Origin: Nitrosopumilus sp.
GTDB lineage: Archaea > Thermoproteota > Nitrososphaeria > Nitrososphaerales > Nitrosopumilaceae
Direction: 5' to 3'
Assembly (NCBI GenBank): GCA_965223425.1
Contig: OZ245003.1
Coordinates: forward strand, 2,016,001 to 2,080,000
Length of the DNA: 64,000 nt
Below, piece after piece: positions 1 through 64,000 of this stretch. The stretch's first letter is position 1. Every line of letters begins with the position of its first letter. The notes below the pieces were generated by a model. That model searched no databases. It was not told where the DNA came from and saw nothing but the letters and a program-made list of their open reading frames with translations. The translations under genes were made by a program, and so were the position numbers.

Positions 1-1
1 A

Positions 2-352
2 CTAGACTATGGAGTAATAAAAAATCCAGAATCCGAGATTGAAAAACTAGTCGACATTGCAGGAAACTTTGCAGATGAATTTGACCCGCAAGAGAAGACA
101 CGGATTGATTTAGATGACTCTGCAAAAAAAGCGTTGAAAATACTCACAGATGCACTTGATGCAGACAAAGAACCAGAAGACATTCAAAATACAATATACC
201 AAATTGCAAAATCAAATGATGTACAGCCAAAAGACTTCTTTAAAATACTATATCAAATAATACTGGGAACATCCAGGGGCCCAAAGATAGGGCCTTTCAT
301 TTCAGACATTGGAAGAAAGCAAGTGGCAAAAACACTGTCAGAGTATACATGA
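2..352 (+). CDS. lysS: Lysine--tRNA ligase, class I (3' part, cut by window start)
   Basis: Frame open from base 2; C-terminal anticodon-binding motif FFKILYQIILGTSRGPKIGPFI. Confidence 0.9.
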   Translation, partial: LDYGVIKNPESEIEKLVDIAGNFADEFDPQEKTRIDLDDSAKKALKILTDALDADKEPEDIQNTIYQIAKSNDVQPKDFFKILYQIILGTSRGPKIGPFISDIGRKQVAKTLSEYT

Positions 353-555
353 TCATGGTTCACGGTGAACATAACAGGACAAGAAACAGCGGAGGATTTG
401 CACTGATAATTTTTGGAGCATTGTTGCTATTTCTTGCACCAAATATCTACCCAAGCATGCCAGAATTAGGCATAGTTTCCCTAGTTGGAGGAATGATTAT
501 TGGCAGCATTGGATTCTATCTAAAATTCATTAGAACGCGGGTTAAACAAGAGTGA
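349..555 (+). CDS. Small two-TM membrane protein
   Basis: 68-aa ORF with two hydrophobic segments, overlapping lysS stop. Confidence 0.6.
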   Translation: MIMVHGEHNRTRNSGGFALIIFGALLLFLAPNIYPSMPELGIVSLVGGMIIGSIGFYLKFIRTRVKQE

Positions 556-1328
556 AAGAGATGGGATTTTTTACAAAGAAAAAAGTTGAAGAGGCAATTT
601 CAGAAAAAAGTGAAGAATACGCACAAAAAGAGGAGCTTGAGGCAGAAATGGAAAATATTCAAAATGAATACAGGGCAAAACAAGAGGAGCTCAACGAGAT
701 TAGACAGAAAATTGAGATGGTAAAAGACGAATACGAGGCCACAGTCAGCAGCCTCATGTTAGTCAAAAAGGAACTCAACCAAAAAAAACTGGAGCTTGAT
801 GTAGCCGTACGGGAACATAAAGAGATTAGCGAAAAAATCAGAAAGTCAGAAAAGATTACAGATTCAGAATCAATTAGCAGATTTAGCAAAACAGAAGAGA
901 GTCTACTAAGGATCAAACAAGAATTAAAAAAGATCACAAAAGAGTACGATCAAACTAAAGAACAAATGACGCAGGAACAGGCCTTGCTTCGTAGCATCAG
1001 AAATCAAAACATGGAATACAAAAAGGAGCTAGAAGAAGCAACATCTAGGCTATATAACGCAAAAGAGGAATTGGCAAAAAAAGATCAGTTTCAAGACACC
1101 AGTGTTTTGACTCCTAAAGAAAAAGAATTCATTGGAGGCGATGATTTAGATCAAAAAACATCTGCAGGGGTAATTGAGGCAGCAAGTGCAGTAGTAGGAT
1201 CGTTAAAGTCAAAACTTAACATGACACAAAAAGAACTAGAAGCAATACAGTTACTTTTAGAACAGGAAAGAGACGCACACAATAAAACTAAACAAGAATT
1301 AGAGAAACTAAGGAGGACAAAATCATAA
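552..1328 (+). CDS. Coiled-coil hypothetical protein
   Basis: 258-aa E/K/Q-rich heptad pattern. Confidence 0.75.
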   Translation: MKEMGFFTKKKVEEAISEKSEEYAQKEELEAEMENIQNEYRAKQEELNEIRQKIEMVKDEYEATVSSLMLVKKELNQKKLELDVAVREHKEISEKIRKSEKITDSESISRFSKTEESLLRIKQELKKITKEYDQTKEQMTQEQALLRSIRNQNMEYKKELEEATSRLYNAKEELAKKDQFQDTSVLTPKEKEFIGGDDLDQKTSAGVIEAASAVVGSLKSKLNMTQKELEAIQLLLEQERDAHNKTKQELEKLRRTKS

Positions 1329-1775
1329 ATTTTCAAAGTGTTTTTTCCACTTTGCTTTAATTTCTTGCTCTGATATTCCCATGTCATATAATGGTGAAGT
1401 TACTTCAGACACATCTGAAACTTTAACTAACACAATTGAATTAATTGGACTTTTAATTCCTTTTTTTCTATAATGGTTTAAAATTTCCTCATACAGTGAA
1501 CTGTCACTAATTATTTGAGCCTGACCCTGAAACAGATAGCCCTTACGCAAAAGCGGATCAATTACATTAATTTCAACAAAAGAATTGCTTTGTAAATTCT
1601 TGATTGTGTCAGGTGAGCGAATGTCTGCAAAGGCCAATGTTTCTAAAGTCCAACCAATGATAGTTCCTTTTGGAGAAAGGTTTGGTTTGCCATCAGAAGT
1701 GACAGTTGCTACATAACCGAGCTTTTGTAGATTCAAAAAGTCTTTGATTTCTTGGGTAATCATACTAATTATCAC
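1323..1775 (-). CDS. Pyridoxamine 5'-phosphate oxidase-like FMN-binding protein
   Basis: GYVATVTSDGKPNLSPKG and T.KNL..N motifs. Confidence 0.85.
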   Translation of the reverse strand: MIISMITQEIKDFLNLQKLGYVATVTSDGKPNLSPKGTIIGWTLETLAFADIRSPDTIKNLQSNSFVEINVIDPLLRKGYLFQGQAQIISDSSLYEEILNHYRKKGIKSPINSIVLVKVSDVSEVTSPLYDMGISEQEIKAKWKKHFENL

Positions 1776-1808
1776 TACAAATAACTACAAGGTAATTAGT
1801 TTTCAAAA

Positions 1809-1907
1809 TCATCGCATGAATTCAGCCATCTCTATAGAAAAGAAGAAGAACCCAATTCCACCGCCAATAATTGCAATCCAAGCTAGAATTTGTTTGATTT
1901 TAGACAT
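1809..1907 (-). CDS. Putative 32-aa single-TM microprotein
   Basis: Manually translated MSKIKQILAWIAIIGGGIGFFFFSIEMAEFMR. Confidence 0.5.
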   Translation of the reverse strand: MSKIKQILAWIAIIGGGIGFFFFSIEMAEFMR

Positions 1908-1992
1908 TATGAAGAGAATTTGCTAACCTCACTATTGAATCTACTTGGATTTTTCCAGAAATTATAATTAGACTCGCGTGAACTAGCAACTA

Positions 1993-2142
1993 TTGGCAAG
2001 TATCAAAGATGTTGGTAAATTCTTTTTATTTATTGCCGGGGGAATTGTGGCAATAATTGTCGGTTCTTTTATGATTAGAGGAACTATGCATCTTTGGGAC
2101 AGAGCAGAAAAGAAAAAAACAGATGAAAAAGACAAGGACTAA
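1993..2142 (+). CDS. Putative 49-aa single-TM microprotein
   Basis: TTG start; MASIKDVGKFFLFIAGGIVAIIVGSFMIRGTMHLWDRAEKKKTDEKDKD. Confidence 0.55.
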   Translation: MASIKDVGKFFLFIAGGIVAIIVGSFMIRGTMHLWDRAEKKKTDEKDKD

Positions 2143-2168
2143 AAACAAGTATTGTGAAATTATAACAA

Positions 2169-2465
2169 TTGCTTCAGGATTCTACAATTAGAAAATCACT
2201 TGATCAGTACGTTAAAAGAAGAATTCAAGAGATACCAACAGAAATTAAACAAACATTTCCAAACATCAGACAAATTTGGAAGTGTGATGACGAATTAGAA
2301 TTTCTTTATGGATACTATGTTGGAAAAATTGAAGAGGGAGCTTTGCATTATTTACTCAAAGCAACTCGTGCATCAGCTGGAGGATATGTAGATACTTTTG
2401 AAATTAGAGGAATTATTGAAATGCACAAAAAGGAATTGCAAGACACAATAAAGTCTTCAATTTAG
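2169..2465 (+). CDS. Hypothetical protein
   Basis: 98-aa ORF with normal composition. Confidence 0.7.
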   Translation: MLQDSTIRKSLDQYVKRRIQEIPTEIKQTFPNIRQIWKCDDELEFLYGYYVGKIEEGALHYLLKATRASAGGYVDTFEIRGIIEMHKKELQDTIKSSI

Positions 2466-2499
2466 TGAAGTAGAAATACTACATCAATCATACAAAAAC

Positions 2500-2673
2500 A
2501 TGGTAGGACCACAAGACGGGGGCTTTGGGTTTGATCAATCTAAAAAATATACAAGCGTGGATAACATCGAGGAAGTTTGTGTACAGTGCCAAGCAGGCCA
2601 ACACAAAAAGTGTTTGAAAAAATCAAAGCAACAAGAAAATTGTGAATGTGAGCACTGCATGATTTATGGCTAA
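2500..2673 (+). CDS. Small Cys-rich (Zn-binding) protein
   Basis: Manually translated; CVQC..HKKC..CECEHC. Confidence 0.6.
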   Translation: MVGPQDGGFGFDQSKKYTSVDNIEEVCVQCQAGQHKKCLKKSKQQENCECEHCMIYG

Positions 2674-2725
2674 ATAAAAAGATAGATCAGAGATTATTAA
2701 TACCATAACACAGTATGAATTGATC

Positions 2726-2845
2726 GTGTCAAACCAATACACATTCCAATGCAAGTTTTGTGGAAAAGAATACGGTACAGATATTGTAGAATTAGCATTG
2801 CATATTGGCAGGGTTCATGACAAGCCAAGAAATTCATCAGTGTAA
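2726..2845 (+). CDS. C2H2 zinc-finger microprotein
   Basis: MSNQYTFQCKFCGKEYGTDIVELALHIGRVHDKPRNSSV; CxxC...HxxxxH. Confidence 0.65.
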   Translation: MSNQYTFQCKFCGKEYGTDIVELALHIGRVHDKPRNSSV

Positions 2846-2965
2846 TTAGAAATTAAAAAATGAAATGCAGTAACAAGAAAACATGCTGTTATCATGATAA
2901 TTCCATTCACATGATGGTAGCGGCAAATGCCTGGTTAGAGGCTGCAAATGTGAAAAATTTAAAAA

Positions 2966-3310
2966 CTAAAGGCCAGATAACTTGTTTTCAAGTTCCTGAA
3001 TCTCTTTTTGAGACAAATCAGAAACATTTTGGGCAAACTCTTTGTGTGCTGAAATAATACTAGTCAGTGTATCTTTGTAATCCGGATGGCCTTTTTTGAT
3101 CACATCACATGATTCAAGTGAGGTAATATGGCCAGTTACAGTTGCAATTGCACCTTTTTGGTTAAACTTTACAATCCCACCAAATGCTTCAATTAACATG
3201 TAAGCAGATTCTGCTTTACACTCGTAAGTAACTCTACCAGTTTCAGTGTTGAATAGTTGTGTTACACCGCCTGGTTTTCTTGTTACAATAACTGTCATGA
3301 AATAATTCAA
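2966..3310 (-). CDS. Hypothetical protein
   Basis: 114-aa ORF. Confidence 0.65.
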   Translation of the reverse strand: MNYFMTVIVTRKPGGVTQLFNTETGRVTYECKAESAYMLIEAFGGIVKFNQKGAIATVTGHITSLESCDVIKKGHPDYKDTLTSIISAHKEFAQNVSDLSQKEIQELENKLSGL

Positions 3311-3346
3311 AACAATGCAGTATTAATTATTTTAGAAAAAGAATTT

Positions 3347-3889
3347 CTAAGCGGCGGAGGCATCCTCAGCAGAAGCTGCTGCAGCATCTGCTGCAAGAAC
3401 TTTGTCGATCTCATTTATTGCTAGCTTATCCCGGCCGATTAGATCAAACTTTTGCAAGAGCGTTTCAAACTTTGTTTCTTCTTGAACTTGTTCGTTTACA
3501 AACCATTCCAGAAATGCATATGTTGAGTGATCTTTTTCTTTTTGTGCAATCTCCACCATTTTGTGAATTGCCTTTGTTACTAGCTGTTCATTCTTTAGTG
3601 CGGCCTTGACTAGCCCTTCAAGTGATTTGTACGAACCTGCAGGAGATTTGGTCGCAGGAATTGTTGCAGTAGCTCCCACATCATTTAGATAGTGAACAAC
3701 TTTTAGCATGTGAGCTCGCTCTTCATCTGATTGTGCGTAAAAATAATCTGCGCCGCCTTGATAGCCTGTTACTTCACACCATGATGCCATTGCAAGATAA
3801 CTGTTAGAAGCTGTAGCCTCTAGTGCGACTTGATCATTTAGTGCTTTTTTCATTTTTGCAGAAATTTTCATAGAAAACCATTGTTTCAA
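3347..3889 (-). CDS. ftnA: Non-heme ferritin
   Basis: Ferroxidase motifs ALNDQVALE, QSDEERAHMLK, FLEWFVNEQVQEE; true start probably a few codons downstream. Confidence 0.92.
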   Translation of the reverse strand: MKQWFSMKISAKMKKALNDQVALEATASNSYLAMASWCEVTGYQGGADYFYAQSDEERAHMLKVVHYLNDVGATATIPATKSPAGSYKSLEGLVKAALKNEQLVTKAIHKMVEIAQKEKDHSTYAFLEWFVNEQVQEETKFETLLQKFDLIGRDKLAINEIDKVLAADAAAASAEDASAA

Positions 3890-3904
3890 ATAGAATTTAA
3901 AGGA

Positions 3905-5170
3905 TCATGAAAAAAATCGCGTGACTATGAAAAATATTGCAAATCCGGTAAGGAAAACTATTCCTGAAAAACTCAGAATTTTAAGCGCCACAGAGGGATG
4001 AGAATCCTCATCGAGATGTTTGCCTGTGACTAGTCTAAAATTAAAGATTGCAATTATGGGTGCTATAAGAAATGATAAGACAGTGGCAAAATCAACTAGC
4101 TCTCTGAGATTATTTTCAAATTCAAAAATTATTACAATACCGCCAATAGCAATGACTAGCAAGAAAATAACATAAAATGTACGGAACTTTGTCCGTATTT
4201 TTGCCTCTCTTTTAGTAAAAATCAATTCGACTGTTCTGTGTAATGAACGTGAGTAACCATCCAAAACTGCAATGGTTGTTCCAAACATTACAGTAAAGGC
4301 AGACGCTGCTATGATGACGTAACTCCAATCACCAATAGTTTGTGTGTATAGCGTTACTATTTTGTGTGCAAAGTGTGCGTTGTTATTTGGTAGCTCTTCA
4401 CCAGAGCCAAAAAACATGAAAGAGCCAAGCGTGACAAACATTATTGCAAGAATTCCAGTTATCAAATACGTTAGCCTAAATTCAAAAAGGGTTTCTTTGA
4501 GTTTGGGTTTGAAATTAGTTTGTTTGGATCTCTCTAATGTCCACAAGCTATTCCAAGCAGAAAGATCAACTGGGGCTGGCATCCATCCCATTAATGCAAG
4601 CAGGAAAAAGATTCCAGTGATGTTCCATAGTTCCTTTGGCACAAATCCTTCTACTGGCTCTATTGGGCCATTGTACAATGCAAGCAAGAATGCAGATACG
4701 GTAGAAATCACTAGCACGACAACTATAATCTTGATCAGGCTGTCAAGTACGCTGTATTTTCCAACTGCCAGTATTCCAACACATGTTGCAAATAAGATCA
4801 CCAGAGTCCATCCTCCAAGAGATTCTATTCCAAAAAGATTTTCAAAAAAGCCTGCAGTTACAAACCCCACTGCACCTGTAACAAAAAACATGGAGCCAAC
4901 AGTTAACAGAAAATACAGCCACAATGCAGGTCTTCCAAGTTTCTTGTAACCATCAATGATGCTTGTTTGTGTAGAGTTTGCATAGCGAGAGCCAAACTCA
5001 AAGAAGGGGTATTTTAGCAAAGTAGCGACAATAACAAATCCCAGAATTAGCAAGCCAAAATCAGCGCCAGCTCTAGTTGATTGTATTAGATGAGATACGC
5101 CGATTGCAGTACTTGCAAATAATATTCCAGGACCAGCTGTTTTTGTAAAGCGAGATAGTTGCTCATGCAT
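3905..5170 (-). CDS. NRAMP-family divalent metal transporter
   Basis: GPGILFASTAIGVSHL motif, ~11 TM segments. Confidence 0.85.
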   Translation of the reverse strand: MHEQLSRFTKTAGPGILFASTAIGVSHLIQSTRAGADFGLLILGFVIVATLLKYPFFEFGSRYANSTQTSIIDGYKKLGRPALWLYFLLTVGSMFFVTGAVGFVTAGFFENLFGIESLGGWTLVILFATCVGILAVGKYSVLDSLIKIIVVVLVISTVSAFLLALYNGPIEPVEGFVPKELWNITGIFFLLALMGWMPAPVDLSAWNSLWTLERSKQTNFKPKLKETLFEFRLTYLITGILAIMFVTLGSFMFFGSGEELPNNNAHFAHKIVTLYTQTIGDWSYVIIAASAFTVMFGTTIAVLDGYSRSLHRTVELIFTKREAKIRTKFRTFYVIFLLVIAIGGIVIIFEFENNLRELVDFATVLSFLIAPIIAIFNFRLVTGKHLDEDSHPSVALKILSFSGIVFLTGFAIFFIVTRFFS

Positions 5171-5194
5171 AATTTACAAAAAACCTTCTAAAAC

Positions 5195-5617
5195 CTAAAC
5201 AATATTAACTTTCCAAGAGCCATCAACGTAAACGCCAACTACTTTGACACCCAAATTCCATGAAGAAATAGCTTCAACTCCTTTTTTGACAAACTCGGCA
5301 TGTTCCACATCAGAAACTGGGTTTGCTGCACAGTTATAATGCCCAGAAAAAACAATTAATTCTGATTTGTGAGCATGGATGGATATTCTAGCTTTGGCTT
5401 TGATTGATTCAAGCACAGAATCCTTTGTGAGGTTCTTATCTACGCCTGGCTCAGTGACTGTATCCACATAGTCAACAGAATAATTTTCTTTAATCCAATT
5501 TGCTATTGGAATTTGTATTCTGCCATCTATACATGAGATTGAAGTTGCAAATTTTCCTTCAGACACAAGTTCGGATAGTTGTTCTAGTTTAAAAATTATT
5601 TCTGATACAAAAAGCAT
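5195..5617 (-). CDS. Beta-class carbonic anhydrase-like protein
   Basis: CIDGR and HxxC zinc ligands. Confidence 0.75.
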   Translation of the reverse strand: MLFVSEIIFKLEQLSELVSEGKFATSISCIDGRIQIPIANWIKENYSVDYVDTVTEPGVDKNLTKDSVLESIKAKARISIHAHKSELIVFSGHYNCAANPVSDVEHAEFVKKGVEAISSWNLGVKVVGVYVDGSWKVNIV

Positions 5618-6150
5618 TCAGAGGTATGATCATTTACCATGCCTGTTGCCTGCATCAGCGCATAGCAAATTGTAGGGCCGACAAAGCTAAAGCCGCGTTT
5701 TTTTAGATCCTGGCTTAATTTCTCTGATATTTTAGTTGATGCGGGCAGATCAGATAATTTTTTAAACTTATTTTTGATCGGCTTGCGTTCTACAAATCCC
5801 CACAAATACCCATCAAACGAACCAAATTCGTCTTGAATTTTGAGAAACTGCTTTGCATTGTTGATAGCAGAAGTGACTTTGAGTTTATTTCGAATAATAG
5901 ATTCATCTTTGAGTAGTTTTTGGATATGTCTCTGAGTGTATTTTGAGACTAGCTGTGGATCAAAATTAGAAAAAGCCTTTCTGTATCCATCTCTTCGTTT
6001 GAGAATAGTAGTCCAGGAAAGACCGGCTTGGGCGCCCTCTAGTATTAAAAATTCAAATAATTTTTGATCGTTGTGCTGCGGTCTTCCCCATTCCTTATCA
6101 TGATAGGCAATGTTTGGTTCATCTTTTGCCCATTGGCATCGTTTTTTCAT
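5596..6150 (-). CDS. tag: DNA-3-methyladenine glycosylase I
   Basis: RC.W, YHDKEWG, LEGAQAGLSW, FVGPT, NDH..C motifs. Confidence 0.95.
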   Translation of the reverse strand: MKKRCQWAKDEPNIAYHDKEWGRPQHNDQKLFEFLILEGAQAGLSWTTILKRRDGYRKAFSNFDPQLVSKYTQRHIQKLLKDESIIRNKLKVTSAINNAKQFLKIQDEFGSFDGYLWGFVERKPIKNKFKKLSDLPASTKISEKLSQDLKKRGFSFVGPTICYALMQATGMVNDHTSECFLYQK

Positions 6151-6202
6151 AATTTGTCTATCAGGTGATACAAAATATTAGTTATCAAATATTAGAAAAA
6201 TT

Positions 6203-6628
6203 ATGAAGTCAAATCAGCAGTTATTGCAGATGAACAGAAATTTTCTGATCTGCTTTATTGTATCGGCCTTGTTATCGGCAATGGCTGCCCAGCTATTATC
6301 AGGTTATGAAAGTTATCTAAACACAACATTTACCATAATCATTGGATACGTAGCTTATTTTGGAATTTTTTCATGTTTGTTTTATTGGAACAATAAAGAA
6401 CGCTACAAGACTATGAAAGTAAATTTAATCAAGAGAGAACTGCTAGCCTTGATTTCATCATTTGGGATAGGAGAAATGGTATATCTTGGAATAAGGTGGC
6501 CAACTCTATATTATTTTCTTGAGATTGGAATAGAACCATACATTGCATCATTGGTTTCAGAAACTATTGCAACTGCATGCTATATGGTGACAGTTACATT
6601 ATTTCTTAGAAAAACAAAAACGTTTTAG
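6203..6628 (+). CDS. Membrane hypothetical protein
   Basis: 141 aa, ~4 TM. Confidence 0.7.
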   Translation: MKSNQQLLQMNRNFLICFIVSALLSAMAAQLLSGYESYLNTTFTIIIGYVAYFGIFSCLFYWNNKERYKTMKVNLIKRELLALISSFGIGEMVYLGIRWPTLYYFLEIGIEPYIASLVSETIATACYMVTVTLFLRKTKTF

Positions 6629-7036
6629 TTATTTTGCAAGTTGATTAACTAGATCAGTGGATGTTATAATTCCAACAATATTACCATTATCAGTCACTGC
6701 AAGTTTTCTAATTTTTTTGCTGCTCATCATTTCTGCTGCAGCAGAGATTGGTTCATCATGATTGATGGTGATTAATGGAGATGACATTATCTTTTCCACA
6801 GGAGTGTCAAATGGAAGGTTATTTGCAGCAATTTTTGTTGCAAAATCTCTATCTGTAACTATGCCAACAAGATTTTCATTCTTTTTTACAAGAATTGCGC
6901 CAATTCCTCCTTGTTCCATCATTTTTGCTATTTGATGTGCAGTAGTGGCAGTATTGACAGTGATCAAAGCTCTTGCCATGATGTCTTTGACTATAATGGA
7001 AGAGGAGTTGAAATCTTCACGACTCATTACAGACAT
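6629..7036 (-). CDS. CBS-domain pair protein
   Basis: LVGIVTDRD and VGIITSTD CBS motifs. Confidence 0.9.
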   Translation of the reverse strand: MSVMSREDFNSSSIIVKDIMARALITVNTATTAHQIAKMMEQGGIGAILVKKNENLVGIVTDRDFATKIAANNLPFDTPVEKIMSSPLITINHDEPISAAAEMMSSKKIRKLAVTDNGNIVGIITSTDLVNQLAK

Positions 7037-7079
7037 AGCAAATAATGATATTTAAGATCTTCATAAAAAATTTAGAAAA

Positions 7080-7154
7080 CGGGCTCGGTCGGATTCGAAC
7101 CGACGACCTAACGCTCCGCAAGCGTTCGCACTATCCATGCTGTGCAACGAGTCC
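7080..7154 (-). tRNA. tRNA-Arg (GCG)
   Basis: Cloverleaf GGACTCG...CGAGCCC, anticodon arm AACGC-TTGCGGA-GCGTT, T-loop GTTCGAATC. Confidence 0.93.
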
Positions 7155-7175
7155 GAAAAGTTTTGAAATTCACGC

Positions 7176-8045
7176 TTAATTTGGATTACTATTGTCAGAA
7201 ACTGTTTGTGCAAAGATATAAGGTGTTTCATCTGGCTCATGAAATGTCCAAACAGTTGGTAAAAAGATAGTCTTGATGGAATGAAGATTATTTTGTTCCA
7301 TTAGCGTACCCCATCCTGCCTCATTTTTTGGATCTGGTGGGTATTTTTGAGACAAAGTGCCAGCAAATACCCAACCGATATTATTCATCAGAGATGGAAT
7401 TGAAGTAACTTGATCTAAAACGCCAGAAGTCAGTGCAGTTCCTCCCATTTGTGCAAGACCCCCAATAAAAAATACAGGGCATCTAAGATCCAACGAAGAA
7501 TAATCAAATGTTGTAGCATTAGAACAGTACGGATGAAAGTCAAGAACAGTCAAAGTCTTTTGCAGATCAGCTAACATATCATCAATTTCTATGCTATAGG
7601 ATTCCAAACCTAAAACTTTGGCACAAAACGCTATCCTACCATCTCCAGATCCAACATCAATGATTTCAGAATATCCAATTTCTTTTGCAAGTAACGCACC
7701 AACATATGCAGACATCATCCATGTTGGGGAAAATGGCGCATGGCTTGAACCGTGCTGAATACTGTTTAACCAATATTTGTTAATGTCACCTTCATACACA
7801 ATACAAGATGTTCCTGCAATGGATTTCTCATAAGAATTGTAATAGATTGGATTCTTTGTTGCAAATTGATGCAACAAGTCTAAATCTTTTTGTCCTATTG
7901 GGAATGTTTCTGATTTTGAAATTGGCATTACCTCTTGAATCTGACTTTTACCATCATAGGTTTTTGTGAATTCTTTTTTTAAATTAATTAAATTGTTAGC
8001 AATTTCTTCAATCATGAGACAACCCTTTGTCATATTGTTCAACAA
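7176..8045 (-). CDS. Class I SAM-dependent methyltransferase-like protein
   Basis: IIDVGSGDGR motif and SIEID. Confidence 0.7.
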   Translation of the reverse strand: MLNNMTKGCLMIEEIANNLINLKKEFTKTYDGKSQIQEVMPISKSETFPIGQKDLDLLHQFATKNPIYYNSYEKSIAGTSCIVYEGDINKYWLNSIQHGSSHAPFSPTWMMSAYVGALLAKEIGYSEIIDVGSGDGRIAFCAKVLGLESYSIEIDDMLADLQKTLTVLDFHPYCSNATTFDYSSLDLRCPVFFIGGLAQMGGTALTSGVLDQVTSIPSLMNNIGWVFAGTLSQKYPPDPKNEAGWGTLMEQNNLHSIKTIFLPTVWTFHEPDETPYIFAQTVSDNSNPN

Positions 8046-8481
8046 ATTCCTTGGTACTCATTGTTTGACGCAATTTTTCATATAGTTGTGCTTCAGATTC
8101 AATTTCATCTTTAGATTTTTCTAATATGTTTATAGATCTTAATTGCTTTGTAGTTTCTGCTAATGAATTTGTGAGTTTGGACATAATTGATGGATGTAAG
8201 TTTATATCGAAATTTTCTGAAATGAGTTTTTGAGTTTCTTCGATTTTTCTAATCACTGAATTGTGTTCATCTGAGCCTACAGATTGCTGTTTTAGCACTG
8301 AAGCAAGAGAAGTGGTGTTCATTATCTGATAGTAAATCTGAATAATCTCAGAAAGTGGCAACTCAGGTTTTGTTAATGCAGAACTAATAGAAGATTCCAA
8401 TTTTTTTGTTTCATTATCAAATATTTCTAGAGAGTTGGCAACAGAAAATTTCTCATCAGAGGGCAATTCATAATACCTCAT
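8008..8481 (-). CDS. Hypothetical helical protein
   Basis: 157-aa ORF. Confidence 0.65.
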   Translation of the reverse strand: MRYYELPSDEKFSVANSLEIFDNETKKLESSISSALTKPELPLSEIIQIYYQIMNTTSLASVLKQQSVGSDEHNSVIRKIEETQKLISENFDINLHPSIMSKLTNSLAETTKQLRSINILEKSKDEIESEAQLYEKLRQTMSTKEFVEQYDKGLSHD

Positions 8482-8570
8482 AATGGCGGTTTAATTTGCA
8501 TTACTATAGCGAAAAGATAAAGTTCGTGAACTAAATTACTCCAAAACAAAAAACTTTTTGATCATATTGT

Positions 8571-9066
8571 ATGGTAAAACCCGATGAACAAATTAGAAGC
8601 ACTTGAAGCAGCATACAAAAAAGAAAATTCCAGGGCTGTAGCAAGAATGCCTGCAGCGTTGATGATTCTAAAGGATGGGAAGGAATACAATACACTACAA
8701 AAACATTACACCACTGCACAAACCGGATGAGAAGACGGGCGAGTCGTTTTGGGGAACACGGCCTTGATGGCCTCTACGACCTCCCAAGAAGCGGCAGACC
8801 AAAAACAGTCTCAAAGAAAAGAATGGACTGTATCATGTCAAAAGCAAAGCTAACTTTTTACTCCTGTAATGTTGCAGCAAAGTATCTTTTATTCCACAGG
8901 AACAAGATTTCACATAACCCACATCGGAAAAATAATGCATCAATTGGCATGTCTGCAAAAACTGCACAAGGATACCACACCAATCATGCAATGTATCTGC
9001 TGTGAAAAGTTGGCAGCAACGCATCAAAAAGAGAATTTCACCTAAAAGAGGACGGATTTGCCATTG
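8571..9066 (+). pseudogene. Degraded IS630-family transposase
   Basis: Frameshifted pieces incl. RFGEHGLDGLYDLPRSGRPK and ..AAYKKE, similar to the intact IS630 at 22574. Confidence 0.7.
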
Positions 9067-9135
9067 CAAGCTGAACTGCACTGCGTAGTCTGGCAGCTCC
9101 ATCATCTGTGCTGCTCTTTGGGTTCGTGGATTCAT
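9067..9135 (-). pseudogene. N-terminal fragment of IS6-like DDE transposase
   Basis: MNPRTQRAAQMMELPDYAVQF aligns with MNSRKQRAKQMMDSTGHASQF at 13587. Confidence 0.6.
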
Positions 9136-9378
9136 GCGTGATATACCTCGAAAATTAATATAGAACCAAGCAAGAGAAAAAATGACTGGCTCAGATTGTT
9201 AGAAGCAATTTCGTCATTCTCTATGACGAGTGAGAGCGTCACGGCCTCATCATCGCCAGTCATTTTTACTTGATTCATATCAGTATAATATATCCGTACT
9301 AATATAAAGCATTCAATATTAGTACGGTATAGTATTAGATCGAATAAGATTATATAGACACCTACATACAGAAAAACA

Positions 9379-9552
9379 TTGCCAAAATGGAAAAAGGATG
9401 AAACTGTCTTTTCAGTAAGCGTAAACAATGACGGCAATGGCGGTCATATATGCCGTATTCCAAAACCAATTATTGAAAGATTGGGCATAAGTAACTGTAT
9501 TAGCTTCTTGGTAAAAAACAAGAACATCATAGTAGAGGCTGGCGAAAAATGA
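9379..9552 (+). CDS. Small AbrB/SpoVT-like DNA-binding protein
   Basis: MPKWKKDETVFSVSV...CRIPKPIIERLG...; paralog of 13668-13835. Confidence 0.7.
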   Translation: MPKWKKDETVFSVSVNNDGNGGHICRIPKPIIERLGISNCISFLVKNKNIIVEAGEK

Positions 9553-9599
9553 CAAAACCATACAAGCTTCTCAATGCAGATTCCCTGAAAAAATCAACA

Positions 9600-9850
9600 T
9601 AAACTCCACACCATGTCACCCACACATACCAACGGCAGTCTTGAGAGATTCCAGTACAACAAAGGACGAGATATTCCGCTACGACAACTCAGAGCGTACG
9701 TCGACTGTTACAACAAGAGAAGACCGCTGCACTTTTCGCTGGGCATTGACAACTGTGAGACCCGTTGCTAGCTTTTAGAAACAAAAAAAAGCACCAGAAG
9801 CGATCAGAGAAACTTGTCCAAAACGGATGGGAAAAGATGCAGATGACTGG
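9600..9850 (+). pseudogene. IS481-like integrase-core transposase remnant
   Basis: Frameshifted HP.TNGSLERF ... YNKRRPLHFSL...ETP motifs. Confidence 0.55.
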
Positions 9851-9902
9851 CAAACCGACTTTCCATGCACAGCACATGAAATAAAAAATATTTGATTTTA
9901 AA

Positions 9903-10607
9903 TTATGCTTCCTTTTCTGCCTGCTTGACAAAAACATAGTTCATAATCAAACCGGCAATTATTCCGCCTAAGATTGGGGCTGCCCAATACAACCAATGGA
10001 ACTCCCAGAATCCAGAGATTAGTGCAGGACCAAATGTTCTTGCAGGGTTTACTGATGCGCCAGTTAATGGAACAGCAACCAAGTGAATAAGAAAAACCAT
10101 CCCACCAATTGTAAATCCATGCCATCCGGGAGATGCTTTCTTGTGAACAGCGCTCATGAAAATTACGGTTACCAAGAAGAATGTCAGAACCGCCTCAATT
10201 GCAAAACCAGAGCCAACACTGTTATTGATTAATTCGCTTGGACCACCTTGAGTTCCAAAGTTTACTTTGGCGCCAAGTTCTGGCAGAATTGCTTTAAGAG
10301 TAGCAGCAGCAGCTACTGCGCCGATTAGTTGTGAAATGATATATCCAATTCCATCTGCAATTCCAATCTTTCTTGTAATCATCATCGGAATAGTAACTGC
10401 AGGGTTAATGTGAGCGCCAGATACATGGCCAAACGCATAGATCATCAATGCAATAGCACCGCCATGTCCAAGCGAAATGAACAGTACAGACATTGTTGTT
10501 AATTCTTCACCAAATGATGCGATAGCTAAGATAACTGAGAGAGGGCCAAAGAAGACCAATCCATATGTGGATATTGCTTCAGCAAGATATGCTCTTGGAT
10601 TAACCAT
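9903..10607 (-). CDS. Aquaporin (MIP family)
   Basis: Two NPA motifs (GAHINPAVT, GASVNPART); start taken at MVNPRAY. Confidence 0.95.
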   Translation of the reverse strand: MVNPRAYLAEAISTYGLVFFGPLSVILAIASFGEELTTMSVLFISLGHGGAIALMIYAFGHVSGAHINPAVTIPMMITRKIGIADGIGYIISQLIGAVAAAATLKAILPELGAKVNFGTQGGPSELINNSVGSGFAIEAVLTFFLVTVIFMSAVHKKASPGWHGFTIGGMVFLIHLVAVPLTGASVNPARTFGPALISGFWEFHWLYWAAPILGGIIAGLIMNYVFVKQAEKEA

Positions 10608-10711
10608 CAGGCTAAAACCACTTTGATTTCCATATAAAAGATTCGGACTAGATTTGTGATCATGGCAGGTCAAAAAGTAATTAATTACAGTCAATTACAT
10701 TGTAAAATACA

Positions 10712-11176
10712 ATGATTTTGAAAGGAGATCCTGTTCCAAAATTTGAGATAAATGATGCCAATGGCAACAAAATAAAATCTACAGATTTCAAGGGCAAAAA
10801 ACATGCCATCTATTTTTATCCAAAAGATTTCACACCAGGATGCACTACAGAGGCTGATGAATTTTCAAAAGACTACAAGAAATTTCAAAAAGAAGGCATT
10901 GAAATCATAGGTATTAGTCCTGATGATGTGGATTCGCACAAAAAATTCTGTGACAAAATGGGAATCAGGTACCCACTTTTAGCAGACGTAGACAAAAAAG
11001 CATCAAAGATGTTTGGGGTCTGGGGCAAGAAAAAATTCATGGGACGAGAGTACATGGGAGTCATGAGAAGTACGTTTCTTGTAGATAAGAAAGGAAAAAT
11101 TTTCAAAATTTATCCAAAAGTAAAACCTGCAGGACATTCAAAACAAGTTCTGGAGGACTTTCTAGGTTCAAACTAA
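10712..11176 (+). CDS. bcp: Peroxiredoxin Bcp/PrxQ
   Basis: YFYPKDFTPGCTTEA motif. Confidence 0.95.
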   Translation: MILKGDPVPKFEINDANGNKIKSTDFKGKKHAIYFYPKDFTPGCTTEADEFSKDYKKFQKEGIEIIGISPDDVDSHKKFCDKMGIRYPLLADVDKKASKMFGVWGKKKFMGREYMGVMRSTFLVDKKGKIFKIYPKVKPAGHSKQVLEDFLGSN

Positions 11177-11206
11177 AAATAGGTAAAAGAAAAGGTTGTA
11201 GGAAGA

Positions 11207-12076
11207 CTAGAAACCTTTTGGTAGTGTGCCTTTAGAAGCTTTTGGTGCTTCTGCTGCAGGTTCTGGTTTTGGTTCAAAACCTTTTGGCAAAGTACCTTGC
11301 GTACTTGAAGCTCTATCTTCTGCTTCTGCTGCAAGTGCTTCTTCATAGGCTTTTTGTTGTGCTATTTTATCTTGTTCTATTCTCTGCAAGTAATCGTTTT
11401 CATATTCTTCTAGAAGCTGTTGTTTTGATTTTCCTTCATTACGTTGTACCACTTCAGTCTCTTTTGGAAGTTTACCTTCTGCTGTTTTTGGCGCTTCTTG
11501 TGGAGGTGGTGGAGGAGAAGATTGCGTTTCAGCTTTTATCTCTACTCCTTCAACGCTTAGATTTGCGCCACTAAAACTTCCAAATGTTTTGTCAGGCGGA
11601 TGATATGCAAGCCTTGCCCTTGTTGCAAAGTATTGGTCTGATGGCTGTGTGTAGCCGGTAACCTTTGCCTTTTGTTCGTTCCAGTTTGATGTTGGAACTT
11701 TTCCTACAGGAGCAGTTAATCTTACAAAGTATCTGTTAGGTGCCGGAGCATAGCCTGTAACCTTTGCTCTGTAATCATGAAAAGAGCTCGTCGGTGCAGT
11801 TCTGTATGCATTTTCTAGCGCCTCTTGAACTGTTGCCGGTGGTTGCGCTGTAGTTTCTGCCGGCTTTGGTGCCTCTTGTGGTTTTGGGGTTTCTGCGGGC
11901 TTTGTCTCAGCTGGCTTTGTCTCAGCTGGCTTTGTCTTAGATGGCTTTGGTGCTTCTTGTGGCTTTGGTGCAGGTTTAGATTCAAGTTGTGATGATAATT
12001 TTGATAATTTTGCTTCCAACTCTGCGATTTTTGATTCTAGATCTTTTTTCGTACTTGCCTTGCGTTTTACTGCCAT
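11207..12076 (-). CDS. Pro/Ala/Lys-rich hypothetical protein with N-terminal coiled coil and repeated AKVTGY / GTLPKGF motifs
   Basis: 289-aa ORF; paralog at 15821-17593. Confidence 0.8.
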   Translation of the reverse strand: MAVKRKASTKKDLESKIAELEAKLSKLSSQLESKPAPKPQEAPKPSKTKPAETKPAETKPAETPKPQEAPKPAETTAQPPATVQEALENAYRTAPTSSFHDYRAKVTGYAPAPNRYFVRLTAPVGKVPTSNWNEQKAKVTGYTQPSDQYFATRARLAYHPPDKTFGSFSGANLSVEGVEIKAETQSSPPPPPQEAPKTAEGKLPKETEVVQRNEGKSKQQLLEEYENDYLQRIEQDKIAQQKAYEEALAAEAEDRASSTQGTLPKGFEPKPEPAAEAPKASKGTLPKGF

Positions 12077-12204
12077 TCCTTAGTGTAAATATTGCACGGT
12101 TTATTTACATTTTGATCAGCCTAAATTTTACATTAAATTTATTCATGAAAATACGCAATAACTTGTAAAATTTTCATCAGATTAAACATGAATTTTCAAA
12201 TCAG

Positions 12205-12396
12205 TCAATCAGGCTCCCAAAACTGCATTACGTACATACAGTTATTGCATCGCCATAATCTGACATGGATGCCATTATCAATATCAGCAACATACTCCCC
12301 ATCCTCCATTTGACTAACTTTAGGAAGATAGTTCAATTGTGAATTTTCAAGCCATTCATTTTGTTGGCAGTTAGGACACTTGATTTTTGGAGGCAT
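12205..12396 (-). CDS. Small zinc-ribbon protein
   Basis: CPNC...CNNC. Confidence 0.7.
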   Translation of the reverse strand: MPPKIKCPNCQQNEWLENSQLNYLPKVSQMEDGEYVADIDNGIHVRLWRCNNCMYVMQFWEPD

Positions 12397-12485
12397 ACAC
12401 AGTATAAGATAGGATCAAAGAAGAATATTACTATTAAAAATAAGGTTATGTCGGGTTATCAAGACCTGAAAATTTAGATTGAATT

Positions 12486-13587
12486 TTACTTGTGTAAGCT
12501 GGCATTTTGAATTATGGTTTTCCATCTGTTCTTACCATCAATTTTGATCAATGCTTCCTCAGCTGGAGTTTTACCCTTGAGAGATCCATGCTTTTTTGTA
12601 AAGTTACAGTATCTTTCATTCCATCAAGAATAGGTGTTTTCATTTTCTTTAGTCCTCAGAACACTTTCTCTCTGTCTCTAATCTCACCATTCAAATGCTC
12701 CATTTTGTTGTTATTCATATCTTTTTGAATGTGAGTATGTCTGAGTGAGCAGTCTTTTTTCCAAATATTTTCTTTGAGGCTTTAGAATAGGCTGGTAATC
12801 CGTCTGCGATAAAATGAGTTGGATTCTTGTCTATTGATTCTTTTGTGAGTTTCAATAGATTGTCTGCATTATGCTGAAACTTTGTATCTGTCATGTCACT
12901 AGCCAACCAGTAGCGAGTGTCATCATCCATACTAGCAAATAGATACTTTTGCTTTCCTACAATCTTTATCCATACCTAGTCTGCTCTAACCCAATTTCCA
13001 GTCCTAGAAACAATTTCGTTAAGATATTTTGAAACCATTGTTGAATACTTGCAAATCCAACCACAGATGGAACTATGATTAACTTCAATCTACAACATCG
13101 CATAATTATTCTCAATGTCTCTGACTGACATTCCTGAATAATACATCTGCAAAGCAACTGTGATTGTAGTGTAATCATACCTCATTTTCTCAAATCCAAA
13201 GTTTGAAGAAAATCTCTTTTTGCAGTCAAGACATTTGTAAATCTGAATATTTCCTTTCTTGTTTTTTCTAATTCCTTTTTTGATTATCTTACCTGAATCA
13301 CAATACTTGCAGAGCTCAAGTTTTGATCTTTCCATGATTCTAAATGTGTTGTTTCTGTAACACTTATTTTTCATAATTATCTATAAAACAATTTTGATAT
13401 GTTTACAATCAGATTTTCTTCTGATATGATCCATATATTCACAAGTTAAACCATTATCTGTTTTTGATACAACATAGAATTTTTCTGGATCAGTTTATGA
13501 TCTAACTCTGAATTTGTTTGATTCAAACTGTGATGCATGACCTGTTGAGTCCATCATTTGTTTTGCTCTTTGTTTTCTTGAATTCAC
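12486..13587 (-). pseudogene. IS6-like DDE transposase with SWIM-like and Zn-ribbon N-terminus, multiply frameshifted
   Basis: DCKHI, CKYC...CLDC, MDDDTRYWLAS, FIADGLPAY, NNKMEHLNGE fragments. Confidence 0.85.
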
Positions 13588-13596
13588 ATATTATAT

Positions 13597-13639
13597 TATA
13601 CGTCCGTATATTTATAATTAATTAAACGCCCGTTTAATT
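13597..13639. promoter_or_regulatory. Two palindromic operator-like sites between divergent transposase and AbrB-like genes
   Basis: TATACG-TC-CGTATA (13597-13610) and AATTAAACG-CC-CGTTTAATT (13620-13639). Confidence 0.5.
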
Positions 13640-13667
13640 TTTATAGATAATAATAAGATATGAAATA

Positions 13668-13835
13668 TTGACAAGGTGGAAAAAAGATGAAACAGAGTTT
13701 CATGTTGCATTATCTTTTGATGGAACAAGTAGTAAGAGATGTCGTGTTCCAAAACCTATAATCGACATGTTAGGCGATCCAAATACCTTAAAATTTGTCA
13801 TTCGTGGTAATACAATTACTGTGACCTCAGATTAA
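13668..13835 (+). CDS. Small AbrB/SpoVT-like DNA-binding protein
   Basis: MTRWKKDETEFHVALSFDGTSSKRCRVPKPIIDMLGDPNTLKFVIRGNTITVTSD. Confidence 0.7.
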   Translation: MTRWKKDETEFHVALSFDGTSSKRCRVPKPIIDMLGDPNTLKFVIRGNTITVTSD

Positions 13836-13847
13836 TTGTGGCTAGGG

Positions 13848-14379
13848 ATTTCTAAAAATCCTGAAATTTCTAAAAATCCTGAAATTTCTAAAAATCCTGA
13901 AATTTCTAAAAATCCTGAAATTTCTAAAAATCCTGAAATTTCTAAAAATCCTGAAATTTCTAAAAATCCTGAAATTTCTAAAAATCCTGAAATTTCTAAA
14001 AATCCTGAAATTTCTAAAAATCCTGAAATTTCTAAAAATCCTGAAATTTCTAAAAATCCTGAAATTTCTAAAAATCCTGAAATTTCTAAAAATCCTGAAA
14101 TTTCTAAAAATCCTGAAATTTCTAAAAATCCTGAAATTTCTAAAAATCCTGAAATTTCTAAAAATCCTGAAATTTCTAAAAATCCTGAAATTTCTAAAAA
14201 TCCTGAAATTTCTAAAAATCCTGAAATTTCTAAAAATCCTGAAATTTCTAAAAATCCTGAAATTTCTAAAAATCCTGAAATTTCTAAAAATCCTGAAATT
14301 TCTAAAAATCCTGAAATTTCTAAAAATCCTGAAATTTCTAAAAATCCTGAAATTTCTAAAAATCCTGAAATTTCTAAAA
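13848..14379. repeat. Perfect 18-bp tandem repeat ATTTCTAAAAATCCTGAA, 29 full copies plus partial
   Basis: Directly visible; no spacers. Confidence 0.97.
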
Positions 14380-14380
14380 T

Positions 14381-15676
14381 TTATGAACTTGGGGCATTTT
14401 TCGTAAATCCGAGAGGTAGTTTCAAACCCTCTAAAAATTCATGATGATTATAATGCTTAACAAAAAAGAAGAAATTAGGATCAACGATACTTAGCTGTCG
14501 TAAATTGGTATCATAGTCAAAAATTGAGGGAGTAATGCCATGATTTTTTTGGTATGTACTAATTCTATTAAGAAAAATAGTTAAAGCACGATCAAATCTT
14601 TTATTATCACGATTTGGGTGAATTTCTTTTATTGCCTTTCTCAAATCATATACTGATAATCCATTTTTAATTTGCTGCACATCAAAATATGCTAAAACAA
14701 CACGTACAAAAAAATATGGCATCCCTAATCCTTGACTTCCATCTTGAGATTGTCTTGGTTTAGCATCTGCAAATGTTTCAAGTGCTCTGTGGAATCTACT
14801 TGCATATGAATTAGTGATTTTAGTAATAGCATTTTGTAGATTATCCTTTGTTAATTTTCTTGGATCTCCAGTTTCAATTATGTGGGCATCATAACAACAT
14901 TCCTTGCATAATTCTTGTAGCATTCCAACATTCCCAAATGATTCTTTGATGAGATCATTTTTAATCTTACTCATATCTATGTTAAGTGATTCCCCACCTA
15001 GCTTGATTATTTCCTGTAAATGTTCTTCTGTCCAAGGTTCTACAGGTAATTCAATTATCCTGTCTTGTAAATCTCCATTATACTGAATTAGTCTATTTCT
15101 TTCTCTCCAAATTCCTAGAATTACTACCCTGACATTAATATCTTGAAATGTTCTTAAATCAAAAGCAAATAATCTTTGTTCTTTCTCTTCTAAGTAATGA
15201 AAATTTTCAAGTATGATGACTTTTTCAGGAAAGTGTTTTTTTATTATCTCTGCTATGTCTTGTGCACCATTAACGTCTATTTGTAAATCAGAATTTGTCT
15301 CTCGTTCATCTGTGGATTTTTCAACCTCCATTCCTGCTTCGGCCAACATGGGAATTTTTACTTTAAAATTAAATTTAGCTTTGGTATTGTCTTCATTTTC
15401 AATTGAGCTACTAGATTGAATTGTAATCTCTAATTTTTTGAGAATGGTTTTGTAAATATCATGTAAATTTATTGTTGGAGAACATTGAACTATAACTTTA
15501 TTTTCCGATATTATATGGGCATTTAGAAGTGTGGTTTTTCCTTGTTTAGATGAGCCATAGACTACAAGTTGCCTTTTTTGGTCAAATGCTTTCTTAAAAC
15601 AGTCATCTATTTCTTGCCTTGACACATATGTTGATAGATCATCATTAATTACTCCAAAAACTTTTTCTAATCTCAC
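14381..15676 (-). CDS. P-loop ATPase (STAND/AAA-like), transposon cargo
   Basis: Walker A GSSKQGKT, Walker B IILENFHY, helical C-terminus. Confidence 0.8.
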   Translation of the reverse strand: MRLEKVFGVINDDLSTYVSRQEIDDCFKKAFDQKRQLVVYGSSKQGKTTLLNAHIISENKVIVQCSPTINLHDIYKTILKKLEITIQSSSSIENEDNTKAKFNFKVKIPMLAEAGMEVEKSTDERETNSDLQIDVNGAQDIAEIIKKHFPEKVIILENFHYLEEKEQRLFAFDLRTFQDINVRVVILGIWRERNRLIQYNGDLQDRIIELPVEPWTEEHLQEIIKLGGESLNIDMSKIKNDLIKESFGNVGMLQELCKECCYDAHIIETGDPRKLTKDNLQNAITKITNSYASRFHRALETFADAKPRQSQDGSQGLGMPYFFVRVVLAYFDVQQIKNGLSVYDLRKAIKEIHPNRDNKRFDRALTIFLNRISTYQKNHGITPSIFDYDTNLRQLSIVDPNFFFFVKHYNHHEFLEGLKLPLGFTKNAPSS

Positions 15677-15820
15677 ATGGGCTGTTCATAAAAATTGTAT
15701 TTAAATTAATCATTACTAGATTCATAACTTTGAAGAATTCAATCTAGGTCTCGATAACCTAACATAACCATCACTATAATCCAACAGAACCAAAAATAGA
15801 AAACAGGGGATGATGTTAAA

Positions 15821-17593
15821 TTAGAAACCTTTTGGCAGTGTGCCTTTGGCAAGTTTTGCCGGTTCTGGCGTTTTGGCTTTTATCTCTACTCCTTCAACGG
15901 GTGCTGTCCAAATTTTTCCCGGAAATTTCCAGAAAAGCTTATAGATCATGACGAAATCCTGCTGCAAGGCTTTTGGATCACGGGCTTGGCACCACGTCAA
16001 TGTCAAAACGACGAAAAAAGGGCAGGAAAAACGGACAGCATGACGCCCACGTCCGAAGGTACAGGATCCAGATGTGCCGGAACTATTCAGCATACGAGAA
16101 GAAGCGGAGGGGCGAGGGCAACAAGATAGTGACGAGGATCAAAAAACTCAAAGAAATGATCCCCGCCGTCTTGGAGGGCGCCTCCAAGGACGAGACATCG
16201 GCACTATTGTGCGTGCTGGACATGGTGTTCCGTAACCACTCGTACAGGGTTCACGTCACGTACATGGAACTGCACCCGGGTACGGTAAACGCCTACGGCC
16301 TAAAAAGGATTCCATCAAAATCGTCACTGCACAACATGGCAAAAGCGCTGTCAGGGAGGATCGAGCAGCTCGCAGGACTGCTTCTGGCACAGGCAGGAGA
16401 CGACGCGCGCGGCACCGTCATAGGCGACTCGTCTGGGTTCTCCATCATGAATTACGTGGACTGGGAGGACGCCAAGAAAGGACTCGTCTCAAGGCGCGAG
16501 TTTGACAAGCTGCACGTGCTGGTGGCCCCGCACGGCATGATATCTGCGTGCGAGGTGACGTGCGGCAGAAAGCACGACTCGCCGGTGTTCTGCGACATGT
16601 ACGGGAGGATCCCCCGCACGGCGACACCGGCGGCCACGTCCTGCTGGATGCGGCATGCCTCTCAAGGAAGAACTGCCGTATCATTGCAGACGGCGGAAGG
16701 GAGCCGGTCATATGTCCCAAGAAGAACTCCGTTCCCAGGGGGTTTAACCCCATGGGAAAAATGCTTCGCTGGCACAGGGACGACCCGTGCGGGTTTGCAA
16801 AGGCCTACGGCCAGCGCAGTTGGTGGAGAACACGTTTTCTGTCATGAAGGAGAGGTTCGGCGCAGTCGCCCGTGCAAGGACGGCATCCATGAGAAGGCTA
16901 CAGCTTGTCCTAAAGTGCATCTGCTACAACCTGGTCGCATAAGACTGCCGTAATGCGGAGAGGGCTTTCCCAGCGTAAGCTGTACTCCTGCTTGCCATTC
17001 TTTGGGACAAGGCACCTGATGACGGTGTCACCGGTATTCTTCTGGCATGGGCAGCACCGATGCTTGCCTGTTTTTGCGCAAAAATCACGAAACATGTGAT
17101 CGAAATCAGTCAATTTGGACAGCACCCCTTCAACGCTTAGATTTGCGCCACTAAAACTTCCAAATGTTTTGTCAGGCGGATGATATGCAAGTCTTGCCCT
17201 TGTTGCAAAGTATTGGTCTGATGGCTGTGTGTAGCCAGTAACCTTTGCCTTTTGGGCATTCCAATCAGAGGTGGAAACTTTTCCCACAGGGGCAGTTAAC
17301 CTTACAAAGTATCTGTTAGGTGCCGGAGCATAGCCTGTAACCTTTGCTCTGTAATCATGAAAAGAGCTCGTCGGTGCAGTTCTGTATGCATTTTCTAGCG
17401 CCTCTTGAACTGTTGCCGGTGGTTGCGCTGTAGTTTCTGCCGGCTTTGGTGCCTCTTGTGGTTTTGGGGTTTCTGCGGGCTTTGTCTCAGCTGGCTCTGA
17501 TTCTAGCTGAGTTGCAAGTTGGTTTATTTTTGCTTCTAATTTGGCAATCTTGTTTTCAAGATCTTTTTTAGTTTGCTTTTTAGCAGCTGCCAT
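15821..17593 (-). pseudogene. IS-interrupted paralog of the 11207-12076 protein
   Basis: N-part ends ...ANLSVEG at 17127; C-part VEGVEIKAKTPEPAKLAKGTLPKGF at 15899-15821. Confidence 0.9.
15900..17126 (+). mobile_element. IS5/IS4-superfamily element with frameshifted transposase (~16000-16942)
   Basis: TIR GGTGCTGTCCAAATT at both ends; 9-bp TSD CCTTCAACG (15891-15899, 17127-17135); GDSSG, KLH, HDSP, LLDAA, YGQRS motifs. Confidence 0.93.
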
Positions 17594-17761
17594 TAATCTG
17601 GATGAAGATTCTGGGGTTTATGTACATTTGGGTTTATTGGTTCTGCGAAGTTATCGGGAGTTATATGTCAATTCCCAAAATGTACAAGCCTCCAAACCGC
17701 AAGATATTCGCTGAAGGCGATAAAGCCAATATCACAGAAATATGCGCCGAACTCTGACCTA

Positions 17762-18907
17762 ATGGATATGGCGGCTACATTCACAAAGATGGCCAATCAT
17801 TGCATCAAGATAGGGTTGAAAGAAGACACTCACAATATGAAGAGGCTGTCCATGTTATGTTATCACGAATTGCGTAACTATGACATTTTATCGTCATACA
17901 AGATATGTGCAATATCAAGAGCTGCAGGCATATTATCAAACAGAAAACAATCAGTCAAACGAGGTGTCAGAATAAGGGACCCAATAGTCAAAAATCCCTT
18001 TATGACAAACTGTTACGGCATAAAACACAACGGTGCACTACTAACAATCCCATACAAGAAGCATAACCCAATCAACATTTTACTCAACGATCACGCCCAA
18101 AAAATCCTGTCTGATCCCGCCCTGACGGTGCGCTCGTTTTCACTGACTGCCCTCAACATCAGTCTTTGTGTTTCAAAAAAAGTACAAGAGATAGAGTGCA
18201 CCAAGAAAGTTGGAATAGACAGAAACCTAAGAAATGTGACGTGTGGGAGCGAGGAAGGGGTGACAGTCTACAAGACAAACAAACTGTTATCCATAAAGGA
18301 GAACACAATACACGCCAGGGCAGGCTTCCACAGAAATGACCGCAGGAAGAAAAATCAGTTCTGCAAGGAAAAACAGAGAAGACTGACTGACAGAGCAAGG
18401 CAGTACATCCACAGAATATCAAAGGATATTGTGGATAATGCCGTCAAAGAAAAGGCTGCAATCGTTCTAGAAAACCTGAAAGGAATTAGAAAACTCTACA
18501 AAAAAGGAAATGGTCAGGGCAACAAGTACAGGCGCAGATTGAACGGGTGGCAATTCTACGAGCTGCAACGCCAAATAGAATACAAAGCCCGATGGGTCGG
18601 GCTCCCGCCAGTCGAATATGTAGACCCAAGAAACACGAGCACGCAGTGTCCGCAATGCGGAAAGAGACTCCAAGAGGACATGCAACAGCATCGTAAACTG
18701 TCGTGTAATAATTGCGGTTTGTTTATGGACAGGGATATTGTCGCTGCCATGAACAACATATCACGCAAGCTGCCCCCCAGGTTTAGGGGCAGTAGAGATG
18801 ACATATGTGAAGCGCAGTCCGGCACTTTTGAGCCGGCGATGACGGAATCCGGCACACCATTGGCAATCCGAATAGTCGATATGTCAAAGTCGAGTTATAG
18901 GGGTTAA
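17762..18907 (+). CDS. tnpB: RNA-guided endonuclease TnpB
   Basis: RuvC-I GIDRN, RuvC-II VLENL, CPQC/CNNC zinc finger, RuvC-III DRD; frame also open upstream (possible CTG start at 17711). Confidence 0.92.
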   Translation: MDMAATFTKMANHCIKIGLKEDTHNMKRLSMLCYHELRNYDILSSYKICAISRAAGILSNRKQSVKRGVRIRDPIVKNPFMTNCYGIKHNGALLTIPYKKHNPINILLNDHAQKILSDPALTVRSFSLTALNISLCVSKKVQEIECTKKVGIDRNLRNVTCGSEEGVTVYKTNKLLSIKENTIHARAGFHRNDRRKKNQFCKEKQRRLTDRARQYIHRISKDIVDNAVKEKAAIVLENLKGIRKLYKKGNGQGNKYRRRLNGWQFYELQRQIEYKARWVGLPPVEYVDPRNTSTQCPQCGKRLQEDMQQHRKLSCNNCGLFMDRDIVAAMNNISRKLPPRFRGSRDDICEAQSGTFEPAMTESGTPLAIRIVDMSKSSYRG

Positions 18908-18929
18908 CTCCCGATAACTTCACAGAACC
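18765..18929 (+). ncRNA. Putative omega-RNA overlapping the tnpB 3' end
   Basis: GC-rich hairpins (CTGCCCC/GGGGCAG, CCGGC/GCCGG) after RuvC-III in the usual omega-RNA position; boundaries inferred. Confidence 0.5.
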
Positions 18930-18991
18930 GGTTTATTACCACGAACAAAACTTGATCAAGTTTTATATGCACAGATAACATAAGAGTTGTA

Positions 18992-19366
18992 ATGGATGAC
19001 TTTGAGAAGGAATTCCCAGAATTTGATTGGAAAAACACGCCAGCATACAAACATCCCGGAGGCAAAGACTGTCCATGTCCAAAACACGAATACATCAGGG
19101 AACAGATCAATTTTACAAAACAAGTAAACGAAAAAGGAAAAGAGCCAAGCAAAGTTACGCTAAGGTTTTGTCCTGATCACTACAGGGTTTACATGGAAGA
19201 GGTGATCCCTGCAATGCCATTAAAGTATAAAATTCTCACAAAGATTGCTCTAAAACTCGGGGCAATTCAAGTTGAACAACTAAAACACATGGAATCAGAA
19301 TTGTGTTTTTACTGCAAGTTTGGATCCGGCGGTTATGACAAAAAGACTGAACTTCCACCAATGTAG
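18992..19366 (+). CDS. Cys-containing hypothetical protein
   Basis: CPCPKH, CPDH, CFYC. Confidence 0.75.
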   Translation: MDDFEKEFPEFDWKNTPAYKHPGGKDCPCPKHEYIREQINFTKQVNEKGKEPSKVTLRFCPDHYRVYMEEVIPAMPLKYKILTKIALKLGAIQVEQLKHMESELCFYCKFGSGGYDKKTELPPM

Positions 19367-19367
19367 A

Positions 19368-19598
19368 TTATTCAGGGCTTAGCAAAATTTTTGGTTTGTT
19401 TGGGGTATCATGATGACATCTCTTGCCACATAACGGACATCTCTTTCTATCAAGAAATATGCATTGACATATGTGAGAATCAAGATATGATTTGGCAGGT
19501 TGGTTTGGCTCACCTGTTCCATTGCAGAAGGGACATTGGGAACCAAGTAATTCTATGGCCCCATTTCCCTTACATACCGCACATTTGTCATCAGCCAA
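19368..19598 (-). CDS. Small Cys-rich protein with DnaJ-like CxxCxGxG repeats
   Basis: CAVCKGNG, CPFCNGTG, CPLCGKRCHH. Confidence 0.7.
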   Translation of the reverse strand: MADDKCAVCKGNGAIELLGSQCPFCNGTGEPNQPAKSYLDSHICQCIFLDRKRCPLCGKRCHHDTPNKPKILLSPE

Positions 19599-19711
19599 TA
19601 CTGTTTTTCCTGAGAGCCAGAATTAAATACATTTGTTAAAAGAATTTTAAGAAAATACAATTTTGTGTTAAATCCAGTTAAGCTTATACTTGAATCAGCT
19701 TCAAAATCATT

Positions 19712-21157
19712 GTGCCAATAGAAGATATTCATGAGTTCGCTGCAGCGCTTGAAAAGAATGGGGAGCTGAAGAGAGTCAAAACTGAAGTTGACTCTGATTT
19801 GGAGATTGCAGAAATTTTGAGAAGAGAGATGTATTCTAATGGTTCTGCAATTCTTTTTGAAAATGTAAAAGGTTATGGCATGCCAGTTTTAGGAAACGCG
19901 TTTGGCTCAATGAAGAGATTAGAGATAGGACTGGAAATGACAGACTTTACTGAGATTGGCCAGCGCATTGCAGACATGACAAAGATGATGGATGTTCCAT
20001 CAGGCTTTCTAAGCAAAATAAGAAAGCTTCCAGAACTATCAAAGATGGCAGCATCATTTCCTAAAGCAGAAACAAGTGGTCCTGTAACGGAAATAGCATC
20101 AAGTGATGCATCTTTTGATGACCTGCCAATTTTAAAATCATGGCCAAGTGATGCAGGACGGTTTATCACTCTAGGATTAGTTGCCACAAAACATCCAGAA
20201 ACAAAAGTAAGAAATCTTGGAGTATATAGAATGCAGGTAATTGACAAAACTCATGCATTGATGCACTGGCAAAAACACAAGAGGGGAGCTAATCACGGGG
20301 ACATTTCAAAAGACAGGGGAGAAAAAATTCCAACTGCAGTAATTATTGGAGGAGAGCCTGCAACAATATTTTCATCAATTGCGCCAGTACCAGAGGGATT
20401 AGACAAGTACCTGTTTGCAGGAATTACAAGAAAAGAAGGAATTAAGACTGTAAAATGTAAGACAATTGATTTGGATGTTCCGGCAAACGCAGAGATTGTT
20501 TTAGAAGGATACGTTGATCCTGCAGACATTAGAGACGAGGGACCGTTTGGAGATCATACAGGCTACTATACCCCAGTTGAGCCGTACCCAACATTTACGC
20601 TGACAGGAGTTATGAGACGAAAAGATCCAATTTATGTTACGACAGTCGTAGGAAAACCAATTCTTGAGGATGCATATATTGGAAAAGTGATTGAGCGATC
20701 ATTTTTACCACTTGTTCGAATGTTTCATCCCGAAGTAGTCGATTTTAGCATGCCGGCAGCAGGATGGTTCCAGGGATTTGCCATCGTATCAATCAAGAAG
20801 AGATACCCAGGCCAGGCAAAGAAAGTGATGATGGGGCTATGGGGAATGGGACAGCTCTCGCTAACGAAGATGTTAGTGGTGGTAGATGAGGACATCAACG
20901 TTCACGAAATAAATGATGTCATCTGGGCAATAACTACAAGGGCAGATGCGGCAAGGGACACGACAATCATTAACAACACGCCTACTGACACCCTGGATCC
21001 CGCATCTCCACTTGTTAACTTGGGTTCCAAGTTGGGAATTGATGCGACGCAGAAAACAAAAGAAGAGGGGTATGACAGAGAGATCCAGCAACAAGTGCAA
21101 GTTGACGATAAAACAAAGGGGTTAGTGGATTCTAAATGGTCTGACTATGGGCTATGA
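19712..21157 (+). CDS. ubiD: UbiD-family (menaquinone biosynthesis) decarboxylase
   Basis: RNLGVYRMQ, EGPFGDHTGYY, VDEDI motifs; adjacent to mqnC. Confidence 0.92.
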   Translation: MPIEDIHEFAAALEKNGELKRVKTEVDSDLEIAEILRREMYSNGSAILFENVKGYGMPVLGNAFGSMKRLEIGLEMTDFTEIGQRIADMTKMMDVPSGFLSKIRKLPELSKMAASFPKAETSGPVTEIASSDASFDDLPILKSWPSDAGRFITLGLVATKHPETKVRNLGVYRMQVIDKTHALMHWQKHKRGANHGDISKDRGEKIPTAVIIGGEPATIFSSIAPVPEGLDKYLFAGITRKEGIKTVKCKTIDLDVPANAEIVLEGYVDPADIRDEGPFGDHTGYYTPVEPYPTFTLTGVMRRKDPIYVTTVVGKPILEDAYIGKVIERSFLPLVRMFHPEVVDFSMPAAGWFQGFAIVSIKKRYPGQAKKVMMGLWGMGQLSLTKMLVVVDEDINVHEINDVIWAITTRADAARDTTIINNTPTDTLDPASPLVNLGSKLGIDATQKTKEEGYDREIQQQVQVDDKTKGLVDSKWSDYGL

Positions 21158-22270
21158 TACTCTAACAGGATTGTAGAAGTTGTCTCGCTCTTCTACCTGA
21201 CAGCCAATTTGACGGATGGCATCTATGATTTTTTTATCAGTTAGTTCAGTTGAGCGCGCGCCAGTACACGAAACAACCTCTTCTCCAATGAGGGTTCCGC
21301 CAAAGTCATCAGCGCCATATTGTAAAGCAAGCTGAGCCATGCCAACGCCATTTGTCAACCAAGAAGACTGGATGTGCGGTATCAAGCCATCAAAGACTAG
21401 TCTGGATATTGCAATCATCTTCAAGAGTTGAACGCCGCCAGTCCCGTATTCAACCAAGCCTTCTTCATGCATCAGGGTATTGTTTGGCTCAAAATTCCAC
21501 GGGATAAATGCCATGAAGCCTTTTGTTTTTTCTTGTAGTTTTACAATTTTGAAAAAGTGATCAACAATATCTTGCTTGTTTTCAACATGGCCATACATCA
21601 TGGTTGCAGATGCTGAAAGTCCAAGCAAATGAGCCTCATCCATTATCCTAATCCAGTCATCACTGGATATTTTCTTTGGGCTAATAACATCTTTAACTGA
21701 ATCAACTAAGATTTCAGCGCCGGCACCAGGAATTGACTGCAACCCGGCGTCTTTTAGCCTAGACAAGATTTCTTTTGTTGAGGACTTTTCAACTTTTGCA
21801 ATCATGTCAAGCTCGGACGCAGATAGCCCGTGAACGCCAACTTTTGGGAATTTTTCCCGAATCATCCTAAATGCATCTTCATAGTATTCTATACTCAAGT
21901 TTGGATTATGGCCGCCTTGAATCAAAACTTGACGGATCTTAAACATGTCCCATGAGGCCTTTACTCTAGATTCGATTTGATCAAGAGTCAGCGTGTAAGA
22001 ATCATCAGCGCCAGGTGATCTATAAAACGCACAAAACTTACAATCAGTAATGCAGACATTGGTATAATTCAAGATAATATTATTTACAAAAGATGCTTTT
22101 TTGCCAAATCGTTTTCGTGTCAGGTGTCCAGAAACAAGCCCCATAAGATGAACATCATCAGACTCTAACAGTCTCAAGCAGTCCTCAGGTTCGGGCCTTT
22201 GGCCGTTAAGAGAATTCTCCAAAACGTCTTTGATATCGCTTTTTTGTATCTGTTCAGTAGTTTGGCTCAA
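21152..22270 (-). CDS. mqnC: Cyclic dehypoxanthinyl futalosine synthase (radical SAM, CofH/MqnC family)
   Basis: NYTNVCITDCKFCAF, PGAGAEIL, ATMMYGH, YGADDFGGT. Confidence 0.85.
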   Translation of the reverse strand: MSQTTEQIQKSDIKDVLENSLNGQRPEPEDCLRLLESDDVHLMGLVSGHLTRKRFGKKASFVNNIILNYTNVCITDCKFCAFYRSPGADDSYTLTLDQIESRVKASWDMFKIRQVLIQGGHNPNLSIEYYEDAFRMIREKFPKVGVHGLSASELDMIAKVEKSSTKEILSRLKDAGLQSIPGAGAEILVDSVKDVISPKKISSDDWIRIMDEAHLLGLSASATMMYGHVENKQDIVDHFFKIVKLQEKTKGFMAFIPWNFEPNNTLMHEEGLVEYGTGGVQLLKMIAISRLVFDGLIPHIQSSWLTNGVGMAQLALQYGADDFGGTLIGEEVVSCTGARSTELTDKKIIDAIRQIGCQVEERDNFYNPVRVS

Positions 22271-22339
22271 CTGTTCTTCATCTTTTTTAATTTCTATTTA
22301 ACCCTTGATAGAAAAAATGAGACCCTATTGTAACCACAT

Positions 22340-22369
22340 GTGGCCAGTAGAAAAAGGCATTCAGATAGT
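22340..22369 (+). pseudogene. 5' fragment of RelE-like gene continued at 31578
   Basis: GTG-ASRKRHSD-S joins in frame to STLFKNIQE... when 22370-31577 and one AGT are removed. Confidence 0.5.
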
Positions 22370-22544
22370 AGACTTTATGCATAATTGAATCATAAAAATT
22401 TTTCCGAAAGATTTAGATCCATTTTGATCGCCGCAACAGGTAATGGAATCTTCAGAACAGACTATACGCAGGCTGCAAAGGGAGCTCAAACAAAAGGACA
22501 CAGCAATCAGGCAAAAGGACACAGCAATCAGGCAAAAGGACACA

Positions 22545-23686
22545 TAGTAAGTACATAAAAAACCTGAACCATTTTGACAATTATTTTTGGCCAAAAGATC
22601 CAAGACAGGCCATACCGCACACACTGCATGTACAAACAAAAAAAGAGACAGGTTGCAAGGGGGGCAAAATTTCTGCCAAACACCAGCGTTGCAGACCTCA
22701 AAAGGGCATACAAAAAAGAGACCGATCCCAGAAGGCGCGACAGGCTGCTTGCGTACATGCAGCGCAAGGACGGCGTGCCGCTAGACAGGATTGGAAGGAT
22801 GCTGGGAAGGCCCAAGTCCACCATATCTGCATGGCTCAACCGCGCACAGGACGAGGGAATACGCGCAAGGTTCGAGCGCAGCGGCAGGGGACGAAAGCAC
22901 CTGATAGGCGGGCCGCAGGCAAGACAGCTTGCAGCAGACCTGGATGCGGGGCCAGAATCATGCGGCTTTGAGAGCAGCCTGTGGGATTCCAACCTGGTAA
23001 GGCTGCACATCAAGAGAAAGTTCGGCGTGCAGTACAGCAAGGCAGGCGCGCTGCAGCTGGTCAGGGAGATGGGCTTTTCGTGGAGCAAGGCGCGTCCAAA
23101 AAACCCAAGATCAGCCTCAAAAAGAAAGCAAAAAGAGTTTCAGGAGCGGGCAAAAAAACTCGTTGCAGAAAAGTCGGCGCAGGGATACGCCGTACTGGCC
23201 GGCGATGCATCCTCGATTCAAAAGGCATCAAACAGGCCCGGCTACGGGTGGAGAAGGCGCGGCAAGCGCGCCACATCCCCCTCTGTTTTGTCACGCGAAA
23301 GAAGATACATCTTTGGAGCCTTGGCGGCAAACGCATTTTACTTTATGTTTTATGAAAAGTCAAACAGCGACAGCTTTTGCAACTTTTTGGAACGGGTTCA
23401 CAAAAGATTCGGCAAGGTGCTGCTGTTTGTAGACAATGCGTCATATCACAAATCCAAAAAGGTAAAGGAGTTTCTGGAAAGATACAACGGCGAGATAGTT
23501 CTGGAGTACCTGCTGCCGTACACGCCGGAGCTTAATCCCATTGAGATGCAGTGGAGGGTGATAAAACGGGTACTGTCTGCAAAAGTGTTTGGCACGCTAG
23601 ATGAGATGGAGCAGTCAGTACGCAAGCTGTTTGCCAGAAAGGAGATCCTGCCTGTGAAAATGTTCAATTATTTAATGTGCTAACTA
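22545..23686 (+). mobile_element. IS630-family element nested in ISL2-like copy 1
   Basis: Imperfect TIRs TAGTAAGTACATAAAA / TAGTTAGCACATTAAA; flanked by CA on both sides. Confidence 0.9.
22574..23683 (+). CDS. IS630 transposase
   Basis: HTH region, GDAS, VDNASYH, LLPYTPELNPIEMQW motifs; open frame. Confidence 0.93.
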   Translation: MTIIFGQKIQDRPYRTHCMYKQKKRQVARGAKFLPNTSVADLKRAYKKETDPRRRDRLLAYMQRKDGVPLDRIGRMLGRPKSTISAWLNRAQDEGIRARFERSGRGRKHLIGGPQARQLAADLDAGPESCGFESSLWDSNLVRLHIKRKFGVQYSKAGALQLVREMGFSWSKARPKNPRSASKRKQKEFQERAKKLVAEKSAQGYAVLAGDASSIQKASNRPGYGWRRRGKRATSPSVLSRERRYIFGALAANAFYFMFYEKSNSDSFCNFLERVHKRFGKVLLFVDNASYHKSKKVKEFLERYNGEIVLEYLLPYTPELNPIEMQWRVIKRVLSAKVFGTLDEMEQSVRKLFARKEILPVKMFNYLMC

Positions 23687-25039
23687 CAGCAATCAAGCAG
23701 AACAACAGAGCAATCAAGCAGAACAACAGAGCAATCAAGCAGAACAACAGAGCAATCAAGCAAAAGGACGCAGCAATCAGCAGGCGCGAGAAGACGATTG
23801 GCCTGCTGCACGAGCAGCAGCTGCTGCGCGAGGACAGCCTGTGGGCCGTTACAGATGCAGGCCGCCCTGATACGGACACGTCGCTGCTGCACATCAGGGA
23901 GGTGATCCACGGCATACTGCACAACAGCGCAAAGCTTGCGGGAATTACCTCGTATGACCTTGACCAGTTTGACTACATCTACAATGACTTTGTGGTAGAG
24001 TCAAAGAGGCACAACAAAGACGCGCCGCTCTTTTCAGAGGACGAAACACCGGATCCCGGAAACCGCTGCCTGCTTGACCGCAGGTCCGTCCTGCTGCTTG
24101 CGCTGTTCCGCAAGCGCTCAAACGTGACGCAGGATGCCCTGGGAGTGCTGTTTGATGTGGATCAGTCCACCGTGTGCAGGTACCTCAAGTTCGCAGATTC
24201 CGTGCTGGCAGGGATCCTGCCTACTGCAGACAGGATGACCCGTCTGGTAAAAAAGGCCGAGACATCAGAGCAGCTAGAGCAGCTAATGCCGGACAGAACC
24301 ATCATAATTGACGGCACCGAGGTGGTGCCAAGGCAGCGTCCGCAGGACAAGGATAAAAGAAAAAACACGTACTCTGACAAAAAGAAGCGCTTTACGATTA
24401 ACACCACCATAACAACAAACAGGGCAGGCCTGATACTTGCAGCAGGCAGGTCCTTTGAGGGCGGGACGCACGACCTTACCATGATAAGAGAGGATCCGAC
24501 AGACTGGCAGGTGGTCTAAATCCATGTACAAAAAAGACACTCCGGAAAAGGACAGGATACGGGTGCTTGTAGACAAGGGGTACCGGGGATGCCAATCACT
24601 ACACGGGAATGGCACTTGAGATGCCGGAAAAAAAGAGGCCGCGGACGGAGCTGACGCAGCAGCAAAAGGACTCCAACAAAAGGATCAGCGCCAAGAGGGT
24701 AAAGGTGGAGCACGCCATCGGAAGAATAAAGCAGTGGGCGAGGATGACAGACCCGTACGACGGCACGGTAGAGGGGTTTCGCGAGGAGCTGGCTGTGTGT
24801 ACCGGCCTTGCGAACTTTCAACTGCTGTGGGATGCAAAGAAAAAGCGGCCGTCACTTGGTTATTGACGGCACAGCACAGGGTGCATGAGGCACTGCAAGA
24901 GTGCGCACGGATTTCTAATTTCTGCGAATTTACAATGATCTTTTGCATCAAAATTAAATAATTTCCTGGACTGGCTTTGTGTGTCTTGGTAATGTATGCT
25001 GCAGAAAAAATTTGACGGGTCAATTATGCATAAAGTCTA

Positions 25040-26014
25040 TTGTTTGTGGGTTTAATCGCTGCAATGATTTTGCCATTTAGTAGTATGGATTTTGTACAAG
25101 CTGCAAATTCAAAAGATTCTACATCTGACGATGAATTGTTAGATAGAGAGTTTTCTAATTGGGAAAGTCAATACAAAAATGCAGAAGATTTTGATGCAAA
25201 AACTAAATCAATCAAAGCATATACATCTATGGTCGATCGTGCTAATGGATGGAACAAAGTTATGATAAAAGAGCAAATCGTTCTTAATAACTTTGACACT
25301 AGAATGAATGAAGTGGGTGCATCGATGCAGACAATGTTAGTAGACATTGAACAACAAAAACGAAATGGCACATACCAGCCAACAGATGCCGAAAGGAGAT
25401 ATCATGATTGGGCTGCTACAAAGTATCCAAATCCAATAGCATCAGATGTCAATCCTGAAGTTGTTACAAAAATTGTAGACTCGCACAACAACATAGCTAA
25501 TCATGGAAATGTACCAATTGAGTTACATTTACAAGATGACTCTTTTTGGACTGAAACAAACCATAATGCAGCTTGCAATTACATGAGTTGTGAAGAATCC
25601 CAAAACACAGATGTTGTAAATAAAGCCATTAACTATGTTATACCAGAAGCCTTTGCAGCTAATCCATATCATACAATGAATGGACACATCTATGCATGGG
25701 CTTGTGAGGGAAGTACTGGTGGTTGCGCATGGACTGTTTCAGACTCTGGTTATGGAGCACTAAATGATTCAGTATCAAATACTAGTACGACTCATGGAAT
25801 AGGTAAAAATGCATACATATATGGTTCTGACTGTTCTTCTTCATCAAGTTATACGCATGATGTTGAGGGAGTGTTAGAGATTGGCATTAATTCTTGGAGT
25901 GATTCTGATACATGGACAGGTACCTGTGCAGCATTTAGCTCAACACATCAAGTAGCTAATAGCCCAAGTGCAACTTGGTTGTTCACATACACCGTAGATT
26001 CAAATGCCCAATAG
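25040..26014 (+). CDS. Secreted/surface protein, probably 5'-clipped by the IS
   Basis: Signal peptide LFVGLIAAMILPFSSM starts at the TIR; Ser/Thr/Cys-rich C-terminal domain. Confidence 0.7.
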   Translation: MFVGLIAAMILPFSSMDFVQAANSKDSTSDDELLDREFSNWESQYKNAEDFDAKTKSIKAYTSMVDRANGWNKVMIKEQIVLNNFDTRMNEVGASMQTMLVDIEQQKRNGTYQPTDAERRYHDWAATKYPNPIASDVNPEVVTKIVDSHNNIANHGNVPIELHLQDDSFWTETNHNAACNYMSCEESQNTDVVNKAINYVIPEAFAANPYHTMNGHIYAWACEGSTGGCAWTVSDSGYGALNDSVSNTSTTHGIGKNAYIYGSDCSSSSSYTHDVEGVLEIGINSWSDSDTWTGTCAAFSSTHQVANSPSATWLFTYTVDSNAQ

Positions 26015-26053
26015 GCATTAATCTTTTTTTATTACTAAATTTGGTGAATTGAC

Positions 26054-26647
26054 ATGAACAAATGGTTCTTTATCGTTTTTCCAATAGTGATTGGTTTTTT
26101 ACTAATTGTCCTAAATTTTAATTCGATGTATAATTATGTCACATATGTTGTGCCAATGCAAAATGCAGTTTTTTTAGATAAAGGAATTGGCCATTATGAT
26201 TATTTGTTAAATGGTGGAAATATAACATCAATAGAAAAAGCAGTGTTGCAACCAGACAACTCAATTAATGTTATTTTTGGTCAAAATGACTACAAATGGT
26301 CCACAGGGTATGAGCCAATTCCTAAATTTAATTATGGGATGAATTTACAGAGAAATGACACTTTGATCCTACTTTGTACAAATATTGGCAAAGATGGTTA
26401 TGCAGATCAGCACCCAGATTTGTCAGAGCCGTATTTTCCAGGTCTTGGAATTTTCAAATATTTAGGACCAATAGTAGTTGAAAATAAAACAGTTTTATTA
26501 TTTTGGCATGAATCAGCTTCTCTCCAAGCAGACATGCCATGTAACTATCCTGAAGTAATTCATAATTCCATTAATTTATGGGAGTTGCAAGAACATGGAG
26601 AACCTGATAATAATTTAGAGAAAATGTTTGGTTCAGATTATCAATAA
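26054..26647 (+). CDS. Membrane-anchored hypothetical protein
   Basis: N-terminal TM helix, 197 aa. Confidence 0.75.
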   Translation: MNKWFFIVFPIVIGFLLIVLNFNSMYNYVTYVVPMQNAVFLDKGIGHYDYLLNGGNITSIEKAVLQPDNSINVIFGQNDYKWSTGYEPIPKFNYGMNLQRNDTLILLCTNIGKDGYADQHPDLSEPYFPGLGIFKYLGPIVVENKTVLLFWHESASLQADMPCNYPEVIHNSINLWELQEHGEPDNNLEKMFGSDYQ

Positions 26648-26719
26648 ATTTCAAATCTTATCAAGAAAAAACAAAACAATTATTATTAAAAGTTCTAGAA
26701 AGTTCTGGCGGTTCTGGTA

Positions 26720-27240
26720 ACCATATGTGAATACAGAGAAAAGGAAATCAGACAGCATAAGAGATGAACCTAATTCCAGGATTCGCAGTCTGTCACCTCC
26801 AAAGAAACAGATTAGGGGCAAATTAAGCAACAGCATGTATGTGGGCATTGACCTGCACAAGAAACCTCTTCAAGTAGCAATAATGGACAATGACGGAAAG
26901 GTATTACAAAACAGCAATTGACAACACTCACCAGACAATCAAGAAACATTTTGCAAGCATACCGCCTTATGCCAGCATAGCCATGAATCCTCATCTGTCT
27001 GGTTGATACATGTCGATTTCTGACAGATACGCTTGGATACAAAAACCCTGTCAAACCCATACCTGACAAAGGCAATAGCTGCATCCAAGAAGAAGACAGA
27101 CAAGGTTGATGCCAAGATCCTTACAGCTCTGCTGAGGATGGATCCGTGGAGCGAGCTCCTGCCAGATCACAGTACTGTTGCCAAGTTCATGCAGAAGATT
27201 CCAACTGCATGGCTTTGACATGGATGCAATGCATATGAAC
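26720..27240 (+). pseudogene. Degraded IS110/IS1111 element fused to an IS5-like fragment
   Basis: Left end ACCATATGTGA as at 30250; MYVGIDLHKK, KKTDKVDA fragments; then LPDHSTVAKF. Confidence 0.8.
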
Positions 27241-27370
27241 CACTTGGCGAGCTAGCCAGACATGTATGGAAAAGTGATTTGGGAAAAGCTGTTGTTATTG
27301 GTAGCAGTTTAGCATTACTCGGTTTAGCAATAATGAAAGCTAGAAATTAATCTGAAATCGATCACCATGA

Positions 27371-28360
27371 CTAAGTGTCTGGGCTGAAATATTTCCCTGC
27401 ATTGTATTCTTCTGCACACATTTCAAAAAGACGCAGGTATGACTTTTCATTATATTGCGAGTTTACAGTATTTAGATAATCAGTAATTTCTCTGTTCCTC
27501 TCTATGATGTTATTGAACAAATCCTTATGTGGCAGCATGTCAGATTTTGTGCAGTTGCATTGCTGGCAGGCCAATGTACAGTTGTACGGATCAGTTGAAA
27601 AAACATAGTTGAATGGTATGACATGATCCACATGTGGTCGCTGAAATTTTTGCTCACAATAAAAACATCTAGAGTCTTGCTGTTGATTCATCCAAAGCTG
27701 TATCTCCGCTTTCAAAGAAATCCTACTCTTTAGTTCATTGTCTATCTTGTTTGCAATTTGAGGAGTCATACGATTTAATTTTTCAAGATATTTTGCAAGC
27801 GAGCTGTTTATTCCTTTTTTTAAAAGTATCTTATGCGTATGCAGAAATTCAATAACATCTTCATCTAATGCTATTATTTTTGAATCGGTTTTTTTATAAA
27901 ATCCTTTCATATCTGTAAGCAGATGTACTAAAACCTCTGGCTTGATACTCTTAGTAATTACCTTTGCTCGAAATTGCTCCATTTTATCTGATGATAGTTC
28001 ATCTATGGTGGGTGGTTTTTTTTGAGGATCATGAATGCTTTTTATCAATCTGGTTATGTTTGCATCCTGCGGATCCTGGGACTGTCTGAGACGAAAACTA
28101 TACTCCATATCCCAATAATATTTTGCAAATCGAACAGCAACAAAATTTAGATCCACAAAAACTTTCCCGTCTTTGCGTTCAAGCCATTGATTGCCTACCA
28201 ATTTTTGTGCAGTTCTAGAATCATACAGATCTCCAATATCCAAAATGGCCCGTAAGAATACGGGTTTATACGTGCTGGCCATTCTTCCTTCCTTACTGAA
28301 GAATCGATTGAACATTTGTAGATAGTCTTTGGACATTATAATCAAACATGGATCGTACAA
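27371..28360 (-). CDS. HNH endonuclease with N-terminal TYK-motif domain (putative restriction nuclease)
   Basis: CFYC...HVDHVIP...NCTLACQQCN..K; ASTYKPVFL. Confidence 0.85.
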   Translation of the reverse strand: MYDPCLIIMSKDYLQMFNRFFSKEGRMASTYKPVFLRAILDIGDLYDSRTAQKLVGNQWLERKDGKVFVDLNFVAVRFAKYYWDMEYSFRLRQSQDPQDANITRLIKSIHDPQKKPPTIDELSSDKMEQFRAKVITKSIKPEVLVHLLTDMKGFYKKTDSKIIALDEDVIEFLHTHKILLKKGINSSLAKYLEKLNRMTPQIANKIDNELKSRISLKAEIQLWMNQQQDSRCFYCEQKFQRPHVDHVIPFNYVFSTDPYNCTLACQQCNCTKSDMLPHKDLFNNIIERNREITDYLNTVNSQYNEKSYLRLFEMCAEEYNAGKYFSPDT

Positions 28361-28554
28361 TAATAATATGATCTCATTCGGGATTCAGATTGTTTCATGA
28401 TGCCAGATTAGAATTCTAAAATTATTCGCACCACGTCCCAACAAAAATTCTAAGCAGCAAAAGTTACTTGACAAACACATATTCAAACCCAAAATTTCCA
28501 AGACAAGTTCTCATCTATTGGACAAATCCAAAGGTAACACGATGAAAATTTGGA

Positions 28555-28609
28555 AATAACTTCAGAGAGAATAACTTCAGAGAGAATAACTTCAGAGAGA
28601 ATAACTTCA
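28555..28609. repeat. 15-bp tandem repeat AATAACTTCAGAGAG, 3 copies plus partial
   Basis: Directly visible. Confidence 0.9.
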
Positions 28610-30256
28610 ATAATTCAATAAGACAAAAATAGTTCAATGTCTAACTTTTTTATTTTATAATATGATAGAATCTGATGATTTGAAAATATTTGATAATCAG
28701 GCCCCCTTGATAATAGACTTTATGCATAATTGAATCATAAAAAATTTTTCCGAAAGATTTAGATCCATTTTGATCGCCGCAACAGGTAATGGAATCTTCA
28801 GAACAGACTATACGCAGGCTGCAAAGGGAGCTCAAACAAAAGGACACAGCAATCAAGCAAAAGGACACAGCAATCAAGCAAAAGGACACAGCAATCAAGC
28901 AAAAGGACACAGCAATCAAGCAGAACAACAGAGCAATCAAGCAGAACAACAGAGCAATCAAGCAGAACAACAGAGCAATCAAGCAAAAGGACGCAGCAAT
29001 CAGCAGGCGCGAGAAGACGATTGGCCTGCTGCGCGAGCAGCTGCTGCTGCGCGAGGACAGCCTGTGGGCCGTTACAGATGCAGGCCGCTCTGATACGGAC
29101 ACGTCGCTGCTGCACAGCAGGGAGGTGATCCACGGCATACTGCACAACAGCGCAAAGCTTGCGGGAATTACCTCGTATGACCTTGACCAGTTTGACTACA
29201 TCTGCAACGACTTTGTGGTAGAGTCAAAGAGGCACAACAAAGACGCGCCGCTCTTTTCAGAGGACGAAACACCGGATCCCGGAAACCGCTGCCTGCCTGG
29301 CCGCAGGTCCGTCCTGCTGCTTGCGCTGTTCCGCAGGCGCTCAAACGTGACGCAGGATGCCCTGGGTGTGCTGTTTGATGTTGACCAGTCCACCGTGTGC
29401 AGGTACCTCAAGTTTGCAGATTCCGTGCTGGCAAAGATTCTGCCTACTGCAGACAGGATGGCCCGTCTGGTAAAAAGGGCCGAGACATCAGGGCAGCTAG
29501 AGCAGCTAATGCCGGACAGAACCATCATAATTGACGGCACCGAGGCGGTGCCAAGGCAGCGTCCGCAGGACAAGGATAAAAGAAAAAACACGTACTCTGG
29601 CAAAAAGAAGCGCTTTACGATTAACACCACCATAACAACAAACAGGGCAGGCCTGATACTTGCAGCAGGCAGGTCCTTTGAGGGCGGGACGCACGACCTT
29701 ACCATGATAAGAGAGGATCCGATAGACTGGCAGGTGGTCTAAATCCATGTACAAAAAGGACACGCCCGAAAAGGACAGGATACGGGTACTTGCAGACAAG
29801 GGGTACCAGGGATGCCAATCACTACACGGGAATAGCACTTGAGATGCCGGAAAAAAAGAGGCCGCGGACGGAGCTGACGCAGCAGCAAAAGGACTCGAAC
29901 AAAAGGATCAGCGCCAAGAGGGTAAAGGCGGGGCACGCCATCGGAAGAATAAAGCAGTGGGCGAGGATGACAGACCCGTATGACGGCACGGTAGAGGAGT
30001 TTCACGAGGAGCTGGCTGTGTGTACCGGCCTTGCAAACTTTCAACTGCTGTGGGATGCAAAGAAAAAGCGGCCGTCACTTGGTTATTGACGGCACAGCAC
30101 AGGGTGCATGAGGCACTGCAAGAGTGCGCACGGATTTCTAATTTCTGCGAATTTACAATGATCTTTTGCATCAAAATTAAATAATTTCCTGGACTGGCTT
30201 TGTGTGTCTTGGTAGTGTATGCTGCAGAAAAAATTTGACGGGTCAATTAACCATAT

Positions 30257-31345
30257 GTGAAGGCTCGGAGAAAAGGAATTTTAGATGACACTGGCATCAA
30301 GTCCTTTAAAAAGAAAAAAACAAAGAAACAGATTACCCATGGTTCTGACAAGATCATGTATGTTGGACTAGACGTACACAAGGAGACGATTCAAGTTGCA
30401 GTACTGGATGGCGGCGGGACACTGCAGTCCAACATGAAGATAAAGAACAATCATGCGGAGATCAGGAAAACATTTGCCATGATCCCAAGGGACTCAAAAT
30501 ACGTGCTGGAATCATCATCTGTCTGGTACGGCCTATACCGGTTTCTCACAGATACGCTGGGATTAAATGTAATCGTATCCAATCCGTTTAGCACCAAGGT
30601 AATTGCAACGTCGCTCAAAAAAACAGACAAGGTGGACGCGCAGGCGCTGGCAAATCTATTGAGAGGGGGCTACATTGCACAGTGCCACGTGCCCGACAAT
30701 GACATAGTAGAGCTAAGACACCTTGCAAGACACAGAAACAAACTGGTCAAGACAAGAACAGTCATGAAGAATTCCATACATGGGATACTCTTGCAAAACG
30801 GAATCAAGACAAAATCCGGCGGATTCGGATCCGGCCACGTAAGGGAATTGAGAAAACTGAGGAACTATCGCATAGATTCGTTCCTTGATTCCATAGCGTT
30901 TCTAGACGGGCAGATCTACAAAATGGATGTAAAAACCCGCCGGATAGTCAAAAGGGATCAGAACATCAGTCTGCTGACCACCGTTCCTGGAATAGGGTAT
31001 TATTCTGCGCTTGCAATATATTCGGAGATTGGCAATATCGAAAGATTTTCAGACTCACACAAACTGTGTGCATACGCGGGCATTGTTCCGTCCGTGAGAA
31101 ACTCTGCTGAGACGGTACACCACGGCAGGATAACAAAGAGGGGAAGCCGTATGCTGCGATGGATAGCAGTGGAGGCAATCCAGACCCATACAAGACACGC
31201 GCCTGACAGCGACATTACAAGATTCTACAACCGTCTTGCAAAAAAGAGAGGAAGATCAAAGGCAAAGGTTGCAGCGGCATCAAAGCTGATACGTGTAATA
31301 TATTGGATGCTAAAGGAGAAAAAAGAGTATGTTGCCCAAAAATAA
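30257..31345 (+). CDS. IS110-family DEDD recombinase
   Basis: GLDVH, VLES, KTDKVDA, VPGIG, AYAGIVPSVRNS motifs. Confidence 0.95.
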   Translation: MKARRKGILDDTGIKSFKKKKTKKQITHGSDKIMYVGLDVHKETIQVAVLDGGGTLQSNMKIKNNHAEIRKTFAMIPRDSKYVLESSSVWYGLYRFLTDTLGLNVIVSNPFSTKVIATSLKKTDKVDAQALANLLRGGYIAQCHVPDNDIVELRHLARHRNKLVKTRTVMKNSIHGILLQNGIKTKSGGFGSGHVRELRKLRNYRIDSFLDSIAFLDGQIYKMDVKTRRIVKRDQNISLLTTVPGIGYYSALAIYSEIGNIERFSDSHKLCAYAGIVPSVRNSAETVHHGRITKRGSRMLRWIAVEAIQTHTRHAPDSDITRFYNRLAKKRGRSKAKVAAASKLIRVIYWMLKEKKEYVAQK

Positions 31346-31349
31346 TTTA

Positions 31350-31485
31350 TCACGGTTAGAGTCTGTCTGCGTTTTATGCGTTGAGGTTACACCTCGGGCA
31401 ATTAACTGCGGTTCAATCTAACAAATGGATGAAGAATGGCACTGGGAGTAAGATCCCGAATGGATACTTGTCCGCTCATCTTTTG
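31350..31485 (+). ncRNA. Putative bridge/seek RNA
   Basis: Two stem-capped loops with words matching target (TTTATGCGT, CAATTA) and donor (ATGGATA). Confidence 0.7.
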
Positions 31486-31577
31486 GAATTTGGATCAACC
31501 CTAACGTGAGCCATTCAACACTGTGACAGTTTGCAAGGAATGTTTATAAAGAATTCACATGGATATGCATAAAGTCT

Positions 31578-31829
31578 AGTACACTCTTTAAAAATATTCA
31601 GGAAATAATCGACAAGTTAAAAAAAGATATCATGGTAGGCAAACGAATTAAATTCAAAACTATTCCCAAATACTACAAAAAGAGACATGGGATTGACAAT
31701 GCGTTTCATGTATATTTGCCAAAAGGCATGAGACTAGTCTATTCTATTACTATTTACAATGGTGAAAAGACTGCATTTCTAATGGAATTAGCGGATCATC
31801 ATGCTTATGAGAAAAGATTCAATTATTGA
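31578..31829 (+). pseudogene. RelE/ParE-like toxin, 3' part
   Basis: IPKYYKKRHGIDNAFHVYLPKGMRLVYSI...DHHAYEKRFNY; frame open to the IS end. Confidence 0.6.
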
Positions 31830-31888
31830 TACATAAATGTACATACATATAAATATCATTTGTCTGCATAAGCAGTTGGGAATCACGC

Positions 31889-32185
31889 ATGGCTAAATCA
31901 ATGACTGTTTTGGATTATATTTTGGAGAAAAGTAAAAAATACAATCCTACACTGAGAAGTTTTATTCAGGTCGAAAAATTAGTATTTGAGACTAAAGAAT
32001 TTGAGACCAAACGGGAACTATACAATCTATTGCCCAAAGGAATGCAGTATCCGTCATTTAACTTTATTTTAGATGTTTTGGAAAAACAAAACAAAATCGT
32101 ATTTGATAAAGACGGTTCTTTTTTCTGGATTGGCAATGCAAGCCAAAAGCTAGAAAAGAGTATTAAAAACGCAAAGGAATACTAG
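31889..32185 (+). CDS. Winged-helix protein, putative antitoxin
   Basis: PTL..VEK..KRELYNLLPKGMQY..ILDVLE..NKI. Confidence 0.6.
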   Translation: MAKSMTVLDYILEKSKKYNPTLRSFIQVEKLVFETKEFETKRELYNLLPKGMQYPSFNFILDVLEKQNKIVFDKDGSFFWIGNASQKLEKSIKNAKEY

Positions 32186-32339
32186 ATTCTTTAAAAGAGC
32201 AAAATGAGCAAAGAAAAGTTATCTGGCTTTCAAGATTTGGGTTGATCAAGCCCAACGAGTAATTGTACTCAATTCCGCATGAACCTGAGTTCAATGGTTC
32301 ACGTTATTTTTAAGTAGGGCGCAAAACGGAGATCAACGC

Positions 32340-33122
32340 ATGGTATCAGGCAACCAAATCAGACTCAACCGAATTCTCAAAAAAGGGAAAATGCTTTGCA
32401 TTCCAATGGACCACGGCATTTCAAATGGGCCCATCGAGGGTCTTGAAAATCCCGCCGATACAATCTACAAATGTGAGGGACATGGCCTCACCAGTGTAAT
32501 TATCAACAAAGGGATTCTCAAAACACTGCCTAAACCAACTAGGGTTGGCATTTTAGTTCATTTTTCAAGTAGTACTGCATTATCATTATCACCTAATCGC
32601 AAGATGTTGACTGGAACCGTAAAAGAAGCTGCGGCGATGGGAGCAGATGGCGTTTCATTACACATCAACGTTGGAGGTAAAGAAGAACCAGAGATGTTAG
32701 AGCAGCTTGGCATGACTGCAGATCAATGCCACAAGTGGGGAATGCCGCTTTTGGCGATGATGTATCCGAGGGGGGAGAACATAAAAGATCCTCATGATCC
32801 TGAGATTGTCGGACATGTCGCAAGGATTGGTGCAGAGTGTGGTGCAGATATTGTTAAAACATTATACACTGGCGATGTAGATTCCTTTGCAAGAATTGTA
32901 AAGAGCACACCAGTTCCAATTGTCATTGCCGGCGGACCTAAAGCAAAAACAGATTTAGATATTCTTCAAATGACTGAAGATGCTATGACTGCAGGAGCTA
33001 AAGGTGTCACATACGGCAGAAACATCTTTGCACACAAAAATCCTGAAAAAATGGTAGAGGCACTAGCTGAAATAATTTTCAGAAATAAAACTGCAAAGGA
33101 AGCATTGAAGAAAATTGAGTAA
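32340..33122 (+). CDS. aroA': 2-amino-3,7-dideoxy-D-threo-hept-6-ulosonate synthase (DhnA-type aldolase)
   Basis: PMDHG, MMYPRG, GADIVKT, GRNIF; first gene of archaeal shikimate operon. Confidence 0.9.
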   Translation: MVSGNQIRLNRILKKGKMLCIPMDHGISNGPIEGLENPADTIYKCEGHGLTSVIINKGILKTLPKPTRVGILVHFSSSTALSLSPNRKMLTGTVKEAAAMGADGVSLHINVGGKEEPEMLEQLGMTADQCHKWGMPLLAMMYPRGENIKDPHDPEIVGHVARIGAECGADIVKTLYTGDVDSFARIVKSTPVPIVIAGGPKAKTDLDILQMTEDAMTAGAKGVTYGRNIFAHKNPEKMVEALAEIIFRNKTAKEALKKIE

Positions 33123-34176
33123 GACAAGAGAGCTGATAATTGCACCCAAAATGTCTCAGGCACAACTAGCTAAATTTCTTCCTCAATTAGAAGACGAGGG
33201 AATCAAAATGGTATATCTTGATCCTAGAAAAATAGGCAAGAAAAAGACAAAACTAGAGACAGTTTTCCCCTCAAATGCTGCAAAATACGTAGTACTTGAA
33301 AAAGAGGCAGCATCAAAGCCCAAAGGAAGAAAATCTGGAAGAAAATTCCAGGTATTATCAAATTCAGATATTGAAGATATTCTTTCTGTCGCTAGGAAGG
33401 GGTTAGACTTTGTCATAGTAGAAGTAAAAGACTGGAAGATTATTCCCCTAGAGAACATTATTGCCAAACTTCACAAAGTCCATACCAAAATTTTTGCAAT
33501 TGCAAGAACTCCTGAAGAAGTAAGAAAGATGTTCTCAATTTTAGAGGTCGGAGTAGATGGGGTAATTTTCAGTACATCGTCAATTAATGAGGTAAGGGAG
33601 GCCATGGTGTATCTGGGTACCAGGAGTTTTGACATGAAACCTGCAAGGATCATCGACATTAAGGAAGTGGGGGATGGAGAACGGGTTTGTGTAGATACAG
33701 CTTCGATGCTTCACAAGGGGGAAGGAATGCTAATTGGAAGCAGATCAAATTTTTTGTTTTTAGTCCATAATGAATCAGTGGGATCATCATTTACATCCCC
33801 AAGGCCATTTCGAGTAAACGCAGGTGCTGTTCATTGTTACACGCTTTCACCAGATGGCACAACTAGTTATCTCTCAGAAGTCGAAACAGGCTCTGAGGTA
33901 TTGATTCTTAATTCTAAAGGAAAGGCAAGAAGGGCAACGGTTGGAAGATCAAAGATAGAACGGAGACCGATGTTAATGATTAAAGCATCCGCAGGAGGGG
34001 AGGTAGGAGGAATAATCGCACAGGATGCAGAAACGATTCGTTTTGTAAAACCAAACGGACAGCTAGTATCAGTCACCCACTTGAAGAAAGGGGATACAGT
34101 AATGGTTCATGCAAAGCCTGCTGCCGGAAGACATTTTGGAATGGAAGTTTCAGACGAATACATATTAGAAAAATAA
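33115..34176 (+). CDS. aroB': 3-dehydroquinate synthase II
   Basis: DWKIIPLEN, GERVCVD, RPFRVNAG, GRHFG. Confidence 0.93.
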   Translation: MSKTRELIIAPKMSQAQLAKFLPQLEDEGIKMVYLDPRKIGKKKTKLETVFPSNAAKYVVLEKEAASKPKGRKSGRKFQVLSNSDIEDILSVARKGLDFVIVEVKDWKIIPLENIIAKLHKVHTKIFAIARTPEEVRKMFSILEVGVDGVIFSTSSINEVREAMVYLGTRSFDMKPARIIDIKEVGDGERVCVDTASMLHKGEGMLIGSRSNFLFLVHNESVGSSFTSPRPFRVNAGAVHCYTLSPDGTTSYLSEVETGSEVLILNSKGKARRATVGRSKIERRPMLMIKASAGGEVGGIIAQDAETIRFVKPNGQLVSVTHLKKGDTVMVHAKPAAGRHFGMEVSDEYILEK

Positions 34177-34177
34177 A

Positions 34178-34849
34178 ATGAAATACAAAACTTGCGTATC
34201 GATTGCAGAAAAAACACCGTCCAAAATAAAAAAAGTGCTAAAAATTGCGTTAAAGAAATCAGACTATGTCGAAGTCAGGTTTGATTTTTTAAAGATTGAG
34301 CACATTCCTGAAGCATTAGAGTTAGTCAAAAAAGATCTAAACAAAACTGTCTGTACACTAAGACCAAAAACAGAAGGAGGAAAATTTCCAGGGACTGAAA
34401 AAGAACGAATTGCAGTTCTAAAGTTGATTGCAGAGTATAATCCGTTTTTACTAGATGTGGAATATAACACGTTAAAGAAGAGCACAGCGTTGAGAAAATA
34501 TCTAAGATCAACAAAGACGAAACTGCTAGTATCATGGCATGACTTTAAAAAAACACCAGATTCAGCAGGCCTAAAAAAGAAGCTGAACCAGATGAGCAAA
34601 TTCTCATCAAACGTAAAAATTGTAGGTACTGCAAAGACAGCAAATGATTCAAACAGAATGCTAGAGTTGTACAGCAAAAAAGGGAAGAATAACCTGATAT
34701 CATTTGCAATGGGGGATTTGGGCAGGATTTCAAGGATTTTGTGCCTGTATTTGGGCAGCCCATACACCTATGTCTCATTAGGAAAGGCAGTTGCTCCAGG
34801 CCAATTCAGTGTCGATGAAGTAAAGAAAATTACAAGTCTGAAAAAATAA
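34178..34849 (+). CDS. aroD: 3-dehydroquinate dehydratase type I
   Basis: EVRFD, TLRPKTEGG, SWHDF, AMG, APGQ. Confidence 0.92.
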   Translation: MKYKTCVSIAEKTPSKIKKVLKIALKKSDYVEVRFDFLKIEHIPEALELVKKDLNKTVCTLRPKTEGGKFPGTEKERIAVLKLIAEYNPFLLDVEYNTLKKSTALRKYLRSTKTKLLVSWHDFKKTPDSAGLKKKLNQMSKFSSNVKIVGTAKTANDSNRMLELYSKKGKNNLISFAMGDLGRISRILCLYLGSPYTYVSLGKAVAPGQFSVDEVKKITSLKK

Positions 34850-34892
34850 ACAGTTGAGAGTTTAAATCAATCATATAGCTCAGAAAAATAAG

Positions 34893-35714
34893 ATGGGAAG
34901 AACATTTGCAGTTATAGGAGATCCAATTGATCATTCACTGTCTCCAAATATCCATAGTGCAGTGTTTAGAGAACTGGATTTGGATTGCTCATACATCGCT
35001 TATAGAATTCCAAAAGGGGAATTGAAAGAAGGAATCGAGGGGTTAAAGAAAATCAATATCGACGGATTCAACATAACAATACCTCATAAAGTTGAGATGA
35101 TGAAATATTTGGATAAAATTGACGAATCATGTAGTTTGATTGGCGCAGTCAACACAGTTGTGAACAAAGAAGGGACACTCAAGGGATACAACACAGACAT
35201 GGACGGTTTTCTAGAGCCGTTTAAGAAAAGGGAATTAAACATCGGAAATTCCAGAGTTCTACTGCTTGGGGCAGGGGGGGCTGCAAGGGCAATAGTTGCA
35301 GGACTGGCAAAAGAAAAAGCAAAGAGCATAACTGTTGCAAACAGAACACTAGAAAACGCAAACAGTCTTGCAGAGTTTGCAAAAAAAATTGGGCTAGGTT
35401 GCAACACGATGAAAATTGAAGATGTGGGGGGTTCTGCCAAAGACTATGACATCATTGTCAATGCAACATCAGTGGGGTTAAAGAACGAGTCAAGCCCAAT
35501 TTCTTTAGAAGGGATTAGTGAAAAAACAGTCGCTTATGACATCATATACATGCCAATGAACACGGATTTTGTCAAACAGGCAAAGGATAAAGGAGCAACT
35601 GTCATTTTCGGTTATGAGATGCTTTTAGGTCAGGCCGTCAGGGCATTTGAGATCTGGCACGGTATGGAAGCACCTTATAATGTAATGAAAAAAGCATTGC
35701 TAGGGGGATTTTGA
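34893..35714 (+). CDS. aroE: Shikimate dehydrogenase
   Basis: GDPIDHSLSP, NITIPHK, NTD, GAGGAA. Confidence 0.95.
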   Translation: MGRTFAVIGDPIDHSLSPNIHSAVFRELDLDCSYIAYRIPKGELKEGIEGLKKINIDGFNITIPHKVEMMKYLDKIDESCSLIGAVNTVVNKEGTLKGYNTDMDGFLEPFKKRELNIGNSRVLLLGAGGAARAIVAGLAKEKAKSITVANRTLENANSLAEFAKKIGLGCNTMKIEDVGGSAKDYDIIVNATSVGLKNESSPISLEGISEKTVAYDIIYMPMNTDFVKQAKDKGATVIFGYEMLLGQAVRAFEIWHGMEAPYNVMKKALLGGF

Positions 35715-36568
35715 TGGCAAAAGCAAAGGCTACAGTGCACGGGGCAATCTCTCTTGTAAATGCGATTGCAAACCAGAAAGGCGCCACATTAGGAATTTCA
35801 TTAAAGGTGGAGGCAGTAGTCAAAACGGCCCCAGGAAGAGGGATTGTACTTCAATCCAAAAACAAAAGCCTCAGTTCCCGCTTGATCAACAAAACCGTAG
35901 AGAAGATTGCTCTAAAAAAAGGCTTGGAGCAGAACAAAATAACAGTTACGCTTGATTCAGAAATTCCAACAGGGTTCGGACTAAAAAGTTCAAGTTCAAT
36001 TTCATCAGCAGTGGCGCTGGCATGTGCAAAAATATTCAAGCCAAAGCTAACTGATCAGCAAATTTTACTTGCGGGGGTTGATGCATCAATTGAATCAAGA
36101 GTGAGCATTACAGGGGCATACGATGATGCGTGCTCCTGTTATTATGGAGGATTCAATGTAACAGATAATGCAAGAAGAAAAAGAGTTCACTTTGAAAAAG
36201 GCCCAACTAATTTAATCGCAGTAATATTTATCCCTAAGAACAGAAAAAGAGGCAACCTGAAGGAACTCAAAATTCTTTCATCCGTATTTGAAAACGCATG
36301 GGAGTTGGCAAGAAAAGCAAACTATTGGGAGGCAATGAACATTAATGGATTGGCCACTGCTTCAATTTTAAACTCAGATTCTAAAATAATTACAAGTTTG
36401 ATCGACAAAGGTGCACTTGGAGCATCAGTTTCTGGAAATGGGCCTGCAGTTGCAGCAATAACAAAAAAAGGAAATGAATCAAGCATCAAAAGGGTGTTCT
36501 CAACGCTAGAAGGAAACGTTATTGTCTCTAAAGTAAGTAACAAAAAGGCTGAAGTTCATGAATTGTAA
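35711..36568 (+). CDS. aroK: Archaeal (GHMP) shikimate kinase
   Basis: IPTGFGLKSSS, TGAYDD, SGNGPA. Confidence 0.93.
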   Translation: MMAKAKATVHGAISLVNAIANQKGATLGISLKVEAVVKTAPGRGIVLQSKNKSLSSRLINKTVEKIALKKGLEQNKITVTLDSEIPTGFGLKSSSSISSAVALACAKIFKPKLTDQQILLAGVDASIESRVSITGAYDDACSCYYGGFNVTDNARRKRVHFEKGPTNLIAVIFIPKNRKRGNLKELKILSSVFENAWELARKANYWEAMNINGLATASILNSDSKIITSLIDKGALGASVSGNGPAVAAITKKGNESSIKRVFSTLEGNVIVSKVSNKKAEVHEL

Positions 36569-37832
36569 AGTTGAAAAATCAAAAATTTCCGGACAAATAG
36601 TTTGCCCTCCAAACAAGAGTTACACGCACAGAGCAATTTTTCTTGCATCACTTGCAGGAAATAACAGCAGGGTGGATAACGTATTGCTGTCAGCTGATAC
36701 TATGGCAACAATTGATGCTTGCAGGAAATTTGGCGCAGGGATAGAAATCAGGGATTCATCAATTATTGTCAAAAATCCCATAAAACTAGGCACAAATGTG
36801 CCTGAAATTAACACAGAAAACTCTGGAACTACAATTAGAATTGCATCAGGAATTGCAAGCCTATTTTCTGAAGAGATTACTCTAACGGGGGATAAAAGCC
36901 TACAAAAAAGACCGATGCAGCCTCTCCTAGACGCGCTATCAAGCATGGGTGCGCAATGCAGCTCATCAGGCGGGAGTCCACCAATAAAAATCAAGGGGAA
37001 AATTTCAGGGGGCAGCGTAACAATTCCAGGAAGTTTCTCCAGTCAATTTATTTCTGCATTATTAATCAGCGCACCACTGACAGAAAACGGAATCAATCTT
37101 ACCATAGAGGGAAGTTTGGTGTCAAAACCATATCTTGATGCAACGATTGCAACAATGAGAAAGTTTGGGGTGTCTGTACAGACGTTAATCCCTTACAAAA
37201 AATACAACATACCACCACAAGTTTACAAAAATGCCGTATTTACAGTTCCAATTGATTTTTCAAGTCTGGCACTACTTCTCTCAGCTGCAGTGCTTAACGG
37301 AGAAGAAGTTATCATCAAAGGAAACATTGGGAACTTGCCACAAGGTGATGAAGCCTTTATTGATATTTTAGAACGGTTGGGAGTAAGTGTTAGTGTCAAT
37401 GATGATGATGATGAAGTCAAAATCAAATCGCCTGAAAAATTGAAAGGTGGGAAATTTGATTTAAGTAATTCGCCAGACTTGCTTCCACCTCTTGCAATTT
37501 TGGCATTAAATACATCAAATCCAATTGAGATAGTTAACGTAAAACATGCAAGATTAAAGGAAACAGATAGAATTGCAATCACAGCTAGAGAAATGGCAAA
37601 ACTTGGAATAAAAGTTGAAGAAAAAGACGACGGATTAATTTTAGAATCATCAGAAAGTCTAAAGGGGGCAGAACTAAACTCTGAAAATGATCATAGATTG
37701 TTTATGGCATTTTGTATAGCTGGAATGTATGTAGGGGATTGCACCATAACAGATCCAGAATCAGTAAGAGTTTCGTATCCAAACTTTGTAGATGAGATGA
37801 ACAGTCTTGGAGCTAAAATTCAAAACCAATAG
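36558..37832 (+). CDS. aroA: EPSP synthase
   Basis: KSYTHR, NSGTT.R, SSQF, RLKETDRI, DHR. Confidence 0.95.
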   Translation: MNCKVEKSKISGQIVCPPNKSYTHRAIFLASLAGNNSRVDNVLLSADTMATIDACRKFGAGIEIRDSSIIVKNPIKLGTNVPEINTENSGTTIRIASGIASLFSEEITLTGDKSLQKRPMQPLLDALSSMGAQCSSSGGSPPIKIKGKISGGSVTIPGSFSSQFISALLISAPLTENGINLTIEGSLVSKPYLDATIATMRKFGVSVQTLIPYKKYNIPPQVYKNAVFTVPIDFSSLALLLSAAVLNGEEVIIKGNIGNLPQGDEAFIDILERLGVSVSVNDDDDEVKIKSPEKLKGGKFDLSNSPDLLPPLAILALNTSNPIEIVNVKHARLKETDRIAITAREMAKLGIKVEEKDDGLILESSESLKGAELNSENDHRLFMAFCIAGMYVGDCTITDPESVRVSYPNFVDEMNSLGAKIQNQ

Positions 37833-38162
37833 AATTATTTTCAAAAAAAATCAACTAGAGAGGCTAATGGCGCGACCCTGTATAGAGTGAAAAGCATTCT
37901 CCTCACCCACAACGCTTTGGCGCAGATAACATGTATTTTTCGCAGGGCCGCACAAATTATGCGTTAAAATTTGCATGTTTTTCCATATAATGTATACATT
38001 ATTATGATATTTAATAAGATATTGTAATTATTTCATATAATTATCGATAACGGTATAATTTTCATCTGTTCGTAGTCTGTTCCCCAAAACGAGTCACAAA
38101 GACAATGGAATTTTTTCCAAAAACAGAATGAGGAATTATAAGCACCGCTTAGCTTTGATATT

Positions 38163-39260
38163 GTGTTGCCGGGAAGTTCTATTGGTCAGCGTCTTGTTTT
38201 AACAAGTTTTGGTGAAAGTCATGGAAAAGCCATTGGTGCAGTCCTAGACGGCTGTCCTGCAGGATTGGAGATTGATGAAAAAGAGATACAAAAGATGATG
38301 GATCTAAGAAAGCCAGGACAAAGCCTTATTTCAACCCAAAGAAAAGAAGGAGACGCAGTAGAAATTGTGTCAGGAGTTTTCAGAGGACATACAACCGGCG
38401 CGCCAATCACAATGATAGTTTGGAACAGCAATCAAAAATCAAAAGATTATGATAATTTAAGGACAAAACTAAGACCGGGGCATTCAGATTATACTGCCAT
38501 GATAAAGTACAGTCACTATAATGATTATAGGGGGGGCGGAAGATTCTCCGGCAGGTTAACTGCAACGCATGTCATGGGTGGCGCTATTGCAAGAAAATTA
38601 CTCAAAGTAACACTAGGGGTTGAAACAAACTCGTACACCTCACAGATTGGAAAGATAAAGATGGAGAGGGGGTTTAGTGAAAAGATGGTTGGCTCAATTT
38701 ATAAAAATGAGGTAAGGTGTCCTGAAAATAAAACTGCAAAAATGATGAGGGCAAGTATTTTGAATGCAAGAAAGAAAGGGGATTCTCTTGGAGGAATAAT
38801 TGAGTCAGTTACAACAAAGGTTCCAGTAGGATTAGGTGAACCAATCTTTAGTTCGCTAGAATCAGAGCTGAGCAAGGCAATTTTTTCAATACCATCAGTA
38901 AAGGGAATAGAGTTTGGTTCAGGGTTTGGAGGTTCAGAACTTCATGGCTCTGAAAATAACGACTTGTACACAATTAAGAAAGGAAGGATAGTAACAAAAA
39001 CAAACAATTCTGGAGGAATTTTAGGAGGCATCTCAAACGGAATGCCAGTTACCATTAGAATTGCATTCAAGCCAGCATCGTCAATTGCGCAGAAGCAAAG
39101 CACTGTAGATATTAAGACTAAAAAAGAAACGACTCTTCAAGTTAAGGGAAGGCACGACCCATGTGTTGTGCCCAGGGCGCCTCCTGTAGTAGATTCACTT
39201 GTAGCCTTGACTCTTGCAGATCATGCACTTCTTGCAGGGGCCATCAAGCCTGTTTTGTAA
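38163..39260 (+). CDS. aroC: Chorismate synthase
   Basis: FGESHG, RPGHSD, GGGRFSGR, GRHDPC. Confidence 0.96.
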   Translation: MLPGSSIGQRLVLTSFGESHGKAIGAVLDGCPAGLEIDEKEIQKMMDLRKPGQSLISTQRKEGDAVEIVSGVFRGHTTGAPITMIVWNSNQKSKDYDNLRTKLRPGHSDYTAMIKYSHYNDYRGGGRFSGRLTATHVMGGAIARKLLKVTLGVETNSYTSQIGKIKMERGFSEKMVGSIYKNEVRCPENKTAKMMRASILNARKKGDSLGGIIESVTTKVPVGLGEPIFSSLESELSKAIFSIPSVKGIEFGSGFGGSELHGSENNDLYTIKKGRIVTKTNNSGGILGGISNGMPVTIRIAFKPASSIAQKQSTVDIKTKKETTLQVKGRHDPCVVPRAPPVVDSLVALTLADHALLAGAIKPVL

Positions 39261-39264
39261 GAAA

Positions 39265-40635
39265 ATGTCAGATATCAATGATCTTCGGAATAGGATGAAC
39301 GAAGTCACTTTAGAGATGATAAGGCTTCTAAAAACTAGAACAGATATTGCAAAAGAAATCGGTAACGTCAAAAAAAATATCGGCATGGGAGTAACTGATG
39401 AAACACGCGAAGACAACCTACGCGAAAAAGTGATTTCACTATGCGAGGAAATAGGGTTGGACAAAACAATTGCAACAAAATATTTGAATTTTCTCTTAAA
39501 CGAATCAATAAAAGTTCAATCAGCAAACAAACAGACACATCTCTCAATTTTTCTAAAGGCCAAGTCGCTTGAACAGCAAGGAAAGAAAATTATTCATATG
39601 GAGGTAGGAGAACCAGATTTTCTTCCGCCAACTGTTGTAAAAAATGCATTAGAAGAAGTGTTTGACAAAGGATTTCTAAAATACGGTCAGGCAAAAGGAA
39701 TGCCAGCATTTAGAGAAGCACTTGCAAAATACGTCTCCAGCAAGTTTAGCACAGATGTTTCAGAGGATAACATAATAGTTAGTCCGGGTGCAAGATTCTC
39801 AGTTTTTACAGCAATTACAACACTTCTCAATCCAGGTGACGAAATGGTTGCAATAGAGCCGGCATGGCCTGCATACAAAGAATGCGCATTAAATTCCGGA
39901 ATCAAAGTTAGAACGATTAATACAACTTTGGAAAACAAGTGGGAGCCATCAATGGAACAGATTGAAAATACAATCAATTCAAACACAAAAATGATTGTGC
40001 TAAACTATCCAAATAACCCAACAGGAAAAATTCTTTCCGAAAAATTACAAGACAGCATAATGGAAACAGCTAAAAGAAATGATCTCTATGTGCTAAGTGA
40101 TGAGATTTATTCACAGTATGCAAAAACTCGTTGGAAAAGCGCTCTAAGCTACAGTTACGAGAAAAGTGTTGTCACTCAATCATTCTCAAAATCTCATGCA
40201 ATGACAGGATTTAGAATTGGGTATGGAATAGCAGATGCAAAGATTGTTGAAAAAATGGCAAAATTAGAGGCATTATGCCTAACAAATGTCCCAGAGCCAA
40301 TCCAATACATTGCCATGAAGGCACTTGAGGCAGATACGTCTGATAATACTAATACAGTACAACACAGACTGTATGTATTGACACAGAAAGCAAACGAGAT
40401 GGGGTTAGATTTTGTGATTCCAGATGGGGCAATGTACATTTTTGCACGAATCAACCAAGAAGGTTTTGACGGGGTTCAGTTTGCAAACAAAGCACTCGAG
40501 AAAGGCTTGGCAGTGGCACCAGGGGAGGGGTTTGGAGATTACAAAAATTTCATTAGAATTTCTGCGTGTCAGGACGAAAAAATACTAATTGACGGGATGA
40601 ATATATTGAGTGATATCATGAGGGATAAACAATGA
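39265..40635 (+). CDS. Chorismate mutase / class I-II aminotransferase fusion
   Basis: N-terminal AroQ-like LR..R..IA..IG..K..RE; GEPDF, NYPNNPTG, SDEIY, SFSKSHAMTGFRIG. Confidence 0.88.
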   Translation: MSDINDLRNRMNEVTLEMIRLLKTRTDIAKEIGNVKKNIGMGVTDETREDNLREKVISLCEEIGLDKTIATKYLNFLLNESIKVQSANKQTHLSIFLKAKSLEQQGKKIIHMEVGEPDFLPPTVVKNALEEVFDKGFLKYGQAKGMPAFREALAKYVSSKFSTDVSEDNIIVSPGARFSVFTAITTLLNPGDEMVAIEPAWPAYKECALNSGIKVRTINTTLENKWEPSMEQIENTINSNTKMIVLNYPNNPTGKILSEKLQDSIMETAKRNDLYVLSDEIYSQYAKTRWKSALSYSYEKSVVTQSFSKSHAMTGFRIGYGIADAKIVEKMAKLEALCLTNVPEPIQYIAMKALEADTSDNTNTVQHRLYVLTQKANEMGLDFVIPDGAMYIFARINQEGFDGVQFANKALEKGLAVAPGEGFGDYKNFIRISACQDEKILIDGMNILSDIMRDKQ

Positions 40636-41486
40636 AGAAGAAAATAACAGTTGTTGGTGCCGGGGGTCAAATGGGACAATGGTTTACAAAATATTTTGCA
40701 GATAAGAATTACGAGGTGACAGGCTATGATACAGAAAATAAAGTTTCAGGAAAAGGCGTCATAGAATCAGATTCGCTGGTAGGGGCAATTTTGAAGGCAG
40801 ACTATGTTGTTTTGTGTACTCCAACTAGAAGAACACCTGAGATCATCAGACTGATTGCAAAGGAAATGAAGCGCGGGACATATCTTATTGAAATTTCATC
40901 TGAAAAATCCAAAGTTGCATCGTCGTTAGCAAAGATGCCATCTAAAATTAATCCAATCTGCATCCATCCAATGTTTGGACCAGGGGTAAAAACAATTAAA
41001 GGCCAAAATATAATTTCAGTTCCAATCAAAGATGCCAAAAAAGAATTAACTGTTGCAAAATCATTATTTGAAGGTGCAAATTTTGTAACAATTGATGCCG
41101 TTGAGCATGATAAAAAAATAGCAGTGATTTTAGGATTAACTCATTTGATGAATCTTGTTTTTGCAAAGATTATCTCAAAGGATGAAAAGATGGTGTTGAC
41201 AGAAAAAATGTCAGGAACTACCTTTAGAGTGCAAAAAACATTAGCAGAGAGCATATTGACAGAATCCCCAGAATTAATTGAAACCATTATTGCAAATCCA
41301 GAGATTCGAAGAGTTGCCGAAGAGCTTTGGAAAGATATTGGAAGACTGCTCACTGCTGTTCAGGAATCAAAGACAGAAGAGGTGGTCAACTACATCAAAG
41401 AATGCCAAGACAGACTTGCAAAACACACAGACATCAATGAATCCTACAAAAAACTGACAAAAATGGTCAAAGCCGTTGAAAAATAA
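40632..41486 (+). CDS. tyrA: Prephenate dehydrogenase
   Basis: VGAGGQMG, HPMFGP, EHD. Confidence 0.9.
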   Translation: MKKKITVVGAGGQMGQWFTKYFADKNYEVTGYDTENKVSGKGVIESDSLVGAILKADYVVLCTPTRRTPEIIRLIAKEMKRGTYLIEISSEKSKVASSLAKMPSKINPICIHPMFGPGVKTIKGQNIISVPIKDAKKELTVAKSLFEGANFVTIDAVEHDKKIAVILGLTHLMNLVFAKIISKDEKMVLTEKMSGTTFRVQKTLAESILTESPELIETIIANPEIRRVAEELWKDIGRLLTAVQESKTEEVVNYIKECQDRLAKHTDINESYKKLTKMVKAVEK

Positions 41487-41491
41487 CGGAT

Positions 41492-41896
41492 ATGCGCTCG
41501 ACTAAGATAGTTACGTCGTTTATTAGAGATAATGAGAAAATATTGATTCTAAAGAGAAGTGACAAAGTAAAATCAATGAAGGGGTTGTGGGCAGGGATTA
41601 GCGGAATCATTGAAAAAGATGAAGAGCCCCTAAAAAGAGCAAAAATTGAAATTTTTGAAGAAGCCGGGATTGCAGAAGACAGGATCACACTTGTCAAATC
41701 TTCAGGGGAGATGAGAATCAACTCGCCCCAATACGAAAATCATGAATGGAATGTATTCCCGTTTTTGTTTGAAGCAAAAAACCCAGAAATCAAACTCAAT
41801 TGGGAAAACTCGGAGTTTAAATGGGTAAGCGTAGGCGATCTAGAAAACTATGAAACAGTTCCCAGTCTTCAAAAAGTCTTACTCAACCTGTTGTAG
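41492..41896 (+). CDS. NUDIX hydrolase
   Basis: GIIEKDEEPLKRAKIEIFEEAG Nudix box. Confidence 0.85.
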   Translation: MRSTKIVTSFIRDNEKILILKRSDKVKSMKGLWAGISGIIEKDEEPLKRAKIEIFEEAGIAEDRITLVKSSGEMRINSPQYENHEWNVFPFLFEAKNPEIKLNWENSEFKWVSVGDLENYETVPSLQKVLLNLL

Positions 41897-43240
41897 GTTC
41901 TCATTCTTATTTTCATAATTTTTTTGTTGCGGCAGCATCATGTAGACACATGCGCCTCCACACATAGTACATGGAACGTTGTTTCCAGGGTGCTGTCCAG
42001 TACGGCTATGAATTTTAGCTGCCTCTTCAGGATCAATAGATAACGCCAACTGTTTTTCCCAATCCAATGTACGCCTAGCTTCAGTCATTTCCATGTCCCA
42101 TTTGATCACTTTGTCACGAATCTTTACAAGATCGCCTGCATGAGCTGCGATTCTATAAGCAATCAATCCTGCCTTTACTTCTTCAGCATTTGGCAAAGCC
42201 AGATGTTCAGATGGGGTAAGATAGCATAAAAGATCAACGCCTTCACTTGCTGAAACTGCAGCGCCTATGGCACTTGCAATATGATCATGTCCAGAAGCAA
42301 TATCAGTTACCAAAGGACCTAAAACATAGTATGGCACATCGCCAATTAGTGATTTTGCCAACCGAACATTTGCTGCAACCTCGTTGAGTGGAACGTGTCC
42401 CGGACCTTCCACCATAACTTGAACATCTTGCTCATGCGCGCGTTTAGTTAACTGGGAAATGTTGATCATCTCTTGAACTTGTAATTCATCATGGGAATCC
42501 AAAATGGAGCCCGGTCTAAGTGCGTCTCCGAGGCTAAATGTGACATCGTATTTTTTGGCAATTTCAACAAGATAGTCATAATGAGTCAAGTATGGGTTTT
42601 CTTTGTCATGCTTTAGCATCCATGCAGCAGTGATTGTTCCTCCCTTACTTACGACTCCGCCATATCTCTGAACTTTGAGAATTCTTTTTGCAATGTCTTT
42701 GGTAATGCCACAATGAATTGTTGTATAATCAACCCCATCTTTTGCATTGTTTTCAAATGCGTTGAGATAGTCATCTTCAGTCAGATTCAAAGGATTTTTA
42801 TGAACTTCAACACCATAGTTGTACGCTTCATAAATTGGAACTGTTCCAAAAGTAATTGGTGCAGCATCTAAGAGGGTTTGCCTTATTTTTTTAACATCCC
42901 CACCATCACTTAGATCCATCATTGTATCGGCATGGTACTTTACGGCAACCTTAGCTTTCTCAATTTCTGCTTCCAAGTCTACATTTAATGTGGAGGTTCC
43001 AATGTTGACATTTACTTTAGTTTTAAGGCCCTTACCAATTCCAACATTGTGAATTTTCTGGGGCCTAGCATTGTTACTTGGAATTATTATAGAGCCATGT
43101 GCAATTTTCGGAATTAACCAATCAAGAGAAACATCCTCATCTTTTGCTACTTGTTTCATTTCATCAGTAGCAACACCGCGTCGTGCAACAGTCATTTGAG
43201 TTGCCATAAAGTAATCTATGTTATTACCTGATTTAAACAA
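41879..43240 (-). CDS. thiC: Phosphomethylpyrimidine synthase
   Basis: KVNVNIGTS, SLGDALRPG, EGPGHVP, CTMCG. Confidence 0.96.
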   Translation of the reverse strand: MFKSGNNIDYFMATQMTVARRGVATDEMKQVAKDEDVSLDWLIPKIAHGSIIIPSNNARPQKIHNVGIGKGLKTKVNVNIGTSTLNVDLEAEIEKAKVAVKYHADTMMDLSDGGDVKKIRQTLLDAAPITFGTVPIYEAYNYGVEVHKNPLNLTEDDYLNAFENNAKDGVDYTTIHCGITKDIAKRILKVQRYGGVVSKGGTITAAWMLKHDKENPYLTHYDYLVEIAKKYDVTFSLGDALRPGSILDSHDELQVQEMINISQLTKRAHEQDVQVMVEGPGHVPLNEVAANVRLAKSLIGDVPYYVLGPLVTDIASGHDHIASAIGAAVSASEGVDLLCYLTPSEHLALPNAEEVKAGLIAYRIAAHAGDLVKIRDKVIKWDMEMTEARRTLDWEKQLALSIDPEEAAKIHSRTGQHPGNNVPCTMCGGACVYMMLPQQKNYENKNENLQQVE

Positions 43241-43341
43241 TCATGAAAATCACAAAAAATTCTTGATCGCTTGAAAATTTCATAGCGCCGCATTAAGAAA
43301 ATAGATCGATCTTATATGTCAGAATCAGCATATGGATCATT

Positions 43342-43440
43342 ATGAGAGCCATCAGGGAATGCAGACATTGTGGGAGGGAGTTTTACAGCATGAGAGACGA
43401 ATTTTGTTCTTTTGATTGTGTATCCCAAGCATCTTCCTAG
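43342..43440 (+). CDS. Putative 32-aa Zn-binding microprotein
   Basis: MRAIRECRHCGREFYSMRDEFCSFDCVSQASS; CxxC...FCSxxC. Confidence 0.55.
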   Translation: MRAIRECRHCGREFYSMRDEFCSFDCVSQASS

Positions 43441-43666
43441 CATTCTAAATTAACTCAAATCCGGTTCTTTGTGCAAAGGTAATTTTTCTGATTGAATTTG
43501 AGATCCCGTTCAAAATAGGCGTGACTAGCAGTTTAGAGCCGGGAGAATTTGAAACATTTTGTTTAATCTCAGTTACTTGTTGTGTTAATTCAATTTCAGC
43601 TGGAACTAGCAAAATATAATTTCAAAGTTTTTGGTTTTCAGATTTGAGGCTACCTCAGACATTTTG

Positions 43667-43858
43667 TCATCTAGGCGGGCTCCAACTCTCTTCAACATGA
43701 TCATCAGAATTGTTTGAAATAAGATATTGCTTCCCACATTTGAAACATTGCCACAGAAATTTACCATCTTTTTTTGTTTGATATTGCATAGGTAACAAAC
43801 AAGTTGTACATCGTAGTTCTTCAGCAGGGGAGTCATCTACAAGAGGAATTTTAGCCAT
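43667..43858 (-). CDS. Small zinc-ribbon protein
   Basis: CTTC...WQCFKCG. Confidence 0.6.
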   Translation of the reverse strand: MAKIPLVDDSPAEELRCTTCLLPMQYQTKKDGKFLWQCFKCGKQYLISNNSDDHVEESWSPPR

Positions 43859-43975
43859 TAAAATAAAATGGGTGTCTAACTATAAAACAGCTATCAGAAA
43901 AATTCACTGCCCATGTGAAAAGGTTTGAGACTTAAAGGAAAAATAGATTAGGACTAACAACAACAACAAAACAGT

Positions 43976-45271
43976 GTGAATTTACTTTCTATTGGTGGTT
44001 CAGATCCTTCATCAGGGGCAGGCATTCAAAGTGATGTCAAAACATTTTCTATGCTTGATGCACATTGCTTAACTGTAATTACTGCAATTACTAGCCAAAA
44101 CACTACAAAGTTTGGTAAGAGTGAGCCAGTCTCACAAAATGCCCTAAAAAACCAACTAGATTCAGTATTGTCAGATTTTAAAATTGATGGAATAAAAATT
44201 GGGATGGTGTATGATTCACAAATCATCAAAACATTACATCATAAATTAAAAAAATTAAAAATTCCCATAGTTGTTGATCCTGTAATAAAATCAACAACAG
44301 GCGGGTCACTAATCAAAAATTCAGCCATCAAAGATTTTCAAAAATTCATCATTCCCCTTGCTGCGGTAATTACGCCAAACAAATTTGAGGCCGAAACTCT
44401 ATCAAAAACCAAAAATAATACAAAAAATTCGCCAAAAAAAATTGCAAAAATAATTCAGAAAATGGGGGCAAAAAACGTAGTAATTACCGGAGTTGATCAA
44501 AAAAATAACCAGATATCAGATTTTGTATTAGAGAAAAACAAAGAATACGTTATTTCCGGAGACAGAGTTCCTAAAACGAACCATGGAAGTGGATGCAACT
44601 ACTCTGCGGCCATACTTTTTGCACTTGTAAAAAAGAAAAACATGCTAGAGTCGATGAAATTTGCAAAACAATTCACTTACAATTCCATAAAAAACGCAAA
44701 AAAGATTGGAAAAGGGGTTGCCATAACAGGTATTCAAGGAGACAGTATCAATTCACACCTATCAGATGCAGTTAACAAATTTGTCGAGATTAAAAATATC
44801 TATAAAAATATTCCAGAATGTCAAACAAATTTTGTAAATTCCAAACAAAAACCAAAATCAATAAAAGACGTTTTAGGTATTTCTGGAAGAATTGTAAAAG
44901 CTGGAAAACAAGTAATGGTTGCAGGCGATTTAAGATATGGAGGCTCAAAACATGTTGCAACAGCATTACTTGCAGTTAATAAAAAATTTCCACAAGTATG
45001 CTCAGCAATAAACCTCAAGTATCAAAATTCCACCATATCAAAAATTAAAAAAACAAAATTAGTTGTTTCGAGTTATGATAGAAGTCAAGAACCCAAAAGT
45101 GTGAAAGGCAAACGTTCCACCATAAAATGGGGAATGAAAAATTCAATTAAAAATTTAAACAAAGCACCTGACATTGTGTTTCACAAAGGAGATTTTGGAA
45201 AGGAGCCCATGATCATAGTTTTCGGCGAGACTCCAAATAGTGTAATCAAAAAAATTTTAAAGATTGTTTGA
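43976..45271 (+). CDS. thiDN: HMP/HMP-P kinase fused to ThiN thiamine-phosphate synthase
   Basis: GGSDPSSGAGIQ, TPNKFEA, HGSGC; C-terminal IPECQTN, GGSKHVA, GKEPM. Confidence 0.93.
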   Translation: MNLLSIGGSDPSSGAGIQSDVKTFSMLDAHCLTVITAITSQNTTKFGKSEPVSQNALKNQLDSVLSDFKIDGIKIGMVYDSQIIKTLHHKLKKLKIPIVVDPVIKSTTGGSLIKNSAIKDFQKFIIPLAAVITPNKFEAETLSKTKNNTKNSPKKIAKIIQKMGAKNVVITGVDQKNNQISDFVLEKNKEYVISGDRVPKTNHGSGCNYSAAILFALVKKKNMLESMKFAKQFTYNSIKNAKKIGKGVAITGIQGDSINSHLSDAVNKFVEIKNIYKNIPECQTNFVNSKQKPKSIKDVLGISGRIVKAGKQVMVAGDLRYGGSKHVATALLAVNKKFPQVCSAINLKYQNSTISKIKKTKLVVSSYDRSQEPKSVKGKRSTIKWGMKNSIKNLNKAPDIVFHKGDFGKEPMIIVFGETPNSVIKKILKIV

Positions 45272-45274
45272 TTC

Positions 45275-46652
45275 CAGTCACCCAGAACAGCATATGCAGT
45301 TAAACTCATGTAAGCCTTGGGTTCTCCCATACGAAATCACCCCTTATCCTACTGCGGACCATTCTCAGTGTGCTTTGCTGAATCAGGATGTTTCTGATTT
45401 GTCTTGCATCTTCTTATACTTTCTTTGCGTCAACTCATGATTCTGTGTGCGGTATTCCTCCATGTTTGTTAGCATGTGCCAGATTATCTCAAGCATCATC
45501 TGCCTTGCAGCTGCTATTCTTGCCTTTTGTTTTCTTCTTCTCTTTGCGATTCTTGAATAAAATGATTCCATCCTTGGATCAAATCGTATCGTGGTGTTTG
45601 CAGCCTCCACCTGCATTGCGCAGCCATGCAGAACCACGTTTTGTTATTCCGCCGCCTCCTTTTTGCGTCTCTCCGCTGTCCCTGTGCGATGGTGCAAGTC
45701 CCGCATATGAGACGAGTTTCTCTGCTGTTGCAAATCTGTTAATGTCAACTATCTCGGATATTATTGTCAGTGCCGTGACATAGCTTATTCCAGGCATTGT
45801 CATGACTAGTCTTGCCCTTTCATCCTCGTTGCTAATTGCAGCAATCTTTGTCTCAAATGTGTCAATCTGTTTTTGATTCATCTCAATGTTTTCAAGATAT
45901 GCGTCCATTGCCATCCTGTCAACTTCTGTCAGACTGATTTCATGCAGCCATCTGATTCCCTTCTGTGAGAATGTCTTTATTGTCGGTTGGGTGTAGTCGT
46001 ATTTTGCAAGTATTGCATAAATCATGTTTTTGTGTTTTGAGACACTGTGTACGCGATTCAGTCTTGTTCTTACCAGACTGCGCAGGTCCCGATAGTATTT
46101 TTCTGGTACAAATGACTCGTACACCATGTCAGATCTTAGCAGGTCTGCCAACACGTCTGAATCGAGCTTGTCGTTTTTGAGTTTTGCCTGTGCTATTATC
46201 TTGGTCTTTGCAGGGTGTGCAAGAACAGTATCAATGCCGTTATCCTCCAGTGTGTCATGCAGTCTAATCCAGTAGTTGGCAGTTGATTCGCACACTGCTT
46301 GCATGTCTTTGCCGTATGTCTTTTTGACGTGTCTGATAAAACCCGTTATTCCACGTGTGGTGTTCTCAAAGCTTGACTGTTCCAGCTTTTTTCTGGTATC
46401 TTTTTTTACTGTTGCAACGCACCTGTTTTTGTGAACGTCAATTCCTATGCTGATCATATTATCACCTCCTTTCTGATCAAATTGCCTGATTCTGCGGAAT
46501 GCTCCCATTCACCATCATCTGTGTGGTATTTTGTTTTCCGCTCACTTTGAGTTAGTCTGTGAAACGCCCTTGTACATGGCAGTAACCCTTCAACTCTCAG
46601 GCCCAACAGTAACGATACATCACAGGATATAGAAAAGATTTCGTATAACGTC
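45275..46652 (-). mobile_element. IS110-family element type B, transposase 46457-45383 with one frameshift near 45605
   Basis: IGIDVH, CEST, KNDKLDS, YAGLAPSHRDSG; TC at both junctions (45273-74, 46651-52). Confidence 0.88.
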
Positions 46653-46776
46653 TGTCAAGTTATCGGGCGTTTAGTCTAAATCTTTTACCTGTAAAGGGTC
46701 GGGACATGGGTTCTGTAACAAATTGGGGACATGAATACGGATCTTCTCTGAATTGAAAATTTTCTCTTTCTCCACG

Positions 46777-46893
46777 TTAACTGTCGGGTGTTTTTGAGGC
46801 TATGATTCCTATTTTGATCAGTTTTGCCTTTAGTTCAGTTGTTGTCATTTTATTTCCCTTCATGGAATTACATGATTGGCATAATAGTTGTTT
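46777..46893 (-). pseudogene. C-terminal fragment of HNH nuclease truncated by IS66
   Basis: KQLLCQSCNSMKGNK. Confidence 0.6.
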
Positions 46894-46894
46894 G

Positions 46895-47367
46895 GTACGT
46901 GTTCACCTGATTTAGCTCAGTTTTACATATATTTTACAATCTCGGCCACATAGCCAATATTCTTGTTCTTCCAAGTGGTGACACACGAGAATAGATTCCC
47001 CATCCATTCCATGGTATCCACAGATCTCAGCCCGCCACGGATCTTTCTGTGCACTACAATCTCGCGCAATCCGCGCTCGGCGGCATTGTTGGTAGGCGGG
47101 ATGCCGGGGTCTGATACGAACCGGAACATGTCAGGCGCCGCCCTGCTCAGCTTTTTCATGAAACGCTCCAATATGGGATTATCCGAATATTTCATGATCA
47201 GCTGCCTTATCCGCCGCAACAGTCTGCAGCAGAGATCCGTTCTGTTTCCGGCCGCACCGCATCCGTCCCTGTACATTCTTTTTAGCACATCCCGTACGCA
47301 CCTGCATTGCGGGTCGTCATATTTGACGCACAGGTCACGTGCCTCGCGCAGTATGTGCGACCAGCAC
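46895..47367 (-). mobile_element. IS66-family remnant (3' end of tnpC)
   Basis: CWSHILRE and PPTNNAAERGLR..RKI motifs; end GTACGTGTTCACC. Confidence 0.8.
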
Positions 47368-48774
47368 TAGCTTGAACACATGATAACCACCTCGTCGTAG
47401 ATGTAGTGATGAATCGACCCCTGTATGCATATGGGCCTTGCGCCCTTGAGCTTGAATGGGGCAGTCCGAGCTGCTGTGTGACTGGGCCTTGCGCCCTGAT
47501 AGGTGTATGCAGCTTCCGATCCGTCAAAGATCCGAAAGGAGGTGATAGAAAGGATGAGCAAAGGAACAATCAGCATAGGAATAGACATTGGAAAGAGAAA
47601 ATGTGACGTATGCGTCATGGACTGGAAGGGAAAGGTTTTGCATACTGGCCAGTATCAAAACACCGTCTCAGATGCAGACAGATTCGCAGAACAGACGGCA
47701 CTCAGGTATTCTGCCAGAAGATGTCAGGCAGCATGCGAGACGACGGGCAACATGTGGAACATCACATACGGCGCCTTTGAGAGACATGGAATCGACATAA
47801 AGCTTGCCAACACCTACAAGATGGCAATAATTGCAAAGACGGGAAAGAAGACAGACAAGATTGACGCACAAAAGATAGCAAGCGTATTGAGGATGGATTC
47901 AATACCAGAGTGTTATGTGCCGTCAGCTGACACAAGAGGAGTCCGGGCCATGGTCAGACAGAGGATCAGGACCGTACAGGACAGGACACGCGTGATAAAC
48001 CGCGTCCACAGCCTGCTTGACAGATACGATGTGAAAATCGATGCCTCTGAGATGTATGCCATAAAGGCCGTAGAACAGATGGAGTCTGCAAGCCTGGGAT
48101 CCGTACATGACGAAATAGTACCGAGTCAGTGTGCCCGGCAGATAAGGAGCCTTACCGAGGAGATAAGACACATGGATGAACACCTGGAAAAGGAGGCATC
48201 GCTAAACGAGGATGCAAAACTTCTTGCCAGCATGACTGGCATGGGAATCTACTCTGCACTGCTGCTTGCCGTCAAGATAGCCGACATTGTCAGATTCGAG
48301 ACCCCAAAGAATCTCGTCTCATGGGCAGGCCTGTGTCCGGCGATACGCCAGTCAGGCGACAAAATCTACATGGGCAGAATCAAAAAGCTTGACACCAACA
48401 GTCTGGTCAACTGGGTCATGTGCGAGGCTGCAAACACGGCGGTAATTCATGATACTAGAATGAAGGCAGTTTACGAGTCTTCCAAGAGAAGACATGCAGG
48501 CAAGCATGCACTTGCCATAGTGACTGTCGCCAACAAGATGATAACCATAGCGTGGCACATACTCAAGACCAGGACACCATACGAGTCCCGAAACGAGGGA
48601 CTGTACAAACGCAAGCTTGCCAAGATGGAAAAGGCACGCCAGAGGTGATTGGTATGTGTCATCCCACCAAATTATCTCTCCAGCGTTAGCTATAAATCTT
48701 GTACCGTACAAGTAGGCACGGATCGGAAATACAACTGGGATGCGTTGCCGCAACACGTCCGGTGGTTAACATAG
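47368..48774 (+). mobile_element. IS110-family element type C
   Basis: TAG at both junctions (47368-70, 48772-74); long structured left end. Confidence 0.8.
47554..48648 (+). CDS. IS110-family DEDD recombinase
   Basis: GIDIG, CETT, KTDKIDA, WAGLCPAIRQSG. Confidence 0.92.
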   Translation: MSKGTISIGIDIGKRKCDVCVMDWKGKVLHTGQYQNTVSDADRFAEQTALRYSARRCQAACETTGNMWNITYGAFERHGIDIKLANTYKMAIIAKTGKKTDKIDAQKIASVLRMDSIPECYVPSADTRGVRAMVRQRIRTVQDRTRVINRVHSLLDRYDVKIDASEMYAIKAVEQMESASLGSVHDEIVPSQCARQIRSLTEEIRHMDEHLEKEASLNEDAKLLASMTGMGIYSALLLAVKIADIVRFETPKNLVSWAGLCPAIRQSGDKIYMGRIKKLDTNSLVNWVMCEAANTAVIHDTRMKAVYESSKRRHAGKHALAIVTVANKMITIAWHILKTRTPYESRNEGLYKRKLAKMEKARQR

Positions 48775-49989
48775 GTGTTGCATAACACGCCTAAAATCTA
48801 CCACGCAGTTTAAACTGACCAACAAACACACATGTTTCTGACCGAAAAAGCTTTAGATCATGACAGCATGCTCAAAGTGTTGACCGACAATGCAAAGTAC
48901 GTCCGGCGGGGTGCAGAGCTGGCAGTACAGTACAACCCTGACTGGAACTGCGAGGTAAGGCAGGCCAACTGCGGCAAGGAGGAGGGGGCACCGTTCCAGT
49001 ATGCAGACACCATGATCATATGACAGCCGCACTGAGAACCGCCCTCGGCGTTCCATTCAGGCAGCTGTCCGGGATGGCAGATAAGATGCTTGAGGGACAC
49101 GACTCGCCGCACCATACCACGCTGTGCAGAAGAATGGAGAAATTTGACATTAGCATTCACGGCAACACCATACACGTTCATGACGCATCCCGGCACGTAA
49201 CCCTGATGGCCGATGCCACCGGACTCAGACAGTGGAACCGCGGAGAATGGATACGCGACAAGTGGAAGGCGGTGGTGTTGCGCAAGGGATATGTCAAGAT
49301 GCACCTGCTGGCAGATGCGGACACCGGCATGATACTTGCTGCAGTAGTCACAGACGACAGAACCGGCGACTCGCCGGTACCGCAGGATCTGCTGGATCAG
49401 GCAGTGGCAGAGCCGTTTGCCAAGGCCGGGAAGGACGATGCGAGAAAGAGGCCAAACATGCTTGCAGACGGAGTCTCTCCGCTTGCCGGTTCGGCAGGCG
49501 GCAAGGAGGAGGAAGAAGAAGAAGAAGTGCCAAGTGCCAGCCTGCTTGCAGACGGCGCATATGCATCCAAGAAAAACATGAATGCGTGCAGGAAGAAGGG
49601 CATCAAGCCGCTTGTGCCACTCAAACCATGCTTTGCTGAGAGCGGCAGGGGCGATGACGGCAAGGAGTGGAACCTGGCCGTGAAAGAGCAGCTTGGGGGC
49701 AGCGCAGACATGCACGTCAAGGGACTGACAGTGGAACAGAAAAAGGAGAACAGAAGATACTGGAAGTCTACTGTAGGGTACGACAAAAGGTGGAGAATAG
49801 AGGTAATCATCTCCGCATTCAAGCGAATGTTCGGAGAGCATCTGTTCTCACGCAAGTGGGAGAGCATGGTAAGAGAGGTAAGGATGAGGATTGCCATGTA
49901 CAACCGGTGGGTGGCAGCAACAATGTAGGGGAGCAGGTGCATGGATCCTGGAATGAACGGGATGTGGTCAGGCCGAGTTATGCAACACA
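48774..49989 (+). mobile_element. IS5-family element, transposase split 48832-49023 / 49020-49928
   Basis: TIRs GTGTTGCATAAC / GTTATGCAACAC; DATG, KMHL, DSP, ADGAY, Y.KRWRIE; CTA flanks after removing IS110 type C. Confidence 0.85.
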
Positions 49990-50004
49990 CTACCGGCTAA
50001 CGGA

Positions 50005-51351
50005 TTAGTCTGTCAGTGACGGATCAGACACCCTTCCCATGAACAGGATGGTGCCGCTCTCGTCGTCCTGTATGATAAAGATGAATGGGTGGTCTGCGGT
50101 AAATTTTGGTGGTGGTGGAGGCATCGACTCCATTCCTATTACTATTGTAGTCACGGCTGCAGCCTCTGTCCCCTCTTCGTTTACGTTCACATATGCGTCC
50201 TGAACCGCCTTTGAGACAAACAGGTTTCTTCCAGATACGTCTGCAATGCCTGAGAGGTCTGCTATTTTTTTCTTAAAAGCATCTGTCATTCCAAGGCTTG
50301 TCAAGCTGGGTTCTAGATCATAATGTGTCTTCATCTCAAACTTTGGAATAGACACTATCACCTCAGATTCTGTCATACCTTGCTGCCATTTCTGCAAGAG
50401 TTTGGTCGAAAGCATCTCCTGTAATCGTTTTATGCCGTCCCTCTCAGAGGGCAGTACCACCAGCATGGAGAGTCTGTCGCCCTTGTAGGGCATCTTTAAC
50501 ACCTGCACGCCATCGCCTTCGGCATAGTTGAATGTTCCACGCACGTTCATAAAGTCAGTCCTGATGCTGTTACTGTTTGTCCAAAAATCCGACTCGCGTG
50601 TATCCTCTGCCGGGAACTGCGTCACCCAAGTTCCCTTAAAGTATATGGCATTTGCCAGAACCATCGCAGTAAGGTAACTTACAGCATCAGGTGCTAACAC
50701 CTTCTTTATCTTGCCGTGCGTTTTCTCAGACGCCCATGCGTTTATCTTCCCTACACCATCGCCCAAAAAATTGACGCGTTCGGCTTTGGCAAGGTACGTC
50801 TTGCGTATTATGTCCATGTATGAGTCATACGGAGAAAACCAGTCGGCAATCCAGACGGAGTTTGCAAGCTCCAGTGTGGCGTGCGGATCATCACGGTTCA
50901 AGGACGGCATAATGTGGGCAGTGGCGTTGTGACGCAGGGCCACGTCTGAGTCAAACCCGAAGACCTGCTGAATCTGCTGTGCCGTGTTTTCACGCGCCCC
51001 CTCGTACAGCATGGAGAATGCCACATACATGCTAAGAGGCGAGAAGAAGATGTTGTCATCATCATTGCCTGATACCTGTCCGTAAAAGTCCATGGCAAAG
51101 TCGTTGTTTGCCATGGCTATGCTTTGCGGGATCTCTGAGGGCTCCCCCTGAAGGCTGAAAGATATGTTATTTGGGATGTCAATGAGTGTTGAAACAAGAG
51201 GGGCCATGTATGTCCCAAAGTCAGACACGTAGACCTGTACAATATGGAGAGAAGGAATGATAATCTTAACTAAGAATTCATTATCAAGCATCATCACAAA
51301 AAAGGCCACTATGGCTACAAATATCAGGATTGTAACATATCTTTTCTTCAT
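50005..51351 (-). CDS. Serpin (serine protease inhibitor) with N-terminal membrane anchor
   Basis: NIFFSPLS, NAIYFKGTW, IPKF, hinge EEGTEAAAVT, FTADHPFIF. Confidence 0.95.
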   Translation of the reverse strand: MKKRYVTILIFVAIVAFFVMMLDNEFLVKIIIPSLHIVQVYVSDFGTYMAPLVSTLIDIPNNISFSLQGEPSEIPQSIAMANNDFAMDFYGQVSGNDDDNIFFSPLSMYVAFSMLYEGARENTAQQIQQVFGFDSDVALRHNATAHIMPSLNRDDPHATLELANSVWIADWFSPYDSYMDIIRKTYLAKAERVNFLGDGVGKINAWASEKTHGKIKKVLAPDAVSYLTAMVLANAIYFKGTWVTQFPAEDTRESDFWTNSNSIRTDFMNVRGTFNYAEGDGVQVLKMPYKGDRLSMLVVLPSERDGIKRLQEMLSTKLLQKWQQGMTESEVIVSIPKFEMKTHYDLEPSLTSLGMTDAFKKKIADLSGIADVSGRNLFVSKAVQDAYVNVNEEGTEAAAVTTIVIGMESMPPPPPKFTADHPFIFIIQDDESGTILFMGRVSDPSLTD

Positions 51352-51364
51352 GAGACTTTATGCG

Positions 51365-52680
51365 TATCCATGTGAATTCTTTATAAACATTCCTTGCAAA
51401 CTGTCACAGTGTTGAATGGCTCACGCTGGGGTTGATCCAAATTCCAAAAGATGAGCGGACAAGTATCCATTCGGGATCTTACTCCCAGTGCCATTCTTCA
51501 TCCATTTGTTAGATTGAACCGCAGTTAATTGCCCGAGGTGTAACCTCAACGCATAAAACGCAGACAGACTCTAACCGTAATAAATTATTTTTGGGCAACA
51601 TACTCTTTTTTCTCCTTTAGCATCCAATATATTACACGTATCAGCTTTGATGCCGCTGCAACCTTTGCCTTTGATCTTCCTCTCTTTTTTGCAAGACGGT
51701 TGCAGAATCTTGTAATGTCGCTGTCAGGCGCGTGTCTTGTATGGGTCTGGATTGCCTCCACTGCTATCCATCGCAGCATACGGCTTCCCCTCTTTGTTAT
51801 CCTGCCGTGGTGTACCGTCTCAGCAGAGTTTCTCACGGACGGAACAATGCCCGCGTATGCACACAGTTTGTGCGAGTCTGAAAATCTTTTGACATTGCCA
51901 ATCTCCGAATATATTGCAAGCGCAGAATAATACCCTATTCCAGGAACGGTGGTCAGCAGACTGATGTTCTGATCCCTTTTGACTATCCGGCGGGTTTTTA
52001 CATCCATTTTGTAGATCTGCCCGTCTAGAAACGCTATGGAATCAAGGAACGAATCTATGCGATAGTTCCTCAGTTTTCTCAATTCCCTTACGTGGCCGGA
52101 TCCGAATCCGCCGGATTTTGTCTTGATTCCGTTTTGCAAGAGTATCCCATGTATGGAATTCTTCATGACTGTTCTTGTCTTGACCAGTTTGTTTCTGTGT
52201 CTTGCAAGGTGTCTTAGCTCTACTATGTCATTGTCGGGCACGTGGCACTGTGCAATGTAGCCCCCTCTCAATAGATTTGCCAGCGCCTGCGCGTCCACCT
52301 TGTCTGTTTTTTTGAGCGACGTTGCAATTACCTTGGTGCTAAACGGATTGGATACGATTACATTTAATCCCAGCGTATCTGTGAGAAACCGGTATAGGCC
52401 GTACCAGACAGATGATGATTCCAGCACGTATTTTGAGTCCCTTGGGATCATGGCAAATGTTTTCCTGATCTCCGCATGATTGTTCTTTATCTTCATGTTG
52501 GACTGCAGTGTCCCGCCGCCATCCAGTACTGCAACTTGAATCGTCTCCTTGTGCACGTCTAGTCCAACATACATGATCTTGTCAGAACCACGGGTAATCT
52601 GTTTCTTTGTTTTTTTCTTTTTAAAGGACTTGATGCCAGTGTCATCTAAAATTCCTTTTCTCCGAGCCTTCACATATGGT
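51365..52680 (-). mobile_element. IS110 (IS1111-type) type A copy 2
   Basis: Near-identical inverted copy of 30250-31565; TA core. Confidence 0.92.
51585..52673 (-). CDS. IS110-family DEDD recombinase
   Basis: Differs from 30257-31345 at only a few residues. Confidence 0.95.
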   Translation of the reverse strand: MKARRKGILDDTGIKSFKKKKTKKQITRGSDKIMYVGLDVHKETIQVAVLDGGGTLQSNMKIKNNHAEIRKTFAMIPRDSKYVLESSSVWYGLYRFLTDTLGLNVIVSNPFSTKVIATSLKKTDKVDAQALANLLRGGYIAQCHVPDNDIVELRHLARHRNKLVKTRTVMKNSIHGILLQNGIKTKSGGFGSGHVRELRKLRNYRIDSFLDSIAFLDGQIYKMDVKTRRIVKRDQNISLLTTVPGIGYYSALAIYSEIGNVKRFSDSHKLCAYAGIVPSVRNSAETVHHGRITKRGSRMLRWIAVEAIQTHTRHAPDSDITRFCNRLAKKRGRSKAKVAAASKLIRVIYWMLKEKKEYVAQK

Positions 52681-54173
52681 TAATTGAATCATAAAAATTT
52701 TTCCGAAAGATTTAGATCCATTTTGATCGCCGCAACAGGTAATGGAATCTTCAGAACAGACTATACGCAGGCTGCAAAGGGAGCTCAAGCAGAAGGACAC
52801 AGCAATCAAGCAAAAGGACACAGCAATCAAGCAAAAGGACACAGCAATCAAGCAGAACAACAGAGCAATCAAGCAGAACAACAGAGCAATCAGGCAAAAG
52901 GACGCAGCAATCAGCAGGCGCGAGAAGACAATTGGCCTGCTGCGCGAGCAGCTGCTGCTGCGCGAGGACGGCCTGTGGGCCGTTACAGATGCAGGCCGCT
53001 CTGATACGGACACGTCGCTGCTGCACATCAGGGAGGTGATCCACGGCATACTGCACAACAGCGCAAAGCTTGCGGGAATTACCTCGTATGACCTTGACCA
53101 GTTTGACTACATCTGCAATGACTTTGTGGCAGAGTCAAAGAGGCACAACAAAGACGCGCCGCTCTTTTCAGAGGACGAAACACCGGATCCCGGAAACCGC
53201 TGCCTGCCTGGCCGCAGATCTGTTCTGCTCATGGCGCTGTTCCGCAAGCGCTCAAACGTGACGCAGGATGCACTGGGAGTGCTGTTTGATGTTGACCAGT
53301 CCACCGTGTGCAGGTACCTCAAGTTCGCAGATTCCGTGCTGGCAGGGATCCTGCCTACTGCAGACAGGATGACCCGTCTGGTAAAAAAGGCCGAGACATC
53401 AGAGCAGCTAGAGCAGCTAATGCCGGACAGAACCATCATAATTGACGGCACCGAGGCGGTGCCAAGGCAGCGTCCGCAGGACAGGGATAAAAGAAAAAAC
53501 ACGTACTCTGGCAAAAAGAAGCGCTTTACGATTAACACCGCCATAACAACAAACAGGGCAGGGCCTGATACCTGCAGCAGGCAGGTCCTTTGAGGGCGGG
53601 ACGCATGACCTTACCATGATAAGAGAGGATCCGACAGACTGGCAGGCGGTCTAAATCCATGTACAAAAAGGACACTCCGGAAAAGGACAGGATACGGGTA
53701 CTTGCAGACAAGGGGTACCAGGGATGCCAATCACTACACGGGAATAGCACTTGAGATGCCGGAAAAAAAGAGGCCGCGGACGGAGCTGACGCAGCAGCAA
53801 AAGGACTCGAACAAAAGGATCAGCGCCAAGAGGGTAAAGGCGGGGCACGCCATCGGAAGAATAAAGCAGTGGGCGAGGATGACAGACCCGTACGACGGCA
53901 CGGTAGAGGAGTTTCGCGAGGAGCTGGCTGTGTGTACCGGCCTTGCGAACTTTCAACTGCTGTGGGATGCAAAGAAAAAGCGGCCGTCACTTGGTTATTG
54001 ACGGCACAGCACAGGGTGCATGAGGCACTGCAAGAGTGCGCACGGGTTTTGAATTTCTGCGAATTTACAATGATCTTTTGCATCAAAATTAAATAATTTT
54101 CTGGACTGGCTTTGTGTGTCTTGGTAGTGTGTGCTGCAGAAAAAATTTGACGGGTCAATTATGCATAAAGTCT

Positions 54174-54415
54174 ACAGTATCAAATGGTTCACTTTTAATT
54201 ATGGCTTGAATTTGTTGTCCCTTCTCTGAAAAATTTAATGTGTAATAAGGAACAGGATTATTTCTGTATTCTTCAATGATCTTATCTGCTCTCAATTCTT
54301 CATAAGCAGTTTGAGTATTTCTTTCAAAATTACTGGCAAATGTTTTGAACACTTCTTCCTCATTCCTAATTCTATAATGTGTACCTGCCATCTTTCTATA
54401 CATGAAAAATTTCAC
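54174..54415 (-). pseudogene. Hypothetical gene 3'-truncated by ISL2-like copy 3
   Basis: ORF runs into the TIR, which supplies its stop. Confidence 0.5.
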
Positions 54416-54480
54416 AATTCTTCGTTTTCATTCTTCAACAGTAATCATAGATTTAAGCTTCATAATATGGTATATATAAA

Positions 54481-54540
54481 TTGCCAATTTTGGCAATATA
54501 CAACGCCATTTTACGAAGCTTAAACTGCCAGTTTTGGCAA
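54481..54540. promoter_or_regulatory. Repeated palindromic operator-like sites TGCCAnTTTTGGCA
   Basis: TTGCCAATTTTGGCAA (54481-54496), CTGCCAGTTTTGGCAA (54525-54540). Confidence 0.55.
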
Positions 54541-54557
54541 ATTATATATAACTCCAA

Positions 54558-54902
54558 GTGTTATACAATAACATGGAAATATTAGAAAAGGAAGATAACA
54601 TACAACTTCCACTAACTCGTTTATTTCCTACTGCAAATGCAAAAGTTTTGGATTTTCTTTTGACAAATGAAGGACTGCAATATACAGAAGATGAAATTTC
54701 AGATCTAACTACAATCCCTTCAAGGACACTTCAAAGAAGTATCCAAAGTCTTCTTTCGGAAAAAGTAATAAAACGTGTGAAAAAAACTGGGCGTACATAT
54801 TACTACACAGCAAATCTTTCAGCACCACGAGTTAGCAGTTTGTTAAGTTACATCAATTCAACAATGATGGACAATTTGAATGAAGCATTACAAAACAAAT
54901 AA
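54558..54902 (+). CDS. Winged-helix transcriptional regulator
   Basis: KVLDFLL..YTEDEISDLTTIPSRTLQRSIQSL..GRTYYY. Confidence 0.8.
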   Translation: MLYNNMEILEKEDNIQLPLTRLFPTANAKVLDFLLTNEGLQYTEDEISDLTTIPSRTLQRSIQSLLSEKVIKRVKKTGRTYYYTANLSAPRVSSLLSYINSTMMDNLNEALQNK

Positions 54903-55124
54903 TCAACGAAACTGCTTGAGCTCCTTTTCAACTTCTGTAACTTTCTCAACAATATTCTTTTTTTGTTCTTTCAGGTAAGAAACTTCCAATTCAAGTGCTT
55001 TTTGTTTTGATTCTTTTTTTGTGGCTAATCCACAATACAACTCTTTCTTTTTTGAAATTTTTTGATCATAATATGTAAAATACAGATATTCTCTTCCCTT
55101 GACTTTTTTAGTTGTAATTGCCAA
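54903..55124 (-). CDS. Small basic protein (KGREYLY...LYCG), divergent from transposase stub
   Basis: 73-aa ORF. Confidence 0.6.
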   Translation of the reverse strand: MAITTKKVKGREYLYFTYYDQKISKKKELYCGLATKKESKQKALELEVSYLKEQKKNIVEKVTEVEKELKQFR

Positions 55125-55208
55125 TAATTTAAAATATTTTCAATACTCATAAACTTATCTCTTAAAGGGTATAACTTTATAATGTGGTTATACCATAGAA
55201 GGTATAAC

Positions 55209-55301
55209 ATGACGCCAAGAGGAGAAAAAGGAAAACAAATATCACTAAAATCAGATTTAATCAGAGTTTCAGATATTCAATACAGGGTACCTGTATCTTG
55301 A
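55209..55301 (+). pseudogene. IS6-like transposase N-terminal stub
   Basis: MTPRGEKGKQISLKSDLIRVSDIQYRV resembles N-termini at 9135 and 13587 and runs into the TIR. Confidence 0.45.
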
Positions 55302-55524
55302 CAGAATCAAGTCCTGGTCGCTTTTGATGATCTAGATAGCTAGTTGTCCAAAAGTGGGCAACACCAGATCCCAGACAGCCCTGCTGTTTGATTTTGGTGA
55401 TCTGGATCGCCTAAATCAACCAGAGCCCGTGCAAAAATCACGGAACATTCAATTGAAATCAGTCAATTTGAACAGCACCGAGTAATATCCTTGAACATAA
55501 ATAATCATCAATCAAATCGGATTT

Positions 55525-56226
55525 GTGAAGGCAGTAATTCTTGCTGGAGGATTAGGTACAAGGCTCCAGCCCTACACCACATTTCTTCCAAAGCCAATGC
55601 TACCGTTAGGTGAAAAACCAATATTAGAACATTTAATTGATTGGACAAGAAAAAACGGCGTAAAGTCAGTTGTTTTGTGTGTTAGTTATCTCAGAAAGAC
55701 AATTGAAGATTACTTTGAAGACGGAAAAAGATTTGGAGTAAATATCGAATACGCAGTTTCAAACAAGCCGCTAGCAACGGCAGGTCAACTTAAAACTGCA
55801 GAGGATTTCATAGATGGCACTTTTGTGTGCGTGTATGGGGATTCGGTTTTTGATTTTAGTCTTAGAAACATGATAAAGCAGCACCAAAAGAAAAAAGCAT
55901 TTGTCACAATGGGTCTTGATGAATACAAAACAAATTTGCCATATGGAGTGATTGAAACTTCTAAAACTGGAAAGGTTTTGAGTTGGAATGAAAAGCCAGA
56001 GATCAAAGTTGATGTAAACATGGGTTGTTATGTCATGGAGCCTAAAGTTTTGAGTTTTATTCCAAAAAACAAGCCATATGGAATGGATGATGTTATCAAG
56101 AAAGCAGTGAATAGAAAAAAATTAGTTAGTAGTTTTAAAACAAAGAAGGGGTTTACAGATATTGGTAACAAATCATCTTACAAAAAAGCATATCAAGACT
56201 ATATTCAAAAACTTGGAAAGATCTGA
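55525..56226 (+). CDS. Sugar-phosphate nucleotidyltransferase
   Basis: LAGGLGTRL..PKPM, YGD, EKP. Confidence 0.92.
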   Translation: MKAVILAGGLGTRLQPYTTFLPKPMLPLGEKPILEHLIDWTRKNGVKSVVLCVSYLRKTIEDYFEDGKRFGVNIEYAVSNKPLATAGQLKTAEDFIDGTFVCVYGDSVFDFSLRNMIKQHQKKKAFVTMGLDEYKTNLPYGVIETSKTGKVLSWNEKPEIKVDVNMGCYVMEPKVLSFIPKNKPYGMDDVIKKAVNRKKLVSSFKTKKGFTDIGNKSSYKKAYQDYIQKLGKI

Positions 56227-56234
56227 AAATAAAA

Positions 56235-56675
56235 ATGAGTGAACTAATTATCAGAAAATTAAAAAACGAGGATCTTCAAAATGGTTTCCTAACAACGCTT
56301 GATTCACTAAGACAGACAAGCGACGATATTGATAAAAACAAGGCAGGTAAAATTTTTAAAAAGATTAACGCAAATCCAGATCATGTTATAGCAGTTGCAG
56401 AATCAGATGGAAAGATAGTAGGCGCTGCGACGCTGATAATTGAACAAAAATTCATTCATAACGGAGGACTGGTAGGCCATATCGAAGATGTTGTGGTGGA
56501 CAAGCGATTCCAAGGACAAAAAATTGGAGAAAAAATTATGAAGTATCTTCTTGAAATTGCAAAAAAACGAGGCTGCTACAAGACAATTTTAGATTGCACG
56601 GAGGATGTAAAATCATTTTATGAAAAACTCGGCTTCAAACATGTTGCAAGCGAGTTAAGATACGATTACGTCTAG
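56235..56675 (+). CDS. GNAT, glucosamine-6-phosphate N-acetyltransferase-like
   Basis: EQKFIH, GHIEDVVV, GCYKTILDC, FYEKLGF. Confidence 0.88.
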   Translation: MSELIIRKLKNEDLQNGFLTTLDSLRQTSDDIDKNKAGKIFKKINANPDHVIAVAESDGKIVGAATLIIEQKFIHNGGLVGHIEDVVVDKRFQGQKIGEKIMKYLLEIAKKRGCYKTILDCTEDVKSFYEKLGFKHVASELRYDYV

Positions 56676-57112
56676 AAAAATTCTTTTTTGGGACGCTTCT
56701 TTTTCTCCTTGAACAGATATGCGCCAACAGCAATTACAGGAGCAGAGAGGGCCATAAACAAAATCGGCACATGCTGGACTGCATCTGTAAGGTATGTTTC
56801 GTCAATTTTGTCTAGCAATGAATGACAAACAAACATTCCTACTAACAAAATTATTCCGCCTGCAACAATCATTCCGCCAATTGGTTTTGAACCGTATTGT
56901 CTTGACATAATGAAGGCCACAGCAGCTAAAATTCCAGCAGGTGCAACACCAATTGAAATGAATTGAAGTATTTTTGGATCTGCTGAGAAGGATCCTAGAA
57001 ACTCAAAATCTTCTGGAACGTTGATCATAAAATTATAGACTGAAATCATTTCGCCTGCAAACATTGCAAACAAACCGACGCAGGTAATTGCAAGCCATTT
57101 CTCAACTGCCAT
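56672..57112 (-). CDS. Membrane hypothetical protein
   Basis: ~4 TM segments. Confidence 0.75.
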   Translation of the reverse strand: MAVEKWLAITCVGLFAMFAGEMISVYNFMINVPEDFEFLGSFSADPKILQFISIGVAPAGILAAVAFIMSRQYGSKPIGGMIVAGGIILLVGMFVCHSLLDKIDETYLTDAVQHVPILFMALSAPVIAVGAYLFKEKKKRPKKEFF

Positions 57113-57154
57113 AATTCTAACAAATTTTAGTTGATAAATAAACCATTCAAAAAA

Positions 57155-58171
57155 TCAAACAATGCCAACAAGATTTGCTAATTCTTTTCTGCACGCTGCT
57201 CCAAGTTTTTCAGCGGCCTGTTCAGGGGACACGTCATTTAAGAAAATGCCATATCCACGTTCTAGCCCAGACCAAGCCTTGGTAATTGGGTAAATTTCAA
57301 TATGCCAATGAATTTGTCTGCTGTTTTTCTTTTCAGGGGAAAGATGGAATACCAGATTATACGAAACATTTTTGATTGTTTTGGAAAGACCGCCCAAAGT
57401 AGACCTTAGAATTAGGGACAAGTCATTAATTTCTTTTTGAGTAATTTTTGAGAAACTTGTGGTGTGCTTCTTTGGGGAAATCCAAAACTCGTAAGGATAT
57501 GAAGGGGACCACGGACAAAATGCAATAAATCCTTCTGTTTGAAGTACCTGTCTTTTACCGCCGGTCTCTTCATTTACTATTTGACACATGGGGCAAACGC
57601 CCTTTTCATTCAGAATTTTGTGCGAAGCCTCGGCCTCTTCTTCAATTATTGGTGGGATCGTAGAAAATGTAAGAATGTGAAGGTGCGGATGGGGGTTTTC
57701 ATTGCCAGCCAGTTGGCCTTGATCAGCATAAATTGAAACGTATGTAACCCCTTTTTGGGTATAAAGCCATCTTAATCTATCCTGAACAACTACAAGAACA
57801 TTTGACCATTGCTCAGCGTCAATTGTTGCAAACGTGTCTGTTTTGTTAGGAGATGCAACCACAATGTAGTGATATCCATATGCAGGTTCGCTATAGAAAG
57901 GTCGATCGCTGTAGGAGTTTTCAGTCTCTGTTGACACTATAGGATTTTTACTTTCAAAAACCCTAATTGACCATCCTTCCACATACTCGTCTTCATTGTC
58001 TTGAAGGCGCTGTAGCATCCCATCTTTTGCAACAAGAGACAAAACAGAAGGATTTGTCATAGATTCATTCCCAGGGGCATAGGGGGATTTTTTTGGGTCA
58101 GTGACTTTATCATGTTTTTTTGAAACTATCATAAAACGCTCAGAAACATAATCTTTGCGCATATCCCCCAT
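57155..58171 (-). CDS. galT: Galactose-1-phosphate uridylyltransferase family protein
   Basis: HPHPHLH HIT-like motif, CPMC, HWHIEI.P, GLERG. Confidence 0.85.
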   Translation of the reverse strand: MGDMRKDYVSERFMIVSKKHDKVTDPKKSPYAPGNESMTNPSVLSLVAKDGMLQRLQDNEDEYVEGWSIRVFESKNPIVSTETENSYSDRPFYSEPAYGYHYIVVASPNKTDTFATIDAEQWSNVLVVVQDRLRWLYTQKGVTYVSIYADQGQLAGNENPHPHLHILTFSTIPPIIEEEAEASHKILNEKGVCPMCQIVNEETGGKRQVLQTEGFIAFCPWSPSYPYEFWISPKKHTTSFSKITQKEINDLSLILRSTLGGLSKTIKNVSYNLVFHLSPEKKNSRQIHWHIEIYPITKAWSGLERGYGIFLNDVSPEQAAEKLGAACRKELANLVGIV

Positions 58172-58411
58172 GATTGTTATTTGAAGTAAGCGTCTGTTAA
58201 AATGTTTACTAAGATCTGATTAAAACCAAAATAAAAAAAATTCCAGCAAAATTTTCATAAAGTTAGGACAATATTGCTTTCATCAATACATTATGTTTTA
58301 AAAAAATAAAATAACGAAGAAAAATTTCCCAAATACTGTATTTTGTTTTGATCGCATGTTTTGATGTAAGCTTTAAAGGAAAGCATCAGATCTTGGATAA
58401 GCAGGGGTATT

Positions 58412-59698
58412 TTGGATAATTCAGATGTTCATATGATTTACGTACTTTTAGATGGTGTTGGGGACTTGCCACATCCAGATTTGGATGGGAAAACACCATT
58501 AGAGGCCGCAAACACTTCAATTTTAGACAAAATTGCAAGCAACGGCGCAATTGGAGAAGTAATTTCTGTTGGAAAAGGAATAGCACCTGAATCAGATATT
58601 GCCGTGTTCAATATGTTGGGATACAAATTCAGTCATAGAGATTATGCCGGAAGAGGAGTGATTGAGGCCATAGGGATTGGCATTGATTTTAAAGATGGTG
58701 ATCTGGCTTTGCGAGGAAATTATTCCACACTAGATGATGAAGGCGTGATTACAGATCGAAGAGCTGGAAGACATATTGAAAAAGAAGATGCAGTTGGAGT
58801 GGCAAAAGAAATTGAACAAAAGATCAAATTCTCACATCCAGACACATCAGTTGTGGTGTCTCCAACAGTTGGACACAGGGTGACAGTCAGAATCAGAACA
58901 AACTCCAAAAAATTATCATCAAAAATCACCAATACGGATCCAGCATACAGTAACATTGGAGGCATGGGAGTGGCAAAAGCAGTCGGTGACTACTTGAAAA
59001 TTGAAAAATGTTTGCCGCTAGAAGAGACCGAAGATTCAAAGCTTACTGCAAACTTGGTAAACGAGTTTTCAGAGCAGTCAATTAGCATCATGAAGGAAGC
59101 AGAGATTAACAAAAGACGAAAAGAACAAAATAAAAAACAGCTTAGCTGTATTTTACTAAGAGACGCAGGCAACAAATATCCGGATGTCACTTCAATTAAT
59201 GAGAAATACGCAATGAATTTTTCGTGTATAGTAGATATGCCTGTTGAGCTTGGCATTTCAAAAGTTCTAGAAATGAAAGCATTCGAGGCGGGAGGGTTGA
59301 CAGATTATGAAGAAAAAGCGAGAGTGGCCGCAAAGGCCATGGAGACACAAAATGCAATATACGTTCACCTTAAAGGACCAGATGAATTTGGCCATGATGG
59401 AGATGCAATCGGCAAAATGAAAAACATAGAGGAAATTGATCAAAGATTCTTCAAAACTCTTGTTGAAAATATTGATTCAAGCAGAGTTGCAATTATCATA
59501 TCAGCTGATCATTCTACGCCTTGTATTAACAAAGGACATAGTGATGATCCTGTTCCGGTTTTAGTTTCAGGAGATTTTATTAAAAATGACGGAACAACAA
59601 GAATGACTGAGGAACAGGCCAAGAAAGGAAATATTGGTTTGCTTCAAGGCGCAGAAGTAGTTTCAAAATCCCTAGAATTAATTAAATCTCAAATCTAG
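58412..59698 (+). CDS. apgM: 2,3-bisphosphoglycerate-independent phosphoglycerate mutase (archaeal)
   Basis: DGVGD, TPLEAA, PESD, KGPDEFGHDG, ADHSTP. Confidence 0.93.
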   Translation: MDNSDVHMIYVLLDGVGDLPHPDLDGKTPLEAANTSILDKIASNGAIGEVISVGKGIAPESDIAVFNMLGYKFSHRDYAGRGVIEAIGIGIDFKDGDLALRGNYSTLDDEGVITDRRAGRHIEKEDAVGVAKEIEQKIKFSHPDTSVVVSPTVGHRVTVRIRTNSKKLSSKITNTDPAYSNIGGMGVAKAVGDYLKIEKCLPLEETEDSKLTANLVNEFSEQSISIMKEAEINKRRKEQNKKQLSCILLRDAGNKYPDVTSINEKYAMNFSCIVDMPVELGISKVLEMKAFEAGGLTDYEEKARVAAKAMETQNAIYVHLKGPDEFGHDGDAIGKMKNIEEIDQRFFKTLVENIDSSRVAIIISADHSTPCINKGHSDDPVPVLVSGDFIKNDGTTRMTEEQAKKGNIGLLQGAEVVSKSLELIKSQI

Positions 59699-60287
59699 TC
59701 AATTTGTTTGCTTGTTGCATTTCAATCGATTTATTTCTAATTCTATCAACGTCGATTGAATGATACTCAGAAGGAGAAGATCCCAGTTTCTCTAAAGCCC
59801 TACTTAACATCCCAATTCCAATACTTTCTTCATTTTCTTGTTCATGAGCAAATGCGACAGCTACCAGAATAATACCCTGAACCAGCTCTTTTTCTCGCCC
59901 ATAACACTGATTCCACACTCCTTCAAATGCCTCATGGCATTCCCAAAATCTCTCGTTGTTAAAGTAAAATATCCCGTCATTGATTCCCTGTTCTTTCTCT
60001 ATATGCTCCTCAACAACATGTCTGACATTGTCAATAGTCCCAATTGGGGCCAAGGTGTCAACAAGTGTGTCTAGATCTTCTTTTTGAGCAGCTACATCAA
60101 ATTCAATAAATTTAGTGGCCACTCTGGCAAGCCTTATTGATACATTCATGGCAGACACAAGATCTCTTGCTTTGTATGCCAATTCTCTGCATTGTTGAGG
60201 GACGTATCCTTCATTTTTAAAATGAAGCAAATATCGTTCCATGGAGTTATTTGACATGAATTTCTTAAATTTCTTCGCTAATTTCAA
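59682..60287 (-). CDS. DUF309-domain protein
   Basis: FNNERFWECHEAFEGVW. Confidence 0.85.
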   Translation of the reverse strand: MKLAKKFKKFMSNNSMERYLLHFKNEGYVPQQCRELAYKARDLVSAMNVSIRLARVATKFIEFDVAAQKEDLDTLVDTLAPIGTIDNVRHVVEEHIEKEQGINDGIFYFNNERFWECHEAFEGVWNQCYGREKELVQGIILVAVAFAHEQENEESIGIGMLSRALEKLGSSPSEYHSIDVDRIRNKSIEMQQANKLTRFEI

Positions 60288-60298
60288 TCAAGGTTTAT

Positions 60299-60781
60299 AT
60301 GAAATATCCAAAGGATTTGGGATACATGTCTATTATCGAGACCATCACAGATGTGGATAATACTTTCTTATCTAGAAGAGAGCTGACGTGCAATTTTGCA
60401 GGATTAGCCGGCAAACTCAAAAAGACTGAAGCAGTAGATATGATTACTAAGGAATTCAAACTAGATGGCAAAGTGATAATTCCAATGAGATTAAAAACAC
60501 ATGTAGGAAAACCAACAATTACAGGTACTTTCTATGTTTATGATGATGAAGGACTGGCAAAAAAACATGTAGACCCAACAATTTTCTCAAGATTAGAAAA
60601 GGCCAAAGCTAAACTTGCAGAAGCCGAAGCAGTAACAAAGGAAGCTGCTGCTGCTGAAGAGAAGCCAGCTGAAGGGGCAGAGGATGCAACAAAAGAAGTT
60701 CCTGCAGAAGAGAAACCAGCTGAAGCGGCAGGGGTAAAAACAGATGATGTGGCAGATAAAAAAGAGGAGAAACCTGAGTAA
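60299..60781 (+). CDS. rps24e: Ribosomal protein eS24 with acidic C-terminal extension
   Basis: [20 protein letters not shown]; upstream of S27ae. Confidence 0.85.
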
Positions 60782-60957
60782 TGGCAGGCAAAAAAGGTTC
60801 TAGCCCAAATGTTTATGCATACTACAAAGTCGACGGAGACAAAGTATCAAGAATTAGAAAGATTTGTTCTAGATGCGGAAAGGGTGTGTTTATGTCAGAA
60901 CACAAAGATAGACACACGTGCGGAAAATGTGGGTTAACTGAATTTAATCAACAATAA
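60781..60957 (+). CDS. rps27ae: Ribosomal protein S27ae (eS31)
   Basis: [34 protein letters not shown]. Confidence 0.95.
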
Positions 60958-60967
60958 ATTAATTAAT

Positions 60968-61675
60968 TTAATATAACCTTTTTTTACGAATTTTAGAACT
61001 CTTTTCTTCTAATTGTTCAATTTTCGAAATAAATTTAGGCTCTAATTTAATTTTAGAAAGAGATTCTGCAGATAGTTTTACAGTATTGCTATCTAAAGAT
61101 ATGTTCGTTTTAGGAAGATTTTTGTCAGCCCAAAATTTCATGACTTTGTCCTCAAGTTTGTAATCACGAAAACCCGCAGGAAATTTTTTTGTGATATGGT
61201 TTAGCAAAGTGCGGTCTTTAAAGACAACTCTGGGTTCGAACAATCGAGTTTCATCGCTGTAAACGTTTTCAAATAAATTGCCAGAGATTTCATCAGACAG
61301 TAGTTCCATTTTTGAAATTTTTCTTATTAATTCTAGAAAATGTAAAAATTCATGTGCTAGAATTGCATGAACTGTTCCTTTGAGCCCATAAGCAACCAAG
61401 GGAGCTGAAATCTGAATTACAACCTGAAATTGCTCTTCAAACATCACAGGAATTGTTCTTGCAAACAAGATTCCATATTCATAAGAGTTTGGATTTGGGG
61501 AAGAAAGTACAAGGGATGGTTCAACGTATGCAACAGGATATTGAATTCCAGATGCTTTTTCAATTCGGTTTATCCCCTCAACAGTAATAGGAAAACGCTT
61601 TATGGCAAGATCATACACGCTGTCGGGAATTATTCCTTTAGTGTGTGCATCTTTGAGACGTATTAGCGGATTCAA
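60968..61675 (-). CDS. Hypothetical protein with HExxH motif
   Basis: ILAHEFLH. Confidence 0.75.
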   Translation of the reverse strand: MNPLIRLKDAHTKGIIPDSVYDLAIKRFPITVEGINRIEKASGIQYPVAYVEPSLVLSSPNPNSYEYGILFARTIPVMFEEQFQVVIQISAPLVAYGLKGTVHAILAHEFLHFLELIRKISKMELLSDEISGNLFENVYSDETRLFEPRVVFKDRTLLNHITKKFPAGFRDYKLEDKVMKFWADKNLPKTNISLDSNTVKLSAESLSKIKLEPKFISKIEQLEEKSSKIRKKRLY

Positions 61676-61717
61676 TGGTCTTCCTCGACAATTATGAATG
61701 TAAAAAGGTTGATTTAA

Positions 61718-61810
61718 TTAAGATCTTGGTTTTCCAGATTTCTTTTTTTTGCGAGTTTCAGCCCTTTGATCAGCATGTCTTTGATGCTTACCTTTCTTTC
61801 TCATTGGCAT
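61718..61810 (-). CDS. Putative 30-aa highly basic peptide
   Basis: MPMRKKGKHQRHADQRAETRKKKKSGKPRS. Confidence 0.45.
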   Translation of the reverse strand: MPMRKKGKHQRHADQRAETRKKKKSGKPRS

Positions 61811-61845
61811 GCTGGTCTTGAGTATTCAGCGATAGTTAATTGTTA

Positions 61846-62991
61846 TCATTTTGTCTCAATATCAAGAAAATCAAACTCTTGACACTTGCAAGGAACATTA
61901 AGGATCTGAGAAACCCCTGGTGATACATCATCACTGTTCACAAATCGCTTTATGGGAAGACCTCCTTCAGTTTCGATAAACATGGTAAATTTATTATCAG
62001 AATTCCTTTTGTATTTTATAGAAAAAATTTTCTTTTCAGAACGCTTTCCAGACTTTTCATATACTACAATAGGGCATTTATGAAGATCTTTTAATTTTTT
62101 TAGGTTTTTTGAATAAACTTTAGATTCTGTAGATATTTTTACCTCTATTGACGAATTAAATTTGAGAGGTTTTTTTGGAGATTCTAAAACTAGCTTAGGA
62201 CTAATAATTTTTAGAAAGTCAAATTTTTTAGAAGTCAGTTTTGAATTTCTTCTTAGTGGGTTTTGAATCTTGACAAAAAACGGTCTTCCCTTGCCTAAAA
62301 CTAGACTGGATTTATCTTCACCGCCAATCCATGTGAATTTAGCAGTTGTTCCACCAAATTTTTCAAAAAGAAATTGAGAGATAGTCCCTTCAACACTATC
62401 AAATTCTGATATTCCATGGAAATTGCAAACTCTGCATCCTTTTCCAGAACAGTTGGAGCAAGATTTTTGTTTTTGTGGCATTCCCCTCAAAGTTTTGATA
62501 TATCGTCCAGAAAGAGTTATTGATTTTGAACGTAATTCGCAAGATTCATCTTTTAGATTTACGGTAAAAGTCAAATCCGGATCCAAAAAATCAACTGTCC
62601 GTTTTGTTTTTCTGGAAAATAGTTTTCCCAATTCTCTTGTTATATCGGTCTTCACACTGTCAGTTCCTTTTAATTTGTATTTTGAGCGGATATAATCATC
62701 CCTATCAACAATGGAGGGTTTGATGATAGCACCTACGCTAAATGATGAAAAAGAATAGTTTGACGAAACATCGAGCATTAGTTTCAAAAAATGGTTTAGA
62801 TTATCAAACAGGTTTTTACATATATGACATTTCTGGGCTGAGTTTAGGTTTTTCCCAAGTTTTTTACCAAGAATCTTATTTGATGAAAGATGTAATTGTT
62901 TTGAAAATAATCTGCCTAAACATTGCTCACACAATTCATGGTTTTGTAAGATTTGGTTTGCAATAACAAGAATTTTTTGATAATCAGACAT
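61846..62991 (-). CDS. pus10: tRNA pseudouridine(54/55) synthase Pus10
   Basis: CEQCLGR/CHIC, GRYIK..R..PQ, GGED, GRPF, EGGL.IK. Confidence 0.88.
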   Translation of the reverse strand: MSDYQKILVIANQILQNHELCEQCLGRLFSKQLHLSSNKILGKKLGKNLNSAQKCHICKNLFDNLNHFLKLMLDVSSNYSFSSFSVGAIIKPSIVDRDDYIRSKYKLKGTDSVKTDITRELGKLFSRKTKRTVDFLDPDLTFTVNLKDESCELRSKSITLSGRYIKTLRGMPQKQKSCSNCSGKGCRVCNFHGISEFDSVEGTISQFLFEKFGGTTAKFTWIGGEDKSSLVLGKGRPFFVKIQNPLRRNSKLTSKKFDFLKIISPKLVLESPKKPLKFNSSIEVKISTESKVYSKNLKKLKDLHKCPIVVYEKSGKRSEKKIFSIKYKRNSDNKFTMFIETEGGLPIKRFVNSDDVSPGVSQILNVPCKCQEFDFLDIETK

Positions 62992-63015
62992 GTTAGAAAA
63001 TAATTGTGTGTAAGA

Positions 63016-63999
63016 TTATCCCAAACCCATTCTTCTAAGCGTGCCCTGCATTTGGCGGCCTTTGGAGGCCTTCATCATATTCTTAGAATTCTTGTAATTT
63101 TTGAGCAGTTCTTTAACTTCACCTTCCGACCAACCAGAACCTCGAGCAATTCTTTTGATTCGTGAGGGATTAAGTAACTCAGGACTTGCTTTTTCATCTT
63201 TGGTCATACTCTGAATGATATAGCGCCATTTCTCTACTCTACCTTCCATTTGATCTAGCTGATCATCTTTTACCATTCCTGAAAGACCAGGCATACTTTC
63301 AAGAAAACCTTTCAATGAACCAACTTTAGTGACTTCTTCTAATTGATAAAAGAAATCATCCATATTCATTTTTCCACTAGAGATTCTTTTCATTCTTACA
63401 TCATCCCCTACATCTTCCAATCGTTTGGCCAAATCTAGCACTGCTTGAACATCACCCATTCCAAGTAATCGTCCAACGAATCGCGTTGGAGAAAATTTTT
63501 CTAAATCATCAATTCGTTCGCCAGTACCAATGTACATTATTTGTGCACCAGTAGCTGCAGATGCAGCAAGCGCACCACCACCTTTTGCAGAACTATCCAA
63601 TTTTGTAATGACAACACCACCAACGGGAATGGTTTTATGAAACGCCTCTGCTTGATTGTAGCATTGTTGTCCTATAGTTCCATCAATAACAAGTAATGCC
63701 AAATCTGGCTCTGCAACTATGTTTATTCGAGACATTTCTTCTAATAGATCGTGTTCTTCTTTGTGACGACCGGCTGTATCAATTAAAATTATATCCAGAG
63801 GCTGGCCGCCAAAATGTTTCAGTCCATTTTTAACAATACTGGGAGAATCTTTGTTGTTTTCTTCGCCGTACACTTCAACGTTTGATTTTTCACACATAGT
63901 TTTGAGTTGAACTAATGCACCAGGTCTGTAGGTATCAGCACCTACAACTCCAACTGCATATCCTTGCCTTGTCAAAAACTTGGCAAGTTTTGATGTAAC
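63016..63999 (-). CDS. srp54: Signal recognition particle protein SRP54 (5' end outside window)
   Basis: DTYRPGA, DTAGRH, TKLD, AKGGGA, M-domain RIARGSG. Confidence 0.96.
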   Translation of the reverse strand, partial: VTSKLAKFLTRQGYAVGVVGADTYRPGALVQLKTMCEKSNVEVYGEENNKDSPSIVKNGLKHFGGQPLDIILIDTAGRHKEEHDLLEEMSRINIVAEPDLALLVIDGTIGQQCYNQAEAFHKTIPVGGVVITKLDSSAKGGGALAASAATGAQIMYIGTGERIDDLEKFSPTRFVGRLLGMGDVQAVLDLAKRLEDVGDDVRMKRISSGKMNMDDFFYQLEEVTKVGSLKGFLESMPGLSGMVKDDQLDQMEGRVEKWRYIIQSMTKDEKASPELLNPSRIKRIARGSGWSEGEVKELLKNYKNSKNMMKASKGRQMQGTLRRMGLG

Positions 64000-64000
64000 A

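Follow-up and report, generated by a model that had tools for sequence, protein, structure and literature searches.

At what point does this insertion sequence cross into its IS5-like host element, and which strand of which end encodes its guide RNA? The DNA examined is a 64,000-nt window of Nitrosopumilus sp. (GCA_965223425.1, OZ245003.1, 2,016,001-2,080,000, forward strand), and coordinates below are positions in this window. Our analysis makes it highly probable that the locus is an IS1111-type element of the IS110 superfamily, with a sense bridge RNA in its left end and guided insertion at a TG core that lies 4-5 bp into the IS5-like left repeat. Observed here are the boundaries and core, a conserved fold, covariation of the guides with flanks and ends, and subterminal inverted repeats. 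The features of the element are as follows.

47375..48775, plus strand: insertion sequence proper, AACACATGATAACC...GGTTAACATAGG, 1401 bp without the cores, delimited by the limits of homology to other genome copies
47373..47374, plus strand: left TG core, target-derived, following (TA)GCT, the first bases of IS5 (47368-47372); placed from empty versus occupied sites and intact IS5 ends
48776..48777, plus strand: right TG core, followed by the remaining IS5-like element (TTGCATAACACGCC...); placed from copies, IS5 ends and empty sites
47380..47391, plus strand: subterminal inverted repeat, left arm, ATGATAACCACC; distance to the left end 5 nt, or 7 nt with the core included
48761..48772, plus strand: subterminal inverted repeat, right arm, GGTGGTTAACAT, then the 3-nt terminal extension AGG (48773-48775); conserved in orthologs
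47536..48648, plus strand: DEDD recombinase gene, 370 aa, assigned by Pfam; the sole genome copy matched over residues 1-370

Comparison of empty and occupied sites located the core. Three empty paralogous sites (C1:1254479, C1:311534 and C1:900266) read GGCGGCATCT-TG-CGCACAAAGG with a single TG, and the occupied genome copies C and D read ...CATCT-TG-[IS]-TG-CGCAC... with TG on both sides; the duplicated core is therefore TG. Target duplication does not extend beyond this short core at either junction, as is characteristic of the IS110 superfamily. An initial annotation had divided both junctions after TAG; its junction strings are present exactly, as are the words TGGGCCTTGCGCCCT, AGCTTGAA, ATAGGTGT and GCAACACGT that it quoted, but the division itself does not stand. 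The TAG of the right junction is the element's own right end, found in all four complete right ends, two of them outside IS5, and that of the left junction belongs to the IS5 end or flank, where three of the copies with 98-99% identity show CAT instead. Copies K (C1:2362873) and G (C1:129398) have no right end within 3.5 kb and are thus truncated relics.

Contigs from four public DNA runs break at 47371 and 48776/48777, matching the element boundaries, with GGCGGCAT, ...TAGCT and CGCACAAAGGCCTG as loose ends at these breakpoints. From the boundaries, the expected right-end/left-end circle junction is GGTTAACATAGG-TG-AACACATGATAACC; the contigs of the four runs contained no circle junction, and they carry no strand information. 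Two joints in these runs are single contigs with 23-letter sides and were left unused as evidence, and no meaning can be read from the summed contig depth, which is high over 47386-47547.

The right flank is an insertion sequence with a DDE_Tnp_1 transposase (Pfam E 3.4e-19), whose IS5-like right end lies near 49983. Ten other IS5 left ends read TAGCT|TGTTGCATAAC in nine cases and TAGAT| in one. The target sequence at the IS5 end is ..TAGCT-TG-TTGCATAAC... The crossover TG corresponds to bases 4-5 of GCTTGTTGCATAAC and is thus 4-5 bp inside the IS5-like left inverted repeat. The initial annotation was right that an IS110-type element sits at the very tip of an IS5 left end, but not that it sits exactly at the end. 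Its assignment of the protein family is borne out: both DEDD_Tnp_IS110 (the RuvC-like domain; PF01548, E 2.1e-28) and Transposase_20 (PF02371, E 6e-18) pass their cut-offs, the domain pair of the IS110 superfamily. In the PDB, the transposases of ISCro4 (E 5.9e-9) and IS621 (E 2.2e-7) are distant matches over the N-terminal domain only. The subterminal arms are complementary at 11 of 12 positions and are longer in orthologs (15/15 in L102, 14/15 in L108 and 13/15 in L032); the non-coding ends measure 161 nt on the left and 127 nt on the right.

The left non-coding end contains TGGGCCTTGCGCCCT exactly at 47432-47446 and again at 47483-47497, the first copy followed by ..AGCTTGAA (47449-47456) and the second by ..ATAGGTGT (47499-47506). 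Folding of orthologous left ends places each copy in a loop of the same build.

47418..47461, plus strand: predicted target-binding loop (loop 1), from the consensus fold, compensatory changes and guide-flank covariation
47418-47421 and 47458-47461, plus strand: closing stem of loop 1, CCCC/GGGG, from the consensus fold
47422-47432, plus strand: 5' arm of loop 1, UGUAUGCA-UA-U, putative right-target guide and core complement; covaries with right flanks
47433-47445, plus strand: hairpin 1 of loop 1, GGGCCUUGCGCCC, from the consensus fold
47446-47457, plus strand: 3' arm of loop 1, UUGAGCU-UG-AAU, with the putative left-target guide and core AGCUUG at 47449-47454; covaries with left flanks
47469..47514, plus strand: predicted donor-binding loop (loop 2), its stem from the fold and compensatory changes, its donor guide matching the right end
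47469-47474 and 47509-47514, plus strand: closing stem of loop 2, AGCUGC/GCAGCU, from the consensus fold
47475-47483, plus strand: 5' arm of loop 2, UGUGUGACU, putative right-donor guide; pairs with the left-end bases AACACA
47484-47496, plus strand: hairpin 2 of loop 2, GGGCCUUGCGCCC, from the consensus fold
47499-47505, plus strand: 3' arm of loop 2 with AUAGG-UG, putative left-donor guide and core; identical to the element's right end plus core

A covariance model built on 21 orthologs was scanned against 88 sources and revealed the RNA at 64 archaeal places, where it precedes the recombinase gene in sense orientation, with eight full copies in the window's own genome and none at 13 bacterial loci. 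In the ortholog alignment, which was fitted to the plus-strand model, 94.6% of the stem cells are paired versus 83.1% in shuffles, 11 of 18 pairs show changes on both sides, none of 500 shuffles equals any of five measures, and slid partners pair at 52% or less. The left end matches no Rfam family; two weak hits elsewhere in 44000-52000 fall below gathering scores. A structured left-end RNA of the kind that characterizes the IS110 superfamily is thereby predicted, its loops complementary both to the target and to the element's joined ends. Among orthologs, exact identity between the hairpins is confined to particular lineages, and it is therefore no evidence of a recent duplication, which the twin hairpins had been taken to suggest.

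The guides were then compared with the flanks and ends of their own elements. The left-target guide matches the left flank at a mean of 4.57 of 6 positions versus 1.89 +/- 0.18 in shuffled pairings (42 guide types; 0/10,000), and for the right-target guide complementarity to the right flank averages 4.58 of 8 versus 2.33 +/- 0.26 (26 guide types; 0/10,000). As with the other shuffle counts, the significance is overstated because related sequences are not independent. Covariation across homologs, which the initial annotation had proposed as a check, is thus borne out. Individual right-target guides fit closely, with 7/8 in L056, L058 and L070 and, read by eye on the ungapped RNA, 8/8 in L073 and L108, for which gap placement had led the script to 2/8. 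In 25 of 26 listed rows the right end has the left-donor pentamer (ATAGG, ATAGA, ATGAG, ATGGA or ATGGG) as its last five nucleotides; the exception is L070, with one mismatch. An unbiased scan of left ends found 114 target-matching 6-mers versus 36.1 in shuffles, with 0/500 as high, which upholds the earlier view that the guides lie in this end. Two possible extensions of the guides were rejected: the two bases that would extend the left-target guide into the element's start (AA or AC after the core) are constant within sub-clades, and the right target's first base, to which the left-donor guide might extend, fits in about 6 of 21 cases by eye, which is near chance.

The loop assignments in the initial annotation, where the first word was the donor and the second the target, are reversed by these data: word 1 covaries with left flanks and word 2 is the right end. 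With TG as the core, both words end in it on the plus strand: AGCU-UG repeats the left target plus core, and AUAGG-UG the element's own right end plus core. The word after hairpin 1 is therefore the predicted target guide and that after hairpin 2 the predicted donor guide.

These matches could instead be an accident of insertion into repeats, the ends being recognized by the protein alone through their inverted repeats. The long subterminal repeats could indeed serve as protein-binding sites, and several genome copies carry guides that misfit their own insertion site. In the window copy itself, the right-target guide is off register by one nucleotide relative to the IS5 sequence (2/8 in register), so that the target guides are staggered, the left-target guide lying on the first TG and the right-target guide fitting past the second. 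Against accident stands covariation seen in 42 and 26 distinct guide types, drawn from many genomes and from four archaeal groups of phylum level; moreover, RNA-guided targeting has been demonstrated experimentally for both subgroups of the family, as described in PMC11208160 and PMC11187229. Recognition by protein alone is accordingly barely credible, and we retain an RNA-guided element.

Which strand carries the RNA is a separate matter, since complementarity between guide and DNA is symmetric and covariation alone picks no strand. The initial annotation had proposed a minus-strand bridge RNA divergent from the gene, with TACACCT and TTCAAGCT as guides. Its sole argument, that guides must end in the core, took TAG as the core, and the antisense inference fails because nothing else supported it: with TG, both words after the hairpins have the core at their 3' end on the plus strand, and minus-strand guides would begin with it. 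The latter is opposite to IS621, in which the solved complex and covariation analysis, as presented in PMC11208160 and PMC11208158, have guides ending 3' at the core. Base-pair usage points the same way. Among 53 unique rows, in the alignment fitted to the plus-strand model, stem cells include 40 plus-strand G-U pairs versus 12 A-C or C-A cells, the equivalent of G-U on the minus strand. The core complement in the right-target guide varies between CA, UA, UG and CG, and the variants UA, UG and CG are wobble-compatible with TG on the plus strand only.

Among six sequencing runs, no RNA run turned up with the element. Fold energies leave the minus strand on nearly equal footing, the plus strand being more stable in 33 of 52 cases with a mean difference of -1.3 kcal/mol (sd 5.4), too slight a difference to serve as a strand test. 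Wobble mismatches between guide and DNA were also tried as a strand test (44 versus 20 for plus over all positions, 19 versus 15 over the best-paired) and rejected because the outer positions are constant U/G-rich linkers. The RNAs of IS621, ISEc11, ISPa11, ISKpn4 and ISEc21 appear to be sense to their recombinase genes. These characterized relatives also use RNA from a non-coding end, which speaks against the divergent arrangement: the bridge RNA of IS621 lies in its left end according to PMC11208160, and recombinase-bound RNA of the other four is mapped to the non-coding region in PMC11187229. A minus-strand RNA is thus improbable, and the guide RNA most likely reads the same strand as the recombinase, as far as base pairing and core position indicate. 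A bridge RNA antisense to its recombinase would have been truly unexpected; the evidence does not call for one, and the claim was dropped for that reason.

IS1111-type ends and a fairly long right non-coding end raise the possibility of the canonical IS1111 layout, in which the guide RNA would lie in the 127-nt right end and the left-end structure would have another role, for example as an mRNA leader. That end includes the plus-strand word that the initial annotation had offered as an alternative guide.

48750..48758, plus strand: alternative word, GCAACACGT, complementary to the core and the first 4 nt of the right target; no conserved guide

Within it, GCAACA is the complement of the core plus the right target's first four nucleotides, and in L048 and L049 a right-end 8-mer is antisense to the element's own target. 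A right-end 6-mer of the GCAACA kind occurs in 3 of 30 elements (shuffled mean 0.94; 77/2000 as high), two of the three being close kin. Target-matching 6-mers are not enriched in the right end (30 versus 24.5 shuffled; 98/500 as high), in contrast to the strong enrichment in the left end, and the alternative word differs from copy to copy in a way that does not track the target; it is retained in copies C and D, whose target is another one. We therefore regard a right-end guide RNA as very unlikely, and the left-end RNA remains our reading.

In its ends and guide order the element is IS1111-type. The subterminal repeats of 12 bp are flanked by extensions of 7 nt (TGAACAC, with the core counted once) and 3 nt (AGG), and IS1111 elements are described with repeats of 11-13 bp and 7/3 extensions in PMC11187229, and with repeats of 7-17 bp by Durrant et al. 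(PMC11208160). In both loops the top-strand guide comes first, 5' to the bottom-strand one, which is the order given for IS1111 seekRNAs in PMC11187229, where ISEc21 has the opposite one. The RNA nevertheless precedes the gene, within the 161-nt left end, as in IS621. We class the element as IS1111-type by its 12-bp repeats, 7/3 extensions and guide order. Plasmid annotation offered no subgroup name, every match being a generic 'IS110 family transposase'.

The IS1111 seekRNA elements ISEc11, ISPa11 and ISKpn4 (Siddiquee et al. 2024, PMC11187229) likewise combine a DEDD transposase with specific targets, but are described with the RNA and long non-coding region downstream of the gene, unlike the upstream two-loop RNA found here. 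The rare exceptions listed there are classed by position with the RNA unanalysed: ISMtsp17 has the region upstream, and ISHvo10 and ISAcp5 on both sides. Similarities to IS621 and the IS110 group, as described by Durrant et al. 2024 (PMC11208160) and Hiraizumi et al. 2024 (PMC11208158), include a left-end RNA that precedes the gene, a target loop followed by a donor loop, the order stem, guide, inner hairpin, guide, stem within each loop, guides that include the core and end in it, and a 2-nt core at both junctions. The core is CT in IS621 versus TG here (AG in L083, L098 and L106), and protein similarity to IS621 is weak and limited to the N-terminal domain. [quoted passage not shown]

A bacterial relative on an Afipia plasmid (L140, 32.6% identity) has a weak inverted repeat of 19 nt (79%) whose arms lie some 60 nt ahead of the gene and 240 nt beyond it, which resembles the IS1111 layout but is a single case. 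The best protein matches in a plasmid collection are IS110-family elements of haloarchaeal megaplasmids (e.g. NZ_CP034941.1 and NZ_CP073371.1; 33-35% identity), which have 17-23-bp subterminal inverted repeats starting ATGGAAA and two non-coding ends of about 200 nt. One carries a loop-1-like motif upstream of the gene, ...GUUCUGU-UG-ACU-GG, but the covariance model does not score these elements (E 0.55). Our literature searches listed no paper on this archaeal layout; such elements may already be included in the trees and logos that supplement PMC11187229 or in the supplementary table of predicted bridge RNAs of PMC11208160, and a 2026 preprint (10.64898/2026.10.21.760802) that presents 86 bridge-RNA models, many unlike IS621, may cover this one.

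A mechanism is proposed in which RNA-guided recombination would insert the element at the TG core within the IS5-like left inverted repeat. The left end would encode the bridge (seek) RNA ahead of the recombinase gene and in the same orientation, with transcription from the plus strand by analogy with the family. Loop 1 would read the target through the left-target guide AGCU-UG and the right-target guide UAUGCA..UA, and loop 2 would read the element's joined ends, with the left-donor guide AUAGG-UG for the right end and the right-donor guide UGUGU for the left end; each of the four would terminate 3' at the core, which is the IS621 arrangement. Family precedent further suggests a circular intermediate and a tetrameric recombinase with one dimer per loop.

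The RNA-guided recombinases to which this one belongs form a well-defined lineage in archaea, marked by the TG core and by clear covariation of all four guides. The architecture of the element joins two described subgroups and bears on the transfer of bridge RNAs between element ends, a question raised by Durrant et al. (PMC11208160). The clade, which comprises Nitrososphaerota, Bathyarchaeia, one Promethearchaeati contig and perhaps haloarchaea, may have survived as an intermediate form linking the two branches of the family, in which case the RNA module switched sides of the circle junction with its internal order unchanged. If the target guides of the window copy are truly staggered, recombination would tolerate a bulged or skipped base between guides. 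The joint reading, an intermediate clade with IS1111 ends and guide order, a left-end two-loop RNA and bulge-tolerant staggered target guides, is tentative and, taken as a whole, rather doubtful.

For boundary calling, the locus is a caution: where target and element share core-adjacent bases, a shift of three bases inverts both guide identity and strand. It is also a natural case of one insertion sequence disarming others by insertion into their ends and transposase genes. Similar preferences are known from bacteria, where IS4321/IS5075 of the IS1111 family are reported to hunt other mobile elements at other targets (Partridge and Hall 2003) and ISEc21, as reported in PMC11187229, targets a conserved stretch of IS3-family transposase genes. 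Targets seen in the present family are the IS5-like end, an rve-type transposase gene and a DDE_Tnp_1-type transposase gene. A survey of flanks, which the initial annotation had suggested, showed the same habit in relatives from other genomes, with 14 of 63 ortholog rows at ends of the form xTAG-N-(C/T)TGT-TG-CA(T/C)AA, the window's own row not counted.

Comparison of the copies of the element within its own genome first bears on where it begins and ends. The initial annotation had proposed a TAG core and an insertion exactly at the end of the neighbouring IS5. The features of the locus are as follows (window coordinates):

46923-47367, minus strand: 3' part of an IS66-family transposase gene (PF03050, E 5.1e-9), left of the element and reaching the IS5 end
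47432-47446 and 47483-47497: TGGGCCTTGCGCCCT, 15 nt, present twice, each copy followed by a word that the initial annotation quoted as a guide
47536-48648, plus strand: recombinase gene, 370 aa, with both domains of IS110-superfamily recombinases
right of the element: DDE_Tnp_1 (IS4/IS5-type) transposase gene

A survey of the genome (2.64 Mb, 2 contigs) returned, besides the window copy (A), five copies at 98-99% identity (B to F) and diverged or broken relics (G to K). Every complete right end reads ...GGTTAACATAGG-TG, including those of C and D, which have no adjoining IS5, and left ends read ...TG-AACACATG after TAGCT, TAGTT or CATCT. Three unoccupied paralogous sites of C and D carry one TG each, compared with TG-[element]-TG when occupied, thus indicating that the core is TG rather than TAG and that the element spans 47375-48775. 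The right-hand TAG is element sequence; the left-hand one belongs to the IS5 side, since 9/10 other IS5 left ends read TAGCT followed by TGTTGCATAAC. IS5 right ends are GTTATCGAACACACTA-like, precisely ...GTTATGCAACACACTA, and then variable, so that the imperfect terminal repeats are TAG(C/T)(T/G)TGTTGCATAAC with TA on both sides. This layout places the insertion at bases 4-5 of IS5 proper: within the tip of the terminal inverted repeat, as claimed, but not at its exact end. Breaks in the contigs of four public DNA runs fall at 47371 and at 48776/7, and the flanks there are those expected from the other copies.

Relatives with 36-69% protein identity were gathered from the same genus and order, plus one genome per species (79 loci). 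The archaeal ones belong to Nitrosopumilaceae and other Nitrososphaerota, Bathyarchaeia and one Promethearchaeati contig, and the weak relatives are bacterial. Their left ends have one architecture in common: RNAalifold analysis of 21 left ends revealed four helices, namely two closing stems with a short hairpin inside each, and double changes in 8/18 pairs. Rfam returned no model for the left-end region. A covariance model built from the 21-sequence alignment (R1) located the RNA in 64 places, each upstream of the gene and in the same orientation, together with a single solo fragment, and in none of 13 bacterial loci; the window's own genome holds 8 full and 4 partial copies. Among 55 distinct rows, 94.6% of cells are paired versus 83.1% in shuffles, although fitting the alignment to the model somewhat favours this figure. 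Eleven pairs have changes on both sides, 0/500 shuffles reach any of these measures, and slid pairing partners are 52% paired at most. No R1 match was found around a second, different IS110-family gene 0.9 kb left of the element (45579-46508, minus strand; 309-aa frame), which has both Pfam domains, with Transposase_20 cut at 67 of 87.

Hairpins 1 and 2 are identical or near-identical in several lineages, each lineage with its own sequence. Such a pattern suggests that two sites bound by one protein changed in concert, rather than a recent duplication; the initial annotation had taken the twin hairpins to suggest that the two loops arose by duplication. In one related locus from another genome (L100:1056-1154), the left-donor guide follows hairpin 1 without a gap, and the whole stretch separating the two near-identical hairpins has been lost, as recombination between them might have brought about.

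An RNA antisense to the recombinase had been proposed on the grounds that guides should end in the core, as the available text of PMC11208160 and PMC11208158 describes for IS621. With a TG core, it is the plus-strand guides that do so (AGCU-UG and AUAGG-UG; ...CA in the orthologs' 5' arms), which removes the reason for the flip. The stems contain 40 G-U cells versus 12 A-C/C-A cells, pointing to the plus strand, and the core-complement variants UA, UG and CG can wobble-pair with TG on that strand only. Neither fold energies nor wobble counts in guide-to-DNA pairs decided between the strands. The RNA is thus very probably encoded on the plus strand, sense to the recombinase, and an antisense RNA is most improbable.

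Each loop follows the layout stem - U - ~8 nt - CA (or UA, UG, CG) - U - hairpin - 2-3 nt - 4-7 nt - UG - AAU/ACU - stem. The 3' arm of loop 1 is a copy of the left flank plus core, as in copy K (flank CGTTTC-TG, arm GUUUC-UG) and in L107, a locus of another genome (TTGAATA-TG, UUGAAUA-UG). This left-target guide matches the left flank at 4.57/6 positions versus 1.89 +/- 0.18 for shuffled pairings (42 guide types; 0/10,000), with frequencies of 0.83-0.95 at positions -4 to -1. Right ends were placed independently of the guides, by the inverted repeat or, for nine rows, a conserved ACAT motif. Between the 5' arm of loop 1 and the right flank, 4.58/8 positions are complementary versus 2.33 +/- 0.26 when shuffled (26 types; 0/10,000), an underestimate because gaps shift three loci (L073, L108 and L064) out of register; read by eye in ungapped RNA, L073 and L108 pair 8/8. 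The 3' arm of loop 2 equals the last five right-end bases plus core in 25/26 listed rows, and the two covary (ATAGG, ATAGA, ATGAG, ATGGA, ATGGG). By eye, the 5' arm of loop 2 appears to track the first six left-end bases in many lineages (AACACA/UGUGUU, AAGACA/UGUCUA, AAAGCA/UGCUCU). An unbiased scan by region against 500 shuffles placed the guides in the left non-coding end, in agreement with the initial annotation:

Target-matching 6-mers by region
left end: observed 114, shuffled mean 36.1, as high in 0/500
coding region: observed 231, shuffled mean 229, as high in 229/500
right end: observed 30, shuffled mean 24.5, as high in 98/500

Together, the matches of arms to flanks and element ends and the left-end excess identify loop 1 as the predicted target loop and loop 2 as the predicted donor loop. 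The two words quoted earlier exchange roles, 47449-54 being the left-target and 47499-505 the left-donor guide; the confusion stems from bases around the core that the IS5 end (CTTG...) has in common with the element (TG-AAC...). In the window copy, the partners of the right-target guide are bases 2-7 on the right side of the core instead of 1-8 (2/8 in register). Guide variants are shuffled among the genome copies and frequently mismatch the site at which the copy itself lies. Such misfits may be expected if the RNA of a sibling copy acts in trans. Three related loci (L083, L098 and L106) have AG, not TG, at the left junction and left-target guides ending in AG, which suggests that the core itself is programmable in this clade.

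In the available text of Siddiquee et al. (PMC11187229), IS1111-family seekRNAs show reversed guide order, and the family is marked by 11-13-bp subterminal inverted repeats with terminal extensions of 7 and 3 bp. The window element likewise has reversed guide order, a subterminal repeat (ATGATAACCACC at 47380-91 and GGTGGTTAACAT at 48761-72; 11/12 complementary, up to 15/15 in orthologs) and extensions TGAACAC and AGG. In contrast, the RNA lies downstream of the gene in IS1111 elements as described there, with a few exceptions mentioned by position only, and upstream here. Classed by its ends and guide order, it would best be regarded as an IS1111-type element whose bridge RNA lies in the left end. 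Within the plasmid collection it is closest to haloarchaeal elements (33-35% identity), which carry subterminal repeats of 17-23 bp and resemble it in the loop-1 motif; the layout of one alphaproteobacterial relative resembles that of IS1111. Overall, the initial annotation stands in part: its target and its placing of the guides hold, but its core, its guide identities and its antisense strand do not, and the element is a variant of a known system.

The genome copies occupy three kinds of site, every one inside another insertion sequence:

copies A and B: IS5-like left end (also F, G and J, judged from the left flank alone)
copies C and D: rve_3 transposase gene, cut in its 3' part at GGCATCT-TG-CGCACAAAGG
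copy E: CCCCATCT-TG-CGGTACTG in a repeat of >35 copies, frame with a weak DDE_Tnp_1 C-terminal match

The IS5 end was thus rightly named as a target. Relatives elsewhere show the same preference: 14/63 rows besides the window's own lie at IS5-like ends, three bases further in. The window locus makes a nest, IS66 < IS5 < IS1111-type element. A 96% identical IS66 stretch (C1:1798748-1799044) ends at the same base as that in the window. Right of the IS5 lies a 448-aa frame (50005-51351, minus strand), serpin-like by eye, with a signal-anchor-like N-terminus. Only in the window copy does the gene still match over residues 1-370. Copies C and D are split by a 1.13-kb IS630-type element (DDE_3, E 1.6e-22, and HTH domains) at TA within CGTA, equivalent to window 47973-47976 (C1:851136/852268 and C1:2134103/2135234), and E is split elsewhere by a different insert of ~1.1 kb. 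The multicopy insertion sequence struck by E (around C1:1049800; >35 paralogous sites) reads CATCT-CT-TG-CGG in 5/15 copies compared and CATCT-TG-CGG in 10/15, a 2-bp CT difference inside the transposase frame and right at the target.

Further peculiarities were observed among orthologs. One (L032:1200-1330) immediately follows an apparent CRISPR array, with three or more repeats of GTTTGAATTGA(T/G)CTATGATAGGATTGAAAG and ~37-nt spacers; in this ortholog the fit of the right-target guide to the right flank is poor (2/8). L033 and L058-L064 carry an internal right-end-like motif, TTT(T/C)TACATGAA-TG-CTGGGGGGCC, ~150-300 nt upstream of the genuine right end, GGGTTAACATAGA-TG, and in L033 this motif occurs twice in tandem. 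In the right ends of L048 and L049, TAGGCACG, ~62 nt from the end, is antisense to their own target across the core (CGTG-CCTA); the window copy retains these bases (48711-48720), although its target differs.
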